NCBI GenBank assembly: GCA_016186915.1
Contig: JACPKU010000006.1
Span: forward strand, 249,619-313,618
Direction: 5' to 3'
Origin: Candidatus Doudnabacteria bacterium
GTDB taxonomy: Bacteria; Patescibacteriota; Doudnabacteria; UBA920; O2-02-FULL-48-8
Length of the DNA stretch: 64,000 bases
Shown here in pieces: positions 1 through 64,000 of the stretch. The notes under the pieces are model-generated. The model made no database searches. It saw only the letters and a program-made list of their open reading frames with translations, and was not told the origin of the DNA. How positions within the stretch are numbered: the first letter of the stretch is position 1; each line of letters begins with the position of its first letter. The position numbers were made by a program, and so were the translations under genes.

Positions 1-28
1 CATTCATACACGACTGTATGAATGTATT
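1..28. repeat. 28-bp perfect palindrome, copy 1, abutting the alr stop codon
   Basis: Seen in the sequence. Confidence 0.9.
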
Positions 29-1202
29 ATTTAACTAATACTCTTGGCACGGTGGGATTGATACGCGTGACAATCTCATAATTAATCGTGCCGGCGATTA
101 CGGCTAATTCATCCGCGAAAATTTCTTCACGGCCTTGTTTGCCTAAAAGCACGGCTTCACTCCCCGCTTTGGCATTTTTGACCTTGGTGACATCCGCGCT
201 TAATAAATTCATATAAACGCGCCCTCGCACTTTGCATCGTTTACCGTCGATCAACACTTCTGCCAAATTGGAAAATTTTCTGTCATAGCCCTCATAATAA
301 CCTACAGGCAAGATCGCTAATTTAGTCGGTTTGGGCGCTCTATAATTCCTGCCGTAACCAACTTACGCCCCTTTGGGAATTTCTTTGACTGCTAACACTT
401 TGGCTTTCCATGTCAATGCTGGCTGCAAATTAAATCCGGGATTGGCTTTCTGAATCAAGGAATGAATCGATTTATAAGATTGCAAGCCGTAAAGACCAAT
501 GCCGATTCTTACTAAATCGAAATGACTTTCAGGCACGGACAGCGCAGACGCGGTGCAAGCAATATGCTTAACCGGAATAAAAATCAAATTTTGTTCCAAG
601 GCTTCGATAATGCTTCGGAAATGATTGAGCTGAATGACCGTAAAAGCCGGATCGTCTTCCGAAGAAGCAAAATGACTAAATATACCTTCTATTTCCAGTT
701 GTGAAAATTTGCTGACCTGCTTCACAAATCCCACGGCGTCTTTCGCGTACACGCCCAAACGGGATAATCCCGTGCCGACTTTGATATGCACTTTGGCCTT
801 TTTCTTGAGCTTGCTGGCTGTTTCTGCAATCAACTTGGCCTGTTTGAGATCATAAACCACTAAGGCAATATGGCGCTCAATCAAAGACTTAACTTGATCT
901 GCCCTGTAGTAATTTAAAACCAAGATCGGCTTCTTAATCCCAAATTGTCGCAGCGTCAACGCTTCCGTGCCATTGGCCGTGCCGAACGAATCCACGTAAT
1001 CTTCCAAAGTCGAGCTAACTGCGAACGCGCCGTGGCCATAGGCATTGCTTTTCACCACTGCCATCAAAGAAACCCGCCCACTCTTGGTGGGCGAGGCTCG
1101 TCCCAACTTCGTTGGGGCGGCAATCAACACTTTCCGTAACTGCTTCGCGTTATGAATCAGCGCTGATTTAGAAATTTCAACCCAAGAGAGCGATGCATTC
1201 AT
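27..1202 (-). pseudogene. alr: alanine racemase with one in-frame TAA (363-365); otherwise a full-length homolog
   Basis: The N-terminal ORF 363..1202 carries the PLP motif AVVKSNAYGHG. The C-terminal ORF 27..311 is in the same frame (VGYG...ILPVGYYEGYDRK...GRVYMNLLSADVT...INYEI). The frame is open between 311 and 363 except for the TAA at 363-365. Confidence 0.75.
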
Positions 1203-1263
1203 TTTTTAAAATTCCAGTTACAAGTTCGCAGTCAGCAGGAACCAATTCTTGAATATTTTTATG

Positions 1264-1608
1264 TCAATGATTCGAATGTTCAAAGTGTCGCAAGGCATCT
1301 TGTCTGTTCATCCCGTAAACAATTTTTCTGATTTTCTCCCACATCGCGGCTCCGGTACACATCATACAGGGCTCACAGGTGGAATATAGTATGCAGCCGG
1401 GTAAATGTTTGGTTCCTAAGACTTTACACGCTTCGCTGATCGCTTTAATTTCCGCATGTCTCGTGCCGTCCTGTTCTTCCTCAGTCGTGGAGTAGGCCTT
1501 GGCGACGACCTCACCATCTTTTACCACCACGGCGCCAAACTTTTTCGGTCCCTTACTTTTCTTTGCTTCCTCAATAGCCAGCTTCATGAACTCTTCATCG
1601 CGGGTCAT
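1264..1608 (-). CDS. tadA: cytidine/deoxycytidylate-type deaminase, tRNA adenosine deaminase-like
   Basis: HAE zinc motif and PCxxC motif (HAEIKAI...CEPCMMC); 114 aa. Confidence 0.6.
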   Translation of the reverse strand: MTRDEEFMKLAIEEAKKSKGPKKFGAVVVKDGEVVAKAYSTTEEEQDGTRHAEIKAISEACKVLGTKHLPGCILYSTCEPCMMCTGAAMWEKIRKIVYGMNRQDALRHFEHSNH

Positions 1609-1620
1609 ATCACTTGTCCG

Positions 1621-2928
1621 TTAAGATTTTTTAATCGTGTCAAATCCAATATATTCTTGCAACACTTTTGGCACTTTCACCGAACCGTCTTTTTGCTGGT
1701 TGTTTTCCATAATCGCCACAAGCGTTCTGGGCATTGCAATTGCGGTTGCGTCATTGGTGTGCACATACTCAGTGGTACCATCTTTTTTACGAAAACGAAT
1801 GTTTAGGCTTCGAGCCTGGTAATTCGTAACGTAATCAGCGCTGTGCGTCTCTCGATATCTTCCTTGCGATGGAATCCAGGTTTCCAAATCCATTTGTCTG
1901 GCATCAGGTTTGGCCATATCGCCCGTGCAATTCAAAACCACCTGATAAGCAAGGTCCAGGGACTGCATAATATACTCTTGAGTCGCGACTAAAAATAAAT
2001 GCTCATTCAAACCGTCCTCAGGCTTCGTAAACGACTCCATTTCAATCTTATCAAACTGATGCACCCGAATCATCCCTTTGGTGTCTTTACCGTATGATCC
2101 TGCTTCTCTGCGAAAGGCAGTGCTGATTGCCGCGTAGCGGATAGGCAAACTTTCTTCTTTCAAGGTCTCGTCCATATGCATAGGCACCAGAGTGTGTTCG
2201 GCGCTGCCGATCAAATACTTATCATCTGAATTGATATAAAACTTGTCCTCTTTGTCAGCCTCGGTCAATCGAGTGGTCCTTTTGTATACTTCTGGCTTAA
2301 TCATCACGGGCGGAAAAACAGGGATAAATGGTTTGGGGTTGACCTTCAGTTTGGCAGCACGAGCGATCTTCTCAAGCTCGGAACTGTTGGTCAAAATTTT
2401 AAAAACGTGGTGAGTTAGGGCCAGTTCAATTTGTGCCATGCCACCCTTCCAGTATCCAAACCTGGCTCCTGCTACCTTGCTGGCTCTCTCCATATCCAAA
2501 ACATTTAGGTCAGCGCCCAGCTGCAAGTGATCTTTGATCTCAAAATCAAAATTTTTGGGCTTGCCTACTTTTTTAACAACCTCATTTTCAGTTTCGTCTT
2601 TTCCCACAGGCACATCTGGAAGAGGCACATTCGGAACCTGTCGCATGGTTTCAAGCCATTGATCTTGAATCTCTTTCAATTCCAACTCAAACTTTGCTGA
2701 GCTTTCCTTTAGCTTTTTGCCCTCTTTCACGAGCTTATCGTCCTTGCCTTTTTTCAAGGTTTGGGCAATCTCGTTCCTGCGGGACCGGATAGCTTCTGTT
2801 TCAACAATCAGCTTACGCCGCTGATCGTCTAGACTGATCAGATGATCAAGATTAACATTTAATTGTTTGTCTTGAATGGCTTTTTTTACTACTTCTTGAT
2901 TGTCGCGGATGAATTTGATATCGAGCAT
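1621..2928 (-). CDS. serS: seryl-tRNA synthetase
   Basis: MLDIKFIRDN N-terminal coiled-coil arm followed by a class II aaRS core; 435 aa. Confidence 0.9.
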   Translation of the reverse strand: MLDIKFIRDNQEVVKKAIQDKQLNVNLDHLISLDDQRRKLIVETEAIRSRRNEIAQTLKKGKDDKLVKEGKKLKESSAKFELELKEIQDQWLETMRQVPNVPLPDVPVGKDETENEVVKKVGKPKNFDFEIKDHLQLGADLNVLDMERASKVAGARFGYWKGGMAQIELALTHHVFKILTNSSELEKIARAAKLKVNPKPFIPVFPPVMIKPEVYKRTTRLTEADKEDKFYINSDDKYLIGSAEHTLVPMHMDETLKEESLPIRYAAISTAFRREAGSYGKDTKGMIRVHQFDKIEMESFTKPEDGLNEHLFLVATQEYIMQSLDLAYQVVLNCTGDMAKPDARQMDLETWIPSQGRYRETHSADYVTNYQARSLNIRFRKKDGTTEYVHTNDATAIAMPRTLVAIMENNQQKDGSVKVPKVLQEYIGFDTIKKS

Positions 2929-2931
2929 AAT

Positions 2932-3528
2932 TTATTTTTTTGCTAATTCTCTTAACACGTCATGTAATTTTTCTAAGGCGTGTTTTCTGTGATCCAAAAC
3001 CCTTTCTTCTTCTTCATTAACTTCGCACCAATACTTATTATAATTCGGAAGGTATGTAACAGATCGATAAGGATAATGAGCCACGACTTTTTCGGAAGGT
3101 CTATCGGCGATTATTCCCTCAACCCCGCCTTGTGAAGTAAATATACCCAATGGAGTGGCCAGTGCAATGGTAATTGTAAATTTACAAGCCCGTCTATCAT
3201 CCGGAACGTCTTTCATTCGCTTCATGACCTCGCCAATAATTTCTTCGTCATTCATTTCATGTCCCAGCCACCGATGGCTTTTGATCCCTGGCTCACCGTT
3301 CAATGCTTCAATCTCCATACCACCGTCATCAACCAGGCTTGGGATCCCTGATTGCTTAAAATAATACTTCGCCTTGTTTACCGCTTCTTCTTCAAACGTG
3401 TCGCCTTTTTCTTCCGGTGGCTGAATATTCAGCTCTTTTGCAGAAACAACTTCCAAATCAAAATCTTTTAAAAGTTTTTGGTATGTGTTCACTTTTGCCG
3501 AATTCCCTGTGCCTATGAGAATCTTCAT
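2932..3528 (-). CDS. rdgB: non-canonical purine NTP pyrophosphatase (Ham1/RdgB family)
   Basis: MKILIGTGNSAKVNTY (ATGNxGK-type motif); 198 aa. Confidence 0.75.
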   Translation of the reverse strand: MKILIGTGNSAKVNTYQKLLKDFDLEVVSAKELNIQPPEEKGDTFEEEAVNKAKYYFKQSGIPSLVDDGGMEIEALNGEPGIKSHRWLGHEMNDEEIIGEVMKRMKDVPDDRRACKFTITIALATPLGIFTSQGGVEGIIADRPSEKVVAHYPYRSVTYLPNYNKYWCEVNEEEERVLDHRKHALEKLHDVLRELAKK

Positions 3529-4079
3529 AACCCAATTTCCTCTGCACTTTCTTTCATCGCGCCGAGCGAAATCTCGACGAGTTCAGGCAGTTCTAAATTA
3601 ATATAGTCTTTGCAAAGCAGGATAATCTCTCTTTTTACCCCGGCGGCGAAACTTTTCTGTTTGAATTTTTTGAGCACCGAATCCGCAGTTACTGATGCTA
3701 ATTTCTTATCCGGCTGTACCAGTGCTACTGCTGTGATCAGCCCTGACAACTCCTCCACACAATATAGGGTTTTTTCTAACAGCGTTTCTGGTTTAATTCC
3801 ATGATCCCAGTTGTGGACGTAAATTGCTTTAATTATTTCTGGCTTCAGATCAGTTTTTTCCAAAATCTCTTTGGTAACCTTAGTATGGTTGTTAAAATCA
3901 TCCTTGGTTTTCTCCCAATCCAAATCGTGCAATAGTCCGGCCAGTCCCCAATCATCCTTATTCCCTCCAAATTTGACGGCCAGCGCTTTCATCATGGCTT
4001 CCACCGCGATCCCGTGCCTGACGAGATTTATATTCTTTATATGTTCGTTTAAAAGATGTAAGGCTTCATTTCTGTTCAT
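3525..4079 (-). CDS. HD-domain phosphohydrolase
   Basis: H...HD motif (GLLHDLDW) and HNWDHG; 184 aa. Confidence 0.55.
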   Translation of the reverse strand: MNRNEALHLLNEHIKNINLVRHGIAVEAMMKALAVKFGGNKDDWGLAGLLHDLDWEKTKDDFNNHTKVTKEILEKTDLKPEIIKAIYVHNWDHGIKPETLLEKTLYCVEELSGLITAVALVQPDKKLASVTADSVLKKFKQKSFAAGVKREIILLCKDYINLELPELVEISLGAMKESAEEIGL

Positions 4080-4146
4080 ATACTGTTCCTTTTGCTCCCA
4101 ATGGTCCCGTCTAAAAGCGGGAAATCGACCGAAAAAAGTATCCGAG

Positions 4147-5604
4147 CTACCCCTCTTTCATTGGCGGGAAAATTACAGTCTCGCGCATTGCCTTGTTCAT
4201 GAGCACCGCAAACAGCCGCTCGCTTACCCCGAATCCCACAGCTGGTGGCATGCCATATTCCAACGCCTCGACATAATCCTCATCCATCATTTGCGCTTCC
4301 TTGTCTCCTGCTTCGCGCAGTTTCATCTGCTGCTCAAACCTGGCTTTTTGATCCAGAGGATCGTTCAATTCGGAAAATCCATTGCCCAACTCAGTGCCTG
4401 CTGCCAGAGGTTGAAAACGCAAAACTTTGTTTGAACTCTTAGGGTCGCGTTTAGCCAAAGGCGTGGTTTCAATCGGGTGTCCGACTAAGAAACAAGGCTG
4501 AATCAATTTCGGCCGCACAACTTTTTTATAAATCGCATCAATCAACTTGCCCTTGCCAAGTTTGTCAATACCGCCGATTCCTAACTCTCTTGCCTTTTTA
4601 CGAAGATCACCTTCGTCATTTTTATCTAAATCTAAACCAGTATATTTCTTAAATACTGTAAAGTATTGAAGTTTTTGCCACTTGCCGCCCCAATTAATTT
4701 TCTGCCCTTCGTATTCGGTTTCCATACTACCAATCACAGCCATCACCACTTTTTTAAATAATTTCTCCACCAACTTCATGCCATCCTGATAATCAGCGTA
4801 AGCCCAGTAAAATTCCATGTCATCATATTCTTGCAAGTGTTCGCGATCAATACCTTCGTTGCGAAACAGCCTGCCGACTTCAAAAACTTTTTCGAAACCG
4901 CCAACCAGCAATCTTTTAAGCGGCAATTCCAAAGAAATGCGCAAATAAAAATCGCGATCCAATTTATTGTGATGCGTAACAAACGGCTCCGCGTCCGCGC
5001 CTCCAGGGATGTTTTCCAAAACAGGCGTCCAGACTTCCAAGAAGCCTTGCTTGATCATGAAATTTCGGATGGTTTGCCAAAACACGGCCTTCTTTCGAAA
5101 CAACTCTTTCGTTTCCGGATTAACTAATAAATCTAAATATCGTTTGCGCAGCCTGGTTTCCACATCCTTCAAGCCAAAAAAATCCGAAGGGATGGGACGG
5201 ATAGATTTAGTGAGTAGTTTGTAGTTTGTAGTGAGTAGAGACTTTTCTCCGGAATTGGACAAACCAAGCGTACCAGTTGCCTCCAAAAAATCACCGATAT
5301 CCAACAACGACAAATTTTTATACTGGTCCGCACCCAAACCGTCTTCCTTTAAAATCAACTGGATAGCCCCGCTTTCGTCTTCCAAATTTATGAAAGCCAA
5401 CTTGCCATGTTCGCGCAGCGCCCGAATGCGCCCGACTAATGTCACGTGATCCGTGTTACGTGATCCGTGATCAAAAAGTTCTAAGGCTTGTGCAATGGCG
5501 TGCGTTCGTTCAGTCTTAACCGGATAAGGATCAACCCCTTGTTTTTTTAGTTGTCCTAATTTTTGTATCCGAACTTTCCTAAGTTCTTCTATTTTTTCTG
5601 ACAT
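4147..5604 (-). CDS. lysS: lysyl-tRNA synthetase (class II)
   Basis: N-terminal OB-fold anticodon-binding domain plus class II catalytic core; 485 aa. Confidence 0.9.
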   Translation of the reverse strand: MSEKIEELRKVRIQKLGQLKKQGVDPYPVKTERTHAIAQALELFDHGSRNTDHVTLVGRIRALREHGKLAFINLEDESGAIQLILKEDGLGADQYKNLSLLDIGDFLEATGTLGLSNSGEKSLLTTNYKLLTKSIRPIPSDFFGLKDVETRLRKRYLDLLVNPETKELFRKKAVFWQTIRNFMIKQGFLEVWTPVLENIPGGADAEPFVTHHNKLDRDFYLRISLELPLKRLLVGGFEKVFEVGRLFRNEGIDREHLQEYDDMEFYWAYADYQDGMKLVEKLFKKVVMAVIGSMETEYEGQKINWGGKWQKLQYFTVFKKYTGLDLDKNDEGDLRKKARELGIGGIDKLGKGKLIDAIYKKVVRPKLIQPCFLVGHPIETTPLAKRDPKSSNKVLRFQPLAAGTELGNGFSELNDPLDQKARFEQQMKLREAGDKEAQMMDEDYVEALEYGMPPAVGFGVSERLFAVLMNKAMRETVIFPPMKEG

Positions 5605-5741
5605 AATTCCTGATGCATATTACTTGGCTTTAATTATACCATAAATCTTCAGTATCACCAAAAAAACGAGATAATATTAATATAAAAGATAATAATATGT
5701 GGCGCTATTGATGTTGATGTTAGTTGATGTTATTTTAGAAT

Positions 5742-5768
5742 ACAATTATCCCGATCGGGATTTTTATA
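5742..5768. repeat. 27-bp direct repeat DR-A1 (ACAATTATCCCGATCGGGATTTTTATA) with 14-bp perfect palindrome core ATCCCGATCGGGAT
   Basis: Identical copy at 6357-6383; lies 6 nt downstream of the stop of gene 5775..6353. Confidence 0.9.
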
Positions 5769-5774
5769 ATCGGA

Positions 5775-6353
5775 CTAAACCTTTCTGAGGTTAAATTTTT
5801 CTAATAAATCCTTTTGAATATCAATGTTTTCAGCTATAATCATTCTGACAAATGATCTGACTTCATAAATCTCCTTTAAGAAATCGAGCTCGTCTTCGCA
5901 GGGATAAGGGTACACCCAAACACTCTTTTGAATGGAGGTGAATCCAAGTTCTTTCAGCTTACCTCTAAAAAATTTTCTTGCTGCGCTAAATTTCTCTGGA
6001 ACGTCAAAAATAACCACCCTCCACTTACCATCCCATCGCCTTGGCTTACTTATCACCATTTCATCTAAATTATAACTTAAAAGTCTTTGATGACCATTTT
6101 TTGTTACCTCAACTATTGTTTTTCCCGCATGATTGGACACAGAGATCAGATTCTGCTTTTCAAGATTTCGGAAAGATTGTTCAATTTGCCGGCGATTATA
6201 TTTCTTGAGTCTCTGAAATTCAAATTTACCTAAGCCAAGTTCTTCTGAAAAAATCATTACGCCTAAGGGGCCAGCAACCGGAATAGCTAACATCCCGGCC
6301 GTTGCCACTATTTTTAATATCGTCTTGGCGATTTCTGACCTTTTGGCCTTCAT
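5775..6353 (-). CDS. protein with hydrophobic N-terminus, winged-helix-like middle and Cas2/VapD-like C-terminal domain (paralog A)
   Basis: N-terminal hydrophobic helix ILKIVATAGMLAIPVAGPLGVMIF. C-terminal KWRVVIFDVPEK...GKLKELGFTSIQKSVWVYPY fits the Cas2 beta1-Asp pattern and the R..L...G..vQ.SVF pattern. About 45% identical to ORF 13662..14228. Confidence 0.55.
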   Translation of the reverse strand: MKAKRSEIAKTILKIVATAGMLAIPVAGPLGVMIFSEELGLGKFEFQRLKKYNRRQIEQSFRNLEKQNLISVSNHAGKTIVEVTKNGHQRLLSYNLDEMVISKPRRWDGKWRVVIFDVPEKFSAARKFFRGKLKELGFTSIQKSVWVYPYPCEDELDFLKEIYEVRSFVRMIIAENIDIQKDLLEKFNLRKV

Positions 6354-6356
6354 ATT

Positions 6357-6383
6357 ACAATTATCCCGATCGGGATTTTTATA
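6357..6383. repeat. 27-bp direct repeat DR-A2, identical to DR-A1
   Basis: Lies 3 nt upstream of the ATG of gene 5775..6353. On the minus strand it reads TATAAAAATCCCGATCGGGATAATTGT aat ATG. Confidence 0.9.
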
Positions 6384-6389
6384 TTATAG

Positions 6390-6416
6390 ATCGCTGTACA
6401 AGCGATCTATAAATCT
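6390..6416. terminator. 11-bp-stem hairpin TATAGATCGCT-GTACA-AGCGATCTATA downstream of greA
   Basis: Perfect stem seen in the sequence. It sits between the greA stop and DR-A2, and T/A runs flank it. Confidence 0.4.
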
Positions 6417-6436
6417 ATAATTTTTTTAAATTCTTT

Positions 6437-6898
6437 TCACTCTATCGACACCACTTCATATTCGGTTTCGCCCATGGGGGTTTTCACGCTGACCTTGCTG
6501 CCATTTTTCGCGCCCAACAAAGATTTGCCAACCAGAGATTCGTTGGAGATGCGCCCCGCCGCGGGATTGGCTTCGTTCGATCCAACGATTGTATATTTTA
6601 CTTTTGTACCGTTGGTCTGTAATACCACCGTACAACCGATGGTGACTTCTTCACGGTTCTTATCGTGAGTAATCAGTTCTGCGTTTTTTATCATTTCCTC
6701 CAGCTCCTTGATTCTGCCCTCGATAAATGACTGCTCTTCCTTCGCCTGCGCGTAGTCCGCATTCTCGGATAAATCTCCATGCGAAACAGCTTCCTGAATT
6801 CTCTCAATCACTTCTTTGCGCCGTTCATCTTTAAGGATGCGCAACTCATCCTTTAATTTTTTTAGCCCGTCTTCGGTTAACAATACTTTTTTTTGCAT
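6437..6898 (-). CDS. greA: transcription elongation factor GreA
   Basis: Coiled-coil N-terminus plus FKBP-like C-terminus; 153 aa. Confidence 0.9.
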   Translation of the reverse strand: MQKKVLLTEDGLKKLKDELRILKDERRKEVIERIQEAVSHGDLSENADYAQAKEEQSFIEGRIKELEEMIKNAELITHDKNREEVTIGCTVVLQTNGTKVKYTIVGSNEANPAAGRISNESLVGKSLLGAKNGSKVSVKTPMGETEYEVVSIE

Positions 6899-6954
6899 AA
6901 ATATAAACCTTTTTAAAAACCCCTGATCAACGTGGGATTTTTAATGTGCAGCAA

Positions 6955-6982
6955 TATTATGTTAATTCTACTTTTTTGTCAA
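6955..6982 (-). promoter_or_regulatory. sigma70-like promoter for greA (TTGACA-N16-TAATAT on the minus strand)
   Basis: The -35 is the reverse complement of tgtcaa at 6977-6982 and the -10 is the reverse complement of atatta at 6955-6960, about 55 nt upstream of the greA ATG. Confidence 0.5.
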
Positions 6983-7126
6983 CCAGGTAGTGAAAATTTG
7001 ATTGGGATAGAAAATCTACACTGACAGCTGAATATAAACCTGGCTGATGATAAAGATTTGATTAGTTGCCTTAAGCTTTAAGTTGTCCCCACTTTGCGGG
7101 ACAACTATCAAATTTCTACTACTTGG
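6983..7126. repeat. mini-element bounded by 18-bp inverted repeats (CCAGGTAGTGAAAATTTG ... CAAATTTCTACTACTTGG), copy 1
   Basis: Same arms bound 23084-23187. Shared internal CTGACAGC motif. Internal hairpin TTGTCCC...GGGACAA. Confidence 0.7.
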
Positions 7127-7514
7127 TCAAGCTCTTCTTTTTCTTATTCTGCAAAAAAGCTTTAATTTCAGCTAAATCTTTTTTAATCTCCACGATTTGG
7201 TGTTCTGCTTTCAAGTCTGTTTCATAATCCAGTTCGGCCCGCAATCGGTCTTTCTTCTCCATTCTGTTCTGACTCATTAAAATTATTGGGGCTTGAACGG
7301 CCGCGGCAACGGAAAGAAATAAGTTGAGCAAGATAAAAGGGTAGGGGTCCCACTTTAGCTCGATAGCAGCCACATTTAGAGCTATCCAAATCAGCATAAA
7401 AAAACCTAACAGCAAAATAAAACGCCAGCTCCCCACAAAAACAGAAAGCGCGTCAGCGGATTTTTCTGCCAAGGACATTTTTTCTTTGTGAAGCTGATTT
7501 AAATTTTTAACCAT
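7119..7514 (-). CDS. membrane protein, DUF1003-like
   Basis: Two TM helices flanked by charged helices; 131 aa. Confidence 0.45.
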   Translation of the reverse strand: MVKNLNQLHKEKMSLAEKSADALSVFVGSWRFILLLGFFMLIWIALNVAAIELKWDPYPFILLNLFLSVAAAVQAPIILMSQNRMEKKDRLRAELDYETDLKAEHQIVEIKKDLAEIKAFLQNKKKKSLTK

Positions 7515-7567
7515 ATTTTATGCTATTAGCTTATACTCGAAAAAATATTAAGTCAAACCTTTGCCTG

Positions 7568-9490
7568 TTAACGATTTTCTGCCCACCACTGGTAAACCTC
7601 GCGGGCCACTGGCACGGCCGCTGAACCGCCCTCGCCGCCTGCTTCAACTAAAATAGTGAGCGCAATCTGTGGATTGGAGGCTGGCGCATATGAAGTAAAC
7701 CAGGCGTGAGTAAGATTTGAATTTTGAGAACTAAATTGAGCCGTACCGGTTTTCCCCGCCACCTCGATCGGTAAAGAATTTAGAGATGCCGCACTCCCGG
7801 CTGTCACGGTCTGCCTCATGGCCCTTTGGATTGTCTGGACAATTCCCGAATCCAAAAAATTCTCTTTAATCACCTTCGGTTCAACCTCTGCCAAAACGTT
7901 ACCTGCTGAATCAGTCACGCTGTCTAAAATATACGGCTGCATAATCTTCCCTCCGTTGGCTATGGTTGCAGTAAGATTATTCAGCTGAACCGGAGTAATC
8001 AGCAAGTCTCCTTGTCCGATGGCGAAATGGTAGGTGTTGCCCAAAAACCACCGCTCGCCTCGGGTTTGAAGTTTCCACTTAGGATCCGGAACCAGCCCGA
8101 ATCTTTCGTTGGGCAAATCTATTCCGGTTTTTTCGCCGAAATTGAATTTTCGATACCACTCGGCAAGCTTGTCCGGACCTAAACCTGCTATCTCAGTTTT
8201 GGGATTCCCTCCACCAACGGTATAAAAATAAATATCAGAAGATCTGGCGATCGCAGAATAGATGTCCATCAGACCCAAACCTGACCTGTCATAGCCATAA
8301 TAGTTAAAACTGCCAATTTGGATCACGCCATCATCTAAAATTTTCGTGTTGGGCGTAACCACCCCTTCTGTCAGTGCCGCAATGCCAAGCAAGGGTTTGA
8401 CAGTCGATCCAGGCGGGTAGGCCCCGGCAACCGCGCGATTAAGCAAAGGGATATTAGGATCATTAATCAAGTTAACATATTGGTCTTGCGTCAGGCCTTG
8501 GGCAAAAAGATTGCTGTCGAAGGAAGGCAGAGAGACCAAGGCTAAAATTTCGCCAGTGTTCGGGTCTTGCGCCACGGCCGCGGCCTTCCGCGAGCTGGTT
8601 CTTGCTGTGCCCTTAACCAAACTTTCATACAAAACCCTCTGCAGCTCGCCATCGATATTGAGTTTGAGGTTGTTCCCCGGCTCTGCCTCTATCTGGCCTA
8701 AGCCTCGCTTAAAATTCCCGTTGACGTCTATTTCAAACTGATTTCTGCCGGCTGTTCCTCGCAGATAATTTTCGTATTGAGCTTCAATTCCTGTTTTGCC
8801 AATGTAGTCATTAATCAAATAGTTTTGGTCTCTATACCGCGCCAGCTCTTCTGCCGTGATTTTGCCGGTATATCCGACCAGATGAGCGTACATCTCTGCC
8901 TGTTTATAGTCTCTTACTGGATTGTTTTGGACCTCAAACCCGGCCAGTTCATTTTGCTTGCTGATAAGAATCAAGGCTTTGTCTTTCGACACGCTGCTGT
9001 CGATTACCTGCGGCTGAATGTTCGTTTCGTTAATTGCTTTAAATTTTTCCAGCAGTTCTGCTTCGGTTTTTCCCAAAATTGCCGCGATTGTCCTGATGCT
9101 GGCTTCACGCTCTTCCACGCTCAGAGGCAAGTTCGGAGCCACCACGACCAGTTCAAAGCTTGGAATGTTGTTCGCAATGACATTGTTGGAACGGTCAACA
9201 ATCAGGCCTCTGGGCGCTAATATATATTGAGTTCTAAGTTTGTTGCCCTCGGCGAGATCTCGATATTCTTCCCCCTTGACCCCTTGAAGGAAAAAAATAC
9301 GGACGACGATTATCAATAAACTGAAAACCACAATTGCCGAAATTGCAGAGTAATTAAGTTTTAGGCGTTCATCATCCACAGGTTCAACACTATCTTCCAA
9401 TTGCGTATCCAAATAAGCTTCATCAAAGCTCAAATTCTTCTTTCGACGAAGGCTTTTGTTTTCTATCCCTTTGATTTCAAACGGATCCAT
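7568..9490 (-). CDS. mrdA: penicillin-binding protein 2 (peptidoglycan D,D-transpeptidase)
   Basis: N-terminal TM, STVKP (SxxK) and KTGTAQ motifs; sits in the mre cluster. Confidence 0.85.
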   Translation of the reverse strand: MDPFEIKGIENKSLRRKKNLSFDEAYLDTQLEDSVEPVDDERLKLNYSAISAIVVFSLLIIVVRIFFLQGVKGEEYRDLAEGNKLRTQYILAPRGLIVDRSNNVIANNIPSFELVVVAPNLPLSVEEREASIRTIAAILGKTEAELLEKFKAINETNIQPQVIDSSVSKDKALILISKQNELAGFEVQNNPVRDYKQAEMYAHLVGYTGKITAEELARYRDQNYLINDYIGKTGIEAQYENYLRGTAGRNQFEIDVNGNFKRGLGQIEAEPGNNLKLNIDGELQRVLYESLVKGTARTSSRKAAAVAQDPNTGEILALVSLPSFDSNLFAQGLTQDQYVNLINDPNIPLLNRAVAGAYPPGSTVKPLLGIAALTEGVVTPNTKILDDGVIQIGSFNYYGYDRSGLGLMDIYSAIARSSDIYFYTVGGGNPKTEIAGLGPDKLAEWYRKFNFGEKTGIDLPNERFGLVPDPKWKLQTRGERWFLGNTYHFAIGQGDLLITPVQLNNLTATIANGGKIMQPYILDSVTDSAGNVLAEVEPKVIKENFLDSGIVQTIQRAMRQTVTAGSAASLNSLPIEVAGKTGTAQFSSQNSNLTHAWFTSYAPASNPQIALTILVEAGGEGGSAAVPVAREVYQWWAENR

Positions 9491-9995
9491 GTTTTTCTTT
9501 AATTACCTTTTGTAAAAAGAAATAGTAATACATTATCGGATAGGTAAACAGAAGATTAAGCAGCATATCAGCCCAAACCTTTTTTCCCAACAAAAAACCA
9601 AGCTGGAATTCATAAGCTAGATGAAAAATTTGGAAAATCTGATTCACCAGCCAGGTCAATACAACAAAAACAATAGTGGCCGCTCCCACAGAACCAAGCA
9701 TAATTTTGAAGTCGTTTTCTGTGGAAAAAAACCAAGCAACCGACAAACGGACCATTACTATGCTTAATATTAAACTTATTGCCAACAACCCGTCCGGCAA
9801 CCCAGAGGCAAAATCAAGCATTAAGGCGGAGATTATGAGAGTCACGCCAAGCTCTTTTTCCCCGCCGAATATGGCCGTAAGTGTGGCAAAAATTAATAAT
9901 AGGTTGACCGAGCCGAATGTGACTAGCAAGCTATTGAACGCGGCCTGCAGAATAATTAGTAGAAACAGGGCGAGAAAAATGATTAGCCACCTCAT
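9477..9995 (-). CDS. mreD: rod shape-determining protein MreD
   Basis: Polytopic small membrane protein between mreC and mrdA. Confidence 0.6.
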   Translation of the reverse strand: MRWLIIFLALFLLIILQAAFNSLLVTFGSVNLLLIFATLTAIFGGEKELGVTLIISALMLDFASGLPDGLLAISLILSIVMVRLSVAWFFSTENDFKIMLGSVGAATIVFVVLTWLVNQIFQIFHLAYEFQLGFLLGKKVWADMLLNLLFTYPIMYYYFFLQKVIKEKHGSV

Positions 9996-10792
9996 TGGAT
10001 TACGAAAAGAAATCTTAAATTTCTTAAATCAGCCGCGGGTGAGACAAAGGCTTTTTGAAACAGTTCTGAAGAAGAAGATTGAATCGAGGTAATTTCGCCA
10101 ATCAAAAGACCGCGGGGAAACTCGTTGGCCAACCCCGAAGTAATCACCTGGTCCTGCGGCTTAATCACTTCGTTTTGGGTAATTAAGTCAAACCCCAAAG
10201 ACAAGCCATGCTCGCCCACGACTAAGCCTCGCGCGCCTGAATCCGCCACCTCGGCATTAATCTTTATAATCGGGTCAGTAATCAAAGTCACCTCGGCGTT
10301 CGTTGGATAGACTTTTGTCACTAACCCGACCAACAAACCAGGCGCTGTTATAACAGAGGTTGCCGGTCTAACCCCGGCATTTTCTCCCTTATCTATGATA
10401 ATGGTCTGGGTAAAGCCGGTGGGATCCAAAGTTTCAACTTCTGCCGCCACAAGATTAAATTCTCGCTGTTCTCTTAAAGCCAGCGCTCTTCTTAGACCCA
10501 AATTTTCCTGCTTTGCCGCGCTTAGCCTTGAATTTTCAAACGACAGTTCGTTTATTCTTTGATTGAGCTCCGCATTTTCCTTTACAATGTCCCTGATGGC
10601 AAAAATTACTCCAAAAAAACTCTTTACTGAATCAGTCCCTTTTACCACCGTCTGAACACTTGGGCCGTAAGCGCGCAAAAAAACGTCTTTGGCAAAATCT
10701 GAATAGCCTTTGGCGTCCGCCATGATCAACAAAGCAATCAAAACGAAGACAACGGACAGCCGAGCAAACGTCTTGGTGTAAATAAATCGCAT
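9992..10792 (-). CDS. mreC: rod shape-determining protein MreC
   Basis: N-terminal TM plus coiled coil plus beta domains; downstream of mreB. Confidence 0.8.
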   Translation of the reverse strand: MRFIYTKTFARLSVVFVLIALLIMADAKGYSDFAKDVFLRAYGPSVQTVVKGTDSVKSFFGVIFAIRDIVKENAELNQRINELSFENSRLSAAKQENLGLRRALALREQREFNLVAAEVETLDPTGFTQTIIIDKGENAGVRPATSVITAPGLLVGLVTKVYPTNAEVTLITDPIIKINAEVADSGARGLVVGEHGLSLGFDLITQNEVIKPQDQVITSGLANEFPRGLLIGEITSIQSSSSELFQKAFVSPAADLRNLRFLFVIQ

Positions 10793-10871
10793 AGGTTAGA
10801 ATTTAGAATCTAGAATATAAAATATAGAATATAGCCGGCTCCCAAAAATTCCAAATTCAAAATTCCAAATT

Positions 10872-11930
10872 CTACCTGGGGATTCGCTCAAATTCCGTAG
10901 CTACCAAAACATCTTTCAGCGTTTCCAGGTCTTCCAGCACGATCCCCGCTCCTCTGGCCACAGCGGTTAGTGGATCGTCCGCCACGTATACTGGCATTTG
11001 GGTTTCTTCCGCAACCAGCCGATCCAGTCCTCGAAGCAAGGCGCCGCCACCGGCCAGTGTGATTCCCTGCTCCATGATATCTGCCACGAGCTCTGGCGGG
11101 GTTTCTTCCACAGCCGTTTTGATGCTGTTGACTATCACTCTTACTGATCTCTGGAGCGCCCCTCTGATTTGTTCATCGGTTACAGCCACTTCTTTTGGCA
11201 AGCCAGTAACCAAATCTCTGCCTCGAATTTTGGCCATTAAGGTTTCTTTCATTGGATAAGCCGAGCCGATCTTAATCTTCACATCCTCGGCTGTCCGCTC
11301 ACCCAATAGCAAATTAAACTCGTCTCTGGCAAACTGAATGATGTTTTGATTCATCTCGTCTCCCGCCACGCGGATGCTTCGCGACGTGACAATCCCACCC
11401 AAAGAAATCACTGCAATCTCCGCTGTCCCGCCGCCTATATCTACGATCATTGAACCTGATGCGTCCTGAATCGGCAATCTCGCGCCGATGGCCGCAGCCA
11501 TGGGCTCTTCGATCAAAAAAGCCTGTCTGGCACCCGCGTTGAGAGTAGCGTCCTGAACGGCTCGCCTTTCCACTTCCGTAACCCCCGAGGGAATGCCCAC
11601 CACCACCCGCGGTCTGGATAAAAACCCAAAAGCGGATTGATTAACCTTTTCAATAAAATATCTAAGCATCTGCTCAGTGATTTCAAAATCCGAAATCACG
11701 CCGTCGACAAGCGGCCGGTTTGCCACGATATGGGATGGAGTCCTGCCGACCATCCGCTTGGCTTCTTCGCCGATCGCCAAAATTTGCTTGGTTTTCTGGT
11801 TTACCGCGACAACCGACGGCTCATTAATAACAATGCCCTTGCCGTGAACATAAACAAGGGTGTTGGCTGTTCCCAAATCAATTCCCACATCATTTGAAAA
11901 TTTATCAAAAACGAAATCTAGAAGCGCCAT
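10872..11930 (-). CDS. mreB: actin-like rod shape protein MreB
   Basis: GIDLGTANTLVYV phosphate-1 motif; 352 aa. Confidence 0.9.
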   Translation of the reverse strand: MALLDFVFDKFSNDVGIDLGTANTLVYVHGKGIVINEPSVVAVNQKTKQILAIGEEAKRMVGRTPSHIVANRPLVDGVISDFEITEQMLRYFIEKVNQSAFGFLSRPRVVVGIPSGVTEVERRAVQDATLNAGARQAFLIEEPMAAAIGARLPIQDASGSMIVDIGGGTAEIAVISLGGIVTSRSIRVAGDEMNQNIIQFARDEFNLLLGERTAEDVKIKIGSAYPMKETLMAKIRGRDLVTGLPKEVAVTDEQIRGALQRSVRVIVNSIKTAVEETPPELVADIMEQGITLAGGGALLRGLDRLVAEETQMPVYVADDPLTAVARGAGIVLEDLETLKDVLVATEFERIPR

Positions 11931-11986
11931 CTTATTCTTTCAACTTAATAGAGAATCGGTTTGTTTTAATTTTTACCTCGTTATTT

Positions 11987-13225
11987 TTATAAGCTCTCGG
12001 AAAGATCCTTTATTTTTACTAATTTTGTTTTATCGCTTCCTCGTTGTTTGGTTTCGACCGAGTCAGACTGCAATGTCTTATCAGAAACCAATACGCGGGT
12101 GGGGATCCCGATCAAATCGCTATCTGCAAATTTACTCCCTGCGCTTACTTCTCTCTCATCGTATAGTACCTGAGTGTTCGTCTCAAGTAAAGCTTTGTAT
12201 ATTTTGTCCGCGGGTGTTTGATTTTTCGAGATATTGATAAGATGGATATCGAAAGGAGCAATGGCCTTCGGCCAGATCATCCCTTGCTCATCATGACTGA
12301 CTTCCACCACCGCTCCCATAAGCCTGCCCAGACCAATACCGTAACTGCCCATAATCACCGGCTGTTCCCTGCCTGTCTCGTCTTTTACTGTAAGACCCAA
12401 GGCTTGGGAATACTTAGTTCCCAGTGGAAAAATATTCCCCACTTCAATGGCTTTCTTTTCTTTAAGCTTGGTTTTATCTAAGCCCAGCTTTTTTAAATTT
12501 TCTTCGGTATAGACTTCTTTATTTATGGCCAGCTTCTTTTTTTCATCGACATAAATTACGTCCTCGCCCGAGTCAGTAACAGTCTGAAACTCGTCGGTAA
12601 GCCCGGTAGTAAAAGATCCGCCCGCGGCGGCGGTGCGAAATGTTCTATCCCCCAAACCCACGCGCTCGAAAATTTTAAGATAGGCGCCGGCGCACAATTC
12701 ATAAAATTCCCTAAATTCTTTTTGGGTTTTACTGAAGGAATAAAGATCCTTCATCAAAAACTCTCGGCCTCTTAAAATCCCGCTTTTGGCGCGCAACTCA
12801 TTTCTAAATTTCGTTTGAAATTGGTAAATATAGATCGGTAAATCTTTATAGGAACTTACATAATGGGTAAGCAAAAAAGTAAGCGGCTCTTCATGCGTAT
12901 TGGCAATGCCGACGTCTGAGCCGTTGGCTAACTTGGTCTTAAACCAATTATCCACCAGCTTGTCGTCCCACCGGTTGGTTTTTCCCCAAACCTCCTTATC
13001 CTGCAGCGTGGTCATGAGAACTTCCTGTCCGCCGATCGCATTCATTTCTTCTCGGATGATCTGTTCAATTTTTTTCAACACCATCAAGCCAAGCGGCAAG
13101 TACTCGTACACGCCAGCCATCACTTTATGGATAAAGCCGGCGCGCGTCAAAAGCCGGGCATTGGTGGCCACTTCGTCCTTTGGCGCTTGTTTTAAAACTT
13201 TGGTAAATAATTGCGACTGCTTCAT
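11987..13225 (-). CDS. proS: prolyl-tRNA synthetase
   Basis: Class II core with LLTRAGFIHKVMAGVYEYLPLG; 412 aa. Confidence 0.8.
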   Translation of the reverse strand: MKQSQLFTKVLKQAPKDEVATNARLLTRAGFIHKVMAGVYEYLPLGLMVLKKIEQIIREEMNAIGGQEVLMTTLQDKEVWGKTNRWDDKLVDNWFKTKLANGSDVGIANTHEEPLTFLLTHYVSSYKDLPIYIYQFQTKFRNELRAKSGILRGREFLMKDLYSFSKTQKEFREFYELCAGAYLKIFERVGLGDRTFRTAAAGGSFTTGLTDEFQTVTDSGEDVIYVDEKKKLAINKEVYTEENLKKLGLDKTKLKEKKAIEVGNIFPLGTKYSQALGLTVKDETGREQPVIMGSYGIGLGRLMGAVVEVSHDEQGMIWPKAIAPFDIHLINISKNQTPADKIYKALLETNTQVLYDEREVSAGSKFADSDLIGIPTRVLVSDKTLQSDSVETKQRGSDKTKLVKIKDLSESL

Positions 13226-13277
13226 TTGCTTTATTTCAGAGATGAAATATTAATATCTCAATCTATTATACCTTCTC

Positions 13278-13305
13278 TTGACAAAATGCGCAAAAAAAGT
13301 ATTAT
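13278..13305 (+). promoter_or_regulatory. sigma70-like promoter TTGACA-N16-TATTAT
   Basis: -35 at 13278-13283 and -10 at 13300-13305. Confidence 0.5.
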
Positions 13306-13311
13306 ATTATT

Positions 13312-13556
13312 TTAAAGCTGGCACCGACCACCCTACCAGCGAAGTGGCAGAGTGCTTTGCTTGCGAAGCGCAGCAAGAGCGCGAGGCAGCGGCCAGATTC
13401 ACTGAGGCGGCATTGGATGTAGACCAAGCTGTTCGGCAACGAGCAGGTGAAATGCCCAGCGATGCAATGGAACGGACGCAAGAGCGCGATCCGTAGCTAC
13501 GAAAACCCGGGGAGCGTAAAGATTTTATATCCTTCGCTCCCCACACCCTTTTTTTC
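13312..13556 (+). ncRNA. candidate GC-rich sRNA (about 245 nt) with its own promoter and intrinsic terminator; identity unknown
   Basis: About 58% GC against about 42% background. Terminator GGGGAGCG-loop-CGCTCCCC plus T7 at 13509-13555. Internal repeat GCAAGAGCGCGA occurs twice. The overlapping 72-aa ORF has no RBS and its ATG lies within the -35. Confidence 0.4.
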
Positions 13557-13627
13557 TAAAGGACTTTTTTTATTTTTTTATTTTAAAGCTCCCCTGCAAC
13601 CACGCTCAGCCCTCTTGATCTTTTCAC

Positions 13628-13648
13628 GCGATCGCTGAAAAAGGTCAA
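13628..13648. repeat. direct repeat DR-B1 GCGATCGCTGAAAAAGGTCAA (GCGATCGC palindromic core)
   Basis: 18/21 identity with 14294-14314; lies 13 nt downstream of the stop of gene 13662..14228. Confidence 0.8.
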
Positions 13649-13661
13649 CAGATCCAGTGAC

Positions 13662-14228
13662 TCAAAGCTCAAATAACCTAACTAAGTCCTTTTGAATATC
13701 AATCTTTTGCACTGTCAATATTCTAATATAGGATCTCACTTCATAAAGCTCACCGATAAAATCAACTTCATCTTCACAGGAATAGGGATAAATCCAAACA
13801 CTTTTCTGCAATTTATAAAACCCTAGCTCTTTTAGTTTATTACGCAGACACTCCCTCCCCATCTTATATTTTTCGGGAATATCAAAAATTACCACACGCC
13901 ATTTACGATCCCATTTCCAGGGCTTTTTGATTCGCATGTCTTCAAGTTTGTATTTCAATACTTTATTTTGTCCGTTCTTTGTAAGTCCTACCACGGTTGT
14001 GTCACCATTTTGTGATACGCCAATCAATCTTTGCTTCTCTATTCTCCTTAAAGAATCATAGACCTTCCGTCTGCCCACTCTTGGGAGACCAAGTTCGTCG
14101 GCAATCACCATAAATGTCAATGGCCCTGCAACAGGAATTGCCAACACTCCGGCTGCGGCGAGAGTTAGCAAGACGGTTTTAGTGATCTTTAGTCTTCGTT
14201 TTGTTTTTTCAGTGTTCAATTTCTTCAT
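13662..14228 (-). CDS. protein with hydrophobic N-terminus, winged-helix-like middle and Cas2/VapD-like C-terminal domain (paralog B)
   Basis: Same architecture as 5775..6353. WRVVIFDIPEKY...NKLKELGFYKLQKSVWIYPYSCEDEVDF. Confidence 0.55.
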   Translation of the reverse strand: MKKLNTEKTKRRLKITKTVLLTLAAAGVLAIPVAGPLTFMVIADELGLPRVGRRKVYDSLRRIEKQRLIGVSQNGDTTVVGLTKNGQNKVLKYKLEDMRIKKPWKWDRKWRVVIFDIPEKYKMGRECLRNKLKELGFYKLQKSVWIYPYSCEDEVDFIGELYEVRSYIRILTVQKIDIQKDLVRLFEL

Positions 14229-14293
14229 AGTTCAATTTCTTCATAATCTTCGGGTAACTTTATCTCCGGATTACTTTTATTGATCATTTACTG

Positions 14294-14314
14294 CGATCGC
14301 TTAAAATAGTCAAT
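14294..14314. repeat. direct repeat DR-B2 GCGATCGCTTAAAATAGTCAA
   Basis: Lies about 65 nt upstream of the start of gene 13662..14228. Confidence 0.8.
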
Positions 14315-14355
14315 TAAAGCAATCAAACACATAACAATTTTTAAATAAATAAATT

Positions 14356-15471
14356 TTAAATAAACAAATTCTTCACTCTTTCTATTATATCAAACCGGCC
14401 GAAGTCTTTGACCGTAACCAAAACCATAAGCAATAACAGCAGGACAAAGCCAACCGTATTGGCCACTTGCTCAATCTTGGCTCTCATTTTCTTGCCTCGA
14501 ACCTTTTCGATTATCAAAAATAAAATTCTTCCGCCGTCCAGGGCTGGAAACGGTATAGCATTAATAATTGCCAAATTCACTGAAAGCACGGCCGTAAATT
14601 GGACTAAATAAATAAATCCAAGTTGCGCCACATCGCGAGTCAGCACGGCAATCCCCACCGGTCCGGCCAAATCAGCGCCCACCCCCTGTCCTGCAAACAA
14701 CCTCGATATGATTACGCCAAAAGCGGAAAGAATGCTCAACAGTAGATTAAACGTTGCCACTAGGCCGCGTGGCAGAGTCTCATACCACGGATAAGCCACT
14801 CTGGCCACTGTGGATACAGTGACGCCAATTGGTCCTTCGTCTTCAGGATGGTCTTCTCTTGGAATCAATGTCCGGTCAAATTCTTCGCCGCCTCGCTTTA
14901 TAGTGTAGAGGGTTTCAAGTCCGGCATTATTTTTAGCTAAAATCGCGGTTTCCTCAAGCGTGTCAATCTCCTCGCCGTTAATTGCCAGCACACTGTCCCC
15001 AACTCGCAGTCCCGCCTGATCAGCAGGTGAATCCGAAGCTATCTCCACCACTGAAACATGAACTTCACGAACCTTAGCAGAATCAGAAAGCTCTGCAGGG
15101 TCTCCGATCACGGTGGGCAGCCCCAGTCCCAGCCCTAAAGAAATTAACACCCAAGCCAGAATAAAATTCATTGTCACGCCAGCAACCAAAACCATAAAAC
15201 GCGAGCCGAATCGTTTATTGCCGAAACTTCTCGGATTATCAGAATCCGAACCGTCCTCACCCACGATTTTTACGAATCCCCCAAGCGGTATCCAGTTAAG
15301 CGAATAAACCGTACCTCCTTTTTTAAATCCAAACAGGCGTGGAGGAAAGCCAAACCCAAACTCCTCTACTTCCATCCCGGCCCGCTTGGCCATGACAAAA
15401 TGTCCCAGCTCGTGCACAAACACGAGCAGGCCTAAAATCAGGATAAAAATTATTATTGTGAGAATAATCAT
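14356..15471 (-). CDS. rseP: RIP metalloprotease RseP (site-2 protease)
   Basis: HELGH zinc motif, PDZ domain and LDG motif; 371 aa. Confidence 0.85.
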   Translation of the reverse strand: MIILTIIIFILILGLLVFVHELGHFVMAKRAGMEVEEFGFGFPPRLFGFKKGGTVYSLNWIPLGGFVKIVGEDGSDSDNPRSFGNKRFGSRFMVLVAGVTMNFILAWVLISLGLGLGLPTVIGDPAELSDSAKVREVHVSVVEIASDSPADQAGLRVGDSVLAINGEEIDTLEETAILAKNNAGLETLYTIKRGGEEFDRTLIPREDHPEDEGPIGVTVSTVARVAYPWYETLPRGLVATFNLLLSILSAFGVIISRLFAGQGVGADLAGPVGIAVLTRDVAQLGFIYLVQFTAVLSVNLAIINAIPFPALDGGRILFLIIEKVRGKKMRAKIEQVANTVGFVLLLLLMVLVTVKDFGRFDIIERVKNLFI

Positions 15472-15540
15472 AAAATAGTTCTAAGTTCCAAGTTCTGATC
15501 CAAGTTCTAAGTAGGAACGTAGGATTATATAAACTTTCTA

Positions 15541-16092
15541 CTAGATAACTAAAACCTCTTTCTCTTTTGCCTCTGTGATTTTCTTAATCTCTTCATTGAA
15601 TTCATCCACAATTTTTTGCAATTCTTCTTTGGCACTTTGTCTGTCATCCTCCGAAATCTTGCCGTCCTTTTCCGATTTCTGAATCTCCTTCCAGATATCT
15701 TCGCGGATGTTGCGGATAGCGACCCTCGTCTTTTCGCTCATCTGCGAAACTGTTTTGACCAAGTCTTTTCTGCGTTCTTCATTCATTGGCGGAATCGTAA
15801 GCCTGATCAAACTTCCTTCATTGCCTGGATTGATCCCAAGATTTGAAGTCTGAATTGCTTTTTCGATCGCGCCAAGTGAGCTCTTGTCATAAGGCTGAAT
15901 GGTGATGCTCCGCGGCTCTGGCACGGTAATTTGGGCAATCTGCAGAAGCGGAGTTTTAACGCCGTAATAGTCAACCAAGAGGTTTTCAACCAGAGCAGAC
16001 TGCGCGCGCCCGGTTCGAAGCGTGCTTAGTTCAGAGCGCAGGTGGTCCACTGCTTTCTCAAATTCCGGTTTTTTTTGCTTGATTAAATCCAT
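15541..16092 (-). CDS. frr: ribosome recycling factor
   Basis: 183 aa with a typical RRF sequence. Confidence 0.9.
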   Translation of the reverse strand: MDLIKQKKPEFEKAVDHLRSELSTLRTGRAQSALVENLLVDYYGVKTPLLQIAQITVPEPRSITIQPYDKSSLGAIEKAIQTSNLGINPGNEGSLIRLTIPPMNEERRKDLVKTVSQMSEKTRVAIRNIREDIWKEIQKSEKDGKISEDDRQSAKEELQKIVDEFNEEIKKITEAKEKEVLVI

Positions 16093-16102
16093 ATTTTTAA
16101 AG

Positions 16103-17128
16103 CTAAATTCTGCCTCCCAACCCCAAATATATCACATTTGAAGTCTGCGGGTTAACCCTTATCAGTCGGACGGCTTGTCCAGTATCGAGTCGTTTGGTCT
16201 CCCAAGTCGAGCCATTGTTTACACTTTTGAACAGAGTTGATCCAATATTGGCAAATACATTGGCGGCATTCATCGGGTTGACTTCCACCGCCTGCACCCG
16301 TCGCTCGGCAGTGTTAGCCGGCAGATTGACCAAATCCCAAGTGCTGCCGTCGTCTTGGGTTCTCACCAGCCCCTGCTCCGTGGCCAAATAAATATTTTGC
16401 GTTGAGTTAGCAGGCGTCGCAAAATCGTAAAACAAACTAATGGCAAGAGCGGGATCGCTAATTTTGTCCGCCCAAGTTTTACCTTGATCAGAACTCATGA
16501 ACAACCCTTTTCGCTGAGTGAGGAGAAACGTCTTGTTCCCCGAGACTGATCTTATCTTGACTATTCGATCGTTGAAATCCTCGCCCGCTTCCCAAGTCGC
16601 TCCTTCGTCGCTTGATCTGATGACCTCGCCAGAAGCAAGACCAGCCACCAGCTGGGAGCGGTTAAGCAGACCGACTGATATAGCAGTCACGGCGTTATTT
16701 TTGTTTGGTTCGGAAAAAATATCCAACCAAGACATGCCGCCGTCCAAAGTTTTGATAATTTTGCCGTTGCTCCCCGAAATGCCGGAAGCATACACCACGC
16801 CCGGCTGAAACGGATCGGCTGTGAGGTCGGAAACATTGATGCCGGTTAGGATAAATTGCCAAGCCTTCCCCCCGTCTTCGGATTTATATATTCCGGAAGG
16901 ACTGCCAAGGTAAACCTTGACTGAATCGAAAGGATCAAACAGCAAACTGGTAACAGTCAGGTTGTCTATACTTCCTCGGCCGGAAACAGCGTTGCTTGGG
17001 CTGAAGCTTTGGCCGCCGTCCTGTGAAAGATACACGCCCTTGCTGCCGGTGTTTAAAGGATCGTTCAACAAATTACAACTCGCCGCTGTGAAAGTAAGAC
17101 CTATCAATAATATGGCTATCTTGCGCAT
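16103..17128 (-). CDS. lipoprotein with BNR/Asp-box beta-propeller repeats
   Basis: Lipobox AASC and six or more SxDxGxTW repeats. Confidence 0.6.
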   Translation of the reverse strand: MRKIAILLIGLTFTAASCNLLNDPLNTGSKGVYLSQDGGQSFSPSNAVSGRGSIDNLTVTSLLFDPFDSVKVYLGSPSGIYKSEDGGKAWQFILTGINVSDLTADPFQPGVVYASGISGSNGKIIKTLDGGMSWLDIFSEPNKNNAVTAISVGLLNRSQLVAGLASGEVIRSSDEGATWEAGEDFNDRIVKIRSVSGNKTFLLTQRKGLFMSSDQGKTWADKISDPALAISLFYDFATPANSTQNIYLATEQGLVRTQDDGSTWDLVNLPANTAERRVQAVEVNPMNAANVFANIGSTLFKSVNNGSTWETKRLDTGQAVRLIRVNPQTSNVIYLGLGGRI

Positions 17129-17129
17129 T

Positions 17130-17981
17130 TTAAGTCGCTAATATTAATTCCGACAAAACAAGCTTCGCATTAAGATTCTGTTCAATGAATCTGCGCGCTC
17201 TGCTCACCAGTCTGAGTTTATTGGCCAACTCCGGCTTCCCGGTGAGGTTGAGATCGCGCTCAAGCCGGACCAGCCAAAAATCCAACAACGTTTTGATCTC
17301 GGTCGTTTCCTGTCCCGCAATCTCTTGAGCCAGAAGCAGTCGGTCGATTCTTTCTGCTTGATTAAATGTTTGATAAGACAAGCCCCAGCTTTCAAGTTCT
17401 GTGAAGTTTTCAGGATCCGCCAAAACTTTTTTAACCCAACCAGGACGGCCGGCCGCCACTGACGAAATTAGATCTTTTTGGTCTGCCGAAAGCGTAGCCG
17501 GCACCAAGACCTTGAGCTCATCCTCTCCTACCAGCCCAAAATTAATTTTTTGCGTGCGGCTGATAATTGTTTTAGGCAATCGCTCCACCGAACTAGTAAC
17601 AAGGATGATCACGGTATTGGGTTTTGGCTCTTCCAAAGCTTTGAGCAAAGCATTGCTGGCTTCCAAGGTCATGGTCTCAGCCCGATCTATCAGCGCAACT
17701 TTATATTCAGCCGAATAAGGCTTAAGCGATAATTTGTAAATCAACTCTCGGATCTTTTCTATCTTTATCCCTGCTTCGTCTTCTATCAGTAAAAAGTCTG
17801 GATGAAAATAATTTTCGAATGAAGGAGGATCAATCAGAACTTTCGCCAGCCATATCCCCACCAATTTTTTCCCCACCCCTTCGGGACCTGCAAAAATATA
17901 AGCGTGCGGCACCCTGTCTTTTGCAATAGCACGCGCCAACATATCTATTTGCCTTTTGTGTCCTACAATTCCTTCAAGCAT
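17130..17981 (-). CDS. holB: DNA polymerase III delta-prime subunit
   Basis: AAA+ fold. Likely start is MLEGIVGH; Walker A is GPEGVGKK. Confidence 0.7.
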   Translation of the reverse strand: MLEGIVGHKRQIDMLARAIAKDRVPHAYIFAGPEGVGKKLVGIWLAKVLIDPPSFENYFHPDFLLIEDEAGIKIEKIRELIYKLSLKPYSAEYKVALIDRAETMTLEASNALLKALEEPKPNTVIILVTSSVERLPKTIISRTQKINFGLVGEDELKVLVPATLSADQKDLISSVAAGRPGWVKKVLADPENFTELESWGLSYQTFNQAERIDRLLLAQEIAGQETTEIKTLLDFWLVRLERDLNLTGKPELANKLRLVSRARRFIEQNLNAKLVLSELILAT

Positions 17982-18084
17982 ATCAGTTATTATACCATTT
18001 TTCAAATAGATAACAAAACTTTTTGGCCCCAATCTAAATAGAATGCTATTATAAATCATCTAGGTCTAGCCACAAGGAGGAAAG

Positions 18085-18369
18085 ATGACTATTTGGGACA
18101 ATGCTACACCCGAACAGATTCTCGACCGAGTCAAGGCAATCGTGGCACCACATGGCTTAAACGCCGAATTTCTCGAAGGGATCCTGTCCGTTGGCGTTCA
18201 AGGGGACGATCGTACCTACACTCCCGTCGTGGTCCTGAACGGGCCGCATCCGGGCTGGGAAATCCTGGAGAGGCTTTCATCACAAATCTCCAACGAAACG
18301 CCCGTGAACCGAGTCACGTTCGAGGTTGCCACTCGGCCCACGACGCTCTCAAACCGGCGAGCGCGATAG
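18085..18369 (+). CDS. small GC-rich ORF homologous to the GMP synthase C-terminal dimerisation domain (gene fragment)
   Basis: SVGVQGDDRTYTPVVVL and ISNETPVNRVTFEVATRPTTL match the GuaA C-terminus (SVGVMGDGRxYDxVVxL and [26 protein letters not shown]). RBS AAGGAGG. Terminator at 18399-18430. About 55% GC. Confidence 0.55.
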   Translation: MTIWDNATPEQILDRVKAIVAPHGLNAEFLEGILSVGVQGDDRTYTPVVVLNGPHPGWEILERLSSQISNETPVNRVTFEVATRPTTLSNRRAR

Positions 18370-18398
18370 AGACTGAGTAATTGCGCAGGCAGAACTGC

Positions 18399-18430
18399 CC
18401 CGTCGACACTCGCTATCGACGGGATTTTTT
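18399..18430 (+). terminator. intrinsic terminator CCCGTCGA...TCGACGGG plus T-run
   Basis: Seen in the sequence. Confidence 0.6.
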
Positions 18431-18472
18431 ATATTAACAAATTACTACAATACAAAATAAATTCACGCAAAC

Positions 18473-18549
18473 AAAAAAACCAGCCCTGACCTAACGTCGG
18501 GGCTGATTTTTTACGCGTTACATTTCTTGTACAAGATTTAGGCTTAACC
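18473..18549 (-). ncRNA. candidate small RNA (about 77 nt) with promoter TTGACG-N17-TATGAT (18556-18584) and a bidirectional terminator (18473-18512)
   Basis: Promoter and terminator seen in the sequence. Internal palindromic hairpin UCUUGUACAAGA. Confidence 0.3.
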
Positions 18550-18694
18550 TTAACTATCATAAAATTGCTAAATCTTCACGTCAATAAATTTGTATTTCCT
18601 AAGATTTAGAAGGATTGTGTGCATATTCTCTGGAAAACTGCTGGATAAATTGTACATTACCAAAATTTTAAGATTTGATTTCTAACTTTTGCAT

Positions 18695-18935
18695 TAAAAA
18701 AATCACTAAAAAGTGATTTTTTTATAGACCGGTGTGCTGCTGATTTTGTTCTACCACTCTCTTACGAACCTAGCAGAACCCAGGGACCGGGTCCAAGAGG
18801 TTGCCCTTACTTGTTTTACACCTAAGCCGTTTCTTGCTTAAGCGAACCCTTGATCAAAACCTGCATCTCCTGATCCTCCGAACAGCCTTGCAGCTGCCCG
18901 CTCCGCCTAAGTTGCCTCAAACGGAGACCAATGGT
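18695..18935 (-). ncRNA. candidate sRNA (about 240 nt) between the promoter TTGACA-N17-TAAAAT (18942-18970, minus) and the terminator ATCACT-AAAA-AGTGAT plus U-run (18695-18717)
   Basis: No plausible ORF; the promoter hexamers are consensus. Identity unknown; 6S-like or SRP-like assignment untested. Confidence 0.35.
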
Positions 18936-19059
18936 GAATGTATTTTAGAAATTATTAAAATCAGTGTCAATAAATTTTAAAAACCCAGTTTTTATTAAAC
19001 TTTTGATAAATCCTGTGCATAACCTGTGCTTAACCTTGGGGATTAATTGTGAGTTTCTT

Positions 19060-19500
19060 ACTAAAAAAGAGGCTCGCAAGCAAGGCTTACAAGCCGAAGA
19101 ACGAGGAGGGGAGCAGATCAACCATCCAACCGGTAGCCCTTGTTAAGGCGGCCAGATGGTCAAATCAGTCCCCTCCACCCCGCAGCGCTGACAGCGCTGT
19201 GTTTGCAGCGTGTCTCGTCCGGGCCTTGGGCCTCGGGCAGAGCCAGCCGCTGGGAACTTGTTGTTTCCTCCGAAAAATTGTAGCGGACAGGGAGTTTGGA
19301 TGGTTGAGGCCGGGCCAGCGGAATCAACCAGCCTCCCTCCCCATCCTGTCGGCGCCGAGCGTGTCAACTGGCGCCGAGCTTGTACCGAGGGGATGCGCGC
19401 GCGTAGGGCCAGTAGCAGCCCTTTAGCGTGGCCTTTGTTGCGCACTCACCCCCTCGGACCGCGCTTGTCCAGAAAGGCCCCAGCCCCTCGGACTTGCGCG
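19060..19500 (-). ncRNA. GC-rich (over 60%) structured non-coding segment of about 430 nt; candidate RNase P RNA, strand uncertain
   Basis: No credible ORF; many GC helices. On the minus strand AAG-U-CCGA (near the 5' end) is complementary to UCGGCUU (near the 3' end) with a bulged U, as in the P4 helix of bacterial RNase P RNA. It ends in a U-run. A GGUUGA...UCAACC hairpin is also present. Confidence 0.35.
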
Positions 19501-19583
19501 ATCTTGAGAAACCCAAACCAAAAAAACTTACCTGTCTTTGGTAAGTTATTATATATTTCAAATTACCAAACTGTCAATAGATT

Positions 19584-20600
19584 TTATTTTGTTGCCAAAA
19601 TACTTTTTTTATAGCTGTCCAAATTGTCCAACGCCACCCCTGTGCCGGCAGCCACGCATAAAATAGCGTTTTCAGCCACGTAAGCTGGAACTCCGGTAGT
19701 TTGGCCAATTAACTTGTCGATATTTCGCAAGAGCGCGGTGCCGCCTGTCAAAACCATGCCCTTATCAATTATATCCGCGGCCAGCTCAGGCGGAGTTTCT
19801 TGCAGGACGGTTCGGACTGCCTGGATGATTTCCCGCAGTTCTTCCTGAATCGCTTCCACGATTTCATTGGTGGAAATTTTAATCGTTTTGGGAAGCCCCT
19901 GTATCAAGTCCCTGCCTCGAATTTCAAGCTTGGTCTCTTTCTCCACTGGTATGGCCGAGCCGATCTTAATTTTAATATCTTCCGCAGTCCGGTCTCCCAC
20001 AGCCAAGCCGTGCTTGCGGCGGATATATTCTGCGATGGCCTGATCAATCTTGTTGCCCGCCACCCTCACAGAAGTCTGGGTCACAATCCCGCCAAGTGAA
20101 AGCACTGCCACGTCCGTGGTGCCGCCGCCAATGTCTATGATCATGTTGCCAGAAGGATTCGCGATGTCTATCCCAGCGCCGATAGCGGCGGCCACGGTTT
20201 CTTTGATTATGTAAGCGGCTTTGGCCCCGGCCGCGTGCGCCGCGTCAATCACCGCTCTTCTTTCAGTGGAAGTGATGCCGCCGGGTACGGAGATCATAAC
20301 TTCAGGGCGAAAAAATCGGACATTGCCCGTGGCCTTGTTAATAAAATACCGAAGCATAGCTTCTGTCACCCGGTAATCTGCAATCACCCCGTCCTTCATA
20401 GGTCTGTGCGCCACGATTGTGTCAGGAGTGCGGCCCAACATATCCTTGGCTTCCTGTCCCACGGCCAAAATCTTATTGTCAACTACAGAAATCGCCACCA
20501 CTGTGGGCTCATTAATAATAATGCCCTGCTTGGGCACGAATACTAAGGTGTTGGCAGTTCCTAAATCTATTCCAATTTGCCGTAAAAACAATCGAGCCAT
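19584..20600 (-). CDS. second MreB/Mbl-like actin homolog
   Basis: GIDLGTANTLVFV; 338 aa; a paralog of 10872..11930. Confidence 0.85.
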   Translation of the reverse strand: MARLFLRQIGIDLGTANTLVFVPKQGIIINEPTVVAISVVDNKILAVGQEAKDMLGRTPDTIVAHRPMKDGVIADYRVTEAMLRYFINKATGNVRFFRPEVMISVPGGITSTERRAVIDAAHAAGAKAAYIIKETVAAAIGAGIDIANPSGNMIIDIGGGTTDVAVLSLGGIVTQTSVRVAGNKIDQAIAEYIRRKHGLAVGDRTAEDIKIKIGSAIPVEKETKLEIRGRDLIQGLPKTIKISTNEIVEAIQEELREIIQAVRTVLQETPPELAADIIDKGMVLTGGTALLRNIDKLIGQTTGVPAYVAENAILCVAAGTGVALDNLDSYKKSILATK

Positions 20601-20605
20601 AAATA

Positions 20606-21865
20606 TTAATCAATCCGTTTAATATCCGCGCCAATTTTACTTAACCTCTCCTCAAGATTGGCATAACCGCGGTCAATGTGTTCAATGCCTTCAATTTCCG
20701 ATTGGCCTTTGGCCACCAGTGCCGCAATCACCAAAGTCATGCCCATACGTAGATCATAGCTAGTTATCTTTTTTTGTCCATAAAGAGGGGTTGGACCAAT
20801 AATCCGAACCTGGTGGGAATCCAAAACCTCGGCCTTTGCGCCCATATTCATTAATTCAGCGACGTAGGCGAGACGGTCTTCATACAACCACTCGTAGATT
20901 AAGGTCTCTCCTTTTGCCTGGGTGGCCAGCACAGCCATCGGCGGCACAAAATCAGAGTTTAATTTTGGATACAAGCCGCTCTGCAGCTTTGTGCCGACAT
21001 ATTCTCCGGATGGAGGCAAAACTTGCACAAAGTCCGGACCAACCTTGAAATTGACATTCATCTTTTTCAACCGCAGCAAGTAGTCTTCCAGAAAATCGGG
21101 GTTCAGGTCGGTTATTTTAAGCTTGCCCTTAGCGGCAGCGGCCAAGGTTATCATGCTTGCCGCTTCTTCTGAGTCGGGGATGATATCTATTTTAGCGCCA
21201 TGAAGCTCGTCCACGCCGAACACAGTTAAAGTCGGGCTGCCGATGCCGGAAATTTTTGCCCCCATCTTGTTCAAAAATTCACACAACTGCTGAATGTGGG
21301 GTTCCATGGCAGCTAATTTTATTGTGGTTGTGCCAGCGGCCAACACCGCGGCCAACAAAACATTTTCCGTAGCGGTTACCGAGCTTTCTTCCAAGACAAT
21401 CTTCGAGCCGGTCAGTTTGTCAACAGAAAAACTGATCAGTGAATCTGTTTCGGTTACAGACGCACCCAAAGCTTTAAATGCTTCCACGTGGGCGTCGATC
21501 GAACGCGCCCCTATCTTATCCCCGCCCGGATATGGAATTTTGGCGCTCAAAAGCCTGCCCAGCAAGGCGCCGACCAGCACAATCGATCCCCGAAACTTGG
21601 ACACCAGGTCTGGTTTAGGATCGTCGCGCCGCAGTCCTTGGGCCTGAATTTCTACCCTGCCGCCGCTCGAATTTACATCCACCCCAAGTTCAGAAATAAT
21701 CTCCAGCATAAGCTGGCTGTCTTTAATCTGGGGCACGTTGGTTAAGACGCACTTCTCGTCTGTCAAAAGACAGGCCGCGATTAGCGGAAACGTCGCGTTT
21801 TTTGATCCTGAAATTTTAATATTGCCGGAAAGCGGCTTGCCGCCGTTGATTCTATATTTACTCAT
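20606..21865 (-). CDS. murA: UDP-N-acetylglucosamine 1-carboxyvinyltransferase
   Basis: Likely start is MSKYRINGG; ISGSKNA motif. Confidence 0.9.
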   Translation of the reverse strand: MSKYRINGGKPLSGNIKISGSKNATFPLIAACLLTDEKCVLTNVPQIKDSQLMLEIISELGVDVNSSGGRVEIQAQGLRRDDPKPDLVSKFRGSIVLVGALLGRLLSAKIPYPGGDKIGARSIDAHVEAFKALGASVTETDSLISFSVDKLTGSKIVLEESSVTATENVLLAAVLAAGTTTIKLAAMEPHIQQLCEFLNKMGAKISGIGSPTLTVFGVDELHGAKIDIIPDSEEAASMITLAAAAKGKLKITDLNPDFLEDYLLRLKKMNVNFKVGPDFVQVLPPSGEYVGTKLQSGLYPKLNSDFVPPMAVLATQAKGETLIYEWLYEDRLAYVAELMNMGAKAEVLDSHQVRIIGPTPLYGQKKITSYDLRMGMTLVIAALVAKGQSEIEGIEHIDRGYANLEERLSKIGADIKRID

Positions 21866-22922
21866 AGTTAAGTAGCTTAACTTCTGCTTCCAGCTCCACG
21901 CCAAATTTACTCTTAACCGCCTGCTTTATGTTCCAAGAGAGGGCTAGCATCTCCCTGGCGGTGGCCTCTCCAATATTTATCAAGGCCAGCGGATGCTTAG
22001 GAGAGATGCCCACTCGCCCCTGCTTATACCCTTTTCTAAAACCCGCGCTTGCCAACAAACATGCCGCAGCCAGCTTAATCTTACCATCTTCTACCCCCCA
22101 AAACCACGGGTCTTGGCAATCGGACTCGCCACCATTTTTTTTCACCAAAAATTTTATTTTATCAAATTCTTCTCTGCTGACGATCGGATTTTTAAAAAAA
22201 GACCCGGCGGTTTTAAACTTTTCAAACCCAGGCAAAATCACATTGCCTTTTTTGGCGCGAATCTCAATTACCGCCTTTCTGACGTCGCGCAAGCTATGTT
22301 GGTTTTGATTGGAAAAGTATTTAACCAGATCCTGATAGTTCAAAACTGACCGGCCGTGTGGGACCAGCGACAATCTAAACTTAGTAACGATATATTTTCC
22401 CGGATTTTTTTTAAAGTCACTGTCACGATATTCAAAACCGCATTGTTCGCGGTTAAATTTAACAATATTACCGCTCCCACATTCAACTGCTTCGACTTCC
22501 TCAAGAACATCACTGATTGTCTGGCCGTACGCTCCAATATTCTGCACCACCGCTCCTCCCGCTGATCCCGGAATCCCGGACAAACATTCAATTCCAGCAA
22601 GGTCTTGCTCGACACAACGCTTAACCACCTCATCCCAATCTTCCCCCGCCCCTATTGTCACCAATGCCTCATCGTCTTTAATCTTAAAGCTTAAATCTTG
22701 AATCTGATTATGAATTACCAGCCCCGAAAACCCTTCGTCTGAGATCAAAACATTGCTCCCGCCTCCTAAAATAAAAATTTTGAGACTCTTTTGATGCGCA
22801 AACTCCAAAGCCTCTCTGACTTCTTCGAGAGAGGTGACTTGGGTATAAAAAGCAGCAAGACCTCCTATTTCAAAGGTCGTTAACTGTTTCAACGGGTAGT
22901 TTTCTTGGACTTTTAAGGCCAT
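21858..22922 (-). CDS. murB: UDP-N-acetylenolpyruvoylglucosamine reductase
   Basis: FAD-binding GGGSN motif; 354 aa. Confidence 0.8.
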   Translation of the reverse strand: MALKVQENYPLKQLTTFEIGGLAAFYTQVTSLEEVREALEFAHQKSLKIFILGGGSNVLISDEGFSGLVIHNQIQDLSFKIKDDEALVTIGAGEDWDEVVKRCVEQDLAGIECLSGIPGSAGGAVVQNIGAYGQTISDVLEEVEAVECGSGNIVKFNREQCGFEYRDSDFKKNPGKYIVTKFRLSLVPHGRSVLNYQDLVKYFSNQNQHSLRDVRKAVIEIRAKKGNVILPGFEKFKTAGSFFKNPIVSREEFDKIKFLVKKNGGESDCQDPWFWGVEDGKIKLAAACLLASAGFRKGYKQGRVGISPKHPLALINIGEATAREMLALSWNIKQAVKSKFGVELEAEVKLLNYE

Positions 22923-23083
22923 CGACTGTTATTTTAACAAAAAAAGTAAAGATAGGTAAGGCTTGCCAGGAACTAGAAGTTTTTATCTATCAAGCCAAGG
23001 GCTTGATATATTCAGCGAAGCTGATAAAACTTTCAGTTCCCGGCTTGAAACTCCTCTTGTTTTAGCCTAAAATAAGAGGGAAG

Positions 23084-23187
23084 CCAGGTAGTGAAAATTT
23101 GCTCGATGCTATCTGACAGCGTGCAAGGAATATTTTTGGTCTTTATATTTGTCGAATTAACAAAGATAGCAAATTTCTACTACCTGG
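23084..23187. repeat. mini-element bounded by 18-bp inverted repeats (CCAGGTAGTGAAAATTTG ... CAAATTTCTACTACCTGG), copy 2
   Basis: Arms nearly identical to 6983-7126. The right arm abuts the ATG of ORF 23189. Confidence 0.7.
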
Positions 23188-23188
23188 T

Positions 23189-24433
23189 ATGACCCTCAAA
23201 ACCCGCTTTACATTAATCGGCATTGGCATCGTTATTTTCTTAATAATTGTGCCGCCTTTAGTTTTGTTCGCCAGTGGTTTCCAAATTGACTGGTCAAATT
23301 TCGCAATCGTAAAAACCGGAACTTTGGTGGTAGAAACCGAGCCCGGCAAAGCGTTGGTCTACCTTAGTGACAAGAAACAAAGAGGAGCAACGCCTTCCAC
23401 GATCCGTTTTTTGCTTCCCAAAGATTATCAAGTCAGGATCGAGAAACCAGGTTACCAGACCTGGACCAAACGGCTGTCTGTCAAATCCCAGCTCGTGACT
23501 TGGGCTAACCTCAACCGCAAATTTATCGCCTTATTTTTATCTGAGCCACTGCCTCTGGTGGATTTTAGCTCTGACCAAACTTTTCTCTCTTCCGACCAGA
23601 GAGAGCTTGTCTTTTCGGTAAACGGCGAGTTTTTTTTCCTCTCTGCAGGCTCTGAAAAACCTGTGAGCTTGGGTCCGGCCACTGCTCTGGCTCCTCCGTT
23701 TGAATTTAATGCCGGACTGGTTTGGGATAACGGACAAAAAGTATACGAAGCGCTAAAAAAATTCTCCGAAATAAATTTGTCGATCTATTCCCCAACGCCA
23801 AAAATATCAACCAACGGCACCTTCACAATTCTGGCTTCCGCTGATCAACTTTGGCTTGTGACTTCTTCAGGCACAGAAGTTATAGCCACTGACATCGATG
23901 CTTATCTATTAGAGAATGACATTTTGTGGTTTATCAAAAATTCCTCGCTGCAAAGCCTAAATCTCACAACCAAGGAATTGCGAACCGTAAAGCAGGACTT
24001 GCCACGCTTTAAAAAAGGCCAAATCATTCGATCGAGCAATTATGTTTTTCTACTCCTCGATGGAGACTTATACTTTGCCAACGAAAGTTTAGATAAAATT
24101 GCCCAAGCCGTTGTGTTCAGTTCATGGAATTACGGCGCGGATAAACTGTTAATTGCCACCAACAACGAAATTAGTCTGTTTGATCCGCAAAACCAAAAAG
24201 TCGACCTCATTCACCGCAGTGTAAGTAATATCAGTAACCCTGTATTCAATGCCGAAACCGGATACGTATTCTTCAGCAATGAGGGCAGAATAAAAGCCAT
24301 CGAACTTGATGGCCGGGACCAAAGAAATATTTTTGAATTTGGAGAAGCGGGATTAGGATTTACCTTGTCAAACAACGGAAAACTGCTATACGTTTTCAGC
24401 GATGAAAACATAAGAATATTGGAAATAAGATAG
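23189..24433 (+). CDS. membrane-anchored PEGA-domain plus beta-propeller-like protein
   Basis: N-terminal TM. PEGA-like TGTLVVETEPGKALVYLSDKKQRGATPSTI...KPGYQTW. Repeated beta-strand modules. It is the only large plus-strand gene in the window. Confidence 0.55.
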   Translation: MTLKTRFTLIGIGIVIFLIIVPPLVLFASGFQIDWSNFAIVKTGTLVVETEPGKALVYLSDKKQRGATPSTIRFLLPKDYQVRIEKPGYQTWTKRLSVKSQLVTWANLNRKFIALFLSEPLPLVDFSSDQTFLSSDQRELVFSVNGEFFFLSAGSEKPVSLGPATALAPPFEFNAGLVWDNGQKVYEALKKFSEINLSIYSPTPKISTNGTFTILASADQLWLVTSSGTEVIATDIDAYLLENDILWFIKNSSLQSLNLTTKELRTVKQDLPRFKKGQIIRSSNYVFLLLDGDLYFANESLDKIAQAVVFSSWNYGADKLLIATNNEISLFDPQNQKVDLIHRSVSNISNPVFNAETGYVFFSNEGRIKAIELDGRDQRNIFEFGEAGLGFTLSNNGKLLYVFSDENIRILEIR

Positions 24434-24446
24434 CCCACAAAACTGC

Positions 24447-24476
24447 ACGTAAAATGCGCGGCCGCGCATTTTACGT
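24447..24476. terminator. 30-bp perfect palindrome ACGTAAAATGCGCGGCCGCGCATTTTACGT between convergent genes
   Basis: Seen in the sequence; a likely bidirectional terminator for ORF 23189 (+) and rnhA (-). Confidence 0.55.
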
Positions 24477-24481
24477 TACGA

Positions 24482-24898
24482 TCAAGCAGCCGCTTTGTCC
24501 AACGCTAGGTTGACCAGCTTATCGGCTAGTCTGTTTTCTTCCCTCGAAACATGCCTAAAAACGACTGACTCAAATTTATTGCTTAGTCGCAGCACTTCCT
24601 TGACCCTGCTCTGCAGTCCTTGCTCTTTCACTTTGTATTCGCCTGATAACTGCTTGACCACCAACTCTGAATCCAAAAAACATTTGACTTCCCTCGCTTG
24701 AAGTTCCGCGGCCTTGGCAAGCGCCGTAATCAACGCGGAATATTCCGCTTGGTTATTGGTAGTCTCACCTATATACCGTCCAATTCGATCAATAATTTTT
24801 CCTTTGGCGTCATAAATCACCACCCCGATAGCCGCCGGCCCGGGATTGCCCCTGGCCCCGCCGTCCGTGTAGATTGTTAGTTGCTTATTGTGTGGCAT
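24482..24898 (-). CDS. rnhA: ribonuclease HI
   Basis: YTDGGARGNPGPAA motif; 138 aa. Confidence 0.85.
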   Translation of the reverse strand: MPHNKQLTIYTDGGARGNPGPAAIGVVIYDAKGKIIDRIGRYIGETTNNQAEYSALITALAKAAELQAREVKCFLDSELVVKQLSGEYKVKEQGLQSRVKEVLRLSNKFESVVFRHVSREENRLADKLVNLALDKAAA

Positions 24899-26681
24899 TC
24901 AGATCGATAATTTTTAATTGCAGCTCTTTGTGGCCGTTCCATTCATTACTTTCCAATTCAAACACCGCGTCGAAAGTCTTGTTTGAATTTAGTATATCAG
25001 TTAAAAATCCTTTCCCAAAAGCAATCGCATTAAATTCTTGCCCATCCAGACTGCAGCGCAGTTTCAGATGTTGATTGTCACTGCCGACTTGCCGCGCTTC
25101 AAGCAACTTAAAATTTTTAGCCAAAAACCGAGGCTTGGGATTGCCAACCCCGAACGGCCCGAATTTAGCTAAATATCCATAAATGTCCCAAGTTAAATCC
25201 TGCGCCGCAACTTCACTATCAATATTGATTTCATACGGCTCAGGCGTGTAGCCCGCTACTTCCGCATACTCTAAAAGCTTCTGATAAAACGCCTCAATGT
25301 TTTTACTCTCCAAAGCGAACCCGGCTGCTTGCGCGTGTCCGCCGTATTTTTGCAGCAAATTCTGACAATAATTCAGGGCTTGCACCATATCATAATCATT
25401 TACCGAACGCGCTGATCCGGTCGCCTTCTCTCCGTCTTTTTCTATCACCAGACTCGGCCGATTATACTCCTCTGTAAGTTTGCCCGCCACCAAACCCACC
25501 ACACCTTTCGGCCAATTATCTGAAGCTACCAACAAAATCTTTTTATCAAGCTTGGTTTCTACTTGCGATTTGGCTTCGCTTAAAATCTGTTGTGTGAGGG
25601 TTTGCCGATGTGAATTTAACTCGTCCAATTCTTTCGCTAGCTGTTTGGCTTCGTTATCGTCTTCGGCAACCAACAGTTGAAAAGCAAGGTTGCCATGCTT
25701 GATTCTGCCCGCCGCGTTGATCCTCGGAGCCAATAAAAACCCCAGGGTATAAGTATCAAAGGGTCTTGATTGAGCATCTAATCCAGCAACTTGGATCAAT
25801 GCCTGCAAACCCAGCCAGCGAGTTTTGTTTAAGACCTGCAAACCGAAATGCACCAGCAGGCGATTCTCAGAAGTGAGCGGCTGTAAATCAGCCACCGTGC
25901 CGATAGCCACCAGATCCAATAGCCACTTTTCCCAACCCACGAGAACGCCCTTTGTTAATAACTCCCCCTCTCCCCCTCTTACTCTAAGAGGGGGTTCCTC
26001 TGCAGTTTCGTCCCCCCTTGGAACAAGGGGGGAATGGGGGGGGTTAGATGTCGAAGAGTTTAGATTTCTAAAAAGTGCCTGGACTAACTTATACGCCACC
26101 CCCGCGCCAGTTAAGTACGGAAAGGGATAATTGTCTTGCCTATTTTTAGGGTTTAACAGCGCCAACGCTTCAGGTAATCCGTCCGTAATCTCGTGGTGGT
26201 CGGTAATAATCATATCCACCCCCAACTCTTGAGCCAGCCTGGCTTCTTCCACTGCATTGGTGCCGCAATCAACGGTAATGATTAATTTATTGCCCTCGCT
26301 GGCTAGCTTTTTGATTGCCTCAATGTTCAATCCGTATCCTTCGCTGAATCTGTCAGGAATGTAATAATTCGCCCTCACGCCCAATTTTTTTAAACCCAAA
26401 TAAACCACGGCGCAGGCAGTGATCGCGTCAGCGTCATAATCGGCATAAATGCAGATTGGTTCCTGTTTTTCCACTGCGCCTTGGATCCGGGCCACCGCCT
26501 TTTTCATGTCAGAAAACAAAAAAGGATCCGACAAATTAGCATAATCAGGATTGAAAAAATTCTTAATCTCCCGAGGCTCGGTCATCCCTCGATTGGCCAG
26601 CAGGCGCAAAATCAAAGCCGGATACTCCGGCAATTTTGGGATCAAACTCTCCTCGATTTGTTTCAACTGCCATTTCTTTTG
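24885..26681 (-). CDS. recJ: single-stranded-DNA-specific exonuclease RecJ
   Basis: DHH and DHHA1 domains; likely start is MQKKWQL. It contains an in-frame low-complexity insert encoded by 25925-26040. Confidence 0.85.
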   Translation of the reverse strand, partial: QKKWQLKQIEESLIPKLPEYPALILRLLANRGMTEPREIKNFFNPDYANLSDPFLFSDMKKAVARIQGAVEKQEPICIYADYDADAITACAVVYLGLKKLGVRANYYIPDRFSEGYGLNIEAIKKLASEGNKLIITVDCGTNAVEEARLAQELGVDMIITDHHEITDGLPEALALLNPKNRQDNYPFPYLTGAGVAYKLVQALFRNLNSSTSNPPHSPLVPRGDETAEEPPLRVRGGEGELLTKGVLVGWEKWLLDLVAIGTVADLQPLTSENRLLVHFGLQVLNKTRWLGLQALIQVAGLDAQSRPFDTYTLGFLLAPRINAAGRIKHGNLAFQLLVAEDDNEAKQLAKELDELNSHRQTLTQQILSEAKSQVETKLDKKILLVASDNWPKGVVGLVAGKLTEEYNRPSLVIEKDGEKATGSARSVNDYDMVQALNYCQNLLQKYGGHAQAAGFALESKNIEAFYQKLLEYAEVAGYTPEPYEINIDSEVAAQDLTWDIYGYLAKFGPFGVGNPKPRFLAKNFKLLEARQVGSDNQHLKLRCSLDGQEFNAIAFGKGFLTDILNSNKTFDAVFELESNEWNGHKELQLKIIDLNATQ

Positions 26682-26744
26682 CATACCCGTATTATACCCA
26701 AATACAGCCAAAAACAAAAAAACCTCCTGTTGCTTGCGGAGGTT

Positions 26745-27218
26745 TTAGATATTGGTGTTACCAGGCCTGTCGTCTTCGATCCCGTTCGGCGGAGGTTTAG
26801 GATGAGGAGCATTGTGAGGAACATCGCTCCTGTGAGTTCCTAAAACCGGGTTATCTCCCAACAACTCCTGCACTTGTTTTAAAATCTTCAGAGGATTATC
26901 ATAGCCCTTAATCATAAAATGGGCATTGTACAATTTTTTGGCTTTTTCCCTGTCTTCTTCGCGGCCCAAGTGAGAAAAAATAATTACAGGAATCGCCATC
27001 GTTTCAGTTTTGTCTCGAATCTTTTCGGTTAATTCAAACCCGTCCATCCGGGGCATATCAATGCCGGTAAATACCAAATCAACCGGCTGCTCCTGTAATT
27101 TTTCCCAAGCGTCCTGACCGTCATCAGCAATGATTACCGTAAATCCTGCATCAATAAATACTTGCTGGTAAAGATCACGTTGATAAAAATCATCGTCAAC
27201 TACTAAAATTTTGCTCAT
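26745..27218 (-). CDS. stand-alone response-regulator receiver domain protein
   Basis: LVVDDD...D...KxxxxP pattern; 157 aa. Confidence 0.75.
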   Translation of the reverse strand: MSKILVVDDDFYQRDLYQQVFIDAGFTVIIADDGQDAWEKLQEQPVDLVFTGIDMPRMDGFELTEKIRDKTETMAIPVIIFSHLGREEDREKAKKLYNAHFMIKGYDNPLKILKQVQELLGDNPVLGTHRSDVPHNAPHPKPPPNGIEDDRPGNTNI

Positions 27219-27227
27219 GTTGGTAAC

Positions 27228-28829
27228 TTATTGTTTTAGAAGATGAGGAAGTAAACTAATCCCTGTCATTTCCGTGGGTTTCTCAATACCTAATAATTCT
27301 AGCATAGTCGGGGCGACATCTGAAAGCACGCCAACCGGGATCACGCTTGCCAATGAGGAAATGCCCCCTTCTTTTTGCGACTTTAACTTAAACTGATTAG
27401 CCACTAAAAACACGGGCACGGGATCGGTTGAATGTTCTTTGTTGATGCCGCCGGAGTGAATGTCCAACAGCTCTTCGATATTGCCATGATCAGCCGTAAT
27501 CACAAGGCAAATATCCTGCTCCAGACACGCGGCAACAATTTTTTTTATACACTCATCAATCACTTTCACAGCCTCGATGCAGGCTTGTAAATTCCCGGTA
27601 TGACCGACCATGTCCGCGTTGGCAAAGTTGACCAGAATAAAGCTGTAACCCCCTTTGAGTCTGGTCAGAACCACCTCGGTAACCTTGTGTGCCGACATTT
27701 CAGGTACATCCTGATAGTTTTGATAGTTGGAGCTGGGGGAGGTCACGATCTCCCGTTCTTCCCCGGGATACAGGTTGATCGCGCCGCCATTGAAAAACAC
27801 CGACACGTGCGCGTATTTTTCCGATTCCGCCACATGGAACTGGCGGAGTCCTTTTTTGCTGATTACTTCGGCAAATCCATTAACTATTTCCTGCGGCTTG
27901 AAAGCCACTTGGACATTTAGATCCTTCGCAAACTCAGTGAGGGTCACCATATATAAATTCTTAGGCTGGGAAACACTGCTGCCGAACTTATCGAATCCTT
28001 TGTCAGTCAAGGCTCTCGTGATTTGTAGCGCCCGATCCGGCCGGAAATTAAAATGAATTACAGCGTCATTGTCGGAAATTTTGGCGATCCGCCCGCCTTC
28101 CTGTTCAATCAAGGTCGGCGGAATCATCTCATCAGTAATGTCTTTTTTATAGTTCTCTTCAATCGCGTCTTTGGCGGATTTGGCGTGAGGACCGTCCGCC
28201 AAAACTAACACTTTGTAGGTTTGTTCTGTCAGATTCCAATGTTCGGCCCGATCCATCGCGTAAAATCTGCCAGTCACCGAGGCAATGCTGCCGGTGCCCA
28301 AGCTTGCCATTTTTTTATTTAATCTGTCCAGCGTATCTAAGGCAATCTTCGGCGGCGTATCGCGTCCATCTGTAAAAAAATGGATAAACACGTTTTTTAA
28401 ATTATATTCAGCGCACAAGCCCAGCAAAGCGTAAAGGTGCTCATCGTAGCTGTGCACGCCGCCCGGACTGACCAGACCCATCAAATGCAGGCTGGAATTG
28501 TATTTTTTTGTATGCTCTATCGCCTGCAAAAATTTCTCATTTTTGAAAAAACTTCGGTCCTCAATCGCCAGCGTGATACGAGACAAATCCTGACCCACGA
28601 TCCTGCCCGCCCCCAAATTCAAATGCCCGACCTCGGAGTTGCCCATCTCTCCCCACGGCAGGCCCACTGCCGGCCCAGAAGCCTGCAGGGTGGTGGACGG
28701 ATAATTGGCCACGAGGTGATTCACCGTGGTGGGTTCTGCCAATGTTATGGCGTTCCCTTGAGATGCGGTGGCAATGCCAAACCCGTCCAGCACCACCAGC
28801 ACTATTTTTTTGTAAGGCTCAAAATTCAT
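27228..28829 (-). CDS. gpmI: 2,3-bisphosphoglycerate-independent phosphoglycerate mutase
   Basis: 533 aa with a typical iPGM N-terminus. Confidence 0.9.
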   Translation of the reverse strand: MNFEPYKKIVLVVLDGFGIATASQGNAITLAEPTTVNHLVANYPSTTLQASGPAVGLPWGEMGNSEVGHLNLGAGRIVGQDLSRITLAIEDRSFFKNEKFLQAIEHTKKYNSSLHLMGLVSPGGVHSYDEHLYALLGLCAEYNLKNVFIHFFTDGRDTPPKIALDTLDRLNKKMASLGTGSIASVTGRFYAMDRAEHWNLTEQTYKVLVLADGPHAKSAKDAIEENYKKDITDEMIPPTLIEQEGGRIAKISDNDAVIHFNFRPDRALQITRALTDKGFDKFGSSVSQPKNLYMVTLTEFAKDLNVQVAFKPQEIVNGFAEVISKKGLRQFHVAESEKYAHVSVFFNGGAINLYPGEEREIVTSPSSNYQNYQDVPEMSAHKVTEVVLTRLKGGYSFILVNFANADMVGHTGNLQACIEAVKVIDECIKKIVAACLEQDICLVITADHGNIEELLDIHSGGINKEHSTDPVPVFLVANQFKLKSQKEGGISSLASVIPVGVLSDVAPTMLELLGIEKPTEMTGISLLPHLLKQ

Positions 28830-30082
28830 TTTTGTTTCAATTCTTCTTCGATGGCCAGCAGTCGATTATATTTGGCGATCCGCTCACCGCGGGCAACAGA
28901 GCCGAATTTGACATAATCAGCCCCAACCCCAACCGCAAAATCAGCGATAAAATCATCATTGGTTTCTCCAGACCGATGAGAGGGAATAATTTTGAGATTA
29001 TGGTCTTGCGCCAGTTTAACCGTGGCCAGACTTTCCGTAATTGTCCCCACTTGATTGGGTTTAATAATTATAGCGTTGGCCGCGTTTAATTTGATCCCTT
29101 TTTTCAAGCGCTCCGCCTGCGTGACAAACAAATCATCGCCAACTACCAATAAAGAATCAGAAAGGCGCTTTCGCATTGCACTCCAGCCTTCCCAGTCCTC
29201 TTCATCCAGCGGGTCTTCAATAGCAATGATTGAATATTTATCCGCCCACTCTTTGAGTAATGACACTAACCTTTCGGCGCTTAACGATGTCTGGTCAGCA
29301 GAAAGCACGTATTGCTTATCGCGTTCTTCATATAGATCAGAGGCCGCGACATCAAGCGCCAGATTGTAATCCTTCCCTTTCTCATACCCTTTCAGTCCGG
29401 CGGCGGCTGTAATCAACTCTAAAGCTTGTTGGTTGGATTCTACCTCAGGCGAATAGGCGCCTTCGTTCCCCAAATCTGAATCTAACTTTTTTGCCCGCAA
29501 AACTTTCTTTAAGCTGTTAAAAATCTCTGAAGCCACCCTGACGCTTTCGGCTATCGTGCCAGCGGTTGGTACGACCATGAACTCTTGCACGTTTAGATTG
29601 GTGTCTCCGTGCAGGCCGCCCTCAATGGTCACAAACATCGGTTTAGGCAAGCTGAATTTTTTGTTCTTGTTCAGGCTTCCAATGTATTTATACAAAGGCT
29701 GTTTCTTTACTTTGGCCGCTGCCTTGCAGATTGCGCCAGAAACTCCAAGTATAGCATTTGCTCCCAGCTTAGACTTGTTTTTCGTCCCGTCTAAATCAAT
29801 CATTATTTTATCTAGTTTGTCCTGGGCAAATATATCTTTGCCCTTCAGCTTTTTCGCGATGATCTGATTAACGTTCTCCACCGCCTTGCCGACCCCCAGG
29901 CCAGAATATAAATCGCCGCCATCCCGCAGTTCTAGAGCCTCGTGAGAACCTTTAGACGCCCCGGAAGGCACCCCAAACACGCCCCGGGCACTCCCGGCCT
30001 CAACTGCTACTTCTACGGTCGGATCGCCTCGGGAGTCAAGAATCTGACGGGCTGTTATATTTTTAATTACTGTTTTAGGCAT
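28826..30082 (-). CDS. eno: enolase
   Basis: Likely start is MPKTVIKNITARQILDSRGDPTVEV. Confidence 0.9.
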   Translation of the reverse strand: MPKTVIKNITARQILDSRGDPTVEVAVEAGSARGVFGVPSGASKGSHEALELRDGGDLYSGLGVGKAVENVNQIIAKKLKGKDIFAQDKLDKIMIDLDGTKNKSKLGANAILGVSGAICKAAAKVKKQPLYKYIGSLNKNKKFSLPKPMFVTIEGGLHGDTNLNVQEFMVVPTAGTIAESVRVASEIFNSLKKVLRAKKLDSDLGNEGAYSPEVESNQQALELITAAAGLKGYEKGKDYNLALDVAASDLYEERDKQYVLSADQTSLSAERLVSLLKEWADKYSIIAIEDPLDEEDWEGWSAMRKRLSDSLLVVGDDLFVTQAERLKKGIKLNAANAIIIKPNQVGTITESLATVKLAQDHNLKIIPSHRSGETNDDFIADFAVGVGADYVKFGSVARGERIAKYNRLLAIEEELKQK

Positions 30083-30089
30083 TGAAAAC

Positions 30090-31316
30090 CTATCTTTCCA
30101 GGACCTTAATACCGGGCAAAGTTTTACCTGATAAGAATTCCAGCATGGCGCCGCCGCCCGATGAAATGTGATCAATAAATTCAGAAACCTTGGCCATCCT
30201 GATCATTTCTTCTGTTTCACCGCCACCCACGACGCCAAAAGCGGTCCCTTTTGACCGCGAGGCAAATATTCTGGCTAAACTTAGGGAACCGAAATCAAAT
30301 GGCTTTTTTTCGATCAATCCAAAAGGGCCGCTCCAAACTAAAGTCCTTGCTGGCTTAATATACTCCGCGTACTTTCTAACTGTCTCTGGGCCAATATCCA
30401 TAATCACGTCAGTGGGCTTAACTAGGTCTACTTTGACCGCCCTGATTCTCCCACCCAAAGCCTTGTCTACCACGACGTCAACAGGCAAAACGATTTTTTC
30501 TTTGTGGTTCCGAAGCAAATCTTGAGCCAAATTTACTTCATTCACTTTTGACTTTCCGATCTCGTATCCCTTGGCTTTAAGAAAAGTATTGCCCACGGCG
30601 CCGCCAACTAAAATATAATCAGCTTTTTTGATAAGGTTGTTGATCGTGCCAATCTTATCAACTATTTTCGCTCCACCGATCAAAACAATAAAAGGCGGTT
30701 CGGGATTGTTGATGATTTTATTTAAAGCCTGCATTTCTTTTACCAGCCCTACTCCGGCATATGATGGGAGCCTGGTGGCAACGCCATAGACTGAAGCCTC
30801 TTTGCGGTGATCCACTGAAAACGCATCATTGACAAATATCTCGGCAAATGCAGCAAGCTTTTCGATAAACTCCTCGCTGTTCGCCATTTCTTCTGTATAG
30901 AAACGCAAGTTCTCCAAAAAAAGAATATCTCCTTCTGCAAGCTGCTGGCTCAAATCAGAATAGTCGCGCATGGTAATGTCCGGCTCCAAAAAATTTATGT
31001 GAGGAACAGGATAGCCAGACAGTTTGTCGCGAATCTTAATCACTTTGTAGCCGATTTTTTCACCCAGCTTCAGCGCCACAGGAAAAAGACTTTCGGCTTT
31101 GTCCCAGCCTTCAGGGCGATCCAGGTGAGCGATAATAATCACCTTCGCGCGGTTCTGAATAAGATAATTAAGCGTGGGCATGATATCAGTAATTCTGGAA
31201 TCGTCAGCCACTTCCCATTCCTCGGTGTGAATGTTTTTCTGAAGCGGCACGTCAAACCCCGCGCGCAGTAACACCCTGCGGCCTTTTACATTTACAGATG
31301 TGATTGATTTGATCAT
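30090..31316 (-). CDS. pgk: phosphoglycerate kinase
   Basis: 408 aa. Confidence 0.9.
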   Translation of the reverse strand: MIKSITSVNVKGRRVLLRAGFDVPLQKNIHTEEWEVADDSRITDIMPTLNYLIQNRAKVIIIAHLDRPEGWDKAESLFPVALKLGEKIGYKVIKIRDKLSGYPVPHINFLEPDITMRDYSDLSQQLAEGDILFLENLRFYTEEMANSEEFIEKLAAFAEIFVNDAFSVDHRKEASVYGVATRLPSYAGVGLVKEMQALNKIINNPEPPFIVLIGGAKIVDKIGTINNLIKKADYILVGGAVGNTFLKAKGYEIGKSKVNEVNLAQDLLRNHKEKIVLPVDVVVDKALGGRIRAVKVDLVKPTDVIMDIGPETVRKYAEYIKPARTLVWSGPFGLIEKKPFDFGSLSLARIFASRSKGTAFGVVGGGETEEMIRMAKVSEFIDHISSGGGAMLEFLSGKTLPGIKVLER

Positions 31317-31771
31317 AAATTGGTTTTTACTTGCCTGCCTAATTTTTGCGCCCGCGCCACAATTTCAGCTGCTACATTGTCAATGTCTGATACAAACAAC
31401 ATCGTGTATTTTCCTTGCCCGGTTTTAATAATAATATTCCCACCGTTTCTCATAGTTTGCATTTGCATACCATACACTTCTGAGATTTTCTCAATTTCTA
31501 ATTCATCCAAATTTTTCAAAAGAATAACATTGGACTTGACTAGTAAACGATTAATAACCAGACTGTCGTTGCATAAAATGTAATTGATATGCAACTTTCT
31601 AATAAACCAAAACATCGCTATAAGCCAAAATAATAGTAAAGCTAAAATTTTATAGTCATCACCCTCTTGGTTAGCAAACAAATCATAAAATAATAATCCA
31701 ACGCCCATCAAAGGAAGAATTGCAACAATTAAACTAAGGGGCAGTACTTTCGTTTTTATCTGATAGTTCAT
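31313..31771 (-). CDS. membrane protein with bacterial PH-like domain
   Basis: Two TM helices followed by a bPH-like C-terminus. Confidence 0.45.
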   Translation of the reverse strand: MNYQIKTKVLPLSLIVAILPLMGVGLLFYDLFANQEGDDYKILALLLFWLIAMFWFIRKLHINYILCNDSLVINRLLVKSNVILLKNLDELEIEKISEVYGMQMQTMRNGGNIIIKTGQGKYTMLFVSDIDNVAAEIVARAQKLGRQVKTNL

Positions 31772-31777
31772 TTGCCT

Positions 31778-33193
31778 CTACTCTACATATTCCATTTTAG
31801 ACAACTCAGCTGCTCTAAGATTTTCATAATCTACAATGTCTTCCTCATCTCTTTCATACCCAGGACAAGAACTGTAGTCCGCACTAGCTAATTTTACCAG
31901 TGCATCCTGGGCAAAAGAATAATGGTATAAACTTTTGCCCGAAGTACAAGCATCTCCAGATCCGCCTTCAATCAAAATAACATTACTATTGTAACCTAAA
32001 AGTAAGAACGAATATACGCCTGATTCGGCCAATTGGTAAAAATATTCATACTGCTTTTGATTACTTAGTTTATACAACCTGCAGTCGTCACCGTAAATTC
32101 CACAATCAATCTCGTATAAAGCTTGCGCTCCATTTGGCTCAAAAAATTTAAACGTAGAAAGGATTTGGTCAAAGACAGCAAAATATTTTTCCTTCTGCCC
32201 TTCAGGATACACATATTCTATTTGATAAACAAAACTATCTTTAATCGTCAGCGCGACTGTTTTATAAACCCCCAATTCACCTATCGTGTCTATGCTTACT
32301 GCTTGTCGGCTGTCTATCACAAAAGGGGTCTTATTGGATCGAACTGAATAATCTGACAATAATTGTTCTAAATTATAATTGCTCGTGTTTTGCCATTGAA
32401 ATACGTTTATTTTCGCGCCCGACTCAGGAGGACTGGATTCGCCAAGCAATAAGTCGCTTATCGCGTAATCCGGACTTTTGAAAATAATACTAATGCCCAT
32501 TAGTTGGGTTTCCCAATCATTAGGATACTCCACCTCAAATCCATATTCTTCGTTTCTATAAGTTTGCCAATCGTCGCTATCTTCTATATTTTCCGCCTGC
32601 TTGTTGTTTTGTGGCAGCGCGTTGCTAGAATAATCAGTTTTAGTTTTTTGGTCATACCACCATAGCGCGCTTAACAATGCAACAACAAAAACCAGCAAAA
32701 GCAAATAATTTCTTGTGCTGTGTGTATTCACTGCTTGTGTGGCTTGAACAGCTACTTGCTCTGGCTTTTGCTCTAAGACCGTCTCTGGCTGTTGTGCTGA
32801 AAGCCTTTTAACATTGTGGATTAAATAAAACGGAATGATTATCCAAATCAACAAATAAATAATATTCTGGACACTAACTGTGAAGAATAAAAAGTTATAA
32901 GCAAAACTAATCACTGCTAAAGCCATCATCGCAGTTAGAAACCGGATAATGAAGTTTTGTTTCTCTTGCAAAAACCTATCAAAATTAGAAGCTATATAAA
33001 TAGCAGTGATGGATAGCGCCGCGCCAATGATCGAAAAAATCACGGCGGGAATACTCAAAAGCAGATCAGCGATTTGATCAGATCCTAGTCCAAGATAACT
33101 TGTTAGAATAAAAAGAATGCCTGGAATTTGAATTAATCCAAGAATACCGATAACATACAGATAAATTTTTAGCGACTTGGTTGTTTCTCTCAT
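31778..33193 (-). CDS. polytopic membrane protein with extracytoplasmic WxTYxNEEYGF...ILSTFKF domain (paralog 1 of 3)
   Basis: WQTYRNEEYGFEVEYPNDW ... ILSTFKFF. The domain is shared with 35991..36761 and 44431..44967. Confidence 0.5.
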   Translation of the reverse strand: MRETTKSLKIYLYVIGILGLIQIPGILFILTSYLGLGSDQIADLLLSIPAVIFSIIGAALSITAIYIASNFDRFLQEKQNFIIRFLTAMMALAVISFAYNFLFFTVSVQNIIYLLIWIIIPFYLIHNVKRLSAQQPETVLEQKPEQVAVQATQAVNTHSTRNYLLLLVFVVALLSALWWYDQKTKTDYSSNALPQNNKQAENIEDSDDWQTYRNEEYGFEVEYPNDWETQLMGISIIFKSPDYAISDLLLGESSPPESGAKINVFQWQNTSNYNLEQLLSDYSVRSNKTPFVIDSRQAVSIDTIGELGVYKTVALTIKDSFVYQIEYVYPEGQKEKYFAVFDQILSTFKFFEPNGAQALYEIDCGIYGDDCRLYKLSNQKQYEYFYQLAESGVYSFLLLGYNSNVILIEGGSGDACTSGKSLYHYSFAQDALVKLASADYSSCPGYERDEEDIVDYENLRAAELSKMEYVE

Positions 33194-33200
33194 AATAAAT

Positions 33201-34253
33201 TTATTTCCCCACCAGTACGGCCTGCTCGACTAGCCGGTTTGCGTATCCAAATTCATTGTCATACCAAGCCACGACCTTGACCAAATCGCCATCCACCACT
33301 TGGGTCAAGCTTAAATCAATAATCGAGGAGTGGGGATTGCCGATGATATCCGAAGACACCAAAGGATCCTCGGTCACGCTTAATACGCCTTTCCACAAAG
33401 GTTGTTTGCTGGCATCAATAAATGCTTGATTGACCTGCTCTACTGTGACCTGCTTTTTCAGGAGTGCTGTAAAATCGGACAGTGATCCGACAGGGACCGG
33501 CACTCTAAATGCCATACCGCCAAATATGTCTTTAAGATCCGGTAAAACTTCGGTAGCAGCGATCGTAGCACCTGTGCTGGTGGGGACAATGTTTAACGCA
33601 GCGGCTCGCGCGCGACGCAAATCTTTATGAAGTGGCGGGGGAGGACCGTCCACCAAATTCTGCTCCGCAGTGTAGCCGTGTATCGTGGACATCATCATTT
33701 TTTGAATACCAAACTTGCCCTGCAAAATTGCCACAACTGGCGTAATGCAATTCGTGGTGCAAGAGGCGTTGGAAATGATTTGTTGGTTGCCGTATTTGTC
33801 TGCGTTGACCCCTAAAATAAAAGTTGGAGTAGCTCCTTTGTCTTTGGCCGGCGCAGAGATAATTACTTTTTTTGCTCCAGCTTTCAAATGCGCTCCCGCT
33901 TTCTCAGCTGTTGTAAATCTTCCTGTCGATTCCAGCACCACGTCAATATCCAAATCCTTCCAGGGCAAAGCTGCTGGATCTTTTTCAGCAAAAATAGAAA
34001 ACCTCTTATTATCAACTAATAAGGTTCCCACTGAATACGCCTGGGCATTGGCGCGTTCGTGCTTGGTGTCGAACTTAACCACCTTTGTGTAATTGCCGTA
34101 ATTGGAATCGTATTTCAGAAGATGCGCCAAAACATCCGGCTCGGTAAGGTCATTGATGGCCACCACTTCCAATTCCGGATTGGTCAGAGCAATTTTGAAG
34201 GCTTGGCGCCCTATGCGCCCAAACCCATTTATTGCAATGCGTGTTTTTTCCAT
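33201..34253 (-). CDS. gap: glyceraldehyde-3-phosphate dehydrogenase
   Basis: INGFGRIGR motif; 350 aa. Confidence 0.9.
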   Translation of the reverse strand: MEKTRIAINGFGRIGRQAFKIALTNPELEVVAINDLTEPDVLAHLLKYDSNYGNYTKVVKFDTKHERANAQAYSVGTLLVDNKRFSIFAEKDPAALPWKDLDIDVVLESTGRFTTAEKAGAHLKAGAKKVIISAPAKDKGATPTFILGVNADKYGNQQIISNASCTTNCITPVVAILQGKFGIQKMMMSTIHGYTAEQNLVDGPPPPLHKDLRRARAAALNIVPTSTGATIAATEVLPDLKDIFGGMAFRVPVPVGSLSDFTALLKKQVTVEQVNQAFIDASKQPLWKGVLSVTEDPLVSSDIIGNPHSSIIDLSLTQVVDGDLVKVVAWYDNEFGYANRLVEQAVLVGK

Positions 34254-34282
34254 TAAAATTGCTGCTTAACGCTTAATTAGCT

Positions 34283-34432
34283 TAAGCGAAAACTGAAATA
34301 AATGCCGCGGTAAACAAAGCCCAGACCAGAAACAGCGCAAACTCCCTGTCATCTTTGAACAACAGGTGTTTGTGCAGCCACTTTTCCAGCGGGATTTCTT
34401 TGTGCAGCAAACTTTTCTTTTGTTTTGCCATA
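34283..34432 (-). CDS. possible 49-aa small membrane protein (MAKQKKSLLHKEIPLEKWLHKHLLFKDDREFALFLVWALFTAAFISVFA)
   Basis: Hand-translated minus-strand ORF, below the 60-aa cutoff of the ORF track. Amphipathic N-terminus plus a C-terminal TM; followed by a hairpin. Confidence 0.3.
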
Positions 34433-34544
34433 TTGTTTTTTCTAGAATCAAGCCTAGCTCTTCATGATAGCTCTCTCCCGCAAGCGGGAGGGAGTGTCCC
34501 GCCAAGAGCGGGACGAGAGAGGGCCAAATTCATGTTAATTATTT

Positions 34545-35411
34545 TTATCTAGTTGATTTAAATTTCCGGGCCTGCTTGTTTGCCTTCAAAAGTTTAATCT
34601 TTTTTTCCGCTTCTTTCTGCAAAGCGTCAGTGGCAGGACCAAGAATTTTTCTGGGATCATAAATTTGCGGATGTTTTTTCAGGTTCTGTATGAGCGCTTG
34701 ATTGAATGCGACGCGCAGGTCAGTGTCTATGTTGAAAATCACCACGCCCAACCTGATTGCTTGTCTGATCTGCTTGTCGGAAACTCCCGAGGCGCCGTGC
34801 AGAACCAGCGGGACCTTGACGGCTTTGCGTATCTGCTTCAGCCTGTCCAAATCAATATGCTCTTTGAGAGTCTTTAAAATTTTCTTGACTTTCGGGTTTA
34901 TCGGGATGCCGTGCCACGAGCCTACTGCCACGGCCAGTGTATCAATTCTTGTCTCGCGCACAAACTCTGCCGCTTGGGCAGGATCTGTCATTAGATCCTC
35001 ACCTGACTTCACATCCTGCCAGTCTTCATTGCCCAAAATCCTTCCCAGCTCTGCCTGCACCCACACGCCTCGTTTGTGCGCATAGCTCACTACCTGCTTG
35101 GTCAACTTTATATTTTCTTTGAAAGGCAAGTGCGAAACATCAATCATCACCGAAGAGTATCCCTGGTTAATCAACTTCTTAATCAAACCAAAGTCTTTGC
35201 AATGATCCTGATGCAGGGCGACTGGCACTTTCGCCTTCCTGGCCTCTGTCTTTATTATACCAGCTAATTCTTCAATCCCCGCATACTCCAACGCCCCTAC
35301 CGAGGTTTGCACTATTATTGGAGCTTTCTGCGCCTCTGCCGCCCTGATAATGCCAAGTGTAACTTCTAGGTCCTGCGTGTTGAAAGCCGGCAGAGCATAT
35401 TTGCCCAGCAT
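34545..35411 (-). CDS. fba: class II fructose/tagatose-bisphosphate aldolase
   Basis: Likely start is MLGKYALPAFN; zinc-ligand pattern HQDH. Confidence 0.8.
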   Translation of the reverse strand: MLGKYALPAFNTQDLEVTLGIIRAAEAQKAPIIVQTSVGALEYAGIEELAGIIKTEARKAKVPVALHQDHCKDFGLIKKLINQGYSSVMIDVSHLPFKENIKLTKQVVSYAHKRGVWVQAELGRILGNEDWQDVKSGEDLMTDPAQAAEFVRETRIDTLAVAVGSWHGIPINPKVKKILKTLKEHIDLDRLKQIRKAVKVPLVLHGASGVSDKQIRQAIRLGVVIFNIDTDLRVAFNQALIQNLKKHPQIYDPRKILGPATDALQKEAEKKIKLLKANKQARKFKSTR

Positions 35412-35483
35412 CTTGCGATTGATCAGTTTTCCAATGTGTACGAGCAATTTTTTCCCTGAGCGGAGCGAAACGGAGTCGAAGGG

Positions 35484-35768
35484 TTATTCCCATTTACCCC
35501 ACTCGCCAGTGATTAATTTTTTTTTCTTCTTTCTCGTCCAACCTTTTAATTGTTTTTCACGTAAACTTGCCTCTTCAAAACTTTCATATTCTTCTAAATA
35601 AACTAGTCGCTTTGGTTTGTGCTGTTTTGTATATTCTCCCCCTAAACCAGATATATGCTGGATCCATCTCTGATCAGGCTTCCAAGTTCTGCCAACATAA
35701 TAAGACTTGTCTTCGCATTCTATTATATACACATACCATTTCCACTTCATACGAAATGCCTTCGACAA
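35484..35768 (-). CDS. GIY-YIG nuclease-domain protein (UPF0213-like)
   Basis: YVYIIECEDKSYYVGRT; 94 aa. Confidence 0.7.
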   Translation of the reverse strand: MSKAFRMKWKWYVYIIECEDKSYYVGRTWKPDQRWIQHISGLGGEYTKQHKPKRLVYLEEYESFEEASLREKQLKGWTRKKKKKLITGEWGKWE

Positions 35769-35777
35769 GCTCAGGCA

Positions 35778-35987
35778 TCAAAAGCTAAATCCTGCTCTCA
35801 TCACCTCCCAAAAACTTGGCAAATTAGTGGATTGCCCAGTCTGCTTGCATACTGCGTAAGCAATGTGATAGTTACACTCCAGATTGGTGTTCTCGGTTAT
35901 TGCCTTGATCCCACGCCAATAGAAAAAGATAAAAGCGATCAGCAGAAGCCAAATCAACCTTGTTCGATTTTTTTTACGTAGAAGCAT
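35778..35987 (-). CDS. small hypothetical membrane protein
   Basis: One TM; 69 aa; same strand as its neighbours. Confidence 0.3.
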   Translation of the reverse strand: MLLRKKNRTRLIWLLLIAFIFFYWRGIKAITENTNLECNYHIAYAVCKQTGQSTNLPSFWEVMRAGFSF

Positions 35988-35990
35988 AGG

Positions 35991-36740
35991 TTAATCTATA
36001 AATTTGAAAGTAGAAAGGATTCGGTTAATTACTTTAATATCACTATCGTTAATATCGGCGCTTATAGGGATTTGCAAACCAACTGGCGGGTACTCCTGGA
36101 CATTTTCGGTTCTTGCCTGAGCATAAAGGACACCTGAACTCGTCCATGAAGATGAAACATCATCGAATTTAATTCGATACAAGAATACTTTGCCTTCTCG
36201 GGTGGCAAATTCCTTACCATCAGTGCCAGTTCCTAATACACGAAGTGGCGGAACCTCTGCGCCTTTTGGCAGGACAAATACTTTTCCTTCCTGACCAGAA
36301 AACTCGAACACAGGATCAACCCCGCCTGAAAGTGAAGTTTTAACATTCCATCCGGCCGGATATTTTAACTCAAACCCATATTCTTCATTGCGGTAGGTTT
36401 GCCAGTTGGCAGTCTCGTCAACTTCGTCCGGCTCAATCACTTCCCAACCTTCCGGCACATCGCACGGGGTGGGGAATTCTTTTACTTCGCCAGTTTGAGG
36501 GTTGCGAGCCGGGGTAACCACCTGAATGCAGACCCCTGACATATTATTCTTATTATCCTTATCAGACCTATTATCCCTATCGTTCCTATTTTCAATCCAA
36601 TACACACCAGCCACAACCACGGCAAAGATCAACACTAAAAACACATAACCCCATATTCTATGTCTGCTAAGCCAGCTCGGCTGAGGTTCTGGTTCTTGTT
36701 GGTGATTTGTGGAGTTAAACGAATTTATATTATTTTCCAT
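35991..36740 (-). CDS. secreted/membrane-anchored protein with WxTYxNEEYGF...ILSTFKF domain (paralog 2)
   Basis: N-terminal TM. NWQTYRNEEYGFELKYPAGW ... ILSTFKFID. The start is at 36740, or at 36761 inside the palindrome. Confidence 0.55.
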   Translation of the reverse strand: MENNINSFNSTNHQQEPEPQPSWLSRHRIWGYVFLVLIFAVVVAGVYWIENRNDRDNRSDKDNKNNMSGVCIQVVTPARNPQTGEVKEFPTPCDVPEGWEVIEPDEVDETANWQTYRNEEYGFELKYPAGWNVKTSLSGGVDPVFEFSGQEGKVFVLPKGAEVPPLRVLGTGTDGKEFATREGKVFLYRIKFDDVSSSWTSSGVLYAQARTENVQEYPPVGLQIPISADINDSDIKVINRILSTFKFID

Positions 36741-36754
36741 ATCCCTTTTCTCCA

Positions 36755-36782
36755 CATTCATACACGACTGTATGAATGTATT
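36755..36782. repeat. 28-bp perfect palindrome CATTCATACA-CGAC-TGTATGAATG(TATT), copy 2
   Basis: Identical copies at 1-28, 37283-37310 and 49569-49595. Its last T plus the next A form the stop codon of the YerC-like gene. Confidence 0.9.
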
Positions 36783-37272
36783 AACCTTCTAAGGTTCTTT
36801 TTGCAGAACGTTGTTTCAGTTTCTTTCTGATAAAACGGTTTGCCGCTGGAACTCCTTCGGTGACTAAATTTGCCAAAAATGTTTCGGCCGGAGCTTTTCG
36901 GCGCACCCTTCTTTCTAAAATTGCTTGTCTTTCTTCGCGCTTCCCTTGGTATTTATGTTCCAGATCTTGTAACTTAGAGTGTACCTTTCTCAATCCATCG
37001 CCATGAATCACGAGAATATTACTGACATTATTAATAGTTCTGGAAGTAACCCTCAAAGCATTTATTATTTCTTCATAGGTTTGACCTTGAAGTAGTCGTC
37101 GCGCAATTTCTAATCTTTTAGCGAACATTTTGTATTCCGTATGTGTAAACAAATCTTTAAACAGCAACCTGATATCCTCCTTAGAATCCATCAGAGTAAA
37201 TGCGGCCCATAAATTGTTCACATAGTGACCAAAATGCTCGGGATCTAAATGTAGTCTTGAAAGTTTTGTCAT
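36781..37272 (-). CDS. YerC/YecD (TrpR-like) family HTH protein with basic C-terminal tail
   Basis: LFTHTEYKMFAKRLEIARRLLQGQTYEEIINALRVTSRTINNVSNILVIHGDG matches the YerC pattern. Likely start is MTKLS. Confidence 0.6.
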   Translation of the reverse strand: MTKLSRLHLDPEHFGHYVNNLWAAFTLMDSKEDIRLLFKDLFTHTEYKMFAKRLEIARRLLQGQTYEEIINALRVTSRTINNVSNILVIHGDGLRKVHSKLQDLEHKYQGKREERQAILERRVRRKAPAETFLANLVTEGVPAANRFIRKKLKQRSAKRTLEG

Positions 37273-37282
37273 TTTTTTTTCA

Positions 37283-37310
37283 CATTCATACACGACTGTA
37301 TGAATGTATT
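37283..37310. repeat. 28-bp perfect palindrome, copy 3, about 10 nt upstream of the YerC-like start
   Basis: Seen in the sequence. Confidence 0.9.
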
Positions 37311-37323
37311 GTATCAATAAACT

Positions 37324-38289
37324 TTACGACTTCACAAGGTTTGGCGGGGTTTGGCCTTTCAGCGCAGCGTTAATATTCTCTGCCGCCACGCGGCTCATAT
37401 TATCTCTGGTTTCAATGGTGGCGGAAGCAGTGTGCGGCGTGATGACAATGTTTTCAAGCTCTGCCAGACCCGGAGTGAGTTCTGGCTCGTGCTCCCAAAC
37501 ATCGATGCCAGCGCCGAATATATCCTGCTTCTGCAAGGCTTCCAGCAAGGCTTGTTCATCCACCACTGGACCGCGTGATGTGTTGATTAAAACAGCGGTT
37601 TTTTTCATCAGCTCGAATTGCGGCGTGGAAATCAAATGTTTAGTTTCTGGAGTCAACGGGACGTGAACGGATATAAAATCTGAAGTCTTGAGCAACTCCT
37701 CCATGCTCACGGCCCTCGCCCCTATCTCTTGATCCAAATCTTTATTTACACTGTCACGATCATAATAAACCACCTTCATCCCAAATCCTTTGCTTGCTCG
37801 CCGAGCTAAAGTGGAGCCGATTTTTCCAAGACCAATAATACCCAATGTTTTCTCGCTCACATCCTGACCCAAAAGCAGAAACGGCTGCCAGCCTTGATAC
37901 TTCCCCGCTCTAGAAAATCGGTCTGATTCTACGATCCGCCGCCCCACAGCGAGTATCAGACCAAATGCATGATCAGCCACCGAACCAGTCAGAATGTCCG
38001 GGGTATTGGTCACTAATACATTGCGAACTTGGGCGTCCTTAATATTGATATTATCAAAACCCACAGCATAGTTAGCCACGATCTTAAGCTGTTTGCCGGC
38101 CGCATCCAATATTTCACCATCAATCTGGTCCACCAGCTGCGACAATATGCCGTCTGCGCCAGCGACCGCGTCTTTCAACTCTTCCCGACTTAAGGGTCGA
38201 TCAAGAGGCGAGACTTCCACTTCGTGTCCGGCTTTTTCCAAAACATCAATTCCGATTTGGGGAATTTTACGGGTAACGTATATTTTCAA
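37324..38289 (-). CDS. D-isomer-specific 2-hydroxyacid dehydrogenase (glycerate/hydroxypyruvate reductase-like)
   Basis: GxGxxG NAD-binding motif (GIIGLGKIG); 321 aa. Confidence 0.8.
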   Translation of the reverse strand: MKIYVTRKIPQIGIDVLEKAGHEVEVSPLDRPLSREELKDAVAGADGILSQLVDQIDGEILDAAGKQLKIVANYAVGFDNINIKDAQVRNVLVTNTPDILTGSVADHAFGLILAVGRRIVESDRFSRAGKYQGWQPFLLLGQDVSEKTLGIIGLGKIGSTLARRASKGFGMKVVYYDRDSVNKDLDQEIGARAVSMEELLKTSDFISVHVPLTPETKHLISTPQFELMKKTAVLINTSRGPVVDEQALLEALQKQDIFGAGIDVWEHEPELTPGLAELENIVITPHTASATIETRDNMSRVAAENINAALKGQTPPNLVKS

Positions 38290-38290
38290 A

Positions 38291-39268
38291 TTATATCTCC
38301 TTCGCTCTGAATTTTTTATTTTTTCTCAAGTAGCTTTCGATTTGTTTCTTGGTTTGCAGTCCTTCGTGCGGGCCAATGTGCAAAACCACGTTGCCCCCAT
38401 TGATCGTTCCCCAAGCCATAGCCTCGGGAACTGATTTGCCATAGTAGATAGCAGAAGTAAAAGCCGTGCCGAAACTGTCCCCTGCGCCCGTGGCTTCGAT
38501 CTTGGGGCCTGGGTATTCCATCATATACCACACCTTATTAGCGTCAGAAGCATAAGAACCATCTCTGCCATCTGTGATCACTGCGATCTTGGCTCCCAGC
38601 TTGTGCATCCCCTTAAGTAAAATTTTGACATTTCTGGTTTGCTGTTTCAAAACCAACTGCGCCTCTTCTCGATTGAGCGCCAAGATTTCGGTATGTTTAT
38701 AAATCTCTTTCAGCTTAGTCGTGCCCATCCGCATCTGAAAAGTGCCGGGATTGAAAGAAAGTTTTATTTTGGGATGGCGATTTAAAAACTGAGCAAACTG
38801 TTTATGGAACTTTTCTGTCCCTTGAGCCATGGAAGAAAAATAAATCCATTTGGTGTCCAAACTTTTGGGAAGTTTATAGTCAAGCTTATTGTGCTTGATG
38901 AGGATAGTGCGCTCACCTTTAAAGTTCAGGACGAAATGAAAATTCGTCTGCCTGCCCTTGTTCACTTGGATATAGCGGGTGTCCACTTTTTCTTTTTTTA
39001 GCTTATCTATAATGCTCTGGCCCTGGAGATCATCGCCGATTCCCGTTATAAACGCCGGTTTCATGCCGAGCCGGGAAGAACCCACAGCATTATTAGTGGA
39101 GTTGCCTGCCGGCAAAATAGTCAGTTTCTCGTAAGGAATTTTGTCTGCATAGCTCATGCACAGCTGGCAGTCAGTATGATCCACTTTGCAGTTAACTGAA
39201 GCCTCGTGCAGTTCTATGAAGGCGTCTATAGTTGTATCACCAATTGATACAATGTCATATTTAGGCAT
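38291..39268 (-). CDS. PfkB-family carbohydrate kinase
   Basis: GAGDSFG motif; 325 aa. Confidence 0.75.
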   Translation of the reverse strand: MPKYDIVSIGDTTIDAFIELHEASVNCKVDHTDCQLCMSYADKIPYEKLTILPAGNSTNNAVGSSRLGMKPAFITGIGDDLQGQSIIDKLKKEKVDTRYIQVNKGRQTNFHFVLNFKGERTILIKHNKLDYKLPKSLDTKWIYFSSMAQGTEKFHKQFAQFLNRHPKIKLSFNPGTFQMRMGTTKLKEIYKHTEILALNREEAQLVLKQQTRNVKILLKGMHKLGAKIAVITDGRDGSYASDANKVWYMMEYPGPKIEATGAGDSFGTAFTSAIYYGKSVPEAMAWGTINGGNVVLHIGPHEGLQTKKQIESYLRKNKKFRAKEI

Positions 39269-39386
39269 TTTGTTTCGAAAAGATAATTTTCTTCGTCCTT
39301 ATTATAATGAATTTAAATTGTTTTGTAAACCTATTCTCCCATAAGTAACAACCCAGGTTCGATAAATCCCTAGTTGTTACAAATAA

Positions 39387-40358
39387 CTATTTTCGTTTTA
39401 CTACTGCTTGAACTGCTTTAATAATCGCCTTGCTGTCCATGCCCCATTTAGCAATCAATTCATTGGGTTCGCCTGATTCGCCAAATTGGTCTGGCATGCC
39501 CACAAATTCCTGCGGCACGGGATAATTTTTAGCAAGTGCTTCCGCAACTGCGCTGCCTACGCCGCCTGTTACTTGATGTTCTTCTGCACTAACCACACAC
39601 CCGGTTTTTTTCACAGAAGCAATCAGGGCCTGTTCGTCAAGTGGCTTAACTGAAACCAAATTAATCACTTCGCACTCAATTCCTTCTTTGGAAAGTTCAT
39701 TGGCAGCCTGCAGGCTGTAATAAACTTGCGGCCCAGCGGCGGCAATGGTGCAATGCTTGCCTTCACGATAGATAAAGGCCTTGCCGATCTCAAACGGGGT
39801 ATCTTCTGTCGTGAATTTTGGGGTCTTTTCACGGGCCAATCTAATATACACCGGCCCCTTATGATTTGCAGCCGCAATTGTAACCTTGCGCGCTTCAATA
39901 GCGTCACATGGCACCAACACGGTCATGCGCGGCAACACCCTCGTAATTGCAATGTCCTCCAAGGCCTGATGAGTAGCACCATCCGGACCCACTGAAATAC
40001 CTGCGTGTGAACCGATGATTTTCACATTATTTCCTGAATAGCAAATTGCCACGCGAATCTGATCCCAATTGCGGCCAGGAGAAAATACGGCATAAGAAGT
40101 GACAAAAGGAATTTTTCCTTCGTGAGCCATACCAGCGCCGAGGCCTGCCAAGTTTTGCTCGGCCACACCCACTTCCACGTACCTTTCTGGAAACTGCTTG
40201 GCAAACTCCAAGGTCCTGGTGGACTCCACCAGATCGCAACACAGCGCCACCACATTCGGGTTTTCCTTGCCCAAAATCACCAAGCCTTCCCCATAGCCAT
40301 TCCGGATCGGAGCTTGTTCGATGTCAGGAGAAAATAAATTGTCAGCTAATTTAACCAT
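39387..40358 (-). CDS. transketolase, C-terminal subunit
   Basis: Pyrimidine-binding and C-terminal domains; 323 aa. Confidence 0.85.
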   Translation of the reverse strand: MVKLADNLFSPDIEQAPIRNGYGEGLVILGKENPNVVALCCDLVESTRTLEFAKQFPERYVEVGVAEQNLAGLGAGMAHEGKIPFVTSYAVFSPGRNWDQIRVAICYSGNNVKIIGSHAGISVGPDGATHQALEDIAITRVLPRMTVLVPCDAIEARKVTIAAANHKGPVYIRLAREKTPKFTTEDTPFEIGKAFIYREGKHCTIAAAGPQVYYSLQAANELSKEGIECEVINLVSVKPLDEQALIASVKKTGCVVSAEEHQVTGGVGSAVAEALAKNYPVPQEFVGMPDQFGESGEPNELIAKWGMDSKAIIKAVQAVVKRK

Positions 40359-40367
40359 AAATATAGT

Positions 40368-40643
40368 TCAATTCTCTTTCGGCGTAAGATTTTTCCTATT
40401 CTCGGTATCTGCTATATCTGCCATAATCACATCCAACTCTTCTGGAGAAAGATGGAGTAGGTTTGCGGAGCCAGGTTCAAGCTCCAATATTTGTCTGGCC
40501 AAGGTTAAGGCCTCTCCACCTAATTCCGCCACAGATCCCCAATCGTCCTGTCTTTTAGCTGTCTCCATGGCGGTTCTCACCTCCCGGTATCCCATCATTA
40601 ACTCTTCCAGCGCCACTCTTTTTTCCACTTCTGGATTATTCAT
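40368..40643 (-). CDS. 91-aa helical hypothetical protein inserted between the transketolase subunit genes
   Basis: ORF overlaps the tkt-N stop by 8 nt. Confidence 0.4.
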   Translation of the reverse strand: MNNPEVEKRVALEELMMGYREVRTAMETAKRQDDWGSVAELGGEALTLARQILELEPGSANLLHLSPEELDVIMADIADTENRKNLTPKEN

Positions 40644-41490
40644 GTTCGCTCCTGATCCTCCCTCCCAAAGTCCGTAGTTCTTTCAACGCCTGCCTCGCCT
40701 CCTCCTCTTTCGGCGGTTTGCCGTGCCACTCATAGCGGTATTCCATAAAGTCCACGCCTTTGCCAGGAATTGTGTGGCAAATAATCAAAGTCGGATTTTC
40801 CGCAATCGCTTTGGCCCTGTTGCAAGCATCAATGATTTCTTGAATATTATGTCCGTCTACCTCCACCACGGTCCAGTTCATAGCTTCATATTTGGCACGC
40901 AGTGGCTCAAGCGGCATTACTTCTTCCGTATAGCCGTCAATCTGGATGTTGTTGCGGTCCATCAAAGCCGTGAGGTTTCGTAAATTATATTTGCCGGCAA
41001 ACATCGCGGCTTCCCAGGTTTGGCCTTCTTGCTGTTCGCCATCAGACATTACGCAATAAACCCGCCAAGGTTTTTTGTCCCAATAAAGCCCGCTATAAGC
41101 CATACCCGCGGCCTGGGATAAGCCTTGGCCCAAAGGCCCAGAGGAATTTTCAGCTCCCGGCAGGACTTCGTTGTGCGGGTGCCCGTGCAGACGGGTACCG
41201 AGTTTACGCAATGTAGCCAGCTCTGAGTGCGGAAAAAAACCCGCATGCGCCAAAGTGGCATACCATACAGGACAGATGTGGCCGCATGATAAAACAAACC
41301 GATCCCTTTCAGGCAGTTTGGGATTTTGCGGATCATAATTCATCACGCCAAAATAAAGCGCAGTAAATACATCGGCCATACCCAAAGGGCCGGCGCTATG
41401 TCCAGACCCGGCATGCACCAGCATCTTGATAATATCCTGCCTTATTTCATTGGCTTTGTCTTCAAGTTGTCTAATGTTCGCTCCCATCAA
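40636..41490 (-). CDS. transketolase, N-terminal (TPP-binding) subunit
   Basis: GHSAGPLGMAD motif; 284 aa. Confidence 0.85.
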   Translation of the reverse strand: MMGANIRQLEDKANEIRQDIIKMLVHAGSGHSAGPLGMADVFTALYFGVMNYDPQNPKLPERDRFVLSCGHICPVWYATLAHAGFFPHSELATLRKLGTRLHGHPHNEVLPGAENSSGPLGQGLSQAAGMAYSGLYWDKKPWRVYCVMSDGEQQEGQTWEAAMFAGKYNLRNLTALMDRNNIQIDGYTEEVMPLEPLRAKYEAMNWTVVEVDGHNIQEIIDACNRAKAIAENPTLIICHTIPGKGVDFMEYRYEWHGKPPKEEEARQALKELRTLGGRIRSEHE

Positions 41491-42140
41491 GAAATGTCCT
41501 TGATTAATTCCTCAATTGTTTGTTTCTTATTTGCCGACTTGGCGATTGCTGAGCCGGCCACAATAATGTCTGCGCCGGCTTCCACGCATTTGCGGGCGAT
41601 GCCGACTTTCACGCCGCCGTCCACTGCAATTATCGCATTCTTTTTTAGTTTTTTCAACTCTTTTATCTTTTCGATTGTCTCCTTCTTAAACTCTCGTCCT
41701 TGTGCCCCAGGATGAATCCCCATCAACTGCACCAGATTCACTTTGTCCAAATATTTAGCGGCTTCAAATAGCTTTACTTCCGGATTAATTACCAATCCGA
41801 TATGCAAGTTCAATTTGTGCGCTTCGACAATGCTGGCGTTGACTTCCTCCTCGTTTTCAAAAGCGTCAAACTGCACGAGCACTGTGCCAAAACCCACGCG
41901 CTTGGCCGCGGCAAAGTACTGCTTCGGGTCAAAAGTCATAAAATGGGCGGTCAAGGAAAAAGGGGACTGAAAAAAATCCAAACTTCCGACCTCTAAAGTT
42001 TTATGCGGCAAATATTCGCCGTCGATAAAATCTATGTGAAGTTGTTTGAAGTGATGACTCAATGCAAAAAGTTCCGAATACTGCTTTCGGAAATCGGATA
42101 AATCACCAGTCAAAATTGCGGGTGCTAATTCAGCCATCAA
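41487..42140 (-). CDS. rpe: ribulose-phosphate 3-epimerase
   Basis: TIM-barrel; C-terminus AVDGGVKVGIARKCVEAGADIIVAGSAI. Confidence 0.7.
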   Translation of the reverse strand: MMAELAPAILTGDLSDFRKQYSELFALSHHFKQLHIDFIDGEYLPHKTLEVGSLDFFQSPFSLTAHFMTFDPKQYFAAAKRVGFGTVLVQFDAFENEEEVNASIVEAHKLNLHIGLVINPEVKLFEAAKYLDKVNLVQLMGIHPGAQGREFKKETIEKIKELKKLKKNAIIAVDGGVKVGIARKCVEAGADIIVAGSAIAKSANKKQTIEELIKDIS

Positions 42141-42589
42141 AGATTCTCGTCAATCTTTTTAACTTTGTTAAGCCTGCGGACATAGCGCTCGGTGTTTTTA
42201 TCAAACGGCGTGTTTAAAAAAGTATGCACGATTTTTCTGGCATTTTCCAGAGTTAAATAGTCAGCTGGCAAGCATAAGACATTGGCGTCGTCGTCATTTC
42301 TGACTTTGTAAGCCGACTTTTCCGTCCAAGCCAACCCCGCCCGAACTCCTTTGACCTTATTCGCCACAATGCACTCCCCTTGGCCGCTGCGACAAGCCAA
42401 AATTCCAAGCGAATCAGGATCATTGCCCACTTTTAGTCCCAAGTCCCAAGCATAGTCTGGATAATCATCTTCCGGTACAAAGGTAAAAGCGCCCAAGTCT
42501 TTGTACTCGACATGCCACTCGTCAAGCCACTCCTTGATTTCCTCTTTGAGTTTGAACCCGCCGTGGTCAGCCCCTAGATAAACTTTCAT
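42137..42589 (-). CDS. rpiB: ribose-5-phosphate isomerase B
   Basis: GADHGGFKLKE; 150 aa. Confidence 0.85.
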   Translation of the reverse strand: MKVYLGADHGGFKLKEEIKEWLDEWHVEYKDLGAFTFVPEDDYPDYAWDLGLKVGNDPDSLGILACRSGQGECIVANKVKGVRAGLAWTEKSAYKVRNDDDANVLCLPADYLTLENARKIVHTFLNTPFDKNTERYVRRLNKVKKIDENL

Positions 42590-42660
42590 AGCCTCTCTTC
42601 TCCCGTTCCCGCGAAGGCGGGAATCTAATTACTGGATCCCGGATCGGAGTCCGGGGTGGT

Positions 42661-43437
42661 TCATGAATGAATGCTTTCCCTATAGAATTCATGAACCACC
42701 TCCCAAAAATCTCCCGGGTCGAGACTGGCCGCCCCGACCAAGGCGCCATCAATTTCTGGATACTTGGTGTATTCATGGACATTATTTTTGTTCACTGTCC
42801 CGCCATACAGAATCAACATATTTTTCGCCCTTGCCTCTCCCACTTCGTGCGACAACAACTCTTGAATATGTAAGATTAACTCTCTGGCATGCTCGCCGCT
42901 GGCGTGTTCTGAATTTTTCACAGTGGAAATCGCCCAGGTGGGTTCGTAGGCAAACACTATTTTCTCTATCTGTTTTCTGTCCAGATTCTTAATGGCGGCG
43001 TGGAATTGTCTGGTCACCAGAGGCTTCATTTCGTCTTTTTTGGCTGCTTTGTCTCCTCCTAAACATACCACAGGCACGAGTCTGGTCTTTAACACTTGGA
43101 CTATCTTTTTGCTAATCATTTCTTCTGTCTCACCAAGATAAATCCGTCTTTCAGAATGCCCTAAGATGACATATTTTACTTTCCATTGTTTAAGCTGACT
43201 GCCGGAAACCTCACCAGTCAAAGGGCCGCCATCCAGCCAGCTGACGTTTTGCGCGCCCAACACCACGTTGTGGCTGGTATGATTAAGGGGTGCTAAAAAC
43301 ACTGCCGGCGGACACACACAAACTTCCAGGTTTTCTTGCACCAGATGCATTTTGTGCTCTATGGGCAAAAGAATGCCCCGCGCCTGCTCAATAGTTTCAG
43401 GGTTCATCTTCCAGTTGCCGATAATAAGCTTTGTCAT
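42661..43437 (-). CDS. tpiA: triosephosphate isomerase
   Basis: IGNWKMN. The last 13 codons are encoded by a 46-bp palindrome. Confidence 0.9.
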   Translation of the reverse strand: MTKLIIGNWKMNPETIEQARGILLPIEHKMHLVQENLEVCVCPPAVFLAPLNHTSHNVVLGAQNVSWLDGGPLTGEVSGSQLKQWKVKYVILGHSERRIYLGETEEMISKKIVQVLKTRLVPVVCLGGDKAAKKDEMKPLVTRQFHAAIKNLDRKQIEKIVFAYEPTWAISTVKNSEHASGEHARELILHIQELLSHEVGEARAKNMLILYGGTVNKNNVHEYTKYPEIDGALVGAASLDPGDFWEVVHEFYRESIHS

Positions 43438-43439
43438 AA

Positions 43440-44438
43440 CTAAGGCTGTCTTAACGTGTCCGCGGCTACTTCGGGGGTTATAGTATTCACATACACATCC
43501 GAGCCAAGCTCAAACCCTCCCCAAACTTTTAATCTCGGCAAAACCTCCAAGTGCCAATGATAGCTATCATAGCTATAGCGCGTAAGTAAATTGTGGCTGA
43601 CTGGCATGGTGTGAATGTAATAATTGTAAGCGGGATTGCCCAGTTTGTAATAAAGCTTTTGCAGGACGTATTTCAAAACCAGGGCCAGGGAGTGGCGTTC
43701 TTGGGTGGAAATTTCCATAAAACTTGCGCGGTGGGTTTTGGAAATGATTCGAAGCGCATACGGCACGCGCGAGGCGAAAGGCGCGAACACCAAAAAATCT
43801 TTGTGATCCAGCACAATTCTGTCTTTATGTTCCAATTCTTTGAGTATAGTCTCGCAGTAAACACAAGCGCCATGATCCTGATAAAATAAATAACTGCCTG
43901 TAACTTCTTGATGCAGATGCTCAGGCACAAACGGCGTGGCAAAGATCTGCGAGTGAGGATGGATCAAGGTGGCGCCGGCATCGCGGCCATGATTTTGCAC
44001 CACGTGCACGTACTGGATTTCCGGATGCTGGGAAAGTTCGCGCATCCTTTCTTGATATACCCTCAGGTTCAGATCCATCAAATCATCCGGCAAAAAAGCC
44101 GTCATAATATTGTGCTGGCGCGTGACCAAAACCTCGTGGTCTCCTATTCCTTCGCGGACAACATAAAAATCCGACCGGCTGCGGCCACCTCTGTGTCCCA
44201 AGGCTTCGAATTTGTTGGGAATCACCCTGACCTTCCAATCCTTGCCTTTGGGATACGAGGCAATCTCCTGATTATATCCCTCATTTCCCGGACAAAAAAC
44301 GCAAGTCTTTTCCACGGCGGGCAGGGTTTTGGGATCAGGAGTAGCCGGTGGGGTTTTAAAATCTTCCGGCCGGCCTTCGCGGTTAGGCGCAAACAACACC
44401 CACTGCTTGGAAACTATATCTTGTCGAAATTCACTCAT
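43440..44438 (-). CDS. galT: galactose-1-phosphate uridylyltransferase family (HIT-like)
   Basis: CVFCPGNEG and HPHSQ motifs. Confidence 0.7.
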   Translation of the reverse strand: MSEFRQDIVSKQWVLFAPNREGRPEDFKTPPATPDPKTLPAVEKTCVFCPGNEGYNQEIASYPKGKDWKVRVIPNKFEALGHRGGRSRSDFYVVREGIGDHEVLVTRQHNIMTAFLPDDLMDLNLRVYQERMRELSQHPEIQYVHVVQNHGRDAGATLIHPHSQIFATPFVPEHLHQEVTGSYLFYQDHGACVYCETILKELEHKDRIVLDHKDFLVFAPFASRVPYALRIISKTHRASFMEISTQERHSLALVLKYVLQKLYYKLGNPAYNYYIHTMPVSHNLLTRYSYDSYHWHLEVLPRLKVWGGFELGSDVYVNTITPEVAADTLRQP

Positions 44439-44967
44439 TAATAAATTTTACCGTGCTGATAATGTCGTCGATTATTGAGCTTGTGCCGCGAATCACAAAC
44501 AGCCGGCTATCCGGCCTTACCAGCACAACAATTTCTTCCTGGCCAGTGCTTAGTTGATTGACAATCCTTGGCCCGTCTATGCCGCCAATTGGCACTCGCA
44601 CTTCGCTGACATTATCCAAGGCCGCGCGGATAGCTGTTTCGTCGCTCGCCCGCTGAACAGACACGCTTACCTGCTCATTGGCGATACTGTCTGACTCAAA
44701 CAAGATGATGTTATCAGCTGGAGATTCCAATACCCAGTCATTGGGGTAGCGCAAAGAAAAACCCAAGTTCTTGCTTTGGTATGTGCGCCAGGCATTGACC
44801 TCATTGAGATTACCCACCACTTCGCGATCAAAATTCTCATTAGTAACCACGATATAGCCGACTAATCCGATGGCAATAAACACTGCAATCGACAAGGTCC
44901 AAATCAGCCATCGGTGCGGGCTCAAGCTGTGGGTTTTCTTTTTTCGACTGGTTGTTTGTTTTGGCAT
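44431..44967 (-). CDS. membrane-anchored protein with WxTYxxxxxGF...IISTVKF domain (paralog 3)
   Basis: AWRTYQSKNLGFSLRYPNDW ... IISTVKFINE. Confidence 0.5.
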   Translation of the reverse strand: MPKQTTSRKKKTHSLSPHRWLIWTLSIAVFIAIGLVGYIVVTNENFDREVVGNLNEVNAWRTYQSKNLGFSLRYPNDWVLESPADNIILFESDSIANEQVSVSVQRASDETAIRAALDNVSEVRVPIGGIDGPRIVNQLSTGQEEIVVLVRPDSRLFVIRGTSSIIDDIISTVKFINE

Positions 44968-44995
44968 ATTTTTTTAGTTTTAAATTTGATGTACG

Positions 44996-45403
44996 CTAGC
45001 CTGCTCGATAGTCGAGATACGCCTGCAGGATGATTTGCGCCGCGATGTTGTCTTTAATCTCCTTTTGTTTCTTTTCACTTAAGCCTTGCTGGTCCAATAA
45101 TTTTCCGGCCTCGATGGTAGTAAATCTTTCATCCAAATATTCAAGAGGAATTTTTAATTTTTTTTTCAGCTGTGAAAAAAATTTGTCCACTTTGCTTGCC
45201 GATTCAGCTTCTTCGCCAGCGAGATTCAAGGGCTTACCAATGACTATTTTCTCAATTTTTAATCTGTCAACCAACTTTACGATTTGATCAACCGCCTTTT
45301 TGTTATCCAAAATCTTTTCAAAAGGGAAAGCGATTCTGCCTTCCTCGTCCGAGATCGCGGCTCCTATTCTGACTTCCCCCCAATCCAAAGCCATGATGCG
45401 CAT
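44996..45403 (-). CDS. ruvX: Holliday junction resolvase-like RuvX/YqgF
   Basis: MALDWGEVRIGAA; 135 aa. Confidence 0.85.
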   Translation of the reverse strand: MRIMALDWGEVRIGAAISDEEGRIAFPFEKILDNKKAVDQIVKLVDRLKIEKIVIGKPLNLAGEEAESASKVDKFFSQLKKKLKIPLEYLDERFTTIEAGKLLDQQGLSEKKQKEIKDNIAAQIILQAYLDYRAG

Positions 45404-45409
45404 AAGAAT

Positions 45410-46651
45410 TTATTTCGTTTCGCCCAAAATCACGGTTATTTCTTTTTCTTCTCCTTCGGACAAAACCCTCATCTTGACTGTGTCTCCGGGATCAAAATTT
45501 TTCAAAGCGCCCGCGAGACTGTGATCGCGATCGATCCGCTGAGAACTGACCTGTAAAATTATGTCTCCTTCTTTCAAACCGGCCTTATCCGCCGCCGAAC
45601 CCTCCACCACAGCCGCTGCCCCGGCACCGCCCACAATCAACGCCCCATAATCCACTTTCAAGTCGTTTTCCTTCTGGATCGTTTCATTGACCAAAACATA
45701 TCTCACGCCCAAAAACGGCTTAACAATTCGGCCAAATTTTTCAAAGCTTTCAATGTCCTTCTTTATATCCTCGGAAGGAATCGCAAAGCCGATTAGCTGG
45801 CCTTGAGAATCAATGGCAGTGTTTATGCCAATCACCGAGCCGCCGATGTCTAAAAGCGGTCCGCCGGAATTTCCCGGATTAATGGCGGCGTCGGTCTGCA
45901 CTACTCCTTCTAACTGTTCGGAGCCGCCGTGGCCAGAGGCGGTAATGGTTCGCCCAATCCCCGAAACCACGCCGGTGGTTACGGTATTTCTGTGGCCCAG
46001 GGAATTGCCAATCGCAATTACTTTTTGTCCGATTTCAAGGTCAGTGGAATCGCCCAGTGGAATGGTCGGCAAATCCTTGGCTTCGATTTTTACCAATGCC
46101 AAATCATTAACCGGGTCAATCGATAAGACCTTTGCGTCAAAACTTTTCCCGTCATTAGTCAGCACCGTGTAGCTGGCAGCAGAATCGATGACCACGTGCT
46201 TGTTGGTGACAATCAGACCGTCACTGGTAACAATAAATCCGCTTCCGCCGCCGACCACTTGGACGTTCGGCTCGCTTTGCTCACCGGGATTCCGGAATTG
46301 AAAGAAGGGATCAAAGCTAAACGGGCCGAGATCAAACGGTGAAGAGCTAAATCCCGGTACCTTGTTCAAGTCCTTGGAAATGATGATGGAAACCACTGCC
46401 GGAGCGGCTCTTTTCACCACGTCCACCACTGCTGATTGCTCGTTGACCTGAACAAAATTCACCCCTCCAGAATTGACGTTGTCCAATCCCCGCTTCTGGT
46501 AAAAAGGGACAATGTAAAAGGAAGCGAAAACTGACCCAGCCACGCCGAATAAGAAACTGATCAAAATTACTGCAGGAATTAGCCTGCTTTCAGTTTTTTT
46601 TGGTGTCTTGGAAGGTAAATCCGAGGTTAAACTGGTATTTTTCGACAGCAT
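45410..46651 (-). CDS. htrA: HtrA/DegP-family serine protease with PDZ domain
   Basis: GNSGGPL catalytic-serine motif. Confidence 0.85.
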   Translation of the reverse strand: MLSKNTSLTSDLPSKTPKKTESRLIPAVILISFLFGVAGSVFASFYIVPFYQKRGLDNVNSGGVNFVQVNEQSAVVDVVKRAAPAVVSIIISKDLNKVPGFSSSPFDLGPFSFDPFFQFRNPGEQSEPNVQVVGGGSGFIVTSDGLIVTNKHVVIDSAASYTVLTNDGKSFDAKVLSIDPVNDLALVKIEAKDLPTIPLGDSTDLEIGQKVIAIGNSLGHRNTVTTGVVSGIGRTITASGHGGSEQLEGVVQTDAAINPGNSGGPLLDIGGSVIGINTAIDSQGQLIGFAIPSEDIKKDIESFEKFGRIVKPFLGVRYVLVNETIQKENDLKVDYGALIVGGAGAAAVVEGSAADKAGLKEGDIILQVSSQRIDRDHSLAGALKNFDPGDTVKMRVLSEGEEKEITVILGETK

Positions 46652-46684
46652 ATGGTAATTTATTATAACAAACTTATTAAATAT

Positions 46685-47455
46685 TTACAATTTAGCTTTG
46701 GTGAGGACCTCAAAACCGGTTTTTGTCACCAGTATAGTGTGCTCAAAATGCGCGGCTGGCTGGCCATCATAAGTTGTCACGGTCCAACCGTCTTGGGAAA
46801 ATTTGATCCTGGGATCTTTCATGTTCAGCATGGGCTCAACAGCCAAAACCATGCCCTCTCTAAGCTCCAGGCCTTCGCCTCGTTTGCCGAAACACGGAAC
46901 TTCCGGCTCTTCCCAGACTGATCTGCCCACTCCATGCCCGACTAGCTCTCGAACCACGACAAATCCCGCGTCTATGGCGGTTTTCTCGATAGCATAACCA
47001 ATGTCCCCGATGTGGTTTCCTGATTTTATCTGATTTAAACCATTTGCCAAGCTGTGCTTGGCCGCCGCGATTAAATCCAGCAACTTCGAATTCACTTGTC
47101 CGATGGGCACAGTAATCGCCGCATCAGTAAAAAAGCCTTGATAATTCACTCCTAAATCCAGACCAACTACATCGCCAGCTCTTAAAATTTTGTCTTTGTG
47201 CGGAATACCGTGCACCACCTCTTCGTTGATCGATACGCACAGAGAAGCGGGAAACGGCCTCTCCTGCGGATTCGACTGGTGCCCCTTGAATGCCGGCTTG
47301 CCGCCGCGGGCCAGAATCTCTGACTCCGCTAAACGATCGAGCTCTTCAGCCGAAATCCCAGGGACGGCTTTCTCGGCCACCAACGCCAAAACTTCAGCGA
47401 GCATCTGCCCGCTTCTTCTTAGCTTTTCAATCTCTTTTGGATCGCTGATAACCAT
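46685..47455 (-). CDS. map: methionine aminopeptidase type I
   Basis: 256 aa with a typical MAP sequence. Confidence 0.9.
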   Translation of the reverse strand: MVISDPKEIEKLRRSGQMLAEVLALVAEKAVPGISAEELDRLAESEILARGGKPAFKGHQSNPQERPFPASLCVSINEEVVHGIPHKDKILRAGDVVGLDLGVNYQGFFTDAAITVPIGQVNSKLLDLIAAAKHSLANGLNQIKSGNHIGDIGYAIEKTAIDAGFVVVRELVGHGVGRSVWEEPEVPCFGKRGEGLELREGMVLAVEPMLNMKDPRIKFSQDGWTVTTYDGQPAAHFEHTILVTKTGFEVLTKAKL

Positions 47456-47987
47456 TTATTGCTTTCTGAATATCCAAAGATACCTTCTTAATGCTTTGAT
47501 TGCCGTTAATGAGTCTTAATTTCTTTAAGCCTTGATAGTATTTAACCGTTCTACTAACCTCTTTGTTATAATAAGCAATTCTACTCTTTATCAACCTTAC
47601 ATCAACATCTTCCAATCTCGCGGCACGGAGTTTAGAACGCTTGATGATTTCTCTCTTTGGAATTTTTATATAAATCGCAAAAAAATTCCTATGTCTTTTC
47701 TTAAGTTGCCTTACCAAATATTCTGCTTCGTGCCTGAGCCTAGCGGCCCCGACAAATATGATATTGCCTCGCTTTAAATCCTTCAAATAGTGGTTCAGGA
47801 ACGGGATAATTAAATTAGTCGGGGCTGGAACGCCATGCCGATATTTATAGCCTTTTAAATTTCGAAGATATTCACCGGAGCGGGCAAGTTTAACCTTGTA
47901 TTTCTTTGCCAACAATAAGGCCTGGGTATCTTTTCCAGAGGTAGAGTCTCCTAATAAAATTAAATCAAAACCCAATCTTTTTTTCAT
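47427..47987 (-). CDS. divergent nucleoside-monophosphate kinase (adk-like paralog)
   Basis: Degenerate P-loop LLGDSTSGKDTQA; 186 aa; overlaps the map start. Confidence 0.45.
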   Translation of the reverse strand: MKKRLGFDLILLGDSTSGKDTQALLLAKKYKVKLARSGEYLRNLKGYKYRHGVPAPTNLIIPFLNHYLKDLKRGNIIFVGAARLRHEAEYLVRQLKKRHRNFFAIYIKIPKREIIKRSKLRAARLEDVDVRLIKSRIAYYNKEVSRTVKYYQGLKKLRLINGNQSIKKVSLDIQKAINGYQRSKRD

Positions 47988-48071
47988 AAAGCCTTCGACT
48001 CCGCTTCGCTTCGCTCAGGCAAAAAAATAATCCCTGAGCTTGCCTGCCTCGCCGGCAAGCGGGTCGAAGCG

Positions 48072-48665
48072 TCATTTATTTATTCCTAATTTCTCTAATA
48101 TCTCCTGGTGCACTGCTTCGATCGGCTGATCGCCATTGATGATTATTAGTTTACCGTTTTTTTGATAATAGTCTTTTACAGGAGCGGTTTTTTTCTGATA
48201 CTCATCAAATCGGGTCATTATTATCTTTGGATCGTCGTCTGCTCTTCGTCCATGAGCGCCTTCTCCTTCTATCCGCTTGGACAAACGTTTATGTAATTGA
48301 TCTCGGTCAACATTCAAAAACAAAACCACGATATCCATAACCGTATATTTACTCATCAACTCATTCAGAAGCTCAACTTGATCCAAAGTCCTTGGATATC
48401 CATCCAGAATCAAACCTTCTTCAGAGGTTAAGCTCTCTAACTTTTTGACAAAAATTTGTCGGATTATATCAATGGGTAAAATAACACCTTTATCGACAAT
48501 TACTTTAATCTCTCGACCCAAGCGATTGTCTTGTTTGGCATACTCTCTCGATAATTCTCCTGTGCTAAAATAGCCAAACCCCAAAACTTTGCTCAAAAGT
48601 TTACTCTGAGTACCTTTACCGCTGCCGGGCGCCCCCATTAATAAGATTATCTTTTTTAACTTCAT
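48072..48665 (-). CDS. adk: adenylate kinase
   Basis: GAPGSGKGTQS; likely start is MKLKKIILLMG. Confidence 0.9.
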   Translation of the reverse strand: MKLKKIILLMGAPGSGKGTQSKLLSKVLGFGYFSTGELSREYAKQDNRLGREIKVIVDKGVILPIDIIRQIFVKKLESLTSEEGLILDGYPRTLDQVELLNELMSKYTVMDIVVLFLNVDRDQLHKRLSKRIEGEGAHGRRADDDPKIIMTRFDEYQKKTAPVKDYYQKNGKLIIINGDQPIEAVHQEILEKLGINK

Positions 48666-49042
48666 TTTTTTTCCAACATTAAACATGCAGAATTAATGCA
48701 ATATCGTTTGCCGCCTCGCTCCTGCGGGCCGTCGTCAAACACATGGCCCAAATGCGAGCCACAGTTTTTGCAAACCACTTCAGTGCGACGCACGCCATGA
48801 TCATTATCTTCCCGAAGCTCCACATGCTCCAGGTTGGCCGGTTCAGTAAAAGACGGCCAACCAGTACCGGAATCAAACTTGGCGTCAGAAGAAAACAATT
48901 CCTGTCCGCAAGCAGCGCATTTGTACATCCCCTTATCTTTGGTGTTTACATACTTGCCTGAAAACGGCGCTTCTGTGCCTTTCTTGCGCATTATATGATA
49001 CTGTTCAGGGGTCAATTTTTCCTTCAATTCCTCATCTGTCAT
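48662..49042 (-). CDS. msrB: peptide-methionine (R)-S-oxide reductase
   Basis: Two CxxC pairs plus the catalytic RYCINSA. Confidence 0.9.
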   Translation of the reverse strand: MTDEELKEKLTPEQYHIMRKKGTEAPFSGKYVNTKDKGMYKCAACGQELFSSDAKFDSGTGWPSFTEPANLEHVELREDNDHGVRRTEVVCKNCGSHLGHVFDDGPQERGGKRYCINSACLMLEKK

Positions 49043-49096
49043 ACTCGCATTATATCAAAAAACACCTTTGTTTCCAAAGATGCTCACGTATAAACA

Positions 49097-49125
49097 TTGA
49101 CAATTAAACCGTTTCAACCTATGCT
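49097..49125 (+). promoter_or_regulatory. promoter TTGACA-N17-TATGCT for ORF 49176
   Basis: Seen in the sequence. Confidence 0.5.
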
Positions 49126-49175
49126 GGTGGCGAAGTAATTCCGCTTCTCCAAACAACCCTTAGGAGGATCTGATC

Positions 49176-49397
49176 ATGGGCAAGGGAAGATTTGCGGAAG
49201 AGATCGAGCACAAGCCGTCATCGCCCGGCCAAGAAATGGTGGATCTCGTGCTCACCTGCGGCATCTCGGCCCTCGCCGGATCTCAGGATACGGTCGAATG
49301 CCGCATCACGGACCACGAGCTTGGCAAGACCTACACCGGCACGGGGAGCACGGAGTCCGAGGCCCGCGATGACGCGCTCGGCAAACTGAATCGCTGA
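49176..49397 (+). CDS. GC-rich 73-aa hypothetical protein with RBS AGGAGG and a terminator
   Basis: About 60% GC. The AGGAGGATCTGATCATG translation-initiation region resembles the AGGAGGATCTCATG of ORF 62309. Terminator GAGTGAG...CTCACTC-T8 at 49420-49457. Confidence 0.5.
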   Translation: MGKGRFAEEIEHKPSSPGQEMVDLVLTCGISALAGSQDTVECRITDHELGKTYTGTGSTESEARDDALGKLNR

Positions 49398-49568
49398 CCG
49401 ACGGGTGGTCTTCGGCGGTGAGTGAGGTTCTGACAAAGAATCTCACTCATTTTTTTTAAAATATATCTCCTTACAACCCCCAGCGAGGGTTTTGGTTTAC
49501 CCGCCGGACTTTCGGGTGCCGATCATTCGACCGGACAAGTGTCTCGAAACGAGACTCGGACTTACATA

Positions 49569-49595
49569 CATTCATACACGACTGTATGAATGTAT
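49569..49595. repeat. 28-bp palindrome, copy 4 (27/28), intergenic
   Basis: Seen in the sequence; about 60 bp upstream of the -35 of ORF 49690. Confidence 0.9.
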
Positions 49596-49654
49596 GGCAA
49601 ATCCCAACCCCCATATTTGCAGGCAACACAAGCAACAATACACAATACTTCTTT

Positions 49655-49683
49655 TTGACAAAATTGTCAATGCAAAGTAAAAA
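49655..49683 (+). promoter_or_regulatory. promoter TTGACA-N17-TAAAAA(T) ending about 6 nt before the ATG (leaderless-type)
   Basis: Seen in the sequence. Confidence 0.4.
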
Positions 49684-49689
49684 TTAATC

Positions 49690-49881
49690 ATGCTCAATAA
49701 CGAGGATATCCAAAAATTATCTGCGGTGTTAGCCACAAAGGAAGACTTGAAGGATTTTTATACAAAGTCCGATATGGATGAAAGATTTGGCTCATTGCAG
49801 ACTGCTATTGACGGCTTGGCGAAACTGGTCACAGATTTTCGTAATGAACATGTCATCATTCATAAACGCCTGAAGTTTTAG
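49690..49881 (+). CDS. 63-aa helical hypothetical protein, apparently leaderless
   Basis: Promoter abuts the ATG. A terminator hairpin at 49947-49975 is shared with secY. Confidence 0.4.
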   Translation: MLNNEDIQKLSAVLATKEDLKDFYTKSDMDERFGSLQTAIDGLAKLVTDFRNEHVIIHKRLKF

Positions 49882-49946
49882 AAGATTGGGCAAAACAAGT
49901 ATCAAAAAATTGGGTATCTCTTTGCCGTTTTAATATTTAAATATAA

Positions 49947-49975
49947 AACACCCGGCAGTTCGCTGGGTGTTTTAT
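49947..49975. terminator. bidirectional intrinsic terminator AACACCCGGCAG-TTCG-CTGGGTGTT with flanking A-run and T-run
   Basis: Lies between the convergent ORF 49690 (+) and secY (-). Confidence 0.6.
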
Positions 49976-49998
49976 ATATATCATCCACAAACGATCAG

Positions 49999-51336
49999 CT
50001 AAAAGTCTTCGTAGTCGCGCATCACCATCTGGCTCTGCACCTGCTTCATCACTTCAATCACCACGGCCACAGCTATCAAAATCCCAGTACCGCCCAAGGT
50101 CAAAGCCTGGGTTTGGGTAAATCCTTGGATGATAAACGGCAAAACCGCAATTAGCCCCAAGAATATCGCGCCGGCCAAGGTTATTCGATTTAAAACCTTG
50201 TAAAGAAACTCGGCAGTCTGTCGCCCTGGGCGCAAGCCCGGTATAAACCCGCCCTGCTTTTGGATGTTGTCGGATATTTCATCCGGGTTGAATACAATCG
50301 CTGTGTAAAAATAAGTAAAAGCCACGACCAAGAGAAAATAAATAATCCCATAATAAGTCTGGTTTTGAAAAAAATTATTTACGGCACTGGCAATATTGGC
50401 AACCACTTCGGTTTTGGCACTGGAGAAAAAATTGGCGATCAGGCCCGGAAACAGCAGAATTGAAATAGCGAAAATGATTGGGATCACGCCGGCTTGATTA
50501 ACGCGCAAGGGCAGATGCGTACTCACCCCGCCATAGAGTTTGTTCCCCCTGACTCTTTTGGCGTAAGACACCGGGATGTTTCTCTGCGCTTCAGTGATCA
50601 TCACTATCCCAGCCACCACCAGCAAGGCTACGGCCATAAAAGACGCGGCAGTAACCAGCCCGGAAGTCGAAATCCCACCAGTCGCCGTGGTAATAGTAGA
50701 GAACCCTTGTTGCACAGCCGCGGGCAATTGCGCCACGATTCCCGCAAAAATGATCAAAGAAATTCCGTTGCCAAGCTTATATTCGCTGATCGTCTCTCCA
50801 ATCCACATCAGCAAAGCGGTTCCGGCAGTTACGGAAAGCAGGGCCACGAACCATTGGAAGCCGGTGAATCCGGAAATCACGGTTGCTCCGCTGCTGCGTG
50901 AGAGCAAAACGATTGTCCCGTAAGCCTGCAGAGCGGTCAGCGGCACAGTGAGCAGTCGTGTGTACTGGTTTATTTTCGCGCGTCCCGCATCCCCGCCTTC
51001 CTTAGCCAGCTCTCCCAGACTAGGAATGATGATGGTCAATAACTGCATAATAATCGAAGCGGTAATATACGGGCCGACTCCAAGCATGGCCACAGAAAAA
51101 TTGCTCAAGCCTCCTCCTGAAAATATATTAAATAGGCCAAACAACTGGTTTGAGTTAAAAAGATTTTGGAGGCTTGAAAGATCAACTCCGGGAATCGGGA
51201 CGTGAGCCAAAATCCTGGTCACCACTAAAAGCATGGCCACAATCAAGATGTTATGGCGCAGTTCCTTAACTTTCCAGATTTGAGAAATTCTCGACATAAG
51301 TATGTGATCCGAATCTACGAATATTATGCTAATCAA
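49999..51336 (-). CDS. secY: preprotein translocase SecY
   Basis: 10 TM helices; 445 aa. Confidence 0.9.
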   Translation of the reverse strand: MISIIFVDSDHILMSRISQIWKVKELRHNILIVAMLLVVTRILAHVPIPGVDLSSLQNLFNSNQLFGLFNIFSGGGLSNFSVAMLGVGPYITASIIMQLLTIIIPSLGELAKEGGDAGRAKINQYTRLLTVPLTALQAYGTIVLLSRSSGATVISGFTGFQWFVALLSVTAGTALLMWIGETISEYKLGNGISLIIFAGIVAQLPAAVQQGFSTITTATGGISTSGLVTAASFMAVALLVVAGIVMITEAQRNIPVSYAKRVRGNKLYGGVSTHLPLRVNQAGVIPIIFAISILLFPGLIANFFSSAKTEVVANIASAVNNFFQNQTYYGIIYFLLVVAFTYFYTAIVFNPDEISDNIQKQGGFIPGLRPGRQTAEFLYKVLNRITLAGAIFLGLIAVLPFIIQGFTQTQALTLGGTGILIAVAVVIEVMKQVQSQMVMRDYEDF

Positions 51337-51402
51337 CCAATATGCGAATTAGGGGCTATTAGCATATTCGCTGAATTCGCATAGCAACTCGCATCATTCG
51401 GA

Positions 51403-51846
51403 TCATGTTAATATCTTCCCACCCGCCTTCTCTATTTTAGCACGGACCGGTCCGGACACAAGCACCTTTTCAAAAATCAGCTCTTTTTTGAGGTCCCCGT
51501 CTCCGACAATTTTAATTGGCATAAGCGCGGATTTTACCAAGCCTTTCTGCGCTAAAATCCTGGGATTTACCGTTTCTTTAGCTTCAAATTTATTTACAAT
51601 CTGCCGAAGGCTTACCACACTGACTGGCGGCCGGCGGGAAACAAAGCCGCGCTTTTTGGGAAGCTGGCGGTGTAGCGGCATTCTGCCCCCTTCAAAACCA
51701 GCGGGAATTGATCCGCCAGAGCGGGCTTTTTGTCCTTTGGCCCCGCGTCCGGAAAAAGTACCGTGCCCGGATCCCAAGCCCCGTCCCACTCTTTTGCGGC
51801 GCTGAACAGATTTTCTATATGGTTTTAAGTTATGTAAAGTCAGCAT
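51403..51846 (-). CDS. rplO: 50S ribosomal protein L15
   Basis: Gly-rich KRVGRG N-terminus. Confidence 0.9.
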   Translation of the reverse strand: MLTLHNLKPYRKSVQRRKRVGRGLGSGHGTFSGRGAKGQKARSGGSIPAGFEGGRMPLHRQLPKKRGFVSRRPPVSVVSLRQIVNKFEAKETVNPRILAQKGLVKSALMPIKIVGDGDLKKELIFEKVLVSGPVRAKIEKAGGKILT

Positions 51847-51848
51847 AA

Positions 51849-52373
51849 TTAACTGATTACAGACTCCTGCTTTGGGAGTGGCTGGACTTGCGCCTTGCCG
51901 CCTTTCGGCCTCATGCTGGCCAAGGCCAAATAGGTTGCCGTGACATTGTTAATTTTATTGGCTGAGCCTAACATTTTGGATAAAATATTTTTTACTCCGG
52001 CCATTTCCAACACCGCCCGGATCGCGCCGCCGGCAATCAAGCCGGTTCCTGGCAGCGCTGGTTTGAGAAACACTAACGAAGATTTGTATTTGAACCTGAT
52101 TTCGTGCGGAATCGTATCGTTAACCAGATTTACGGTTGTCATGCCCTTCTTGGCGGCGCTCACTGCTTTGTTCACTGCTTCGCTCACGTCCGCACCTTTT
52201 CTAGCTCCAATGCCAACCCTGCCCTTCATGTCTCCGACCACAACAAGCGCCCGGAAACGCATACGTTTTCCTCCGGCCACAACTCTAGTCACACGCTTAA
52301 CCTCCACCACCTTCTGCTGGAATTCTTTTTTGATCTGATCTCTCTGTCTGGTTGTTCTAGCTTTTTTCATCAT
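51849..52373 (-). CDS. rpsE: 30S ribosomal protein S5
   Basis: Sequence and operon order. Confidence 0.9.
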   Translation of the reverse strand: MMKKARTTRQRDQIKKEFQQKVVEVKRVTRVVAGGKRMRFRALVVVGDMKGRVGIGARKGADVSEAVNKAVSAAKKGMTTVNLVNDTIPHEIRFKYKSSLVFLKPALPGTGLIAGGAIRAVLEMAGVKNILSKMLGSANKINNVTATYLALASMRPKGGKAQVQPLPKQESVIS

Positions 52374-52382
52374 AAATTATCT

Positions 52383-52727
52383 TTAAAACTTAAGTCCCGC
52401 GGTCCGGGCGGCTTCTGCCAAACTTTGGACCCTGCCGTGGTACTTGTAACCCCCGCGGTCAAACACCACTTCTTTAATCCCCGCTGCCAGCGCTTTATTA
52501 GCAACAAGCTTTCCAACTTCAGCGGCAATTTCTTTCTTCTTTAGCTTCCTATCTGTCACTTCTTTGCTGGAGGTAGAAACCAAAGTATTGCCCTTTTGAT
52601 CGTCAATCAACTGAACGTAAATATGATTCAGGGAACGAAAAACACACAACCTGGGCTTGGACTCCGTGCCTTTTACTTTCGCTCTTACTCTCTTGTGCCT
52701 TATTTTTCTAGACTCACGTTTATTCAT
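52383..52727 (-). CDS. rplR: 50S ribosomal protein L18
   Basis: Sequence and operon order. Confidence 0.9.
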
Positions 52728-53296
52728 TATGCTCCTCCTCCGACAGCCTTAACTACCTTGCCGGCTTTTCGCCTAATTACTTCATCGATGTATTTGATGC
52801 CCTTGCCTTTATAAGGTTCTGGCGCGCGCTTTTGTCTGATCACTGCCGCAAATTCGCCGACAGCCTGCTTGTCCGCTCCGGTAACAACAATAATATTCTT
52901 CTCGACTTTAACTTCCAGCCCTGCGGGGACTTCCATTTCGATTGTGTGAGAATAGCCCAAATTCAAAACCAGTTTTTTTCCTGAAACCTGTGCCTTGTAT
53001 CCCACGCCATTAACCTCCAATGATTTACTGAATCCTTCCGTTACGCCCAGAACCATATTATTGACCAAGGAGCGGGACAACCCCCAAAGCGATCTTTCCA
53101 ACTTATTGTTACTGCGCTGAACGTTTAAGACAATTTCGCCTGCTTCCTGATTAAGCTTGACTTTTGGGTGCACATCCAAAGACAGCTCGCCTTTCGGTCC
53201 TTTGATCTTCAACCTATTTCCTTTGAGGTCGACGGTTACGCCATTTGGAATGCTTACCGCCTTTTTTCCTACTCTGCTCATAAAAATTATTACCAA
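52727..53296 (-). CDS. rplF: 50S ribosomal protein L6
   Basis: Sequence and operon order. Confidence 0.9.
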
Positions 53297-53682
53297 ATCT
53301 GACAGATTATCTCGCCGCCAATTTTTTGTTGGCGGGCCAGTTTGTCTGTCATTATACCTTTTGACGTTGACACGATGGTGCTGCCCATCCCCCCCAAAGC
53401 GCGTGGGATATTCATATTCTTAACATAAATGCGCTGTCCGGGCTTGCTAATCCGCTTAATTTCCGAAATGGCCGGCTGTCCGTCCACCTCATACCTTAGC
53501 TCCATAAACAAATTTTTAATTCCGCCGGCCTCTTTCACATCCAAAGACTTGATCCATCCTTCATCCAAAAGCACCTTGCCTAGATTGTGCTTAAATTTAG
53601 AATACGGAACTAAGACATCAGTCTTTTTGGCTGCTGTGGCATTTCTTATTCTAGTTAACATGTCTGAAATTGCGTCCATCAT
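53290..53682 (-). CDS. rpsH: 30S ribosomal protein S8
   Basis: Sequence and operon order. Confidence 0.9.
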   Translation of the reverse strand: MMDAISDMLTRIRNATAAKKTDVLVPYSKFKHNLGKVLLDEGWIKSLDVKEAGGIKNLFMELRYEVDGQPAISEIKRISKPGQRIYVKNMNIPRALGGMGSTIVSTSKGIMTDKLARQQKIGGEIICQIW

Positions 53683-53692
53683 ATATTTTTCA

Positions 53693-53884
53693 CTAAGATG
53701 ATTTTACTATTCCAGGGATTTCACCGTTGGATGCTAATTCTCTAAAACAAATTCGACACAAGTCAAAATCCCGCATGTAGCCGGCATTCCGCCCGCAGCG
53801 CCAGCAGCGCCTCACCACCCGGGTCTTAAACTTGGGCTTAATTCTCGATCTTTCTGATTTGATTATCTGGGCTTTAGTGGCCAT
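53693..53884 (-). CDS. rpsN: 30S ribosomal protein S14, type Z (zinc-binding)
   Basis: CWRCGR...CRIC; 63 aa. Confidence 0.9.
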
Positions 53885-53889
53885 AGTTA

Positions 53890-54441
53890 TTATTTACCTT
53901 CTTCGTTCTGGAAAGGAAATCCAAAAGATTTTAATAAAGCAAAAGCTTTCGCGTCATCACCGGCATTGGTTCGGATATTAACCTCTAAACTAAAGGTCTG
54001 ATCCGCCCCTTCCCGCAAGGCTTCCGGAAAAACTATCTGCTCTCTAATCCCAATATTGTAATTCCCCTTGCCGTCAAAACTTTTTCTGCTCAATCCTTTA
54101 AAGTCCCGAACACGCGGCAGGGCGACATTGACTAACTTTTCCAAAAAATCATACATTCTTTTTCCTCGCAGTGTAACCATTAGCCCAACCACTTGGTTCT
54201 CTCTAATCTTAAATCCGGCTATGGCTTTTTTGGCCAAGGTTTTAACTGGCGCTTGGCCGGTGATTCGGCGCAGATCTTCGATTATTAACTCCAAGAGCTT
54301 CTGATCTTTCAAGGTTCTGCCGACTCCGGCATTAACCACCACCTTCTCAATCTTCGGCACTTCCAAATCAGATTTGAGAACAAATAACTTCTTCAAATCC
54401 GGCAGAACTTTCTCTTTATAAATTAACTTAAAGTTAGACAT
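53890..54441 (-). CDS. rplE: 50S ribosomal protein L5
   Basis: Sequence and operon order. Confidence 0.9.
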
Positions 54442-54448
54442 GGATCAG

Positions 54449-54763
54449 CTAAATCCTCCTACCGCACTTTTTACACTGGCGGTAACTATTATTCTCGGTT
54501 TTTTCATGGCCAATTCTGGTCGTCTTGCCGCAAGCAGGACAAATAAGCATCACTTTAGAAACCCAGATTGGCGCTGAGAGTTCAAGCCGCTGGCCTTTCT
54601 CGCCTTTTCTGCGAGCGCGGGCAAATCGAACATGAATATTCAAGCCCTCAACAATAACCTTGCCGTCTTTCGGCAGAACTTCCAAAACTTTTCCCGATCG
54701 GCCCTTGTCCTTGCCGGAAATAATTTTCACCTGATCATCTTTTTTTATCCTGAGCATCTTCAT
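54449..54763 (-). CDS. rplX: 50S ribosomal protein L24
   Basis: KOW motif. Confidence 0.9.
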   Translation of the reverse strand: MKMLRIKKDDQVKIISGKDKGRSGKVLEVLPKDGKVIVEGLNIHVRFARARRKGEKGQRLELSAPIWVSKVMLICPACGKTTRIGHEKTENNSYRQCKKCGRRI

Positions 54764-54774
54764 AACTTTTTAAC

Positions 54775-55146
54775 TTAAATTACCTCTGGGGCTAACGAAA
54801 TAATTTTGGTAAAACCCAAATCTCTTAATTCCCGGGGGATAGGGCCAAAAATACGAGTTCCTCTAGGTTCTTTGTTGTCCTTGTTTACTATCACCGCGGC
54901 ATTGTCATCAAACCGGATGTAGGAACCGTCGGCTCTTCTGACTTCTTTGCGGGTTCTCACAATTACAGCGTAAACCTTTTCTCCCTTTTTTACCTGGCCT
55001 CTCGGCGCTGCTTCTTTGACGGATGCCGCGATCACATCTCCCAATCTAGCCACCCGTCGCTGGTTTTTTCCGCGCACGCTGAAAGCCGCTATCATCTTAG
55101 CTCCCGTGTTGTCCGCTACTTTTAATCGGCTTCGCAGTTGGATCAT
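54775..55146 (-). CDS. rplN: 50S ribosomal protein L14
   Basis: MIQ start. Confidence 0.9.
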
Positions 55147-55397
55147 AAAATCTTGGTTACTTGCCAGTGCTTGGTTTTACTCATTGGTCTGGTCTCTTCA
55201 ATTTCCACCTTGCTTCCTAGTTTAACATCGTTATTCTCATTATGCGCCGCAAATTTTTTAACCACGTTATAGCGCTTCTTGTATTTCGGATGGACCTTCA
55301 CACTCTTCACTCCCACGACCACAGTGTTTTTCATCTTATCCGATAATACTTGGCCAACTAATTTTCTTCTGATCTTTTCAGTCATATTATTGTTCAT
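55143..55397 (-). CDS. rpsQ: 30S ribosomal protein S17
   Basis: Sequence and operon order. Confidence 0.85.
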
Positions 55398-55578
55398 TTA
55401 AAAATGTTAAGATCCTGGCAATATCCTTCTTTACTGATTTCAGCCTGTGACTATCCTTAATTTCCTTGCTTCTGATTTTGAATCGCAAATCACGCACCTG
55501 CTCACGCAAAGCGGTCAGTGTCTTCTTCCTCTCTTCGGGTTTTAAGCCTCGAACTTCCTGCATTTTCATTAGCTTCAA
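55387..55578 (-). CDS. rpmC: 50S ribosomal protein L29
   Basis: Sequence and operon order. Confidence 0.85.
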
Positions 55579-55997
55579 TCCTTGATAATAAATTTAGTTT
55601 TAATCGGCAACTTGTGGGAAGCAAGACGCATCGCTTCTGCTGCTTGCTCCGCGGTAACCCCGTCCATTTCAAACATTATTCGCCCTTTTTTGACAACCGC
55701 CACAAAATGATCCACCTGCCCCTTCCCGCTGCCCATGGGACTTTCGTTACCATGCGCCGTGATCGGTTTATCAGGAAAAATCCGAATCCAAATCTTACCG
55801 CCTCGGGCCACATACCTCGTCATGGCCCGCCTCGCCGCTTCGATTTGCCGAGAACTCACCCAGCTGTTCTCCACTGCTTTTAAGGCATAATTGCCAAAAG
55901 CAACAGTGTTGCCGGATGTGGCTTTGCCTGTGGATTTCCCTCGATGATGCTTTCTGTGCTTTACTTTCTTTGGTACCAACATATATTTATAATTCAA
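55575..55997 (-). CDS. rplP: 50S ribosomal protein L16
   Basis: Sequence and operon order. Confidence 0.9.
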
Positions 55998-56032
55998 AAG
56001 TCAAAAATCAAAAGTCAAAATATTAGAATTCA

Positions 56033-56698
56033 TTAATTTTGCATTTTAAATTTTGCATTTTGATTTTCCTTGAACACCTCTCCTTTATTGATCCAGACCT
56101 TAACTCCGATTGTGCCATAGGTGGTAAACGCCGTGACTTTCGCAAAATCAATATTGGCCCGCAGGGTATGCAGCGGGAGTTTGCCTTTAAACAATCGCTC
56201 GGTTCTGGCTATGTCCGCCCCGCCCAAACGGCCTGCGACCTCGACTTTTACTCCCAAGGCCCCTGCTTCCATCACTTGATCGATCGCCTGCTTCATAGCC
56301 CGCCGGAACGAAATTCGTTTCTCCACCTGATCAGCAATGTTCTGCGCAATCACCGGAGCCTGCAAATTAATATCTCTCGCCTCTTCAATGTTAATCTTCA
56401 AATCCAGCTTAGTCTTCAGATGTTTGAGAATCTTCTTTTTTAAATCTTCTACGCCACCGCCGCCTTTGCCGATAATCATGCCGGGTTTAGTGGTCTTGAT
56501 GGCGATAGTCATGGTTGGACCAAACCGTTCGATGTCCACCCTGACCAATCCGGCCTTTTTTAAAATTTGGGTCAAAAAAGCCCGCACCTTCGTGTCTTCA
56601 CGCAGGTACTTGGAAAAATTACTTTTCGTCAACCAGCGTGACTTCCAAGTATCAGTGATGTTTAATCTAAAACTTGTGGCGTTGATCTTTTGTCCCAT
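56033..56698 (-). CDS. rpsC: 30S ribosomal protein S3
   Basis: KH domain. Confidence 0.9.
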   Translation of the reverse strand: MGQKINATSFRLNITDTWKSRWLTKSNFSKYLREDTKVRAFLTQILKKAGLVRVDIERFGPTMTIAIKTTKPGMIIGKGGGGVEDLKKKILKHLKTKLDLKINIEEARDINLQAPVIAQNIADQVEKRISFRRAMKQAIDQVMEAGALGVKVEVAGRLGGADIARTERLFKGKLPLHTLRANIDFAKVTAFTTYGTIGVKVWINKGEVFKENQNAKFKMQN

Positions 56699-56699
56699 A

Positions 56700-57281
56700 T
56701 TAAGTGCTGCTCTTTCGATTAAATAATCTTCGCTTCAGGTCCACTAATTGCTTTTTTATCTTTTCGCGAGGTTTGACTTGGAATTTTGGCTTCTGAATCT
56801 CGGCCGCAGATTCTTCCAGCTTGCTGGTCTGTTCTTGAGGCTTTAGCTTGTTCTCGTTCGGCTGTTCAGTCACCAGGGCTTTCGGCTTTTGGAAAATCTT
56901 CCTCTTTGAATGGATTTTACGTTCTCTTTCTTCCAAGGTCACGTTGATGTGACTGGTCCGTCTTCTGATCATAAAAGCCCGGCCCTGGGCTCTGGGAGTA
57001 TATCGTTTAAACATAGGCCCTGAATCTATAGTGATCGACTTGACAAACAAATTTTCCTGCTTGAAATCGTGATTGTGAACCGCGTTAGCCACTGCCGAAT
57101 TAATCGCCTTGGCAATAGGGAGCGCGGCTTTTTTGGAAGAAAATCTTAGCTGTTCCAAAGCCTGGTCCACTGGCGCCTTTTTAATCAAGTTGGAAACCAG
57201 CCGCAGTTTTTGCGGGGAAACATGGATATAACGAGCATGCGCCCTTACTTCTTTAATTGTCGCGATTTTCTCTTTGGCCAT
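56700..57281 (-). CDS. rplV: 50S ribosomal protein L22 with C-terminal extension
   Basis: 193 aa. Confidence 0.85.
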   Translation of the reverse strand: MAKEKIATIKEVRAHARYIHVSPQKLRLVSNLIKKAPVDQALEQLRFSSKKAALPIAKAINSAVANAVHNHDFKQENLFVKSITIDSGPMFKRYTPRAQGRAFMIRRRTSHINVTLEERERKIHSKRKIFQKPKALVTEQPNENKLKPQEQTSKLEESAAEIQKPKFQVKPREKIKKQLVDLKRRLFNRKSST

Positions 57282-57616
57282 TATTTAGCTCCTTCTGCTT
57301 TCGGGCTTACTGCCTGCGGTTTGTCTGACTCCGCGGCGGCGATTGCCTCTTCTTTCGCCATTCTGCCTCCGTGCCTGGTAAACTTTCTGGTTGGCGCAAA
57401 CTCTCCCAGCTTGTGCCCGACCATATTTTCCATTGCCTTCACATCAATAAAATTCTTCCCGTTGTGCACTTGAAAAGTCAGCCCGATCATTTCTGGAAAA
57501 ATCACCGAATCACGAGACCAGGTTTTGATCGGCTGAGTTTTGCCAGCCTTTGCCTGCTCCACTTTCTTCCATAATTTAGGATCCACAAACGGTCCTTTTT
57601 TTAGTGATCTGGACAT
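57281..57616 (-). CDS. rpsS: 30S ribosomal protein S19
   Basis: Likely start is [10 protein letters not shown]. Confidence 0.9.
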
Positions 57617-57617
57617 A

Positions 57618-58448
57618 TTATTTGCGTCGCTGAACAATTAATTTGCTGGAAGCCTTCTTCTTGTTCCTTGTCCTAACTCCTAAAGCATGCTTGCCCCATG
57701 GGGTCTTGGGGTATTTAAGTCCAATCGGGTTCACTCCTTCTCCGCCGCCGTGCGGATGGTCCACAGGATTCATGGCCTTGCCTCTAACTGAAGGCCGAAT
57801 TCCCATGTGTCGTTTCCTGCCGGCCTTGCCAATTCTAACATACATCCAATCCGTATTGGAAACCTGGCCAATAGTGGCAAAGGCATGAGAGGACACCTTC
57901 CGGATCTCACCAGACGGCATCTTCAACAGAATCTGATCACCTTCCACTGCTTGAATCACCGCATAACTGCCAGCTGAACGAGCGATCTGGCCGCCCGAGG
58001 TCCGCTCCAGCTGGACGTTGTGAACATAAGTTCCGACCGGGATATTTTTCAACATCATATGGTTACCGGGCTTCACCTCTGTGCGTTCGCCCGCCAATAA
58101 AGTCTGGCCTATTTTTAATCTGTCTGGGGCCAAGATATATTTTTTCTCGCCGTCTTTATAAGCCAAAAGAGAAATAAACGCGCTTCGTCTGGGATCATAT
58201 TCCAAAGTCTGCACCTTCGCCGGAATGTTCATCTTGTCCCGCTTAAAGTCGATCAGGCGAATCTTATGTTTATGCCCGCCTCCTTTATGCCGCACTGAGA
58301 TGCTGCCGCGGTTATTCCGACCAGCCTGTTTCTTTACGGAGATAATCAAACCCGCCGGTGTTTTTACCTGCTTTTTTAGTACCGAATAATCAGTGACCGA
58401 ATGCAATCTCCTGCCCGGTGAAGTTGGTTTGTACTTTTTCACTGCCAT
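57618..58448 (-). CDS. rplB: 50S ribosomal protein L2
   Basis: Sequence and operon order. Confidence 0.9.
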
Positions 58449-58451
58449 ATC

Positions 58452-58865
58452 TTATACTCCTTCAGCCAGACCGGTGATCTTCTCGCCGGCTTTTAAGGTC
58501 ACGACTGCCTTCTTCCAATCCTGAGTCCGGCCGCTGACTCTTCCGGTTCTTCTTTGTTTTCCAGCGACAACCACCATATTCACGGACACAACATGCACCC
58601 CATAAACCGCTTCCACTGCCTTCCTCACTTCAATCTTGTTCGCGTTGATCGACACTTTAAAGACGTAACGGCCGGAACTGGATAACAAATTGCTCTTCTC
58701 TGATAAATGATAGCTGTCAAGTATCCTGTGGGCGCTCTTCGTGTCTTCCTTCAGCTCAACTGGGACATTGGTAACCGGCTTTGGTTCTTTGACCATACCT
58801 AAAACATCCTCATCTTTGTGAGTCTCTTGCCTTTTCTTGCTTTTGAACTTATCAAAAATTCCCAT
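58452..58865 (-). CDS. rplW: 50S ribosomal protein L23 with N-terminal extension
   Basis: 137 aa. Confidence 0.85.
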   Translation of the reverse strand: MGIFDKFKSKKRQETHKDEDVLGMVKEPKPVTNVPVELKEDTKSAHRILDSYHLSEKSNLLSSSGRYVFKVSINANKIEVRKAVEAVYGVHVVSVNMVVVAGKQRRTGRVSGRTQDWKKAVVTLKAGEKITGLAEGV

Positions 58866-58866
58866 A

Positions 58867-59526
58867 TTATTTCAGGCCTGTCTGCCGACGAGGCAGGTAA
58901 GTTTTCTCGATTACTGGCAATGCTTCTTTCAAAACGATTGGATCGTATTTTAACAAATCAAAAATATTCAAATTATTCGCCACTAAAATTTTTGCAAACG
59001 GTAAATTGCCGGCAGCCCGATCTAATTCTTTGTTGTACTTATCCAGTATTAACATAACTTTCTTTCCCAAACCCGCTTTTTGGGACAACTCTCTTAATTG
59101 CCTGGCCAAGTCTTTGGTCTTGTCTGTGGCCGGGAAACTATCTATAACTATTGCCTTTTTGTCGTTTAATTTATCTGAAAGCACTGTAAACAAAGCCTGG
59201 CGAAAAGCAGAGCGATTCATCTTCTGGGAAAAATTTCTTGCATTGGTTGGGCCAAAGGTAACGCCGCCGCCTTTCCACAATGGAGATCGGATAGAGCCGG
59301 CGCGGGCATTTCCTGTGCCTTTCTGTCGCCACGGCTTTTTGCCGCCTCCAGAGACCTGGCCTCGATTTTTGGTGTGTGCGATGGCTTTGCGGGCGTTGTT
59401 GCGCTGACTTCTAAGCGCCTGATGCACTAGGCCAACATCAATCTTTTCCACGCCGAAAATCCTCGGATTCAAATCCGTCTCCGAAACTTTTTCACCAATT
59501 TGATTGTAGACTGATGTTTTAATCAT
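58867..59526 (-). CDS. rplD: 50S ribosomal protein L4
   Basis: Sequence and operon order. Confidence 0.9.
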   Translation of the reverse strand: MIKTSVYNQIGEKVSETDLNPRIFGVEKIDVGLVHQALRSQRNNARKAIAHTKNRGQVSGGGKKPWRQKGTGNARAGSIRSPLWKGGGVTFGPTNARNFSQKMNRSAFRQALFTVLSDKLNDKKAIVIDSFPATDKTKDLARQLRELSQKAGLGKKVMLILDKYNKELDRAAGNLPFAKILVANNLNIFDLLKYDPIVLKEALPVIEKTYLPRRQTGLK

Positions 59527-59560
59527 AACTTTTAATTAAATCTGGCCGATCACCAGCATA

Positions 59561-60163
59561 CTAAACCGATTCAATCATGACGAAGCCGCCATTGGGACCC
59601 GGCACCGCTCCCTTAACCGCAATCAAATTTCTTTTTAGATCAACGTCCACGACTTCCAAGTTCTTAACCGTTGCGGTCCCGCCCATCCTGCCGGCCATTC
59701 TAGTGCCTTTCAACACGTGCTGCGGGTAAGTACTGCCGATGGATCCCACTGCGCGGGGGTGATCATGGCCGTGGGTTTTGGGAGCGCCCTTAAATCGGTA
59801 TTTCTTTACTGGGCCAGCGAATCCCCGGCCTTTCATTTGGGCCGTTACTTTCACCTTGTCGCCAGCTACAAAAGTATCGAGTTTAATCTCGTCGCCTCTC
59901 TTAAACTTAGCTGAATCTTCAACTCTAAATTCTTTCAAAACTTGAAAATTGCCCAGGTCCTTCAAATGCCCGCCCATGGCTTTGTTGAGCTTTTTTCTCT
60001 TGCCCGCTCCCACTTGAACTGCGCTATACTTATCCTTCTCTGGTCCTTTCACTTGCGTAACTTTAACACCGGGACTTTTAAGAATAGTAACGGGAATAAC
60101 CCTGCCGTCAGCGGCAAAGATCTGGGACATATGAAGTTTTTCAGCAATCAGGAACTTGGACAT
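59561..60163 (-). CDS. rplC: 50S ribosomal protein L3
   Basis: Likely start is MSKFLIAEKLHMSQIF; the ORF-track N-terminus reads through a hairpin. Confidence 0.9.
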   Translation of the reverse strand: MSKFLIAEKLHMSQIFAADGRVIPVTILKSPGVKVTQVKGPEKDKYSAVQVGAGKRKKLNKAMGGHLKDLGNFQVLKEFRVEDSAKFKRGDEIKLDTFVAGDKVKVTAQMKGRGFAGPVKKYRFKGAPKTHGHDHPRAVGSIGSTYPQHVLKGTRMAGRMGGTATVKNLEVVDVDLKRNLIAVKGAVPGPNGGFVMIESV

Positions 60164-60517
60164 ATTTTTGGCTTTAAAAAAACCGGCCAGATCCTTTTCC
60201 GAACACAGTGTATGTGTTCGGAACAAAACCTAAACGGTTTTTCTAACAGGATTCAGTTAATGTTGTGTAAAAATTTTTAACCTCTTTATGAGAACTAATT
60301 TGATCTTTCGCCGATCTCCTTGTGCCAGGATCAGCACGATCGAATTACTTTTAGCTCTTTCTTCTACTCTCCGCTCTATCTAGCGAGGGTTTTGCTGTAA
60401 AAAACAATCTCGCAGGCCGAAGTCGTAATGTCACGACGAGGCCGAGAGCTTAGGTGCGAATTTTACGTCTAGCGAAATTCGACACCGTGTTTTTTTCAGC
60501 GAAACACGAGCGCTCCT

Positions 60518-60847
60518 TCACATCTTTATCTCAATATCCACACCAGCCGGCAGATTAAGATTGGACAAAGCGTCTATTGCTTTCGGAGTGGAGTTGCCGA
60601 TATCAATCAGTCTTTTATGGATGCGCATCTCAAACTGTTCTTTCGCCTTCTTGTGAACAAAGGTGGAACGGTTCACTGTATAGCGGGACTTTTCAGTTGG
60701 CAGGGGGACCGGACCCACCACGGTAGCACCCGATCTTTTCGCGGTCTCCACTATCTGTCTTGCTGATTGATCAATAAGCTTATGATCATAAGCCCTGATC
60801 TTGATCCGAATTCTTCCAACCTCTTCTTTATCTTGTTTGTCCTGCAT
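60518..60847 (-). CDS. rpsJ: 30S ribosomal protein S10
   Basis: [10 protein letters not shown]. Confidence 0.9.
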
Positions 60848-60872
60848 TTACGATCTTATTCTAAATATTTCA

Positions 60873-60906
60873 TCCAAAAGGACTACCCTGGTAAAGGATA
60901 GTCCTT
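60873..60906 (-). terminator. intrinsic terminator downstream of tuf (AAAGGACTA...TAGTCCTTT plus U-run)
   Basis: Seen in the sequence. Confidence 0.55.
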
Positions 60907-60914
60907 TGCATTTT

Positions 60915-62096
60915 TTATTTATTAATCTTCGTAACCACTCCCGCGCCCACAGTGTGTCCGCCTTCTCGAATGGCAAATCTTTGCTTTTCTTCCAAGGCCA
61001 CTGGGTTAATCAATTTAACCTTCAAGGTCACGGTGTCGCCCGGCATAACCATTTCTTGTCCCTCTGGCAGCTCAACCTCGCCGGTAACATCCGTGGTTCG
61101 AATATAGAACTGGGGCTTATAACCTTTGAAGAACGGAGTGTGTCGGCCGCCCTCTTCTTTGGTCAAAATGTAAATCTCTGCGTCAAACTCGGTATGAGGT
61201 GTGACTGATCCTGGTTTGGCCAAAACCTGCCCTCGTTCCACTTCTTCTTTTTTGGTTCCTCGAAGCAAGACGCCTGCGTTGTCTCCGGCTCTTCCGCTAT
61301 CCAGTTGCTTGTTGAACATTTCAATTCCAGTAACCACGGTTTTTTGAGTTGGTTTCAACCCTACAATTTCCACTTCTTCATTTAGCTTTACTTCACCGCG
61401 CTCGATTCTGCCAGTGACCACCGTGCCTCGGCCTTCAATGGTGAAGATGTCTTCGATCGGCATCAGGTAAGGCTTGTCAGTTTCTCTGACTGGTTCCGGA
61501 ATATAGGTGTCGACAGCTTCCAACAGTTTTTCAATTGAAGCAGCCCCTTCCGGGTCATCTTCCAAAGCCTTCAAAGCGGAGCCGCGAATGATTGGCGTAT
61601 CTTTTCCAGGAAACTGATATTTATTCAAAAGTTCTCGCACTTCTTCTTCCACCAAATCCACCAATTCCTTGTCATCCACCATATCCACCTTGTTCAAAAA
61701 CACGACAATGTAAGGAACACCGACTTGTTTAGCCAAGAGAATGTGTTCCCTGGTTTGAGGCATCGGACCATCCGCGGCAGACACCACCAAGATCGCGCCG
61801 TCCATCTGCGCCGCTCCAGTAATCATGTTTTTGATGTAGTCAGCGTGTCCCGGAGCATCGACGTGTGCGTAGTGGCGCTTTTCCGTCTCATACTCCACGT
61901 GCGAGGTGTTGATAGTAATACCTCTTTCTTTCTCTTCTGGAGCATTGTCAATCGAACTAAAATCTCGCTCTTTCGCCAAACCCTTTTTAGCCAAGACGTG
62001 GGTTATAGCAGCAGTCAGAGTGGTTTTGCCGTGGTCAACGTGACCGATTGTTCCAATGTTTACGTGTGGTTTGGAACGATTAAATTGTTCAGCCAT
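60915..62096 (-). CDS. tuf: elongation factor Tu
   Basis: [10 protein letters not shown]; 393 aa. Confidence 0.95.
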
Positions 62097-62257
62097 ATTA
62101 ATTCCTTAATTAATTACTTATTAATGCTTAATAGATTATAAAGGATTTTTGTCTACCTGTAAAGCTTAAGACAAATAAAAAACCTTGATCTTGGATTTTT
62201 CTCGATCTTCCCCACTATACCAGAAACCCCCAGGCTTGTAAAGAAATGGTAGCCAAA

Positions 62258-62286
62258 TTGCAAAAAGATCCAATAAATACTATACT
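62258..62286 (+). promoter_or_regulatory. promoter TTGCAA-N17-TATACT for ORF 62309
   Basis: Seen in the sequence; the ORF-track start at 62246 lies upstream of the -10. Confidence 0.5.
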
Positions 62287-62308
62287 TTTAGGCAACAAGG
62301 AGGATCTC

Positions 62309-62686
62309 ATGGCAATTGCTTTTACTGTCGTTGCGATCGCTGTTCCCCTGATCGCGTTTGTCCTTGGTGTGTACTTCTACCGAACGCGTCCGAACAGAAG
62401 GTCTGGCGGAGATATCGTCTCCTCTAGAGATCACATCACGGAAGAAAAGGTCCACCGTGCGATGCAGGCTCAGTCCGACCCAGTGGAATGGGAGAGACTG
62501 CTCTCTGAGCTCGAACTACACATCCGGGAATGCAGACAGTGCCACAAGCAATTCCTTCCTTCGGTTCGCGCTGTGCGCCTCTTGCCACCAGGCGAGGTGC
62601 TCCTCAATCTCTCGCCCGAAAACGACCGATGGAACAAGATGGCGCTGGGACTCAACGCCTCTGCCGACGATCGAGCGAACGACTAA
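62309..62686 (+). CDS. GC-rich 125-aa single-TM hypothetical protein (MAIAFTVVAIAVPLIAFVLGVYF...CRQCHKQF...)
   Basis: RBS AAGGAGG. T8 run after the stop. GC-rich relative to the flanks. Confidence 0.5.
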   Translation: MAIAFTVVAIAVPLIAFVLGVYFYRTRPNRRSGGDIVSSRDHITEEKVHRAMQAQSDPVEWERLLSELELHIRECRQCHKQFLPSVRAVRLLPPGEVLLNLSPENDRWNKMALGLNASADDRAND

Positions 62687-62815
62687 CCCCGTCCCTCGGC
62701 CGTCTTTTTTTTATCCTTCCGCCCTTCCTTCTTTTCCACTCCGCGGATCAGGAGAAAAGCGAGGCGTGGATTTTCAGCAGCCTTCGGAGGCCAACACCAA
62801 CTATTTCTGTAGCGA

Positions 62816-62930
62816 GGGATTGTTGCAAAATTAACCTTCGGAAGCCGGTTCGTCCGGCTGAGAAAGTAGGCTGCATCCCGCCGAAGTTCCCACGAGGCGG
62901 GATGACAGCCGATATTTTTGCAACAATCCC
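62816..62930. ncRNA. structured element closed by a perfect 15-bp inverted repeat (GGGATTGTTGCAAAA ... TTTTGCAACAATCCC) enclosing nested and pseudoknot-capable hairpins
   Basis: GCCGG-TTCGT-CCGGC hairpin. GGCTGCATCCCGCC...GGCGGGATG-A-CAGCC helix whose loop CCGAAG can pair with the upstream CTTCGG. No ORF. Confidence 0.4.
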
Positions 62931-62970
62931 GAGCGATGACGACCGGTAATTTACAGTCAGCTCGAGCGAT

Positions 62971-64000
62971 TTATTTTCCTGTTTGTCCTACTCTTATCTT
63001 CCCTGATTCGCCCACTATCTTCTCTGCCACGTTTTTCGGCACCTCTTCGTAATGGTCAAATTCCATGCTGTAAGAAGCCTGGCCTTGCGACATTGACCGG
63101 ATCTGAGTGGCGTAGCCAAACATCTCAGCCAGAGGCACCAGCGCGTCGATCACCTTGAGATTTCCGCGGTCTGTCATTTCCAGTATCTTGCCGCGCTTGG
63201 CGTTGAGATCGCCAATCACGTCGCCCATGGCGGTTTCCGGAGTAGTGACCTCGACTTTCATTATCGGCTCAAGCAAAATTGGTTTGGCTTTTTTAAAAGC
63301 ATCCTGAAACGCCAAGGATCCTGCTATTTTAAAAGCGATCTCAGAAGAATCAACTTCATGATAACTGCCGTCAAACAAAGTGACTTTCGTATCAATCACG
63401 GGATAACCGGCAATTACACCCCTGTCCGCGGCTTCCTTGATGCCCTTATCCACTGCCGGGATATATTCACGCGGGATATCTCCGCCCACCACTTCATTGA
63501 TAAACTCATTGCCCTTGCCTGGGTCGTTTGGTTCAATCCTGATCAAAACATGGCCGTACTGCCCGCGCCCACCAGTTTGTCTGATGTATTTGCTTTCTGC
63601 TTCTGCCTTGCCCTTAATCGTTTCTTTGTAGGCCACCTGCGGGCGCCCGACATTGGCTTCCACTTTGAACTCGCGCTTCATTCTGTCCACCAAAATTTCC
63701 AAATGCAGCTCACCCATCCCGCTGATCAAAGTTTGGTTGGTCTCTTCTTCGGCGCGGACTTTGAAAGTCGGATCTTCTTCCGCCAACTTCTGCAAAGCCA
63801 ATCCCATTTTTTCTTGATCGGCCTTGGTCTTCGGCTCAATTGCCACGGAAATCACCGGTTCGGGGAAAGTAATCCTTTCCAGAATCAGCGGGTTGTCCGC
63901 GTCACACAAAGTATCCCCGGTGAAGGTATCTTTCGGGCCGACCAATGCGGCAATCTCACCGGCAAAAACCTCTTTCACTTCTTCTCGGGAATCAGCGTGC
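62971..64000 (-). CDS. fusA: elongation factor G, C-terminal part (gene continues beyond the window end)
   Basis: Domains III-V of EF-G; 335 aa within the window. Confidence 0.9.

What the first reader, a model, noticed from the sequence alone, without database searches (positions are those of the whole stretch)
62690..62960. Highly structured element with a perfect 15-bp terminal inverted repeat and pseudoknot potential between fusA and tuf
GGGATTGTTGCAAAA and its exact reverse complement enclose 85 nt containing a GCCGG/CCGGC hairpin and a 14-bp GGCUGCAUCCCGCC/GGCGGGAUG-A-CAGCC helix whose loop (CCGAAG) is complementary to upstream CUUCGG. More hairpins lie at 62700-62800 (GCCU-UCGG-AGGC; UCCGCGGA). 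The left arm starts with AGCGAGGGATTGTTG, related to AGCGAGGGTTTTG seen at 49482 and 60372. This could be a small ribozyme, riboswitch or RNA element, or a MITE-like insertion; fusA-tuf is normally contiguous.
Basis: seen in the sequence. Interest (0 to 1): 0.55.

Follow-up and report, generated by a model that had tools for sequence, protein, structure and literature searches.

The report
Conserved three-armed RNA-like repeat in CPR bacteria
The hairpin-rich stretch between fusA and tuf is one copy of a previously uncatalogued, multi-copy, about 125-base three-armed folded element found in many ultra-small (Parcubacteria/CPR) bacteria; its shape is strongly conserved by evolution but its job is still unknown.

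Summary
Window 62811-62935 (+) folds into a three-way junction closed by a perfect 15-bp stem (z = -8.4). It is not a one-off. A covariance model finds a second full copy in the S10-L3 spacer (60379-60515), and 29 further distinct copies were aligned from Doudnabacteria, Wolfebacteria and other CPR contigs. Across these 31 copies, 97% of cells pair and 35 of 41 pairs show compensatory changes. The closing stem varies in sequence, while the junction core and the termini AGCGAGG / CCGAGCG are almost invariant. No Rfam 15 family and no paper in the library matches.

Copies sit in short spacers next to housekeeping genes. They usually lie antisense to those genes, with the 3' end a few bases from the upstream gene's stop codon. 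Their positions differ between related genomes. The fusA-tuf copy is absent from the three closest relatives fetched and is flanked by a 5' and a 3' fragment of other copies.

The strand that starts with AGCGAG is the better-folding one, by G-U excess, tandem G.A pairs and free energy.

Classical MITE, riboswitch, ribosomal-protein leader and intrinsic terminator are rejected.

Best reading: a new family of insertion-prone, protein-recognised RNA modules. The function is inferred, not shown.

The parts
62811..62935 (+). Full copy of the element (125 nt), running from AGCGAGG to CCGAGCG. It is a three-way junction.
   Evidence: Covariance model R1 scores it 120 bits, E = 3e-33. Fold energy is -69.5 kcal/mol, z = -8.4.
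62816..62833 (+). P1 5' strand. It includes the perfect 15-nt inverted-repeat arm 62816-62830. G.A/A.G plus G-C, C-G pairs at 62812-62815 extend the helix.
   Evidence: Family alignment: P1 pairs covary, and the AGCGAGG/CCGAGCG termini are nearly invariant.
62834..62867 (+). P2 arm: lower helix ACCUUC/GAAAGU, a 3x2 internal loop (GGA / GA), upper helix AGCCGG/CCGGCU, loop UUCGU.
   Evidence: Model alignment; pair counts (helices 4 and 5).
62869..62910 (+). P3 arm: GGCUGCAUCCCGCC ... GGCGGGAUG-A-CAGCC, with the family-wide bulged A at 62905.
   Evidence: In one search, helix 6 is 98.7% paired and 11 of its 13 pairs show changes on both sides.
62913..62930 (+). P1 3' strand (the perfect arm is 62916-62930). 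CGAGCG at 62930-62935 overlaps its last base.
62758..62792 (+). 5' fragment of another copy (AGCGAGG + a different P1 strand + AGCCUUCGGAGGCC), truncated in P2.
   Evidence: Pattern GCGAGGN{10,25}CYTTCGNARGC matches only here and in the full copy; 0 matches are expected by chance.
62938..62968 (+). 3' fragment of another copy (GACGACCGGTAATTTACAGTCAGCTCGAGCG). It ends 2 nt from the fusA stop codon.
   Evidence: (repeat D1). The pattern was chosen after seeing the sequence, so this is supportive only.
60382..60512 (+). Second full copy, of a divergent subfamily, in the S10-L3 spacer. Its CGAGCG ends 5 nt from the S10 stop codon.
   Evidence: R1 scores it 79.5 bits, E = 4e-21. It folds with the same architecture.
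49482..49495 (+). AGCGAGGGTTTTGG, a 14-nt match to the 5' end of the 60382 copy. What follows is structured but is not a family member.
   Evidence: No R1 hit even with filters off.
62309..62686 (+). 125-aa ORFan with an N-terminal hydrophobic helix and RBS AAGGAGG. It lies antisense in the fusA-tuf spacer and is part of the same inserted block.
   Evidence: Only itself among 5.8 billion proteins. No relative in genome contigs. Found on three contigs from three sequencing runs, SRR12113424, SRR12113384 and SRR12113383.
62666..62710 (+). Terminator-like hairpin (GACGAUCGAG ... CUCGGCCGUC) followed by U8, after the ORFan and upstream of the element.
   Evidence: Read directly from the sequence. 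It was not listed by the scan because the loop is too long.
62135..62242 (-). Two sigma-70-like promoters facing tuf: TTTACA-17-TATAAT and TTTACA-17-TATAGT.
   Evidence: 11/12 and 10/12 matches. These are consensus matches only.

Best explanation
Window 62811-62935 is one copy of a previously uncatalogued family of 110-165-nt structured elements. The family is present in several copies per genome in Parcubacteria-type CPR bacteria (Doudnabacteria, Wolfebacteria and relatives).

Shown:
- The unit is a three-way junction. A long closing stem (P1) is free to change sequence as long as it pairs.
- The first few base pairs of all three arms are almost invariant. So are two 'CGA-GG / CC-GAG' tandem G.A motifs, a bulged A and the termini AGCGAGG / CCGAGCG.
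- Copies sit in short spacers beside housekeeping genes.
- Their positions differ between related genomes.
- This particular copy is an insertion absent from the closest relatives, and it lies among fragments of two other copies.

Inferred:
- The strand that folds is the one that starts with AGCGAG (the window + strand). It acts as RNA.
- Its invariant core is a docking site for a protein.
- That recognition keeps the fold intact, either to propagate the element (a non-autonomous mobile module) or for a host task.
- The common antisense orientation reflects selection against placing the active RNA inside essential operon transcripts. In some subfamilies the element also carries outward-facing expression signals for the downstream gene.
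For: - Real and non-random fold.
- Family: pattern scans plus model R1 gave 31 distinct copies. Non-CPR and viral pattern hits are not members.
- Covariation: 97.2% of cells are paired against 25-44% when partners are slid. 35 of 41 pairs have changes on both sides. 0 of 500 shuffles reach any measure. The independent RNAalifold run gives 22 of 41 compensatory pairs on a MAFFT alignment.
- Multi-copy: 2 copies in the window; 2 each in L021, L014, L019 and L038; four copies on three contigs of one MAG.
- Mobility and insertion: the fusA-tuf copy is absent in L004, L005 and L006. Copies lie at fusA|tuf, tuf|S10, S10|L3, L3|L4 or nowhere in the same operon of different Doudnabacteria. Subfamilies are shared between genomes at non-orthologous loci. 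Truncated copies sit next to full ones. All three Logan contigs end inside the element.
- Strand: G-U 31 cells versus A-C 11 (14 versus 9 pair positions). The + strand is more stable in 28 of 31 copies, by 6.1 kcal/mol on average. Tandem G.A pairs and purine-rich loops exist only on that strand (sequence).
- Context: about 16 of 23 loci have both neighbours antisense, and the stop codon of the upstream gene is 0-5 nt from CGAGCG in at least 13 copies.
- In L033, L044 and L051, a four-fold TACGAAT cluster reaching to within a few bases of the downstream gene's start codon (including its putative Shine-Dalgarno bases) travels with the element.
Against: - There is no expression data.
- No consistent sigma-70-like promoter lies upstream of AGCGAG, and no terminator lies downstream.
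- No transposase, reverse transcriptase or other candidate partner is adjacent to any copy.
- There is no target-site duplication and no conserved insertion target.
- Copies within one genome are only 50-70% identical, so there has been no recent burst. That fits long-lived functional loci as well as, or better than, a selfish repeat.
- The strand evidence is moderate. 12 of the 31 G-U cells come from one loop-closing pair in related sequences, and the alignment was fitted to a model built on that strand.
- One intact copy lies in the sense orientation between two genes (L018).
Confidence: 0.45

Rival explanations
1. It is a sense-strand intercistronic mRNA element. The reverse complement (CGCUCGG...CCUCGCU) is co-transcribed with the flanking genes. 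It acts directly after the stop codon as a processing site, a 3'-end stabiliser or an insulator between transcription units, as REP/BIME or ERIC copies do in enterobacteria.
For: In about 16 of 23 loci the element lies between co-directional genes, with its CGAGCG end 0-5 nt from the upstream stop codon and 13-130 nt from the next start codon. The neighbours are highly expressed housekeeping genes whose expression levels need to be set independently: dnaK|dnaJ, rpoC|, S8|L6, S10|L3, fusA|tuf. The - strand also folds very stably, at -67.1 kcal/mol with z = -6.7.
Against: On that strand the invariant motifs become tandem C.U/U.C mismatches and pyrimidine loops. G-U pairs become A-C mismatches, 31 versus 11 cells. 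The - strand is less stable in 28 of 31 copies. A stabiliser or RNase III site would not need an invariant junction core. Neither strand has a U-tract after the stem. Several copies lie in divergent or sense contexts (L018, L019, L035, L037, L052).
Confidence: 0.2
2. It is a new class of small self-cleaving ribozyme carried by a selfish repeat. Sense insertions would cut host mRNAs, so antisense copies are the ones that survive.
For: It is a three-way junction with about 30 near-invariant nucleotides around the junction and freely covarying distal stems, as in hammerheads. It is dispersed and multi-copy, and its orientation bias runs against essential operons.
Against: No known ribozyme model matches, even at E <= 10. 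Only three junction nucleotides are unpaired. The conserved bases lie mostly inside helices, which looks more like a protein-binding site than a catalytic pocket. The hammerhead core CUGANGA/GAAA is absent: the consensus is CCGAGAACGCAGG. There is no biochemical evidence.
Confidence: 0.08
3. It is a stand-alone host small-RNA gene family of paralogous sRNAs with a cellular function, for example a protein sponge or an RNA-repair or quality-control cofactor. In this reading it is not mobile, and its patchy positions reflect gene loss and rearrangement.
For: The core is deeply conserved between Doudnabacteria and Wolfebacteria. All 31 copies are structurally intact despite 30-50% divergence. One copy lies 133 nt upstream of rtcA in the same orientation.
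Against: Different spacers of the same operon are occupied in close relatives. Truncated copies sit nested beside full ones. Subfamilies are shared at non-orthologous loci. There are no recognisable promoter or terminator signals.
Confidence: 0.2
4. It is a classical MITE mobilised by a DDE transposase that binds the 15-bp terminal inverted repeats.
For: A perfect 15-bp terminal inverted repeat, a size of about 125 bp and an intergenic insertion.
Against: The repeat sequence occurs nowhere else in the window, even with 3 mismatches. Across the family the terminal stem covaries while the interior is conserved, the opposite of a transposase-bound TIR. There is no target-site duplication. The two window copies are at most about 50% identical.
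Confidence: 0.03

Closest known systems
REP/BIME and REPIN elements (RAYT-associated extragenic palindromes of proteobacteria)
   Same: Multi-copy, extragenic, palindromic, often just after stop codons inside or at the end of operons, and long-lived in a lineage. Pairing is conserved rather than stem sequence.
   Different: REPs are simple 20-40-nt hairpins, or doublets of them, with a 5' GTAG. This element is a three-way junction with an invariant junction core and AGCGAGG/CCGAGCG termini. No RAYT gene was seen near any copy, and the taxon is different (CPR).
ERIC/IRU and Correia (NEMIS) elements: 100-155-bp MITE-like repeats transcribed within operons
   Same: About 125 bp, a long terminal inverted repeat, insertion into spacers of operons, and possible outward promoter or RBS effects.
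   Different: Those families keep their terminal repeat sequence, and Correia duplicates a TA target. Here the terminal stem differs in every copy and no duplication is seen. Copies are far more diverged and show compensatory changes.
Hammerhead and twister-sister self-cleaving ribozymes
   Same: A small three-way junction with a conserved core and variable stems, dispersed in several copies per genome in intergenic DNA.
   Different: The core sequences do not match, and there is no Rfam hit at E <= 10. The conserved positions are mostly base-paired. Cleavage has not been tested.
Structured interspersed repeats of the Bacillus cereus group (bcr families; recalled from my own knowledge, not tested here)
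   Same: Dispersed repeats of about 100-160 bp. My recollection, not checked here, is that predicted RNA folds supported by compensatory mutations were reported for some of them.
   Different: Unrelated sequence and taxon. Some bcr elements have TIRs and target duplications.
Ribosomal-protein operon leaders (for example the S10/L4 leader)
   Same: Some copies lie inside the str/S10/spc operon region.
   Different: The better-folding strand is antisense to the operon. The same element flanks dnaK, rpoC, gyrA, alaS, hisS, mreC and a two-component system. No Rfam leader matches.

Membership tests
Any Rfam 15 family, including hammerhead, twister, twister-sister, pistol, hatchet, hairpin, HDV-like, riboswitches, r-protein leaders, SRP, 5S and Y RNA | A covariance-model score at or above the gathering threshold, or at least a suggestive E-value | tested here: not met
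   There were 0 hits at gathering score in the whole window. In ten related loci the only hits were tRNAs. With E <= 10 on 62000-63100 and on a long-type copy, only chance-level hits appeared, at 12-17 bits against gathering scores of 41-90.
MITE (DDE-transposase type) | Terminal inverted repeat sequence shared by the copies of the family | tested here: not met
   The 15-mer occurs only as this copy's own two arms, with up to 3 mismatches allowed. P1 pairs covary across the 31 copies.
MITE (DDE-transposase type) | Target-site duplication flanking the element | tested here: not met
   The flanks of all 31 copies show no consistent direct repeat.
REP/REPIN | Short imperfect palindrome preceded by GTAG/GTGG, with a cognate RAYT gene in the genome | tested here: inconclusive
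   Only this copy happens to have GTAG before AGCGAGG; the others have CTAG, TAAG and similar. The unit is branched, not a simple palindrome. No HUH transposase lies next to any copy. Whole genomes could not be searched.
Riboswitch or cis-regulatory leader | Constant position and orientation upstream of functionally related genes | tested here: not met
   The neighbours are unrelated: translation, chaperone, RNA polymerase, gyrase, tRNA synthetases, cell shape and signalling. In most loci the folding strand is antisense to them.
Hammerhead ribozyme | Three-way junction with core CUGANGA ... GAAA and a UH cleavage site | tested here: not met
   The junction strands are A and GG only. The nearest strings are CUGAGAA in this copy and CCGAGAAC in the consensus. 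There is no RF00163 or RF00008 hit.
Intrinsic (Rho-independent) terminator | G+C-rich stem immediately followed by a U-tract | tested here: not met
   The 10 nt after the closing stem show no consistent U-run on either strand (my reading of the flanks printed). The scan lists no terminator at the element.
Integron attC site | R''/R' core sites (RYYYAAC ... GTTRRRY) at the ends of an imperfect hairpin, in cassette arrays next to intI | tested here: not met
   The termini are AGCGAGG and CCGAGCG, with no GTTRRRY. Copies are scattered singly among housekeeping genes.
The new family defined here (model R1) | P1-P2-P3 three-way junction, AGCGAGG/CCGAGCG termini, the CCGAGARCGCAGG linker and GACAGCCGR with a bulged A | tested here: met
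   The window copy scores 120 bits, E = 3e-33, full length 1-125. All motifs are present: CUGAGAAAGUAGG and GACAGCCGA.

The most novel reading that the evidence does not exclude
The family is a new class of catalytic or mobilisation-competent RNA. It would be either a self-cleaving ribozyme or the RNA moiety of a so-far unrecognised RNA-mediated mobile element. It has colonised the intergenic spacers of streamlined CPR genomes, and the antisense bias arises because the active strand is harmful inside essential operon transcripts.
Probability: 0.12. Interest if true: 0.85.

Novelty: new variant of a known kind. Interest (0 to 1): 0.6.

Why it matters
CPR/Patescibacteria have tiny, streamlined genomes and almost no experimentally characterised non-coding RNAs. 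Even so, they keep several copies of a 110-165-nt element whose fold is among the most strongly covarying one can see with about 30 sequences. A family like this, absent from Rfam, is a ready-made candidate for a new protein-RNA partnership, a new ribozyme or a new type of mobile element. Because it sits between essential genes, it may also shape operon expression in these organisms. In practice it breaks metagenomic assemblies at conserved marker loci (the fusA-tuf-S10 region), and gene callers can place spurious ORFs across it.

Tried and rejected
- Rfam at gathering and at permissive thresholds on the window and on related loci: nothing. ARAGORN: nothing.
- Searching for more copies of the 15-bp repeat: none. 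This is why the family had to be found through the conserved core instead.
- The ORFan next to the element as a handle: no homologues among 5.8 billion proteins and no relative in genome contigs. It only retrieved the same organism.
- Viral contigs: two pattern hits, neither recognised by the model.
- The non-CPR pattern hits in genome and metagenome scans are chance matches.
- The element at 49482 shares only the first 14 nt and is not a member, even with filters off.
- The antisense ORFs in the fusA-tuf spacers of other Doudnabacteria are not homologous to the window's ORFan. The upstream regions of the two + strand small ORFs in the window share only the ribosome-binding site.
- I compared the core by eye with 5S rRNA loop E, SRP RNA helix 8, the hairpin ribozyme loops, group II intron domain V, K-turns and 16S helix 20. 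Each showed only short, order-inconsistent resemblances, and no model hit backs any of them.
- Literature searches by taxon, by topic and by literal core sequence found no description.
- An IS200/IS605-like single-strand DNA mechanism was considered. By GC skew the better-folding strand is the leading-strand template, the opposite of what that mechanism predicts, and no TnpA was seen.

Full report
**1. What is in the window**

Nearly all genes in the window are on the - strand.
- fusA ends at 62971-62973.
- tuf runs from 62096 to 60915.
- rpsJ (S10) runs from 60847 to 60518.
- rplC (L3) runs from 60226 to 59561.

The fusA-tuf spacer is 874 bp. The 15-mer GGGATTGTTGCAAAA lies at 62816-62830 and its exact complement at 62916-62930. 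These are its only occurrences in the window, even with three mismatches allowed.

The 141 nt around it fold into a three-way junction. The + strand gives -69.5 kcal/mol, z = -8.4, and none of 200 shuffles folds as well. The - strand gives -67.1 kcal/mol, z = -6.7.

The organism is a Candidatus Doudnabacteria MAG. Its Tuf is 100% identical to an NCBI protein on a 420-kb contig.

**2. It is a family, not a singleton**

AGCGAGGGWTT occurs exactly three times in 64 kb, at 49482, 60382 and 62811. All three are on the + strand and intergenic. The 60382 region folds with the same plan: a closing stem of about 19 bp and two hairpins.

I fetched the str/S10 region of relatives through Tuf homologues. 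In L004 (Tuf 94%) and L005/L006 (90%), the S10-L3 spacer holds a clear homologue. Their fusA-tuf spacers are only 320 and 126 bp and hold none.

A pattern built from the shared core was scanned over GTDB species genomes and JGI metagenomes:
- In genomes it returned six Doudnabacteria loci, one Wolfebacteria locus and one unclassified bacterium, plus chance hits in GC-rich genomes.
- In metagenomes it returned 21 CPR-type contigs.

A covariance model (R1) built from 13 Doudnabacteria-type sequences recovers all of these at 44-130 bits. It rejects every non-CPR and viral pattern hit. It also finds further copies that the pattern missed: L021:1281, L014:3907, L019:6082, L038:13 and L056:1523.

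With filters off, the window holds exactly two full copies:
- 62808-62938, at 120 bits.
- 60379-60515, at 79.5 bits.

The 49482 element is not a member. It shares only the first 14 nt.

**3. Anatomy and conservation**

The unit reads as follows, 5' to 3' on the strand that starts with AGCGAG:

(U)AGCGA-GG | P1 5' strand, about 16-18 nt | GCYUUC-GNA-[P2 hairpin]-GA-GAAMGC | A | GGCUGC-[P3]-G-A-CAGCC | GR | P1 3' strand | CC-GAGCG.

- Doudnabacteria copies are 107-129 nt, with a short P2.
- Wolfebacteria-like copies are 142-165 nt. Their longer P2 carries a conserved GCAUGGU bulge.
- The junction itself has only three unpaired bases.
- Conservation is concentrated in the first base pairs of all three arms, in the bulged A of P3, and in two copies of one motif: 5'-CGA-GG/CC-GAG-3'. 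This is a C-G pair, then tandem G.A/A.G, then G-C pairs. One copy is at the foot of P1. The other, with one extra bulged base, is inside P2.

On the 31 distinct copies:
- 97.2% of cells form standard pairs, against 25-44% when partners are slid by 1-3 columns.
- 35 of 41 pairs show changes on both sides.
- No shuffle out of 500 reaches any of the five measures.

That alignment was fitted to the model. The independent MAFFT/RNAalifold run on 13 sequences already gave 22 of 41 compensatory pairs.

P3 loops range from 3 to 14 nt with unrelated sequences.

**4. Which strand folds**

Three observations favour the strand that starts with AGCGAG (the window + strand):
- G-U/U-G pairs outnumber A-C/C-A by 31 to 11 cells, at 14 versus 9 pair positions.
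- That strand is the more stable RNA in 28 of 31 copies. The mean difference is 6.1 kcal/mol, and it reaches 17 kcal/mol in long-type copies.
- On that strand the invariant non-Watson-Crick elements are tandem G.A pairs, a bulged A and purine-rich loops. On the other strand they would be C.U/U.C mismatches and pyrimidine loops.

I rate this as moderately strong. Twelve of the G-U cells come from a single loop-closing pair in related sequences, and the alignment was made with a model of this strand.

**5. Genomic context**

In about 16 of 23 loci both neighbours are antisense to the folding strand. The CGAGCG end lies 0-5 nt from the stop codon of the upstream gene in at least 13 copies. The AGCGAG end lies 13-130 nt from the start codon of the next gene.

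Neighbouring gene pairs include:
- FusA|Tuf, Tuf|S10, S10|L3, L3|L4, S8|L6 and S9|.
- DnaK|DnaJ, RpoC|FtsK, GyrA| and AlaRS|.
- HisRS|S21, MreC| and a histidine kinase|response regulator pair.

There are exceptions. One copy is in the sense orientation between two genes (L018). One lies between convergent genes (L019:6082). Several lie in divergent intergenic regions (L014, L019:7479, L035, L037 upstream of rtcA, L052).

No transposase, reverse transcriptase or integrase lies next to any copy. Neither strand has a U-tract after the closing stem, so it is not an intrinsic terminator (my reading of the flanks). No consistent sigma-70-like promoter precedes AGCGAG.

In three different long-type loci (dnaK|dnaJ, S8|L6 and one short contig), a four-fold TACGAAT cluster lies on the AGCGAG side and reaches to within a few bases of the neighbour's start codon, so it includes that gene's putative Shine-Dalgarno bases. 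In L033 and L051 the motif occurs nowhere else in the locus, and in L044 there are only two stray single copies elsewhere. That subfamily therefore carries an outward-facing 5'-UTR, and possibly a promoter, for the downstream host gene.

**6. Evidence that copies come and go**

- Within the same operon, different Doudnabacteria carry copies in different places:
  - fusA|tuf and S10|L3 in the window.
  - S10|L3 only in L004-L006.
  - tuf|S10 and L3|L4 in L021.
  - No confident copy within the roughly 21 kb fetched for L055, L057 and L058 (one weak 24-bit match in L057). L056 has a copy elsewhere in the fetched locus.
- The window's S10-L3 copy belongs to a different subfamily from the L004 copy at the same site. 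Its nearest relative lies after a LigD gene in another genome.
- The fusA-tuf copy is nearest to L021's tuf|S10 copy.
- The two window copies are at most about 50% identical, so there has been no recent burst.
- Truncated copies adjoin full ones:
  - Window 62758-62792 is a 5' fragment.
  - Window 62938-62968 is a 3' fragment abutting the fusA stop codon.
  - Similar arrangements occur in L010, L026, L032, L045 and L047.
- All three Logan contigs carrying the neighbouring ORFan end inside the element, at about window 62914, 62856 and 62856 by my offset arithmetic. This is as expected for a repeat or a strong palindrome.

In order it holds the terminator-like hairpin of an antisense ORFan, a 5' fragment, a full copy and a 3' fragment.

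**7. Interpretation**

The pattern is a variable but always pairing terminal stem with an invariant interior. This is the opposite of a transposase-bound TIR, so a classical MITE is rejected. There is also no target duplication. Riboswitch and ribosomal-protein leader are rejected by the diversity and the strand of the neighbours.

What remains is an RNA-like (or, less likely, single-stranded-DNA-like) module whose fold is the selected trait. It is insertion-prone on evolutionary time scales.

I commit, at roughly 45%, to the following. The + strand RNA is the active form. Its invariant junction and its twin G.A motifs are a protein-docking surface. This recognition serves the element's persistence and spread or a host task. 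The antisense bias reflects selection against placing that RNA inside essential transcripts, helped in some subfamilies by outward expression signals.

Shown: the fold, the family, the covariation, the multi-copy state, the patchy positions and the insertion at this locus. Inferred: transcription, the protein partner, the mechanism of spread and the reason for the orientation bias.

Rivals:
- A sense-strand intercistronic processing or stability element (about 20%).
- A non-mobile host sRNA gene family (about 20%).
- A new self-cleaving ribozyme (about 8%).
- A classical MITE (about 3%).

**8. Comparison with known systems, and novelty**

It behaves most like REP/REPIN or ERIC/Correia-type intergenic repeats in where it lives. 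In how it evolves, it resembles small structured RNAs such as hammerheads. It meets the membership criteria of none of them (see the membership table).

No Rfam 15 family and no paper in the searchable library describes it. I cannot exclude a description in literature outside that library.

I class it as a new variant of a known kind: a structured dispersed intergenic element. There is a minority chance (about 12%) that it is something categorically new.

Noticed in passing
window 62309-62686 (+); L055 9438-9767 (-); L056 9590-9820 (-); L057 9342-9644 (-): The fusA-tuf spacer of several Doudnabacteria holds a small protein gene antisense to the operon (76-125 aa). The window ORF and the L055 ORF, whose DNA I read, each have a good RBS and a terminator. 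The four proteins are not homologous to one another, and the window's is an ORFan among 5.8 billion proteins. This spacer seems to be a cradle or dumping ground for novel small genes.
   Followed up: partly
window 49098-49625 (+): A complete small + strand transcription unit lies in the spacer after secY: TTGACA-17-TATGCT, RBS AGGAGG, a 73-aa ORF at 49176-49397 and a terminator hairpin with a T-run at about 49418-49458. It is followed by a separate structured region that starts with the family's 5' 14-mer AGCGAGGGTTTTGG and contains a perfect 14-bp AT-rich hairpin. That region is not a family member.
   Followed up: partly
L033 8864-8895; L044 2436-2467; L051 418-449; L004 3814-3862: Four-fold TACGAAT/ATTCGTA clusters with 7-10-bp spacing lie next to the element and directly upstream of the neighbouring gene's start codon. 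In L033 and L051 the motif occurs nowhere else in the locus; L044 has two stray single copies elsewhere. They could be a promoter or operator, or part of an extended element.
   Followed up: partly
L045 7246-7405 versus L047 4476-4635: Two near-identical strains differ in the P2 hairpin tip by an exact inversion of the loop (AAAGCAUU versus AAUGCUUU). This is a hairpin-loop flip of the kind produced by template switching in palindromes.
   Followed up: no
L032 about 5670-5730; L045/L047 3' flank; L010 about 6792-6840: Partial copies are fused to full ones. In L032 a fragment is duplicated together with about 15 nt of the S9 3' end. In L045 and L047 a second CCGAGCG lies directly before the rpoC stop codon.
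   Followed up: no
L030 5310-8984 (GyrA); L045 7549-11130 and L047 808-4377 (FtsK): Genes beside copies of the element, GyrA upstream in L030 and FtsK downstream in L045 and L047, carry inteins (Intein_splicing; LAGLIDADG_3 in FtsK). This is another sign that conserved housekeeping loci in these CPR genomes collect selfish insertions.
   Followed up: no
L005 4017-4688; L006 4018-4689; L055 12563-13165; L057 12570-13238; L058 12515-13192: A glycerophosphodiester phosphodiesterase (GDPD) gene is inserted between rplC (L3) and rplD (L4) in several Doudnabacteria. It is absent from the window, L004, L021 and L056.
   Followed up: no
window 62135-62242 (-): Two strong sigma-70-like promoters face tuf, so tuf is probably transcribed independently of fusA in this organism.
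   Followed up: no
L001 end (about window 62914); L002 and L003 ends (about window 62856): Independent Logan assemblies of three sequencing runs all break inside the element. This is a practical warning that the repeat fragments CPR assemblies at phylogenetic marker loci.
   Followed up: partly
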